Positions 1 through 64,000 of a DNA stretch of 64,000 bases are shown piece by piece. The stretch comes from Tubulanus polymorphus (Eukaryota > Animalia > Nemertea), in contig NC_134032.1 of assembly GCF_964204645.1 (NCBI RefSeq), positions 16,489,537 to 16,553,536 of the forward strand. The letters run 5' to 3'. Under the pieces are notes generated by a model that saw only the letters and a list, made by a program, of their open reading frames with translations, searched no databases and was not told where the DNA came from. The translations under genes were made by a program, and so were the position numbers. Within the stretch, counting starts at the first letter, position 1; the number at the start of each line of letters is the position of its first letter.

Positions 1-691
1 AATTGAATGGTTGGAATATTCCGAGGGTATAAGAAGTGGCCACCAACAGGAAACCAATAGGTTCTGGTGTGGAATCAAGTTTAACGTTATCGCCTTGATA
101 TTCATTTTACTGAATCATCAAATATATATCATATACAAATCTGAATACTGCAAACACTACAGCGGATTATTCATGAAACTGTTTGAAACTCTATGGAAAT
201 CCGCGATTATTATCATCATTATTATATATATATATATATATATATATATCATTAAATCAGTCGCTCAGTCATTTACATATTACATATTACAATTCAAAAT
301 AAATTCATGGATTAGTTATGAGGTAGGGAGGGGGAGGGAAGGGAGGAGGGAGGGTATAGGGGGAGAGGTGAGTATTGATTTCGGTCACAGAATGATGAAC
401 AATATTGTATCAGTGACAACAATAACAACAATATACGCGGTGCATTTAGAAATTAAACTCTCAATTCAATGAGTTTTATATCAATATTCTAAACGTCATT
501 TTATATCATGAACCAAATCGTATAGACATCTAAACCCAACCCCCCCTCTCTCGCTAACGTCATCTATAGACTGATTACAAATCTGGAATTTTGAGAAAAT
601 TCTCTATATCGGGAAATATGTTCTAGTTATAGTACGATAACCAAACTCAAACGTGGTGAACAGATGATAAGATAATAACCCACTCAGTTAG

Positions 692-812
692 CCTGACGTG
701 ATCTTTAGGGTGAGATCGAAACGTCGTGTTCTTATATCTTAGATCGTTTCAATAAATAAATTCTCGATTTTAGATTTCTTTTCATTTGTAAATAGTGGCT
801 TTTTATCTTATG
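692..812 (+). mobile_element. Degenerate copy of hammerhead-bearing Penelope-type repeat
   Basis: CCTGACG-TGATCTTTAGGGTGAGATCGAAACGTCGTGT...AATAAATAAATTCT...ATAGTGG..TTTTATCTTAT is collinear with 29046-29160. Confidence 0.6.
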
Positions 813-2244
813 TTCATGTTATAAATTCGAATTTTACATCTGTATATTTGGATGCGCGCGTTATAAACAGTAGTGTTTTAGTTGCGGTAGATAGATAGAT
901 AGATAGACTCAACCAACACCTGGTATATTCACATTTCCTATATCATCAACTGCGTGATTTTTCTAGATAATTGAACAATCATTTCCTTGAATGAATATAA
1001 ATTCTACGCAGCTGATTTGTTGTTAAGTAATTGGTCGCGTTTCTATCTTTACAATAACTAATAAATGTTGTTCTGCCGCGATCGCCATTTTATAAATGAT
1101 ACTGGTGTAGTTAGTATAATGATGAATATCTGTAAATAGAGCTGCAGGAATGTTAGTAGTGATGAGGTTAATACTGCAGCTAAATTGACCTCATCTCTCT
1201 CATCGTCATCATCATCATACAGATTACAATCAGAGAATCATCTCCGTTTTGGGAACTGTTATTGCTAATTATCTCAAAAACTCAGTTTCTCAAATAAATG
1301 TATATGTTTTTAGGCGACAGTAAATTGAGATCTAGATTTGGAGTAAATTTCATGAGATTTTTTTCGAAAAGATTTTTCTGATTTTTAACAGGAAAATATG
1401 CGGATGAATGTTTTTTTAATAAACTGTGTTACTGCAGAACTGTCGGTTTTAGAATTTAGGTATGTGGTTTGTTGCGTGTAAATTGATCGCGGAGGCGACA
1501 GTTGTTTTCTGTCATACATCGACACCACTGATTGAACACATTATGCTATAGAAATATAAATATCGAGATAAATATTATATATTGTGTGAGAGAACAGTAA
1601 ACTGCGTATATGTGACGTCCGGTCTCCATTTCATCCGGTATGGTAAACATATGGTGCTGTAATCTCGTGGTTTCACGCGAGAATTTTTACCGTTAATCGG
1701 TTTAAATTTGAAACCGCACATATGTATTTTCATATACCTAACTCCTCTATCAGTCGTATAGCATACACTCACTCACTCAGTCAGTCAGTGTTTGTTTGAT
1801 GAAATACACTTTTCCGGGTTGATTTTCTATATTTTCCCAAACTGATAAATAAATGACGCGCACTCGATTCAGCTGGAAAATTCTCCATGTGATAATTTCA
1901 TATGTCTGCGTTTTATGCACACTTCTAAATCTATATATATATATATATATATAAAACATTCGTGTGCATTTCTATCTTAAATGAATTCTGTTCATTTCGT
2001 TAAATGTAAGTCTTTTCGGCACTTGATTATTTTGGAGCGAAAAACAGGTTTATGAAATACATCCATAATGATGAAGGTTCCCAATTCTAAAATGTCCTAA
2101 TTTTTGGAAAATAACTCTGGACTCGAAACAGAAACAACAATTCCCCATTTCGAGGAAGTATTTCAAAACAATTTAAAAAACAACCTGAATCATTGTGAAA
2201 ATATACATGATTTTTGTGAAATTTCGAAATCTATTTTCTCTTAC

Positions 2245-2418
2245 CTTTTCTAGATATTGATAACCTGTTTGTCGAGCGACCCTTCTGGCTACATGTTCCC
2301 CTCCGGTTATATGTACAGCCCATTCATTTGTATAATGTTCAAACGCATCTAAACCAACCACAAACAACAGCAACAGCAGCGGCGGGGCTAAAACTATCAA
2401 ACGGCCACATCTCCTCAT
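2245..2418 (-). CDS. Proprotein convertase (furin/PC1-3/PC5 subtilisin-kexin family), first coding exon: signal peptide plus start of S8 prodomain; gene continues left of the window
   Basis: MRRCGRLIVLAPPLLLLLFVVGLDA (signal peptide) then HYTNEWAVHITGGEHVARRVARQTGYQYLEK, matching the convertase prodomain start (F/YTNxWAVxIxGG...G F/Y); ends in phase-0 donor AAG|GTAAGA at 2245/2244, the position of the first coding intron in vertebrate furin/PCSK1. Paralogue cannot be assigned from 58 aa. Confidence 0.88.
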
Positions 2419-2640
2419 AATCTACCCGCAATTCAACTTAATAGCCAAAACTTTCCAAGTATCCTGAGTAAAATTTGGTTAATTTTTAAAGATTCGGCTC
2501 AGCCCTCGGTATACAGCTGGTTAGGAGTACAGACCAACAATCTACTGATGAAATAGTCTCTTTAGCATAACTATAAAATGATTATTATCTGCACCAGTGA
2601 CGATAGCGCGTGAGAGCTGATATACCCCTGTCCAGCTGTA

Positions 2641-2746
2641 TAATATATATATACCTCTAGTCTGTGCGCCGTCCGTTCATTCACTTCATTCGCGCCAGAG
2701 CGAGTGACGTCACACGCGAGCGCGACGCGCGCGCGCGCGTCACGTG
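2641..2746 (-). promoter_or_regulatory. Candidate core promoter of the convertase: TATA-like run, perfect CRE, overlapping half-CRE/E-box
   Basis: TATATATA run at ~2641-2653; palindromic TGACGTCA at 2705-2712; CGTCACGTG at 2738-2746 inside a CG-rich patch, ~230-330 bp upstream of the ATG. Confidence 0.5.
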
Positions 2747-5353
2747 GCTGGTAATTAACAAGTTCCGTAAAACTAAGAACTGACGACCGAGAGAAGCGAG
2801 AAATAGTGTTAATAATCACCGCACACAGTTCAATCATATACTACCGGACACAAATACCTTGTGATAATAGAGAGAGAGAGAGAGAGAGAGAGGTGGTACC
2901 ACCCTCAGCCTACTGACTGCCTGCCTGCCTTATCCATACACTATCCCCGGCAGCAGCAGGCACCTGTCGTTTGTTATAATATCTATCAATATTCACTTAG
3001 TTTATTATATTCCACACGGTTTCGATTTTTTTTCTAAGCGCCGTTCAAAGCGTTCTGTTTATAGCCTCCTCACAACGGGCGGTTCGTTTAGCCTGTATCC
3101 TGTACAGCTTGTACAACTTCGACTAACTAACCGACCAGAACTGGGTGTAGTCCACCATAGATAGATATATATGAATATGTATCAGTCCCGTACTGTTTTG
3201 CTCTGAAGCTGGTTCACTATAGTAAACATAGAACAGGCGCCGCCGCATCAGGCGCAATTATTACACAGTTTACAGTCGCAACCAGGACGCAGCGTGCGCG
3301 ATTAAACTACGATTACCAATAATCATCGTTTACTCTTACACTCTATTGTTATACGCTACACGATTGGTTTTGTTTGACTGTAGCGGAACAGTTACTCGTC
3401 TTCTCCGGGCAAAATAAACCCGAACAACAACTAACGCAGTCAATATTGACAATCAATACGCCAGGGTATGCAGTAGGTCAGTTTAATTTGCGCAAAATCG
3501 AGAAGTTTTCACCCGCGCCGAGACCCCTTTTACTACTAGTCGAATCTCTACGGTATTTTTCTATATTCACCGGCGCGAAACTGTTTTCAGTTGTGAAAAA
3601 CGTTGCGTTGTTTATAGACGGATTTTTTCTCTGTAAAACTGTGCGCCTAATTTCACGATGTCGTTAAATGTAAAAAAAAATTCATCCGGAAAAATCTAAA
3701 ACGTGATGGGAAGTAAAAATGAACAATTCTTTTCATCATTGTTATTTGCCCCGAAACGAAAGTGAAATTTAAACACTCCTCCCAGGGTGTATAACCTCCC
3801 AGGGTGTATAACCTCCCAGGATGTATAACCTCCCTGGTAGTACGACCTCAAACATTATTTTACCTTTTATAGAGGTTTTTACAAGTTCTGCATTATTCAC
3901 TATTATCAGAAATCTATAAAGTGATGAAAAAATATAGTGATATAATTATATTTAAATCGATATTGCAGACGCCAGGTAACCTGACTAGTATCACTACTAT
4001 AATAGTAAACTATATAGTATCTGTATATTTGTTATTGGCAATGTGGATCAAACCAAAGTTCTACATGTACAGTAAAAGTAAATCTGGCAGATTTATCGTG
4101 GGATTTCTCACGCGCTCCAAGGAATGTCATGACGAAAGAAAAGAGAAAAAACACATGCTTTTAAAAATCAGAAACTAAAGTTTTATCCACATTGCCAATT
4201 AACTGCCTATCCAGAACGAGGCTGGCGAATAATCGATAAAGATCAGACGATTTTATTGTTGTCTGTTGGTATGGTAACGACTTTACTAATTATAGAAAGA
4301 TTGAAAGTCACGATGAGCAATTATTGCATCGTTAATGTGTTAATAACATCTGCTAAGAGTATCGATTGATTGATCGATCGATTGATTGATTGATGCGAGT
4401 CAGTGCGCGCAAACGAACTCAATTAATTGGGAGATGATCACAGAGTGAAGAGTGGAGGGAAAATAGGAGAGAGGGGAGATGAGCGGGAGGGGATGGAGAG
4501 GAGGGAGAGGAGGGAGAGGAGGATGTGGTACCTTCAAACGCTAATCATTAACTTTCATTCATTAAACAAAACCTTGCTACAGAACATCTTTTAGTGCCAC
4601 TACAGAGGCGAATTAGGCGAATTAGGAATAAAGCGAATCTGGTGGCACCATCTACCGACAGAACAAGTAAACAATAGTTATACCGTAGAAATAATAATCT
4701 AATTGTTTATGATGCGCTATCTTATAAAACAGTCGTCGTGCTGGGGTTACATTGAAATATTGTTTAATTGACAACGATTATGATAATATAATTGTTATAA
4801 TACAATTAGAAAAACAAGAACATAAAATAAGATAGTAGAATAATAACAAACCTTCTTAAACAGATAAAACGCACGTCCCATTTCACTGAGTTCCAAACTT
4901 ACCGTTCATAAATATCTACATTTTTAATCGATATAATGCTTATATTTTTAGTTAGGTGTGGTTTAAGCGCAATCTGCTGTTGAATATCTCTGGTATAAAT
5001 GGAATATGTTGAATTCGGTCGTTTCTTTTCCGCTTGTAGCTGATCTAATCTCCCGAGTTTTGCTATATATTTCATGATCAAATTTCTTATCAAATCTATG
5101 AAGGTTAAACAAACGTACGCAATCTGAATGACGGATACAGATATTCAGGTCTAGTCGTTCAATTGTGATAGCTAAGTTTCGCATATGCCTAGATAAGGAT
5201 TAACTTGTAAAGTCGTATGAACCAGTTTTTATGCAATGTGCAAGTCAATTTTGAAACTAATCGTAATTGTATAATATAGTCATATGTACGCGTTAACTTA
5301 ATGTAGAGATTTCGAGGATGTAGTCAGTGTAGTGTTAAAGAGTTGTGACAAGT

Positions 5354-5547
5354 CTAGTGCTAGGGTTGTGATCAGTGTAGTGCTAGGGTTGTGATCAGTG
5401 TAGTGCTAGGGTTGTGATCAGTGTAGTGCTAAAAGGTTGTGATCAGTGTAGTGCTAGGGTTGTGATCAGTGTAGTGCTAGGGTTGTGATCAGTGTAGTGC
5501 TAAAAGGTTGTGATCAGTGTAGTGCTAGGGTTGTGATCAGTGTAGTG
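5354..5547. repeat. ~23-bp minisatellite (AGTGTAGTGCTAGGGTTGTGATC) x~8 ending 15 bp before HYKK ATG
   Basis: Direct inspection. Confidence 0.9.
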
Positions 5548-5562
5548 TGTAAGTAATTGGCG

Positions 5563-7580
5563 ATGTCGAATAAAAGGATCCCAGTATCCGTTACTGATGT
5601 TAAACGATTTATAGTCGATATTTACGGATTTCAACCGGTTGAAATTCGACCTTTTTCCGGAGGTTTCGACGACGCAAATTTCTATGTAAAACACGAAAAT
5701 GGAATTGATGAATTTGTTCTGAAAATTCTAAACTCAAGACAGTCGAGAGAACCTTCTCAAACAGGTATCAATATAACTTATATATTCATTACAATTTAAC
5801 GACATCAATTTAGAATAGAATGTTTCTATTCAAGTTTCATTTTGATGGATGATTTTATCGACTGAATTTTTCGGAATATTTCTTCTAATATCGATAATAT
5901 CGATGCTATGTTTACAGTTGCTCGAGTTGGCGTAATGAATTATCTGGTTGATTGCGGTATTCGAGCTCCTAAAATCATCCAAACTAAACACACACGACAG
6001 TTTTATACTATTACAGATATTCAATACCAAGCAGGTAACCAGCTTTTCAACGACCTCTGTGGACTAATGGCTTAACTTACAAGGCTTGCGTGCTGGAGGC
6101 CGCCGGTTCGAGTCCCGCTAGGGTTAGGGTTAGCGTAATAGTGATCTAGGGTTAGGTTTATAGTTAGAGCCAGGGTTACCAGCGAGCAAGCCTATGGATT
6201 TTTATGGTATTTTTTGGTCCAGTGAGGTATTTTTGTCTCTTTTTTATAACTACCTTTTTTTAACTACCCTCGTACGTTTCTAGTAGATGCAGCAACTGAC
6301 CGCCAGATGGCGAGTGTGATTTAGACATATCGTAGCCGGCGGAGGCTCCCACAGTTGAATACATAATAAAAATGATATTCTGTTGTAGATGGTAAAACAA
6401 TGAATGAAGTGGAATCGAACTGTTCTAACGATTCTTTACCTGGTGGTGAGTGTGGAGAGAGTGGGAGACATTTGATCTGGTTACAGAACTACATCCTCGG
6501 AATCGCATACGACAGCGACCACGTGGAAACCACGTTACAATTATATTTTGAAATCGGAAAATTTGCTTCCTCGCTTCATAAACATTTATTGGTAAGCAGA
6601 GTGTAACTTCCGTCCTCACCACTCCCCCGCCTGGGCTCGCAATGGAACTACCGTCCTCCCATTCCCCCCCTGGGCTCGCGATGGAACTGTTCTCCTCCAC
6701 CATTCCCCGCCTGAGCTCGAATCAGTTTAAAGTCATTATTCAATCTTTAAGTGAAACTCTAAGAAAGCTATAGTGTATTATTTCACTGACTCATGTGTGA
6801 CTATTTTCAGAATTGCGCAGATAGTTTGAAGTCAACTCTAAATGTAATCGGTGAATGGAGTTTAATGAATGTCGTGAATCAACGATATTTACTGAAATCA
6901 GTTAGAAATATTAAACAGCGTGAATTACTCGATGAAATCGTTACACAGTTCGAACGTGTTGTTGTTCCACAACTCGCTAGGTGTCGCGCAAGTAAATATT
7001 CTTAATCAGGGTAGATCTCTTGTTTAACAGTAGACTGCGCGCGCGGTGTTACAACAAGTGAATTCTAGTGTAGTTAGAAGTAGTTAGCTTTATGGCAAGC
7101 CGCATGCAGTCTTTGTACTGTATTTAACATTCAGTTTAAAGGAATAGTTGTTTTCGTTTTTTAGGTATTGTTCACGGGGATTTGAACGACGAAAATTTAC
7201 TCCTAACTCGAGATAACTCCGATAGATGGCGTCTGGAATGTTTCATAGATTATGGAGATTGTATCTATTCCTATACGATATTAGATATAGCAATAGCGAT
7301 CATGTATTTTACATGTTTTAACAAAGGTCACGATATTTTTGATATCGTTCGAAATATTCTAGCCGGTTATTTGTCGAATTTAGATATTGCCGAAACGGAT
7401 CGATCGGTGCTGAGAATCTGTATCTGTGCTCGTTACGCTCAGAGTTTAATGATGGGAATAAACACATTCGAGGAAGATAAAACAAAAACATACGCGCTAA
7501 AAATACCGACAATTGGCTGGAGTCGATTAGAAAAATTGTGGAACGCCACCGCAGACGAGCAGTCGAAATGGTGGCCATAA
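5563..7580 (+). CDS. HYKK: Hydroxylysine kinase-like (APH/choline-kinase-fold phosphotransferase), 5 exons
   Basis: Exons 5563-5764, 5918-6034, 6389-6591, 6811-6991, 7165-7580 join in frame via GT-AG introns. Motifs: GGFDDANFYV, FVLKILN (catalytic Lys), IVHGDLNDENLL (Brenner motif), FIDYGD, DIAIAIMY, ICARYAQSL, all typical of HYKK/AGPHD1. Confidence 0.88.
6056..6180 (+). mobile_element. tRNA-derived (SINE-like) head followed by TTAGGG-like repeats, in HYKK intron 2
   Basis: Degenerate A box TGGACTAATGG, B box GGTTCGAGTCC (6105-6115), then CTAGGGTTAGGGTTAG; similar to 25321-25442. Confidence 0.55.
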
Positions 7581-7632
7581 TCAATATAGAAAAAAACTCA
7601 CTTTCCTTCGGTCGTTTCTTCAATACGAAAAT

Positions 7633-7698
<66 letters not shown>

Positions 7699-9132
7699 GT
7701 TACGGTCGCCATTTTGTTTCAACCAGAAACCGACTCAACTCTAAATGTTTTCGGTGGCCAGGTATTTGAAATAGATATTTGATTGAATTTTATGTAAATA
7801 TCCCAGATTTATTTTCTTCAAGCGATGAACTCTCTTCGAGGCCCAGTTTCACCACAGTTTCTCCTTTCTTCTACCTTTGTTTCACTTCAATCCTATTGTT
7901 AGTTTTCCTTAGAAGTAAATATGTCTGTTTAGTTATGGCTGAAATGGCTGTTAGTGTTGTGATAACATGGGCTTCGCTTGGAGAATAAGGCCCTTTTCGA
8001 TTTGACCGATTTCACCGGTTTGAGCTATAGTCAATACTGTTGATCTCGTACATCATAGTTCGTTTTTTGTTTTTGAATAATATATTCTGAATGCACTACG
8101 ATATGTTCTTTGTCGGTGTGCCCCCATCACGCGGTGTGCCCCCTCACGCGGTGTGCCCCCTCACGCGGTGTGCCCCCATCACGCGGTACTCACATCAGCT
8201 CTCAGGGTCAATCATCCATCTACTGACCATTGTGTAATCACGTGGATAAAAATAATCAGAGGCTCAGAGAAAGATGAAAGAATAGTTGTATTCGTGTGAT
8301 TAGTGGCGACTAGTGAGAATTCGAGTGGAGGATTACTGCATCTTACTGTTATAATCATCATCCAGCAGGCTGCCACACTGCAGGCTGCCACATTGCAGGC
8401 TGTACGCAGGACCGGGGCTGCTGGTTATCTTCTCTTCTCTCTTGTCTCTTCTATCTTTTGTCCCATGAGCCCCAGTAGAATTATGTTTTATGTATGTTTG
8501 ATATGCCGAATATCGTGGATAGTAGGAAGAGAGTGAGAGAGAGAGGCAAAGAGAGCTAGGCGCACTGTGTGAATTGATGTGTATCTTTAAACGACTGATA
8601 TGAGATTCACTCTCTGAGTAGTTAATGGCTTCTTCTTCCCTCGCTTCCCTCACCCCATATACAATAATGTGTATGCATTATTTAACTACCAGTCGTAACA
8701 TCAACATCTTTCATTGCATTTTGTGCTGTGCGAATCGAGACGACACGATTCGTGTATGAGATCTCACTAACTTGTGTTAATCTTCACGAATCCCGAAATA
8801 AACGCAAACTGTATAAACTACTTGTAAGAAAAAAAAAAACATGAGGATTTTATATCGATATTTAGAAACGAATTAAACTATAATCGGTTTCTCAAAAACG
8901 GATCTAAAGTAGTGACGACAGTTAAAGGTGTGTATCAGTGAGGACAGGTCTGTGTCAGTGAAAGTTCTAGGAACTGCGGTCTAATTTCGAGTGGAATTTC
9001 AGGTATGTTTCTCTAATTCGGTGAAGAATTTGAATCAGATGTGAATTTTCACATCACACGCTCAGTATCTACACATTCTAATTATTTATAATCTATCTTT
9101 GCTCGTATTTCGACCTCTCGTCTCTCGTGCCT

Positions 9133-9710
9133 GTCCCTCCGACTCCCTGTGTCACCCTCCGTCTCCCTGTGTCACCCTCCGACTCCCTGTGTCACCCTCC
9201 GTCTCCCTGTGTCACCCTCCGACTCCCTGTGTCACCCTCCGTCTCCCTTCGTCTCCCTGTGTCTCCCTCCGACTCCCTGTGTCACCCTCCGTTTCCCTGT
9301 GTCTCCCTCCGTCTCCCTGTGTCTCCCTCCGACTCCCTCCGTCTCCCTGTGTCTCCCTCCGCCTCCCTGTGTCTCCCTCCGTCTCCCTGTGTCTCCCTCC
9401 GTCTCCCTGTGTCTCCCTCCGTCTCCCTGTGTCTCCCTCCGTCTCCCTGTGTCACCCCCCGACTCCCTGTGTCACCCTCCGTCTCCCTGTGTCACCCTCC
9501 GTCTCCCTGTGTCTCCCTCCGTCTCCCTGTGTCTCCCTCCGACTCCCTGTGTCACCCTCCGACTCCCTGTGTCACCCTCCGTCTCCCTGTGTCACCCTCC
9601 GTCTCCCTGTGTCTCCCTCCGTCTCCCTGTGTCTCCCTCCGTCTCCCTGTGTCTCCTTCCGTCTCCCTGTGTCTCCCTCCGTCTCCCTCCATCTCCCTCT
9701 GTCTCCCTGT
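9133..9710. repeat. 20-bp pyrimidine-rich minisatellite (CCCTCCGTCTCCCTGTGTC[A/T]) x~29
   Basis: Direct inspection; explains overlapping ORFs 9099-9864. Confidence 0.92.
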
Positions 9711-10134
9711 GCCTAATTTCTACCTCCCAGGTTTAGATACATATATATTTATAAGCGAGAATGATGAGAATGAGACTGCAGTGAGATGGATTGAGGGAGA
9801 CACAATGTGTGGTTCTATAGCAGTGACGGGACTGTTTATCTCAGTCCTCGCTCGATTGAATTGAATGGGCCACCACGGCAATCAGCGGCAATCAGGTTTT
9901 ATCAATGGGCCGTTTCTCACAGGGAGAGGTTGGGAGAGGTTGGGAGGTTTGGGAGGTTGGGAGAGGGGGTATCGTGTTACTTAATTATGTGGTTTTTAAT
10001 GTTTTGTGTGGCGCCGATGAATGAGAACAGTTTTATAGATATAAACAGTTGTTTGATTAATCTTACAATAGAGCAGTAACAACAGTCAGTCATTCAGTTA
10101 GTCAGTTAGTCAGTCAGTCAGTCAGCCAGCCAGC

Positions 10135-10184
<50 letters not shown>

Positions 10185-10880
10185 TGAACTTTTCGTCTCC
10201 CCTCCCCCTCCACTAACAGTCAATCTGTTTGTGATCGCTGTGAAGTTTTCGTGGCTCCGACGAAATTTCGTTTCATTTGAGAAAATGATCACGTCTTGTA
10301 GATTACTGCGGTTAAATTAACCTGAAAGTTGACACGATGTCAGAGCGCAGTCGACACGCAGGTTATCAACAGATATATCAGTCACAGCGATGATGTTTAG
10401 CATCATTACTCTGTCAAGGGAAGATAATTCTCTAGTCTCCGTGGAAGCTTCAATGACTCGAGGAGAGACGAGAAATTACGAGGTAATAGTATCTGTAAGG
10501 TCACTCGGACCAACCCGAGGGAACATCTCTACAGGAGTATGGGGTTGTGGTCTAGGTCACGTGGAGCACCCCCCGGTTACCGGTGGTTCGAAGTTGATTA
10601 GAGTTTTTCCCGTGAAATTCCCGAGTCACGTCGAACACCACGTGACAGTGTCTTATAAAACTAATTCATTCTATCTCTCAATAGCGCACCTGCTACACAC
10701 TGTAGCGTTAACTGTATCTGCTGCTGTTCCTGCTGTTACTGGAGGGGGCTGTCAGGTCTGGTTCATTCACCCGTTAAGTACTGAACGCGATCCGAGAAGC
10801 AGTTTCGAGTGAAATAGAAAACACATTTTTAACAGAAGTGTTTTGTAAAAGGTTTTATCACACACTCCAAGAGGAACCTC

Positions 10881-11235
10881 TTCGGGAGGGAATCCCCTCG
10901 GACGGGTATCACCTCGGGCGGGTATCACCTCGGGAAGGTATCACCTCGGGAGGGAATCCCCTCGGGCGGGTATCACCTCGGGAAGGTATAACCTCGGGAG
11001 GGAATCCCCTCGGGCGGGTATCACCTCGGGAGGGAATCCCCTCGGGCGGGTATCACCTCGGGTGGGTATCACCTCGGGGAAACCTTGTCACAGGGCGAGA
11101 CTGGATGACCCGGGACCAACCTCAAAATTCTGGAGGAATTCCGGCGGGTTACGGTATGTACGGACGGGTTACGGTATGTACGGACGGGTTACGGTATGTA
11201 CGGACGGGTTACGGTATGTACGGACGGGTTACGGT
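10881..11235. repeat. Two adjacent minisatellites: ~16-bp CCTCGGG(A/C)GGG.. units (10881-11080) and 20-bp CGGGTTACGGTATGTACGGA (11145-11235)
   Basis: Direct inspection. Confidence 0.85.
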
Positions 11236-11787
11236 GTAATGTATGAGAGATAAACTCAGTTCGGGTGAAGAACCTAATTCCAAATTAGCTATAAGCGCGC
11301 ATACACGCACGGACAGTGATAGACTCATCTTCTTTACACGATTCTTCATCCAACTGGAAAAACAGTCCATAATAAGTGTCTATACCGGCGTCGGTAGCCG
11401 CTCACGCCCGCTCCTCACTGACTGACTGACTGTTACAATTCAATTATACCACGAGAGATGAGAGAGAGAGAGCGCAGGTCGAACAGACTAATCCCATTAC
11501 TAACTTACATATAGACGACGTGTTACACCGAACCAAACGAAATAACATCTTCCCTTCTCCATCTCTCAGTCCCCTCCCTCTCCCCTCCCTCTCCCCTCTC
11601 TCCCCTCCCTCTCCCTCTCCTTCGCTCAGCCCCCTCCCTCTCCCCTCCCTCTCTACCCTCCCTCCCCTCCCTCTCCCTCTCCCTCTCTCAGTCCCTCCCT
11701 CTTTCACCTCCCTCTCCCCTCCCTTTCCCTCTCTCAGTCCCCTCCCTCTCTCACCCCCTCTCTCACCCCCTCTCTCGGCCTCCTACA

Positions 11788-12117
11788 TGGGGCGGACCCA
11801 GATGGAGGGGTACGTGGCGCCCCCTATTTTCTGCGGAGCAAATAATTTTTTCTAGCCACTTCTTGCGTTACTGAGGACCGAATCGTCATCGCCGAATAAA
11901 TTATTTTCTTTCTATTATATTGCAAAAGTGCGCTCAGAATGGACCATTACGCGCTTGGTGGGGGAGGCCAGATCCCCTGATGGTTTAACTAGTATCGTAG
12001 AGCGACGGAGATCAATGTGGAAACCACCACTTCGTGGACCGCGTGAAATATTATACAGTGACTTATTGATTTCATTTACGACCCCCTAAGTTTTTCCAAA
12101 TGCTGGATCCGCCCCTA
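11788..12117. mobile_element. Non-autonomous DNA transposon (MITE) with GGGGCGGA(T/C)CCAG terminal inverted repeats
   Basis: Left TGGGGCGGACCCAG, right CTGGATCCGCCCCTA, ~330 bp apart, no ORF; no clean TSD seen. Confidence 0.55.
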
Positions 12118-12726
12118 CACAGCCCTCTATCACCTCTTCTCTCCATCTGCCTCTGTCTGGTTACACTAGATCCAATACGAACAGTAAGACATGACCGGAA
12201 TAGTGATTCAGACATGGGTCATTTTTCATTTCGTTTAGCTTTAACAGTAATCTCAATAATGCCGCTAGTGATCCTAGCTGAGACGCTATAGCTCGCGCTA
12301 TCTACATCGCTACAGGCCACGCCGTCACTTCACTTTACAAAATCAATTTATATTGTCATCTTTATATCTTTATAGCCCGCGTTTACTCCGCCATTTTTAA
12401 TCCTAGTTTGACGAGTCAGAAAACTGCGAACATTAGATTTTGTCGTTCAGATTTCAGATTCATCGCGCATCTGGAGAGGCTGAAACATAAAACATGATCA
12501 CATTCAATTAAACCATATTGATTGATCTCTTCTCATATCTATAGTTGAATATATCTAGTGTTTTGTTATCACCGCTAGACGGGATCGACTGAGGGTAGGG
12601 GTTAGGGGTGTAATCTGATATGATATTGAATATAAAGCCTGTTTAAATGCTACGTAATTATTTTCGTAATGATTAGATATTTATTTAGGTTTCTCTTCGG
12701 GAATTGGGAATAGTTGAATATATCTA

Positions 12727-13150
12727 GTGGAACACACTCTAAGTGGAACTCAGTTCAGTGGAACACACTCTAAGTGGAACTCAGTTCAGTGGAACACACT
12801 CTAAGTGGAACTCAGTTCAGTGGAACACACTCTAAGTGGAACTCAGTTCAGTGGAACACACTCTAAGTGGAACTCAGTTCAGTGGAACACACTCTAAGTG
12901 GAACTCAGTTCAGTGGAACACACTCTAAGTGGAACTCAGTTCAGTGGAACACACTCTAAGTGGAACTCAGTTCAGTGAAACACACTCTAAGTGGAACTCA
13001 GTTCAGTGGAACACACTCTAAGTGGAACTCAGTTCAGTGGAACACACTCTAAGTGGAACTCAGTTCAGTGGAACACACTCTAAGTGGAACTCAGTTCAGT
13101 GGAACACACTCTAAGTGGAACTCAGTTCAGTGGAACACACTCGAAGTGGA
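12727..13150. repeat. 31-bp minisatellite (GTGGAACACACTCTAAGTGGAACTCAGTTCA) x~13.5
   Basis: Direct inspection; nearly invariant units. Confidence 0.93.
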
Positions 13151-15530
13151 TGTTTTGATAAATGCGGAAATCCGGAGCTTTAAAACAGTTTATTCCAAAA
13201 TATTTGAATTTTTATAATTAGTATAAGATTTTAGACAAATTACAGCTAGGATTTTTATACGGATACAGCGCTGTCTTTGAGATAGATAGCTGTCTGTCTG
13301 GCTGTCTAAAGTAGGCAGGTCAGAGACACGTGTTTTTGAATGATTTGACGATGAATTGTTATGAGAAACTAAGATTACTTTGAACTCACGTATTACAGTG
13401 TCACCCAAACGACACGCTCGTCTCGTCTCATTGGCTTATTGGGAATGACGTGCAATGCGTTCAGTCGATGGAATGATTGCCTTGTTACCGCCGCGGCGTT
13501 CATCGAATCCTGCAGAATAGGAAGGGGCGCGGGGAGGCAGGGCGCGGGGGGCCGTGGGTGTCGCTACAGCTCAGCGCGCTACAAATTGAACAAATTATGA
13601 TACAACGACCATGAATTGTAAAATGATGATGAACTCCGTGAGATGACTGCACAATCACAGTTCTCTACCTCTATCTACCTCTCTATACCTCTATCTACCT
13701 CCTCACAGCACATCTGATATTAAATCAGTCGTTTCTATGAGTGAGTGAGTGAGTGAGTGAGTGAGTGTGAGTGTCTCTCGCTCATTGTTTCTCGTGTCTG
13801 TCGCGTTGTAGGTCGCAATAAATAGTCACCGAAACCTCGACTTCATCGTGTAAATGTTTTGAACTAGCAGAGTTCTACCTGTCGTCCTCAGTGCTCTGAT
13901 AGCTGATCAATCCAAAAGGGTTTAGGGGGTGACGGGGGTGTAGGGGGTAGGGGGGAATGGTTGTAGTGTGTATGATGATTGAGTCACTGTTCTACTGATA
14001 GATGTTATTTGTATTGACGCAATGTGGCGCGGACTGATGTCTGGATGTCGCGATTGGATGCGGTCCTGACTTTATGATTAACCGGAAATAGTCGTCCGAA
14101 AATCATTAATGATCCGCAGTCACATGTGACTAGCTCCACTAATCACACTTCCGGATAGCGAGGCATTTCGGGAACTATTTTACAGATACGTGCATGACAA
14201 AAATATGTGAGTTGTTTGTGAATTTGAGAGAGGAAATCAAACCGTCAGTAGAACCCGGTGCGCGCGCGTGCGCAGTCTCTACAAATCCACATTGATTTAT
14301 CTGAAACTACAATTCGATCACTAACCATATCGGTCACGTGACAAAAATCATTTCATGAGAAAAGATAATATAACGCAGGCGGAAGTGGAGACTGATTTGC
14401 AAAGGGTTCGCTATCATTCGATCAGAGCTTATGGATCTCGACATATCTTTTACTCGGCTATTAGAATCAGTCCATGGACCTCTAGGGCTTCAAACATTTC
14501 TGTAACAGAAAATCGATATACATACATATATACATAACTAGCGTGTTCAATAGACTATTGAAGAGTACAGGACATTTTATAAATGCGCTTCACTTCACAA
14601 ATCCAATGACTCTTTCAGCGAAGACATAAAAATTCGGTTTATTTACAAAGACAAGTTGACGCTAATTATAACGAAGCCGTTCTAGTGACTAGTGACTAGT
14701 GACTAGTGTCTACAGTCAGGGGAGCCTTTGTTAATTACAGGAAGATGGAAGATTCACCGATTATCCATCATCGCTTTAATTACAATCCAAACCGTCGTCA
14801 TTTCACTTGCAAATTACAACTTTACACCAACTCAACACCGATACACGAAATCTATATCTTACAAATAATCGATATTTGATAACAGGTGCCCGTCCCCTAA
14901 TAACAAACAGGTGCCCGTCAGTGTTGTTTACTTCGTTTAAAACTTCAATAATCAATATTTTGAATAATTAAAAACGTTCGCAAATTTTGAATCGTGGAAG
15001 ATAAAAGATTGAAAAAAAGCCCGAGGGACAAAATACGTTCAATTTCTGAAGTGTTCCATTAGTGTTTGATCTCTGAATAGATGATAAACACGCACACCCG
15101 CACACGCACACGCGCGCGCGCGCACGCACACGCACACGCACACGCACACCGATGGTGTATATTCTCTGTAGCAATAATTCATAAATAATCACTAGAGATT
15201 TGTCAAATGTGGCAGCCTCGTTATCAGTGAGTTTTTCATGTGAATCGCGTTTGGTAGATGTCACGTGTCAGACCTGAGCATCTTTATCGAAATATCACCA
15301 TAAATCATGGGCGGTAAAAGACACCGAGGGAGAGAGCGGTGAGAGCAGTAAGAGCAGTAAGAGCAGTAAGAGCAGTAAGACGCAATGAAGTGTGGTTTCT
15401 GATGAGTTGAAACACCGAGGGAGATCCAAACAACGCAACAACAAACTCATCACGTGTTACCAGTTATATACTCCGAGACCGGGCCTCCACAAAGTCCTTC
15501 ACCTTCACACAATAACGCGGTATAACCGAC

Positions 15531-15858
15531 CGCTGTGCGGGAGTGTGTTCCACTGAACCGAGTCGCACTGCTGTGCGGGAGTGTGTTCCACTGAACCGAG
15601 TTGCACTGCTGTGCGGGAGTGTGTTCCACTGAACCGAGTTGCACTGCTGTGCGGGAGTGTGTTCCACTGAACCGAGTCGCACTGCTGTGCGGGAGTGTGT
15701 TCCACTGAACCGAGTTGCACTGCTGTGCGGGAGTGTGTTCCACTGAACCGAGTTGCACTGCTGTGCGGGAGTGTGTTCCACTGAACCGAGTTGCACTGCT
15801 GTGCGAGAGTGTGTTCCACTGAACCGAGTTGTACTGCTCAGCGGGAGTGTGTTCCACT
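15531..15858. repeat. 38-bp minisatellite (GCTGTGCGGGAGTGTGTTCCACTGAACCGAGTTGCACT) x~8.5
   Basis: Direct inspection. Confidence 0.93.
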
Positions 15859-16221
15859 GCTGTACAGTCACATCATGTGACAAATTCACTGAACACAATT
15901 TATACATGTGTTTTTAGGTTGTAACAACGAATTGATCGATCGATTTAGAGTGAGTGTGATGTTATATAGACCTACCACTACTGAACTGAAACGAGTGTCT
16001 ACTGTAACATCGGTCACGTGACTAACCGACCGATAGAATGTCCCTGTTCTATGTATGATTAAACAGATTGTAAATGGAGGTCGGGAGAAAGAGGGACAAA
16101 GAGTGGGTGCCGGTGGGTGCCGATTACTGGATAGTCCTTCGATAGCTCTTGACACGTGACTGGTTCAGATGAATATCAATTACATACACGTCTGAATTAC
16201 TAATCATTACAAAATACTGAA

Positions 16222-16412
16222 AAGATACCAGAAATACAGCGGTTACAGATACCAGAAATACAGCGGTTACAGATACCAAAAATACAGCAATTACAGATAC
16301 CAAAAATACAGCAATTACAGATACCAAAAATACAGCAACTACAGATACCATAAATACAGGAATTACAGATACAAAAAATACAGCAGTTACAGATACCATA
16401 AATACAGCGGTT
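16222..16412. repeat. 24-bp minisatellite (AGATACCAGAAATACAGCGGTTAC) x~8
   Basis: Direct inspection. Confidence 0.88.
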
Positions 16413-17475
16413 GAACGTGTTACTGAACCCAGTGAATTCAATGTTTCTGGAGAATTAGCAAATATAGATAGACCTGATATAGACGTCGATATGAATCAAA
16501 ACTTGTGAAATTTTTCTCTTAAAAATGATAACTGTTAAAAGTAAGCAGTGATGAAGATGGAAGACTCGACTAACCCTAAGCCTGGATTAATACTAACTCG
16601 TCTGATGGTTGATAGTTTGACATTAAGATTTAGGGCTTGTCTTATTATCGACAGATTATATGTAGAAATTAGCGCCAGTGACGTGAAGAATACTTATCTA
16701 ACATATATACAATTTATATTCATACGCTCAAGTGAGTGAACAAGCATACTTGACTTCCTCCGCCGCCGAGAGAGTACGTTCGGTGTTTTGTATCAGATAC
16801 GGGTTTTTAGTAATAGATCACATCTCACATACTGGGCTGGTAGCTACTTCCTGGTGGTAGGTAGTGCTGATAGCTACTTGTTATTGGTAGCTATTACTGG
16901 TAGCTACTGGCTGGTGGTAGCTGGTAGCTACTTTGGCAGCCACTTCAATCCTACAATATATTCATATCGAACACCGGCTAACCCTGGCTATATAGAATAC
17001 TCTCAAACACTGGCTATTAAATCTTGAAGTTCGTATTCGATATATCGTTATTTTCAGTGGTATCTAAAGTATTGTACTATTTAACACGTGACATCTGCTA
17101 ATGTAGAGAATTGAAGTAAATAAACCAGTGAGCTGCGGCAAGTGAGGTCGAGGAGACTCTATTACTAATAACCTGTCAACATCTTATGAATTATACTGAT
17201 GACTAAATCTAGCAATTATTACACTATCATCTTACACCAGCAGCAGCAGCATTAGCAGCAGCAGTTCCCTCCCTCTCTACACCCATCCATCCTCTCAAAT
17301 ATTTATCAGTCAATTAATAAATTAGCCACGACGATCAGGAATTGAGATGATCCGATGATGCTACTGCTGCTGATGCTACTGTTGATAATGTTTCTGATCA
17401 TCATCAAAGAACTAAATCGTTTACACGTGGCTCAACTCGCTACTGATGGTCACACCTTCACAAATCCCACATAAA

Positions 17476-17655
17476 TTCTCTAATCTCACAAACATTCTCT
17501 AATCTCACAAACATTCTCTAATCTCACAAACATTCTCTAATCTCACAAACATTCTCTAATCTCACAAACATTCTCTAATCTCACAAACATTCTCTAATCT
17601 CACAAACATTCTCTAATCTCACAAAAATTCTCTAATCTCACAAACATTCTCTAAT
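17476..17655. repeat. 19-bp minisatellite (TTCTCTAATCTCACAAACA) x~9.5
   Basis: Direct inspection. Confidence 0.9.
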
Positions 17656-18249
17656 CGGTCTGCAGCCGCTGACTCACACCTGCCCACTGCTTGACTCGTA
17701 CCTATTTGTGCCAAATATATAATTTTCTTGATCACAATATTAGCTACATGTTCATTCTGGTCAGGTGGTACCGTCACGTGGTTGTCGTGGCGCTCTATCT
17801 TCAAAATAAACTGTGAATGTGAGTTGTTGTCGATAAAAAGGTCTGTTCGTTGATTCTGTAGATTCCGCTGATTCTATGAGCTCATACTCAGTTTATACGG
17901 TCTTCATGTAAATTAATTGTATCGGGACAAGATACCGGTCTCACGGCGCCGCAGTACGCATGCGCCGCGCAAATACTCAAAGGAGATTTTGAGCGGAAAG
18001 AAAATTATGTGAATTAGTTTCGAGAAGGCGAAACAAGAATCACTGAGTAGAGAGAGAGAGGGAGAGAGGGAGAGAGAGTACTGTTTCTATCTATCTGTAT
18101 CTCTGATGTTAATCGTCGTTTTGTTTCATTATTTAGGTTGACTCGTCGACTGAATCGGATCAGTCAGTCAGTCAGTCAGCTAGTCAGCTAGTCAGTGAGC
18201 TAGTCAGTCAGTCAGTGAGTCAGCCAGCTGTGTCAGATTATATCCTAAT

Positions 18250-45874
<27,625 letters not shown>

Positions 45875-47460
45875 ACTCTGATGTGGTATAGACGGTCATA
45901 GCCACACTGAGGTGTGAACTCTGATGTGGTATAGATGGTCATAGCCACACTGAGGTGTGAACTCTGATGTGGTATAGATGGTCATAGCCACACTGAGGTG
46001 TGAACTCTGATGTGGTATAGATGGTCATAGCCACACTGAGGTGTGAACTCTGATGTGGTATAGATGGTCATAGCCACACTGAGGTGTGAACTCTGATGTG
46101 GTATAGATGGTCATAGCCACACTGAGGTGTGAACTCTGATGTGGTATAGATGGTCATAGCCACACTGAGGTGTGAACTCTGATGTGGTATAGATGGTCAT
46201 AGCCACACTGAGGTGTGAACTCTTCTGAAGTCTTCAATGGTTTATTCAACGGGATACACGTGACCTATCATGACGTCACGGACGCCTGGTGATGACGTCA
46301 CGGATAGACGTATAAATGTCCAGAGACCGGAAGAAACAATTTCAGAAATACCCAGCAGGGAGCGTACAGGGTATGGGGAAATACCCAGCAGGGAGGGTAC
46401 TGGGTATGGGGAAACAATGAGAAGGGAACTGGGTATAGGGAAACAATGAGAAGGGTACTGGGTATGGGGAAATCACTGCAGTAGAATAGAGGATAGATTT
46501 GACTCGTTTGAATAGTCGATAATCACGATAGATACCGGTAGGCGGCGCTCAAGTGGGCCAAGTGCCCAGTTAATTGGCTTTTTATCGAACGGATCCTAGC
46601 AGTTTAGAGTTGATAGGGATCCAAGCAGGTTGAGAGGGGATCCTAGCAGGTTGATAGGGATCATTGTTGTTGATAGATTATTTGTTGTGTGTAATATTTG
46701 TAAATAAATAGACGATAATAAAATTGTATTTAAATTTGAATTGATCGAATCGAAAACTGTAAATTTGTAACTGACTCGAGTCACATTTCAATGAATGATT
46801 GTATTTTAACTCTTTTAAACAATAATTCATTACGTGAAACGATCCATTCAGTAGTTTATGTTCAGCAGAATCAGGGAGGTATAGGGTTGGGTCATTCCTC
46901 GCCTGCCAGGGGTAGGTAACCTGTAAATATATTGTATAGAATTAAACTGAATAATAAATGAATACGTAATGATTTATTAAACACGCGTCACGTCACGTGA
47001 CACGTCAGTTGTTTTTAATGTTGTAATTGTAAATTTCTCGTTTCTACGAAACTCAACCAATCACCGCTCATGATGACGTCATTAAATCATGCATAAATTC
47101 ATTATTGATAATAAAATCATTTAAACTGAATCTCGTCTTGTTGTTGTTAGTTTCGTGTCATCACGATGCGAGTGATACGTGGAGATACGTGAAGACGACT
47201 GTATGAGAACAGACCGCGGGCGGGGGGGGGGTACGCCTGAATAACAATGTTGTACCGTGTAACGGGCGACTTCATATTCATAAATATCAATATCATTCAA
47301 ATACAGATACAGCGTCAGTTTTGTTATTGAATATAGTCTCCAGTCAGATGACCGGTGACCAGTCAGACTGGTCAACGAACATCTGATTAGTTCCCGGTCA
47401 TCTGACTGGTCATCAGTCATCTGATCGGTCACCAGGTCACTGACTGACAAACACGATTAC

Positions 47461-47540
47461 TGTAGCCCGGTGGTTTAGTGGTTATTATGCTGGCTGGTCA
47501 TGCTGGAGACTCCGCGTTCGAGTCTAGGACTAGGGTTCTT
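47461..47540 (+). mobile_element. Diverged tRNA-derived SINE-like head
   Basis: TGGTTTAGTGG (47471-47481) ... TGCTGGAG ... GTTCGAGTCT (47516-47525) then CTAGGGTT. Confidence 0.5.
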
Positions 47541-48069
47541 AAGAATGTTTTTTTTTCTATCTACAGCTGTGATTAAACTATTTTTACGGAAAGGGGAAAG
47601 AATAACTAAATGAATATTCCTCTACGACCCGATGATCCTGGTTCTCATCAATACTCTGTTTATATCCAAGTGGATAGTTTTTATATCAATTTTTTTTCTC
47701 ATACAATCTCGGATTTCTAGATGTAAATTTATTCTAAAGATGATCCATATGTAAACTATAAGTGCATTAGGTCTCATAATCTGCTCTATTAAAAATTACT
47801 AAGTTCACAGAACAATATCTCAAATGTAGGAGAGACTAAGCTTAGCGTCTTCGACAATTACAGAATTCGAGTTTGAAAAATGCCCTAACAATGAACGGAT
47901 TTGTGTAGATGTTTATAAATACCCGAGGGGTCAATATCGGTTTAAGAACTGGATCCATTAGAGAGATTTAATCCGCTAAAACGTTTTTCTATTCTTCATT
48001 TAGACTGCGTATTTCACTCGCAGTATTTCACAGTAGTTGTTTATGAAATACTGCGCGCGACTGTAGTTA

Positions 48070-51000
48070 ATGTTAATGATGGATCTGCTTCAGATTGTTA
48101 GGATTATTCTGATAATCAGCTTTCTGCTAAAAACTGATGCGCGTCTTCGAAAACCAGGTCTATTATTCAACTTATAATCATAATAATCATTCTCGATAAT
48201 TTAGAAATTTATGCAGAATTTAGAATAGATCACTGTCTGATTGAGTTTTCAAAAACCATTTGATTTTAATTCAAATTCTTGACTAAAATAGAATTGATAG
48301 CGTTCACAACTTCGGAGTATTATTTTTGAAATGTTGGGGTATTTTAGGAAATATTGCTTTACGCAAACCGACCAGATGGAGACAGACAGGTTCTAATGAT
48401 GAATCATTCCTCGCTGTTGATGGTGACAGAGATTCAACTAAAGAACATTTAACGTGTGTATATCTGACTCCTGAAACCAGTGTCTATGGATGGGGTTTGT
48501 CTATACCTCTCTGGTGGTATGTCGATTTACTAGATGAATATGATATTGATTCAGTCATATTTGCTCCATGTTTGCGCTACTGTAAGTACAGGAATTACCG
48601 ATGTGCCGTAGAATTAGAGGGGGTGGGGGAAGGGACCAAGTCTCCCACTGTTCTCACACACATGAACATAATTTCTTACATACCCCGCTGTTAACTAACT
48701 TTAATCAATTCTAACCTTCATTTTATACAATGTATTTCCTTAGCTGCATTTAATTGGCTCTGTTATAATCGTCATTAACTCTGTTTAAGAAATGCATGCC
48801 TAGGCTAGGTCTCAGTAGATATTTTATGGACTTAAGGGGGAGGGGAGACACGCGTGGGGCACGTGCTTCTATTTTAGCTTATATAATTGTTAAAGAAAAT
48901 TTTATTCATATGGAATTCGACTCCAGTATCTGCTTGAAATACTCTCAGAGTTTACTGGGGGAATCACCATGAGCTGGAATAGAGGATCCCTCCCCTATCA
49001 GAATCCTGGGTTCATCTCTGGGTACCCGAATAAAACGGGCAATGAATTATAGAATGTGAAAGGAATAACGTGGTCAATAATGATAGTAATAGCATTCGAT
49101 CTTTGTAATTCTCGCTGATCACTGCTGGCTCACTGCTGGCTCACTGCTGGCTCACTGCTGGCTCACTGCTGGCTCACTGCTGGCTCACTGCTGGCTCACT
49201 GCTGGCTCACTGCTGGCTCACTGCTGGCTCACTGCTGGCTCACTGCTGGCTCACTGCTGGCTCACTGGCTGCGAGTAAAATGAAACCTTTTCACCCATGA
49301 TTCTTCAAGTCTTTGAAATCCAAGGATGTCAGGAGTTAAATCTAAATTACTCAATGGCATTCCTCACTATAATTTAGTTCCGTCCCCTCCTCACATAAAA
49401 TTCGTTCATACAGCTTTAACCGGAAATGAATGATCTATCTGTATCTACATCAGTCTAATGTCACGTGATTGCTGCTCTATTACAACAGGTCGAACTGTAA
49501 ATGTAGATATATATCTAACGAATCGATTTATTGAAGACGATGTTTACGGAACAAATAAAACGCGTATTGGCGGAATAACCGGTAAAGCGAAACATACCGT
49601 TTATACCTTCCGATGTCATAGTAACTGCAAAGCCCGACAGGTGGCGGTTTTAGGGCGTTTGGGTGATATGAAACTGCAGTTCTGTGAAATAGAGGTTTAT
49701 ACTAAAGAACAAATAGGCGAGTATTATTGCATTAATCTAAATCGTGATCAACAAAACCTCGTAATATTTTCATTTGAATTTACTCGAACTCGCTTCCCCG
49801 TGGTATCTCGGAGGACTCCCCTATTACGGTCAAAATGGTCGGAGAAAACTCGTTGTAGCTGCCTTGCGGCTATATTTCGAAATTATTAATCTTTTCACAC
49901 AGAAAACGTCGCCCTGGGTAAATCTTTCATACAAAGAAACTACAAAAATAACGACCGCCTGGGATCGCGTTTACTCGATGGTAATGACTGCTTTTTCGAG
50001 AATAAACTCAGTTGTTTATCACTGGCTGGGAATATTATAACCGGTGAATGGTTTACTGTCGATCTCGGAGACACATATGACGTCAGATCTATACAGATCG
50101 CCACTATGGAAGGTACGTGTACCCCTGTGACGTCACACTCAGTGAATCGGTGTTTTAACGGGAAATATAAACACGTGCGATGTATTTGATATTTCAGACA
50201 AGCAGTTGGCGGCCAAACTTTATATTTTAGTATCGATGGATTTCGATGAGAAGAGGAGTATAAATGAAATGATGGAAAGATCAATGACGTGTGCAATCAT
50301 TACGGATCTATTCGGCAAATATACAGCTATGAGTCACTTACCATGTCAAGCGCCATCTACCGGTAGATATGTGATCGTTTATCAACCCAACTCGTACGGT
50401 TTAACGCTTTGTGAAGTGGAGGTTTTCGCAACTATTCATCGAGGTATCAGTCCAAACAAATCCATCTATTTTTCTTCAAATCTTTACATTTCTTCAAATC
50501 TATCATTTCTCTCAGATAATCTCGTTACTAAGCGACCGACGCAACAATACGGCGAATCACATGATTCCTGGTTAGCTATTGATGGTAACATTGACACATT
50601 TATTGAAACACCTGGTACTCATACACAGGAATGGTGGACAATCGACCTTCTCAATGTTTATCACATTGAAAATATATTTCTAACCAACAGAAATATTAAA
50701 GGTATGAAATATATCCAAATTTCGAACGAAAATATCATTTATCGGGTATTAGCAGAACTAGCTGCGAGAAGTGAGAAAACCAACCATCATATTAGAAGTG
50801 TTAGATTAGCTGTAAGAGTGTATTCTATAACTGTTTCAGGAGGTACTTGCACTTCACTACTCGGTGTTAGGGATGGTAGGATTTTAGATAGTCAAATAAC
50901 GGCACGTGATTATAAAGTTGGACACGAACCTAAAAATGCGCGAAATACAACTGGTTGGTGTCCTACTACAAGTGGATCGTGGTGGCAGGTTGAATTCCAC

Positions 51001-52597
51001 AATATCACATTAGTATCAGGGTTTACATTAGGAGGTATGTGTCTCGTCCAACCAGCTGTCATCTCGTGTGTGTCTCGTCCAACCAGCTGTCATATTGTGT
51101 GTGTCTCGTCCAACCAGCTGTCATATTGTCTGTGTCTCGTCCAACCAGCTGTCATATCGTGTCTCGTCCAACCAGCTGTCATATCGTGTGTGTCTCGTCC
51201 AACCAGCTGTCATATTGTGTGTGTCTCGTCCAACCAGCTGTCATATCGTGTCTCGTCCAACCAGCTGTCATATCGTGTCTCGTCCAACCAGCTGTCATAT
51301 CGTGTGTGTCTCGTCCAACCAGCTGTCATCTCGTGTGTGTCTCGTCCAACCAGCTGTCATATTGTGTGTGTCTCGTCCAACCAGCTGTCATATCGTGTCT
51401 CGTCCAACCAGCTGTCATATCGTGTGTGTCTCGTCCAACCAGCTGTCATCTCGTGTGTGTCTCATCCAATCAGCTGTCAAATCGTGTGTGTCTCATCCAA
51501 TCAGCTGTCAAATCGTGTGTGTCTCGTCCAATCAGCTGTCATCTCGTGTGTGTCTCGTCCAACCAGCTGTCAAATCGTGTGTGTCTCGTCCAATCAGCTG
51601 TCGCCTCACGTGTGTCTCATCCAATCAGCTGTCGCCTCGTGTGTTTCCCATCCAATCAGCTGTCATCAAAGTTATAATTGGCGAGAATTTCATTTTGATT
51701 TTTAGTGACGGTCGAACAGGCATGGGTACCAGATCAAGTACAAGTGACCTACAGCGTGGACGGGGTTACCTTTAACCCAATTCATCGAGCTCCGTCAAAG
51801 GTAACCCTAATCCCTTATAGATTCAAAGATGCTTTGGGAAATATCTACATGTAGTATAAATGAATATGTTTGTCTTAATCGATTAGAATATATTCACGGC
51901 ATTCTGGTGGGGACATCGAGTCAACTGGTTCGATCGGGAAATACTTCTCAGAATAATTCGACTTCACCCGATCTCAAAGTCTCACGCTTGTCTAACAGCC
52001 GAAATTCTAGGTTGTGACGTCACTAGTGAGTAAAGTTATTTGGAAGTTGATACGTATTTAACTGGTGATGATCCAGTGTCCGCTGTGACAGGCTTTCATC
52101 ACTCTGAACACGATATTTTACTCCGTTTTAGGCCATTACCTGAATGACTTGACCGTGCTGGTCGAACAGGAAGCGTTTAACCCGGATCACGTGACTATCG
52201 AACCGGAGAGTACGTGTCGGAAACTGAGTGAGGCTTTACCGGTCGGGGAGACTACAAAAATCAACTGTATCCCCAGTCATAGCGGTCGTGGTCGTCATGT
52301 GACTATAGTTAAACATAGCGCTATTAATTCACCGCTATCGTTTAGCGAAATAGAAATACAAGGCGAACCAGTATCAGGTAAACCAGACAACCCTCAACTC
52401 TAATCTTAACCTTTCAACCCGGCACGTAACCAGTAAATACTGTATCATTGCAGCCAATATTGCGTCATATCGACCTATATTCACTGCCAGTAGTTCTAAT
52501 CACAGCCGACTTGGTTTAGTCGATGAGAAATATGACTGGAATAATTGTGAAACGCTCGATGTGAACCGTGTGTGGTTATCAGTACAGATACAACAGC

Positions 52598-52636
<39 letters not shown>

Positions 52637-55600
52637 TTGCGGTTAAACATGTTATATTGAGGTTTCAACCGAACTGTTGTAGTAAGCGGCGACCGGTCAA
52701 ATCAACACGTGACACTTAAATATCGATCGATAGAATTTAAATATTGTTGTATTTTGTAGATGATGTTCGCATTGCTGAAAGTGTTCAAGTTCGTATATCG
52801 GACAAATTACCTCCTTCTACAGACCTCTCTCAACCTCCTCCTACAGACCTCTCTCAACCTCCTCCTACTAACCTCTCTATCGACCTCGCTAAACACATCA
52901 GCTGCTCCTACGTACGACATTATTCCCTTGATGCACTGTTCATCTGTCCACCGGAAGCGGTCGGTGATTACGTCATCGTCCACACGCTGGGAACGCGTGT
53001 CGTTGTTTGTGAAGTTGAAATCTATCAGAATTTCTCAACACGTAAGATTTAGATTTGAATTGAAATGGAAAATGAAATATTGACTCGTTAGAAATATCGA
53101 AACATGATGAAAAAATCTAAACACGGTGTTTTTAGATAACCTGGCATTGTTGAGAAATTCCTATTCGAGTAATCGTGCTAATGACTGGACCGGAGCGCCT
53201 CAACTAGCCGTCGATGGTAGCAAGTCCAGTTGTTTTGAAGCCGGTCGTGAATCTAGAACCTGGTGGACTGTTGACCTAGATACTGTCAATTATATCAGAA
53301 TAATTACAATCCTAAACAGAAACGATGTGAAATGTGAGTTGAATGATTAATTCAATATACTGTATCCAAACTCATATGAAAGACAGTATTTATAATTACA
53401 GCGGATTCTCTGAACAATTTGAAGATAACAGTCGGAATGGAATTTGATCGTTTATCCGGAACGAGCACGCGTCAAACAACATGTACAAACTTCGCGGGGG
53501 AGTTTAAACCGGGAGAGATGATGCACTTCCGGTGTCCCAAAGGTGCCGTCGGCAGACACGTGACCATCGCCGTATTAGACATGTATCTGTCTTTTTGTGA
53601 AGTGGAGGTTTTTGGATTTCTGTTCGAAGGTAAATTTGTTCTGATCAGAATCTGTTAAAACGGTTGAAGTTTAATTGGTTATCATCGTGTGTCTATTGTA
53701 GAGAATATATCTGAGAATAAACCAGCTCGTCAGAGTGATGCTGCTGAGTTGGCGTGGTTAGCGGTAGATGGAGTACTAGTCACAGATCAGCGAACCACCG
53801 CTTTATGCGCCCATATACATCAGTCGTCTACACGTGGGCAATGGTTGTCTATAGATCTGTTGTATATGTACAGATTGCGTAGTTCAGTTATAACTATCAG
53901 ATCGGACTGCTGCGGTAACGGTTTAAGATTAAGTTTGGGTCGCTTGAAGCCTAGGCCTGTTTCATCATGAGCTGCGTTTGTTTTATTTGTAGGTTTTGAG
54001 ATGAAAAATTTTAAGATGACGGTTTCATCGTCAACGGCACCGGATCCACGTGACCGTCCGTTCTATGTGTGTTTTCACAAACAGAGCGCCTCCTATCTCG
54101 GGGAGATACACTATATTCAGTGCCAGGACACATCCACCAGGGGGCGCTACGTTACTATCAGTAAACAGATCGGGGATCCCTCACCCCTGACCATTTGTGA
54201 AGTAGAAATATTCGGCGATAGATTCATCGAATCAGGTAATTTGAGGAATCCTAAAACTCTCGATCGATTTAAGACAATGTTCCAATTTTAAGTCGTTAAA
54301 TGTTTGAATTTTCAGATGAAAATATCGCTTTGAACAAATTAACAAAACAGAGCGACGGAGGAAGTTCCGGTGTTAAATCAGTTGATGGTTTAAATGACGG
54401 TAAAATACCTGATTCAACACACGTGATCGATACAGTCGGGGAAGGCGCCACCTGGTGGATGGTGGATTTACAAGATCGATACATAGTAAACTCTATTATA
54501 GTTACACAACCATTTGACGGTATGTCCATCACAAAACACCTCGCACATTATTCTGAAATACCACACAATGAACTGACGAGATCAAATACTGTAACTGTCT
54601 TTCTGCAGGTCCAGGTTTACAAGGCGCCACGGTTTACGTAGCAGAGAATTTCAACCCTAATGACGTCAATAGTTCACCAGATACAGCAGCAATTCAGAGT
54701 GAAACAACTAGTGATATATCAACTACAACTAGTGATATATCAACTGCAACACGTGGTGATATATCAACCACACCTCGTGATATATCAACCACACCTCGTG
54801 ATATATCAACCAGTACTGATGATGTAACTGTCAGTTCACAGAAAGCGATGGATGAAATAACAACACAACCGACACAACTCACAGTTTGTCATCAGATCAG
54901 AAAACAGTTACTACCGGGACAAATAGCAGATATAACGTGTAACAGTGACGCGATAGGACGATATTTAATCATCGTTAAAGAGAATGATTCGTTAATTCTA
55001 TCAGAAGTCGAGGTGTTCGGTACATTAATACCAGACTCGAGCAACACGAGCAGCACTAACCCGATAACATATCAAACAGATAGTACTCCAACTATAGGTC
55101 AGTATCAGCCGCTAACCCCCTCCCCCCCTCCCTCACTCGATCACTCTCTCGGGGTCAGTATCAGCCGCTAACCCCCTCCCCCTCACTCGATCACTCTCTC
55201 GGGGTCAGTATCAGCCCCTAACCCCCCCCCCCCTCACTCGATCACTCTCTCGGGGTCAGTATCAGCCCCTAACCCCCCCTTACTCGATCACTCTCTCGGG
55301 GTCAGTATTAGCCCCTAACCCCCCTCACTCGATCACTCTCTCGGGGTCAGTATCAGCCCCTAACCCCCCTCACTCGATCACTCTCTCGGGGTCAGTATCA
55401 GCCCCTAACCCCCCCTCACTCGATCACTCTCTCGGGGTCAGTATCAGCCCCTAACCCCCCTCACTCGATCACTCTCTCGGGGTCAGTATCAGCCCCTAAC
55501 CCCCCTCACTCGATCACTCTCTCGGGGTCAGTATCAGCCCCTAACCCCCCTCACTCGATCACTCTCTCGGGGTCAGTATCAGCCCCTAACCCCCCTCACT

Positions 55601-55946
55601 CGATCACTCTCTCGGGGTCAGTATCAGCCCCTAACCCCCCTCACTCGATCACTCTCTCGGGGTCAGTATCAGCCCCTCCCCCCCCCCTCACTCGATCACT
55701 CTCTCGGTTATAAACTCTTACTCACTGTGATTAACGTTGATTATTTCAGGTATACCGGATATTGATTGGGTATTAATAGGTGTTAATATAGCGGCCGGCA
55801 TCAGTTTAATTTGTCTGGTATCGATATTAATTGGTTTACGAGGCGCTGGAAAATTACCGTTAGTTCGGGGTAGCGCTAAAATACCGCACCTAAAACCACC
55901 AGCCAGTCCAAAAATATCTCCGTCACCAGTACAACCAAATACATAA
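48070..55946 (+). CDS. Type I membrane protein with 7 tandem F-type lectin (fucolectin) domains and a nested discoidin/FA58C domain, 19 exons
   Basis: Exons 48070-48157, 48348-48581, 49489-49716, 49903-50112, 50198-50443, 50516-50701, 50840-51034, 51706-51800, 51887-52025, 52132-52377, 52454-52681, 52760-53041, 53136-53333, 53402-53629, 53702-53914, 53993-54235, 54316-54519, 54609-55097, 55750-55946. Signal peptide; seven repeats of N(I/V/L)A..KP / AVDG / WWxVDL in one exon and C..C..GRYV / LxxCEVEV in the next; TM helix WVLIGVNIAAGISLICLVSILIGL; short Pro-rich tail. Confidence 0.85.
49119..49266. repeat. 11-bp minisatellite (TCACTGCTGGC) x~13
   Basis: Direct inspection. Confidence 0.92.
51037..51666. 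repeat. ~25-29-bp minisatellite (GTGTCTCGTCCAACCAGCTGTCATATC..) filling an intron of the lectin gene
   Basis: Starts at the donor after 51034 and ends ~40 bp before acceptor 51705. Confidence 0.92.
55098..55706. repeat. ~45-bp minisatellite (GTCAGTATCAGCCCCTAACCCCCCTCACTCGATCACTCTCTCGGG) x~13 filling the last lectin intron
   Basis: First unit begins exactly at the splice donor 55098. Confidence 0.92.
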
Positions 55947-56041
55947 TGCACCAAAACACGACCATCACCCGGAAGAGCAGTTCAATTATTGTATAAAAAA
56001 GTGATTAGTAATTCTAGAACCGTTTATCAATGTGGTAAGGT

Positions 56042-56336
56042 CTAGACCACCGATCTGTATCACTAGACCACCAAGCTGTATCACTAGACCACCGATCTGT
56101 ATCACTAGACCACCGAGCTGTATCACTAGACCACCGATCTGTATCACTAGACCACCGATCTGTATCACTAGACCACCGATCTGTATCACTAGACCACCGA
56201 TCTGTATCACTAGACCACCGATCTGTATCACTAGACCACCGAGCTGTATCACTAGACCACCGATCTGTATCACTAGACCACCGATCTGTATCACTAGACC
56301 ACCGAGCTGTATCACTAGACCACCGAGCTGTATCAC
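56042..56336. repeat. 21-bp minisatellite (CTAGACCACCGA[T/G]CTGTATCA) x14
   Basis: Direct inspection; just downstream of lectin stop codon. Confidence 0.92.
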
Positions 56337-56770
56337 TGTGGAGCTGCAGGGTTAGGGATGAGCCGTCGTCCGTCCGTCCGTCCATCCGTCCGTCCATCCG
56401 TCCGTCCAGCGTCGTCAATTTTTGTGGCATATTTTGTGAAGCAAAGTAGTAAAGTTATTACGCTTATACTACGCTTCGGGTTCAAGGTCATACGGTTATC
56501 TATATGGCAACCAGGTGGCGCTTTTCGTAGCAAATGACGGATTTTAAGCGACTTTCAGCTAAGAACCTTAGTGTCTGACTGTGGAGACAACCACTCCCAG
56601 GACTGGGTGAAGGGTCGCGTCACTATCCTGTTGAATTGTACACACACAAAAATTATTGTCAGTTTTGTTGCACAAATTATGATTATTTTACATCGTGTTT
56701 TGCACAAATAAAACCGTAAATAACATGAATATTTTGTCTTATGTCTTGATGAATCGTGCAGTAAACACAA

Positions 56771-57508
56771 TAACCAGGAATTCCTCCTGTTTGACAACAC
56801 CACCGCAACCACCACCAGAACCACCACCCACCACCACCACCACCACCACCGCAACCACCACCGCAACCACCACCACCACCACCACAACCACTACCACCAC
56901 CGCAACTACCACCACAACCACAACCACTACCACCACAACCACAACCACCACCACCACTAACCAGGAATTCCTCCTGTTTGACAACACCACCGCAACCACC
57001 ACCAGAACCACCACCCACCACCACCACCACCACCACCGCAACCACCACCACCACCACAACCACAACCACTACCACCACAACCACAACCACCACCACCACT
57101 AACCAGGAATTCCTCCTGTTTGACAACACCACCGCAACCACCACCAGAACCACCACCCACCACCACCACCACCACCGCAACCACCACCACAACCACCACA
57201 ACCACAACCACTACCACCACAACCACAACCACCACCACCACTAACCAGGAATTCCTCCTGTTTGACAACACCACCGCAACCACCACCAGAACCACCACCC
57301 ACCACCACCACCACCATAACCACCACAACCACTACCACCACCACCACCGCAACTACCACCACCACCACCACCGCAACCACCACCACCACAACCACCACAA
57401 CCACAACTACTACCACCACAACCACAACCACCACCACCGCAACCACCACAACCACCACCACCACCACCACCACTAACCAGGAATTCCTCCTGTTTGGCAA
57501 CACCACCA
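56771..57508. repeat. Higher-order repeat: AACCAGGAATTCCTCCTGTTTG anchor x5 separated by variable (ACC/ACA)n tracts
   Basis: Direct inspection. Confidence 0.88.
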
Positions 57509-58490
57509 TAAGGATGGAGAGATAGCGTTTTACTGACTATAGCGACCGAGCTGTATGTCATTTAACCCCTACCCTAACCGCCTGCCAAACAGATTTATTT
57601 GCGCGACACTTACTGAATGAGAAGTGTTTGTATTTTTATTTCAGTTATATCGCCATCTGCTAACCACTGAAAGTACACATACGTATCATAAACAGTGAAA
57701 CAATCAATAACAGCTTGTATCTTACTGTGGATTCTATCAGTTTTACTCGCATCACCCCCCACAACCCCCCCCCCCCCACACACACCTCTCCAGTAGCAAC
57801 AATTGAGAGATATTTCATTTAACTAAACTCTTAAAGAACACCAGCTGCTGAAACCCCGACCAACCTTTCGCCGGAAAACTTAATGAGAAATGATAACATT
57901 TCAGCAGCAGATGGTTGTATTTAATCAGTGAATTTTTAAACTGTTAACGAACTGTTATACCGGTTTGCGATAGAATGGGTAAATATCACGTAGACACCAT
58001 TAAAATATATGATGTTATCGAGAGAATTAATGAGGAGCTGGGTTCGAGATAGAGTCAGTCCTATCTACCCGCCCACGAGTATAATTTATAGTATAAAAGT
58101 GTTTTCTCAATAGACCAGGGAGGTGGTGAGATTAGGTAGGGAGGGGGAGAGGCAGACAGAACCCATCAGAACCCAAACATGCTGCTCGTGATTTCAGTAA
58201 AGAACAGTAAATTTTCTTCTCGTAGTTAAGGATAATAAGTCAATCTATATTCGCCATTTTTCTATGCATGATTAATATAATAAAAGTAACAGATGTTGTG
58301 AATCTGGTGGCGACACGAGAACCATTGGTTTCAAAGGCTCTGAAAAATATAAACATATGTTACAGCTTAACTTGTGTCGCAGCTAACTCAATCAATCAGA
58401 TTTGCTTTCGATATTTGAAATTTGTTTTTGAAATACAGCGTGCGGTACATGTATATATAGACATTTAACTGCCGCAATTATCGAAGGGTC

Positions 58491-59149
58491 CAGTAGGGTG
58501 GACAGAAACTGTCTGATTACAGTAGGGTGGACAGAAACTGTCTGATTACAGTAGGGTGGACAGAAACTGTCTGATTACAGTAGGGTGGACAGAAACTGTC
58601 TGATTACAGTAGGGTGGACAGAAACTGTCTGATTACAGTAGGGTGGACAGAAACTGTCTGATTACAGTAGGGTGGACAGAAACTGTCTGATTACAGTAGG
58701 GTGGACAGAAACTGTCTGATTACAGTAGGGTGGACAGAAACTGTCTGATTACAGTAGGGTGGACAGAAACTGTCTGATTACAGTAGGGTGGATAGAAACT
58801 GTCTGATTACAGTAGGGTGGACAGAAACTGTCTGATTACAGTAGGGTGGACAGAAACTGTCTGATTACAGTAGGGTGGATAGAAACTGTCTGATTACAGT
58901 AGGGTGGACAGAAACTGTCTGATTACAGTAGGGTGGACAGAAACTGTCTGATTACAGTAGGGTGGACAGAAACTGTCTGATTACAGTAGGGTGGACAGAA
59001 ACTGTCTGATTACAGTAGGGTGGATAGAAACTGTCTGATTACAGTAGGGTAGACAGCAACTGTCTGATTACAGTAGGGTGGACAGCAACTGTCTGATTAC
59101 AGTAGGGTGGACAGAAACTGTCTGATTACAGCGGGATGGACAGAAACTG
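58491..59149. repeat. 29-bp minisatellite (CAGTAGGGTGGACAGAAACTGTCTGATTA) x~23
   Basis: Direct inspection. Confidence 0.95.
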
Positions 59150-59449
59150 GTTTTGGTTTCTATACCGGAAAGCTTGTAAACAGCTCGTGCTCTGTAGGAA
59201 CAAACATTGATCTGATTGAAAACATGTTATTTCTATGAATATATTTCTAGCGGATTAAGTGAAATCTATCAAGCCCCAGCCCGGTCACTCGGGATCAGAG
59301 AATAGTTTTAATCTTTAAGAAGCACAAAGCAAGAATTAGTCACTTATAGACACGCGCAAACACACGTTAAACTGTTAAACACGATAATACACGTTCAAAC
59401 ACTATAAACACAATGAAATCGTCGTCGTCGTTTGACCACACTAGCTATA

Positions 59450-59589
59450 GAGACACTCAGTGAGGAGACACTCAGTGTAGAGACACTCAGTGAGGAGACA
59501 CTCAGTGAGGAGAGACACTCAGTGTAGAGACACTCAGTGAGGAGAGACACTCAGCGAAGAGACACTCAGTGAAGGGACACTCAGTGTAG
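59450..59589. repeat. 15-17-bp repeat (GAGACACTCAGTG[AG/TA]) x~9 in the presumed ninjurin 5'UTR exon
   Basis: Between TATAAA at 59403-59408 and donor GTAAGT at 59596. Confidence 0.8.
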
Positions 59590-60307
59590 GGACCGGTAAG
59601 TCGTGTATTAGTCTAAAATCAGCCCAATTAATATATGAACTAATATAATCTACAGTCTACCTCGCATGAGTCGCCTACAAGTTGAGCCCAGTCAAATATA
59701 TCCGACTTACACATTGTACGATTTGTGAATAAGTTGAATATTAAGGAATCTTCACGAAAAATCAATACACATATATCGCGACTTGTGCGTTTATTGTGGT
59801 ATTTGGTGAAGAAATAAAACTGGATTTGTGCGACTTTGATGAGTGTGTGGAGTTACAGCGAGGTTGATTCGGCCGGTTTAGCATCTACCCCCACAGGGTC
59901 GAATAATCCCGAAAAACTACGAACGCGCAGCTGTCAAACAGGAGATACGATATTTACTGAAATGCGTTCATTTTATCACATTCTAAACTTTCGACCATAA
60001 ACTGTGATAAACTGACGGCACCTGATGGCGCCGTGTGAAACAGAGTGATGCGTCGATCTGTGCCGCGCTATTTACGAGCAAAAACTTCCCCGCGAAAAAT
60101 AACATTTCAAACAGAATGTACTGAACTATTTATCATTTCAGAGTGACGGCTATACCTTTAGAGTGATTACGACACGCCATCTTCGTGAGACACTTTAGGG
60201 GGATTATGGTATTTAGCATTCATCAATTCGTTCTAGTTTTCACCGGTATATTTTTTTCATAAATCTAAATCGACGAACTTTTTTTGTAGGAAAAAGCGGA
60301 AGTGGAA

Positions 60308-60832
60308 ATGCCGTTAGTGGCAGGAAGTGATGATAATATCGAGGAAGGTATGCAATCGTACGGTACGCGAGACTCGGGAGGTGTCGGTAAAACTCGCGAA
60401 AACTCGGGACGTATCGGCAAATCTCGGGAAAACTCGGACGGAGAGAAGCGTCTAAAACAATCAAATGTCTCGAAGAAAGGCTACAACACGAAGAAAACTA
60501 ACGTGCATAATCTTTCAAATCTGACTTTATTGACATCTAATATAAGTCAGTTGAGATCTGTTTTAAGTCGTGGTCGCGAACGCTGCCAATATTACGATTT
60601 ACTCTTAACTTTACTCAGTTTATCGATCGGTTTTGAAATAATTATAACTGTTTTATTAATGACTGTTTCACATAAAGAATCCAAACCGAAACCCGTTGAA
60701 ACAGATGAGAAACATGATCCGTTTCAACTGTCGGATATTCTCAGTAATGCTGTCGGTATCGTGTCATTTCTGTTAATAGTAATTAATGTAGCTATTACGT
60801 CATTCAGCGAAGCCTCGAACCCCGGTGCTTAA
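60308..60832 (+). CDS. NINJ: Ninjurin-family membrane protein, CDS in a single exon
   Basis: YNTKKTNVHNLSNLTLLTSNISQLRSVL aligns with NINJ1 YASKKSAAESMLDIALLMANASQLKAVV; two hydrophobic helices (YYDLLLTLLSLSIGFEIIITVLLM; ILSNAVGIVSFLLIVINVAITSF). Acceptor TTTTTGTAG at 60281-60289 precedes ATG 60308; likely 5'UTR exon ends at donor 59595|GTAAGT. Confidence 0.88.
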   Translation: MPLVAGSDDNIEEGMQSYGTRDSGGVGKTRENSGRIGKSRENSDGEKRLKQSNVSKKGYNTKKTNVHNLSNLTLLTSNISQLRSVLSRGRERCQYYDLLLTLLSLSIGFEIIITVLLMTVSHKESKPKPVETDEKHDPFQLSDILSNAVGIVSFLLIVINVAITSFSEASNPGA

Positions 60833-61642
60833 ATAGACACGTGACTGACACGTGATCGTAGTATTGAAATTAGAAATGTATTGAAATAGATTTTTATATT
60901 GAATTGATTGAACGACTTACGTGTCTGTACTCGTCTATACTCAACACCATAGTGATCGATCCATGCGCCCCCTAGTGATCGATCCGTGCGCCCCCTAGTG
61001 GATGACCCAGCGATGATCCTGTGTTGTGGCACCCCCTATGGTATCGTCTACTTCCTATTTCACCAACATTTAGGATACACTCTATGTTGTATAAGAAAAT
61101 GGGACAGGGACAGGGACAGAGAGAGAGGGGAGGTGAGGGAGAGGAAGAGGGAGAGGGAGAGGGAGAGGGAGAGGGAGATGGAGAGAAAGAGAGAGGCAGG
61201 AGAGGGAGATGGAGAGGGAGAGGGAGAGGGAGAGGGAGAGGGAGAGGGAGAGGGAGAGGGAGAGGGAGAGGGGGATGGGGAGAGGGAAATATTGATTGAG
61301 AAATATAAGCTGAAACAACACGCAGCGCATGAACACATTGTGTCTTAATCAAATTACATACATAACATATAGCTTTGGCCGCAGCCGGCGCGGTTAGGGT
61401 TAAGGTTGCCGCAGCCGGCGCGGTTAGAGCGGTCGTGGTCGTCGTGTTTCCATAGACTAATATCATTCACAATTGATAAACCCACTGTAAGAGGAAACAA
61501 CTAGGAGGAAATAGTCTGACGTTTCCACTCAAATCAGATTTTTAGAAATGGCTCGTAGAATTTAGTCGAACCGTTTTTGTTTTTTCTTTTTACTGCGGGT
61601 TTCTCTACCGCACCTGGAATCGAACCCGGGACCACCAGTCTC

Positions 61643-61807
61643 AGTGTATGAGTGTATGAGTGTATGAGTGTATGAGTGTATGAGTGTATGAGTGTATCAG
61701 TGTATCAGTGTATCAGTGTATCAGTGTATCAGTGTATCAGTGTATCAGTGTATCAGTGTATGAGTGTATGAGTGTATCAGTGTATGAGTGTATGAGTGTA
61801 TCAGTGT
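61643..61807. repeat. 8-bp repeat (AGTGTAT[G/C])n, preceded by a minus-strand tRNA B box
   Basis: Direct inspection; GGAATCGAACC at 61616-61626. Confidence 0.85.
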
Positions 61808-62237
61808 CATTTCTAGAGTGTTTTATAGATCACTATACATTTCTAATGTGTTTTTATCAAAAAAAAACAAATAGAACTTTGATCCGAGATATATTTTACA
61901 ATCATCTGATTTTTATCAGCTAAACTGCGTTATTCTATATTGTCACCACACATGAAACCTGAGTCATAGAACAGCGAACGATCAGATTTAGTTGATCAGT
62001 TTTACATGCATCTGGTATAGATCGATCGATTGATTGATTGTCATCTGATGTTTAGTTTTATGAGATGTATCTGATATCGCGACACTCAAACTCTACCGGA
62101 TGCTGGGATTCTAACCGCGCTTTACTGATAGCTAGGTCACGTGGAGCCAGGCGAGCACTTCGTTGACCACGGGCACAGCATTTTAGACAAATATGATTCA
62201 ATCATCACTTGAGTGGATGGTGAGTACAATGGAACGA

Positions 62238-62412
62238 TCCAGTAACTGTGGAACTGGATCGTGAAGTGTGGATCCTGGTCCAGTAACTGTGGAACTGGAT
62301 CGTGAAGTGTGGATCCTGGTCCAGTTACTGTGGAACTGGATCGTGAAGTGTGGATCCTGGTCCAGTAACTGTGGAACTGGATCGTGAAGTGGGGAAGTGT
62401 GGAACTGGGTCC
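62238..62412. repeat. 41-bp tandem repeat (TCCAGTAACTGTGGAACTGGATCGTGAAGTGTGGATCCTGG) x~3.5
   Basis: Direct inspection; shares ACTGTGGAACTG with the MITE end at 36859-36871. Confidence 0.85.
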
Positions 62413-63257
62413 ATTAACTATAGGTTCGGTGTTTGTACTGTCAAATAAAGTGTATCTGATGAATTGATCTAAAATGTCACAAAAGTTTTAGTTTTGGTTT
62501 GGTTAGTAAATATAAAGCGATCGTTGATCAGTAACAGCTGTTTCTCCCAACTCGCTAGCTCGCGACAAACCCCATTCATATATCTGTTTTGTGTCGCGTT
62601 AATCTCGTTCTATTTGGATTAATCACTGGTCTGTGATTCAACGATCAATCAATATGAAATATAACGATGTATTTCACAAGTTTGTTTATTGGTTGGGGGA
62701 TAGCGAGCAGGACAAGTAAGTTTACAAACTCTCTGTATCTCCCTCCTAGTGGAGCGTCCCTTTTAAACCTCCTGCAACTTTTCGTCGGTTGCGGTGATTT
62801 TATTTTTTATTTTCTTTCATATTTACTATAAAACACGAAAAATATTCTCATTTACCGAATTTTTTAGAAGAGCATATTTTACCCATTCAAAAGTGCTCCA
62901 GAAAGTCTATAGCAATTCTTATCACACATAATCCCTTATCTTATCATCTCTATTCGTCTTATCTCTAAACCCCATCTTAAAAACCGTTCCGCTGCTTTTG
63001 AGATATCGGGTGATGGTTTTTACAGATCACGTGGTATGATGAATACTTTTATTACCCCTTTGCCAGAATCACTGGACCAGTGTTTGAATCGATACCGAGA
63101 GCGGTAAATATAAACGATGTCACATACACGGTGTTTACGGCTAATTACGTCACTCTAGCCAGAACCGCGCTGGTCGTTCCGATCGCCATCGCTTTAAAGT
63201 GAGTTTTATTATAAATCTACCGTTTAGATTTCAGCGAGATTCATTTTCGATTCGATT

Positions 63258-64000
63258 ATGAAATCTATGTTATATTTGAAGGTATGAATATTTTCTGCTG
63301 GCTGCTTTATGCGTCGTGATACACGATCTATTAGATCATGTAGATGGTATCGTAGCCCGGATACATAAGAGAATATACGGACAAATCGATGACCCTTTAC
63401 TCGGTGGTTTCCTAGACGCCATTTGTGATAAAGTAAGTTTTTATCTAAGGCGCTGTAAAACATTCAAATCGAGTTTGAAATTTTGATAAGAAAAACTTTT
63501 AAACTTTGATAGATAGTGATATTGACGTCATTATGGAGTATTCTGATGGTGACACGGTTCGAGTTGATGTCTCCGATCGAATCGATCACTCTACTATCGC
63601 TGATCACGTGTTTGATGTTATATGAGATCGCGATCGCTGTCATTCGAATACAAGATTATTTCCTCGCTACTTTTTTAAGGTATTATCTCAATATGTTTCG
63701 AGACGTTTCTGTCGCTTCTTTATATATTGATTTCTGGAGACATCTGTAGATTACAGATTTCCTCAGATGAGATAAAGAAAGATATATTGATTTTTTTCTT
63801 TCAGAGACTATAAAAGAAGTTTGAATCGCCGTACGGTATCACCGGATCTGACGTCAGCAGTGATGGTCGGTAAATTAAAAGAGAAACTCGAATCGATGTC
63901 AATCGCCTGTTTGTGTTTGTCACAGATGAATTCAAGTCCCGTTCATAGTGTCGGTACGTCACCAGAAAAACAACCACTAAATACCTGTTCAGAATTTATC
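63258..64000 (+). CDS. Tentative uncharacterised membrane-protein gene, 5' part, truncated by window end
   Basis: Three phase-compatible candidate exons (63258-63281, 63513-63679, 63805-64000) give MKSMLYLK|IVILTSLWSILMVTRFELMSPIESITLLSLITCLMLYEIAIAVIRIQDYFLATFLR|DYKRSLNRR..., open to the end with two hydrophobic stretches; no family recognised. Confidence 0.35.

Follow-up and report, generated by a model that had tools for sequence, protein, structure and literature searches.

A gene of the nemertean Tubulanus polymorphus is predicted to carry a complete discoidin (FA58C) domain between the abutting halves of the third of its seven F-type-lectin-like domains. The gene lies in a window of 64,000 nucleotides (NC_134032.1, positions 16,489,537 to 16,553,536 of the forward strand), and all coordinates below are positions in this window. 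The nested anatomy is confirmed at the level of gene structure. [quoted passage not shown] The nested form is a well-supported gene model, as opposed to a demonstrated protein. The best explanation as a whole, to which we give a probability of about 0.6, would be a type I protein with seven FTLD-like domains (FTLD, F-type lectin domain), in which domain 3 received a nested discoidin domain by cassette insertion and acts as its pedestal.

Structure of the gene

The features of the gene that are used in the following text are:

48070..48157 (+), probable first coding exon; Met and a hydrophobic signal-peptide-like stretch (MLMMDLLQIVRIILIISFLLKTDA...); ends in phase 1
48348..55019 (+), gene body; seven FTLD-like domains d1-d7, each an N-half exon plus a C-half exon
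50516..50701 (+), domain 3 N-half exon; positions ~17-83 of AAA (eel agglutinin); ends with ...IFLTNRNIK and the first base of a Gly codon
50702..50839 (+), intron after the domain 3 N-half; 138 nt; GTATGA...TTTCAG; in frame and stop-free
50840..51034 (+), discoidin (FA58C) exon 1; first Cys, motif LGVRDGRILDSQITA, WCP...WWQVEF...VSGFTLG
51035..51705 (+), intron between discoidin exons 1 and 2; 671 nt; nearly all a 31-bp minisatellite
51706..51800 (+), discoidin exon 2; ...WVPDQVQVTYSVDGVTF...; starts in phase 1, ends in phase 0
51887..52025 (+), discoidin exon 3; ...IIRLHP...ACLTAEILGC DVT; last Cys; ends in phase 1; single-copy in the genome
52132..52377 (+), domain 3 C-half exon; HYLNDLTVLV...GRGRHVTI...LSFSEIEIQG; AAA positions ~84-150; single-copy in the genome
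55750..55946 (+), last coding exon; transmembrane helix (WVLIGVNIAAGISLICLVSILIGL), a tail of ~35 residues and a TAA stop; phase-1 acceptor

The segment 48070..48157 is probably the first coding exon of the multi-lectin gene; its donor is cag/gtctat, and its phase fits the acceptor at 48348 before the N-half of d1. The N-halves of d1-d7 start at about 48350, 49905, 50518, 52456, 53138, 53704, and 54318, and the C-halves at about 49461, 50233, 52134, 52885, 53404, 53995, and 54860. The sequence-only reading held that six of the seven domains are split by a phase-1 intron. This stands for the other domains, but the junction in d1 is ambiguous, with two options: 48581>49489 (phase 1) or 48516>49454 (phase 2). 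The product would be a type I membrane protein with a signal peptide, seven degenerate F-type-lectin-like β-barrels, a transmembrane helix, and a short tail. Low-complexity insertions are present in domains other than d3.

The five exons of the domain 3 region (186, 195, 95, 139, and 246 nt) are open, and each has an AG acceptor and a GT donor. Their phases are 1, 1, 0, 1, and 1, and they form one continuous reading frame with split codons for Gly (50701 with 50840-41), Val (51034 with 51706-07), and Ser (52025 with 52132-33). All eight splice sites of the region are close to consensus, with no sign of weakness. The exon borders, phases, and peptides proposed earlier from the letters of the DNA are thus borne out, as is the symmetric 1-1 character of the discoidin module. 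Joining 50701 directly to 52132-33 gives GGC (Gly) and keeps the frame. If the 138-nt intron were retained, 46 residues would be added with the frame intact, whereas the 671-nt intron must be removed by splicing if the frame is to be kept. The minisatellite in this second intron extends over 51038-51666 (20.8 copies), and a search of the genome found the array at no other location.

The lectin halves and the discoidin insert

The lectin halves were scored separately against families and structures, the C-half by means of a profile of all seven C-halves. The domain 3 N-half matches positions 2-41 of 91 of Pfam PF22633 with 33.8 bits (cut-off 27.8), and among solved F-type lectins it aligns with residues 18-72 of 3cqo and residues 30-80 of 1k12. 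The domain 3 C-half taken alone yielded only spurious matches to complement receptors among the solved structures, and the profile was needed; the latter matches residues 78-146 and 235-290 of 3cqo (E = 1.7e-16) and residues 107-150 of 1k12. On the solved lectins the two halves adjoin exactly: the N-half ends three residues after residue 80 of 1k12, and the C-half profile begins at residue 78 of 3cqo, the equivalent of Arg86. The alignment places the break in the host between AAA positions 83 and 84 with zero residues missing. In the gene model, the outer exons 50516-50701 and 52132-52377 are adjacent halves of one FTLD.

The inner exons were compared with a discoidin profile made of 28 FA58C units, from corals and others. 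They match it in order, at positions 3-68 (E = 4e-18), 78-98 (E = 0.016), and 117-150 (E = 1.5e-6) of 162. Exon 1 alone matches positions 1-52 of 127 of PF00754 with 20.1 bits (E = 7e-4), which is below the cut-off of 28.2 because this exon is a fragment. Each end of the module has a cysteine, namely residue 3 of exon 1 and, in exon 3, the one located three residues from its end; in solved FA58C domains the terminal cysteines are disulfide-linked. A second pair (WCP / ACL) is shared with the paralogue L004. By these matches the three inner exons are one whole predicted FA58C/discoidin domain, from the first to the last cysteine. Abutting halves and a complete profile match of the insert bear out the gene anatomy claimed earlier, an FA58C domain nested inside the third lectin domain. 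The claim that the insertion lies at the RxDCC sugar-contact loop also holds, the break after AAA 83 falling in CDR4.

The fucose-binding motif of the FTLD is HX24RXDX4(R/K) together with the Cys82-Cys83 pair (PMC5712786). The full motif HX24RXDX4(R/K) is found in none of the seven domains of the gene. In the alignment of domain 3 to solved lectins, only His52 and Arg79 are left of the fucose motif, with Ile at Asp81, Lys/Gly at Cys82-Cys83, and Tyr at Arg86. In addition, Cys50 is replaced by Gly and Cys146 by Ser. The domain could be a decaying one, since Asp81, Cys82-Cys83, Arg86, and the Cys50-Cys146 disulfide are absent. It retains Asp64, Arg131, the Cys108-Cys124 pair, the WWxIDL core, the closing xEIEI strand, and the calcium motif h2DGx (AIDGN at AAA residues 36-40), and both halves score against lectin profiles as well as the intact sister domains do.

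Partner residues for the contacts between the halves were taken from PMC5712786. Cys50 and Cys146 occur together in d1, d2, d4, d5, and d6, and d3 and d7 have lost the two of them (chance 1/21, n = 7 domains); Asp64 and Arg131 occur together in every domain but d4, where both are changed (chance 1/7, n = 7 domains). This co-variation of residues in contact across the halves suggests that domain 3 has remained a single folded barrel. The five exons have no close paralogue, the best match in the genome search having 49% identity. That they are open and keep their structural residues despite such distant paralogues argues for long upkeep as coding sequence. Three of the four exonic polymorphisms are synonymous, including the one at 51767 in discoidin exon 2.

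Proposed working, alternatives, and origin

We propose that the chain of domain 3 is interrupted at the CDR4 tip (AAA 83/84) by the complete FA58C domain. The discoidin domain would be seated in the hairpin loop without keeping the two lectin halves from closing into a single barrel. The domain would fit the loop because its linked terminal cysteines bring both ends together. Its own binding end would then point away from the former sugar pocket. Domain 3, in which most of the fucose-contact residues are missing, for this reason most likely serves as a pedestal for the discoidin domain, which would be the binding module, rather than as one part of a double lectin.

The locus is present in three sequencing runs, all of them DNA runs of one study. 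One possible RNA run yielded neither matching words nor a contig at the locus, and the exon junctions were seen in none of the four runs. Short-read contigs from the three DNA runs are colinear with the window and confirm 49850-51062 and 51638-52587; they do not bridge the minisatellite between 51062 and 51638. They independently confirm both flanks of the insert, i.e., exon 1 with the lectin N-half and exons 2-3 with the lectin C-half. We infer that the discoidin exons and the lectin halves are on one mRNA.

The contigs bear directly on the idea that a false join at the minisatellite has placed discoidin exons in a lectin gene. It is true that short-read contigs end at both edges of the repeat (51062 and 51638). 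However, exon 1 is contiguous with the N-half and exons 2-3 with the C-half in independent contigs, so a false join would need two loci, both of them chimeric beforehand. Neither the repeat nor the exons have a second copy in the genome, and the three exons encode successive parts of a single domain; we consider an artefact of this kind very improbable. It is also improbable, if less so, that the discoidin exons are unused, as silent relics, or are part of another transcript, separate or truncated. If the intron behind 52025 were retained, for instance, a stop at 52031, two codons on, would give a shortened secreted product, and none of the runs found lends RNA support to inclusion. On the other side, the three exons are fully open, have consensus splice sites, and keep their Cys and core residues, though the nearest paralogue is at most 49% identical; silent relics of such age are expected to decay. 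No signal-peptide start precedes the exon at 50840.

Two further readings, both unlikely, accept that the exons are used. The loss of one of the two fold-clamping disulfides and of half of the sugar motif in domain 3, together with the hint of relaxed constraint from the low-complexity insertions elsewhere, would agree with all exons being in the mRNA and the lectin halves no longer co-folding, so that broken pieces of a barrel serve as linkers around a free-standing discoidin domain. The domain nevertheless keeps Asp64/Arg131, Cys108/Cys124, its calcium motif, core, and closing strand, the two cysteines of the lost disulfide are gone together, as in d7, and the lectin-profile scores of the halves equal those of the intact sisters. 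Slightly less probable is that both forms are made: inclusion would replace the sugar pocket by the discoidin domain, skipping would leave a plain third barrel, and a cell-surface receptor would have the ligand of one of its modules changed by splicing. In favour of this are the symmetric (1-1) cassette, the junction 50701>52132, which is in frame with a Gly codon and gives a loop one residue shorter than that of eel agglutinin, and the alternative splicing of whole F-lectin repeats reported for oyster bindin (PMC5712786). Yet none of the eight splice sites is marked as weak, the possible RNA run is empty at the locus, and the runs that contain it are DNA. It had been claimed earlier that skipping the three exons restores an intact lectin domain. 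A barrel of normal length would indeed result, but it would not be a canonical lectin, because half of the fucose motif is gone; plain domain 3, missing Asp81, the Cys-Cys pair, and Arg86, is hence no canonical fucose binder.

For the pedestal arrangement that we prefer, the simplest origin would be the placement of a three-exon discoidin cassette into a phase-1 mid-domain lectin intron. The reason is that such an intron recurs generally in the FTLD genes of the same genome, the other domains of this gene included, and that the discoidin units at other loci of the genome are likewise cassettes of three exons bordered in phase 1. The same observations support the exon shuffling into an intradomain intron that the sequence-only reading proposed. 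It counts against our explanation that the first internal intron of the cassette lies a few residues off its place in the paralogues. We rejected an origin by two deletions from a lectin-discoidin-lectin layout. It is less economical than one insertion, as two separate phase-preserving losses are needed, and it fits poorly, as Cys50 and Cys146 are lost as a pair across the two halves. No nested case was seen next to any of the three further discoidin-like first exons that the genome search gave. The locus of the nearest short discoidin match (L006) has a discoidin exon only, with no lectin halves.

Known relatives and significance

Among classical inserted domains are integrin alpha-I, within the beta-propeller, and domain IV of laminin, within an LE repeat; each is a complete domain with adjacent ends, placed in a surface loop of its host and serving as the main ligand-binding site. 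The predicted Tubulanus arrangement is like them in that a complete, adjacent-ended domain lies in a surface loop. It differs in the families involved, in that host and insert have the same fold, and in that the insert is in the binding loop of the host itself.

The stop-free stretch 50518-51033, used in an exhaustive profile search, had 127 matches, namely vertebrate multi-fucolectins and coral discoidin-repeat proteins, with at best 39% identity over matched stretches. Neither an orthologue nor an annotated model of the nested gene was found among these 127 matches, and none of these best database relatives has a discoidin domain nested in a lectin domain. Apparent patterns of this kind among them are weak cross-matches of the discoidin profile to lectin N-halves, which arise because the fold is common to both, and are not insertions. 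A length-limited search with the 519-residue open frame gave only two fish proteins; the databases searched seem to lack the proteins of this genome itself, as an intact HSP70 gene had no identical match in them. In the published literature we found neither a discoidin domain nested in a lectin nor exon shuffling in F-type lectins.

FA58C is also known from mosaic F-type lectins, e.g., a Microbulbifer degradans protein and teleost proteins (PMC5712786, PMC12221842). They share with the Tubulanus product both families on one polypeptide, both with a jelly-roll fold; the domains in these mosaics are described as adjoining, whereas here the discoidin domain would lie inside the lectin domain, in loop CDR4. 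The striped bass MsaFBP32 and oyster sperm bindin genes have two exons per FTLD, as does the Tubulanus gene, and the bass repeats are flanked by phase-1 introns (PMC12221842, PMC5712786). However, the bass intron is near AAA 123-124, at the bottom of the barrel, while the Tubulanus one follows position 83, at the top, and no foreign domain is reported inside the introns of either gene, unlike domain 3. Drosophila furrowed/CG9095 is likewise a transmembrane protein with a degenerate FTLD; its basic triad is degenerate, hence it probably does not bind fucose (PMC5712786). Its one FTLD is arranged serially with CCP and C-type lectin domains and nesting is absent, in contrast to seven FTLD-like domains, one of them with a predicted nested insert, in Tubulanus.

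As a gene model, the domain 3 locus is a clean genomic case of exon shuffling. It has no bearing on a long-standing open question. If expressed as modelled, it would be a very clear natural example of exon shuffling that makes an inserted domain, and one in which the phase-1 intron that was there before, the symmetric cassette of three exons, and others like it in the same genome can all still be seen. If the nested form is the sole product, this would be the first described discoidin domain presented from CDR4 of the F-type lectin fold. Expression as modelled would also mean that the top-face loop CDR4 of this fold is able to bear a whole extra domain, and such tolerance, if true, would be of use in lectin engineering and in reading the degenerate multi-FTLD proteins of marine invertebrates.

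Exons of the nested unit and their domain assignment

The sequence-only reading described three exons of a discoidin (FA58C) domain lying within domain 3 of a gene with seven F-type lectin domains (FTLD). The borders and phases of the five exons concerned are as claimed; 5/5 are flanked by AG and GT, and all are open. The peptides obtained by translation exon by exon agree with those quoted, and for each of the four introns in the nested unit the proposed junction comes top in a scan of frame-keeping donor/acceptor pairs.

Features of the nested unit
50516-50701, + strand: domain 3 N-half exon, 186 nt, AG/GT borders, open, starts in phase 1 and ends in phase 1
50840-51034, + strand: discoidin exon 1, 195 nt, AG/GT borders, open, ends in phase 1
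51038-51666, + strand: 31-bp minisatellite, 20.8 copies, 90% identity, filling the intron between discoidin exons 1 and 2
51706-51800, + strand: discoidin exon 2, 95 nt, AG/GT borders, open, ends in phase 0
51887-52025, + strand: discoidin exon 3, 139 nt, AG/GT borders, open, ends in phase 1
52132-52377, + strand: domain 3 C-half exon, 246 nt, AG/GT borders, open, ends in phase 1

The inner exons were searched singly with a discoidin profile built from 28 discoidin units of database matches. Exon 1 covers profile positions 3-68 of 162 (E = 4e-18), exon 2 positions 78-98 (E = 0.016), and exon 3 positions 117-150 (E = 1.5e-6). These matches are colinear with the profile and do not overlap, and both terminal cysteines of the discoidin family are kept. 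The three exons thus encode an entire FA58C domain, as had been proposed. A second cysteine pair is common to the insert and L004, a discoidin paralogue locus elsewhere in the genome. In P0029, a discoidin-repeat database protein of 1027 aa, several repeats match profile positions 2-56 and 104-153 only, the middle third being seemingly absent; the units may be genuinely short, or the gene model may be at fault.

Among the outer exons, the domain 3 N-half is above the Pfam cut-off for PF22633 (positions 2-41 of 91) and aligns to striped bass FBP32 (3cqo residues 18-72) and eel agglutinin (AAA; 1k12 residues 30-80). The eel alignment recovers the literature numbering of Asn35, Asp38, Cys50, His52, Asp64, and Arg79 (PMC5712786), and on it the exon's final three residues and split codon occupy AAA positions 81-83. 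The domain 3 C-half alone gave nothing meaningful against solved structures; a profile built from all seven C-halves hits FBP32 at residues 78-146 and 235-290 (E = 1.7e-16) and eel agglutinin at residues 107-150. The C-half's first residues line up with the segment headed by the second sugar-motif arginine. The break therefore falls between positions 83 and 84, and no residue is lost at it. Arg79 and Asp81 belong to CDR4, one of five loops that surround the fucose pocket on the top face; beta6 and beta7 are adjacent strands of one sheet (PMC5712786). The insertion site is accordingly at the sugar-contact loop, where it had been placed.

Domain 3 as a probable barrel and as a lectin

Whether the halves belong together was judged by cross-half contact residues in the seven domains, with exons taken singly. 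In eel agglutinin such contacts are Cys50-Cys146 and Asp64-Arg131 (PMC5712786). Both cysteines are kept in five of the seven domains and both are lost in domains 3 and 7, with a single loss in none (chance of the paired pattern 1/21). Asp64 and Arg131 are both kept in 6/7 domains, including domain 3, and both changed in domain 4 (chance 1/7). Domain 3 also retains Cys108-Cys124, the calcium motif AIDGN, the WWxIDL core, and the closing strand. Such evidence, from seven domains, is indirect; it favours a single barrel formed by the two halves of domain 3.

The defining fucose motif consists of HX24RXDX4(R/K) plus the Cys82-Cys83 pair (PMC5712786). It is complete in none of the gene's seven domains, and domain 3, which retains only the His and the first Arg of HX24RXDX4(R/K), is by its sequence not a canonical lectin. 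The suggestion that skipping of the cassette restores an intact lectin thus stands with respect to barrel length, which would be normal, but not with respect to fucose binding, for which domain 3 is no proven case. The degenerate motif partly weakens the functional proposal, in which splicing would switch the ligand of a working lectin.

Integrity of the locus and the surrounding gene

A rival reading is a false assembly join at the minisatellite: short-read contigs end at both of its edges and do not bridge it. The repeat has no stop in any of the three + frames and in the genome was found at this locus only. Three DNA runs give contigs over 49850-51062 and 51638-52587, so that lectin and discoidin exons are already joined on each flank; a false join is very unlikely. 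Among the genome matches listed, the best paralogue of any of the five exons has 49% identity, which argues that the insertion is not recent. Despite this age the five exons are all open, with splice sites and structural residues intact. The DNA runs differ from the window at four exonic positions; three of these differences are synonymous, including that of discoidin exon 2, too few for any formal test. Among the runs listed, those that contain the locus are all DNA; the one candidate RNA run for the species (2015) has no contig at the locus, which is no proof of silence.

An open frame of 519 codons (50146-51702) takes in the domain 2 C-half, the domain 3 N-half, discoidin exon 1, and the minisatellite in full, and also spans two introns of 72 and 138 nt, both stop-free and in frame. 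For the 138-nt intron alone, we estimate the chance of stop-freedom at about 0.03 at local base composition; its retention would add a 46-residue linker and keep the frame. Retention of the intron after the last discoidin exon would bring a stop two codons on (52026-52031), giving a truncated product that ends with the discoidin domain and has no membrane anchor.

Features of the surrounding gene
48070-48157, + strand: probable first exon, Met and a hydrophobic signal-peptide-like stretch, ends in phase 1
after the first exon, + strand: seven lectin-like domains, each an N-half exon and a C-half exon
55750-55946, + strand: last exon, transmembrane helix, short tail, and stop

A 45-bp array (55130-55707, 12.5 copies) can be read as a Pro/Ser/Thr-rich stalk, yet has stops in all three + frames, and may be an intron rather than a mucin stalk. 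Donor 55019 (phase 1) is compatible with acceptor 55750, a pairing that would splice domain 7 straight to the transmembrane exon. Tandem repeats are unusually abundant at the locus. Short ones lie inside lectin-domain exons (52594-52634, 52809-52878, 54704-54812): a CAG run in the domain 4 N-half encodes poly-Ser, a 24-bp repeat in the domain 4 C-half a Pro/Ser/Thr-rich loop, and a 21/45-bp repeat in the domain 7 C-half a Thr/Ser-rich insert of ~60 residues. The barrels thus seem able to accept insertions in their loops. Other minisatellites, perfect or nearly so and with 11-bp and 21-bp units (49119-49267 and 56042-56337), lie in or beside introns of the gene.

Origin and rarity of the arrangement

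The phase-1 intron reported in the middle of the lectin domains is present in domains 2 to 7, after the Cys-Cys position; in domain 1 the same junction scan leaves a phase-1 and a phase-2 pair. FTLD genes on another contig have the same N-half/C-half exon layout, and at L012, the sole such junction read, the end of the N-half exon has the same position and is in phase 1. At least 53 more FTLD N-half exons are present in the genome outside this gene, many of them tandemly clustered (contigs C4, 23.77-23.80 Mb; C1, 23.596-23.599 Mb; C10; C7; C9), a sizeable expansion of the family in Tubulanus polymorphus. An HSP70 protein annotated for that species (P0174) is 100% identical to the window's assembly over residues 138-580, so the genome belongs to this ribbon worm or to an animal that this gene does not tell apart from it.

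Three other discoidin-like first exons (L002-L004), among the genome matches listed, head similarly split units, and none of them is near a lectin N-half exon. L004 shows all three discoidin exons, L002 and L003 the first two. The exon 1 acceptor is in phase 1 in L002 and L004, as is the L004 donor just past the last Cys. With a phase-0 donor in L003 and a phase-0 acceptor in L004, the second internal intron appears to occupy the same place in paralogues and insert; the first lies a few residues off the insert's position. Since the phase-1 mid-domain intron occurs elsewhere and similar discoidin cassettes exist, the simplest history would be insertion of a genomic discoidin cassette, introns included, into the phase-1 intron. 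The earlier proposal of exon shuffling into an intradomain intron at the sugar loop is thus well supported.

When 1.84 billion representatives were searched exhaustively, with the lectin N-half and discoidin exon 1 as query, the relatives were vertebrate multi-fucolectins and coral discoidin-repeat proteins, and no matched protein had the nested order. Two reviews of F-type lectins list FA58C as a partner domain; neither describes a nested case or refers to nemerteans (PMC5712786, PMC12221842). The nested unit combines two known domain families in a new way.
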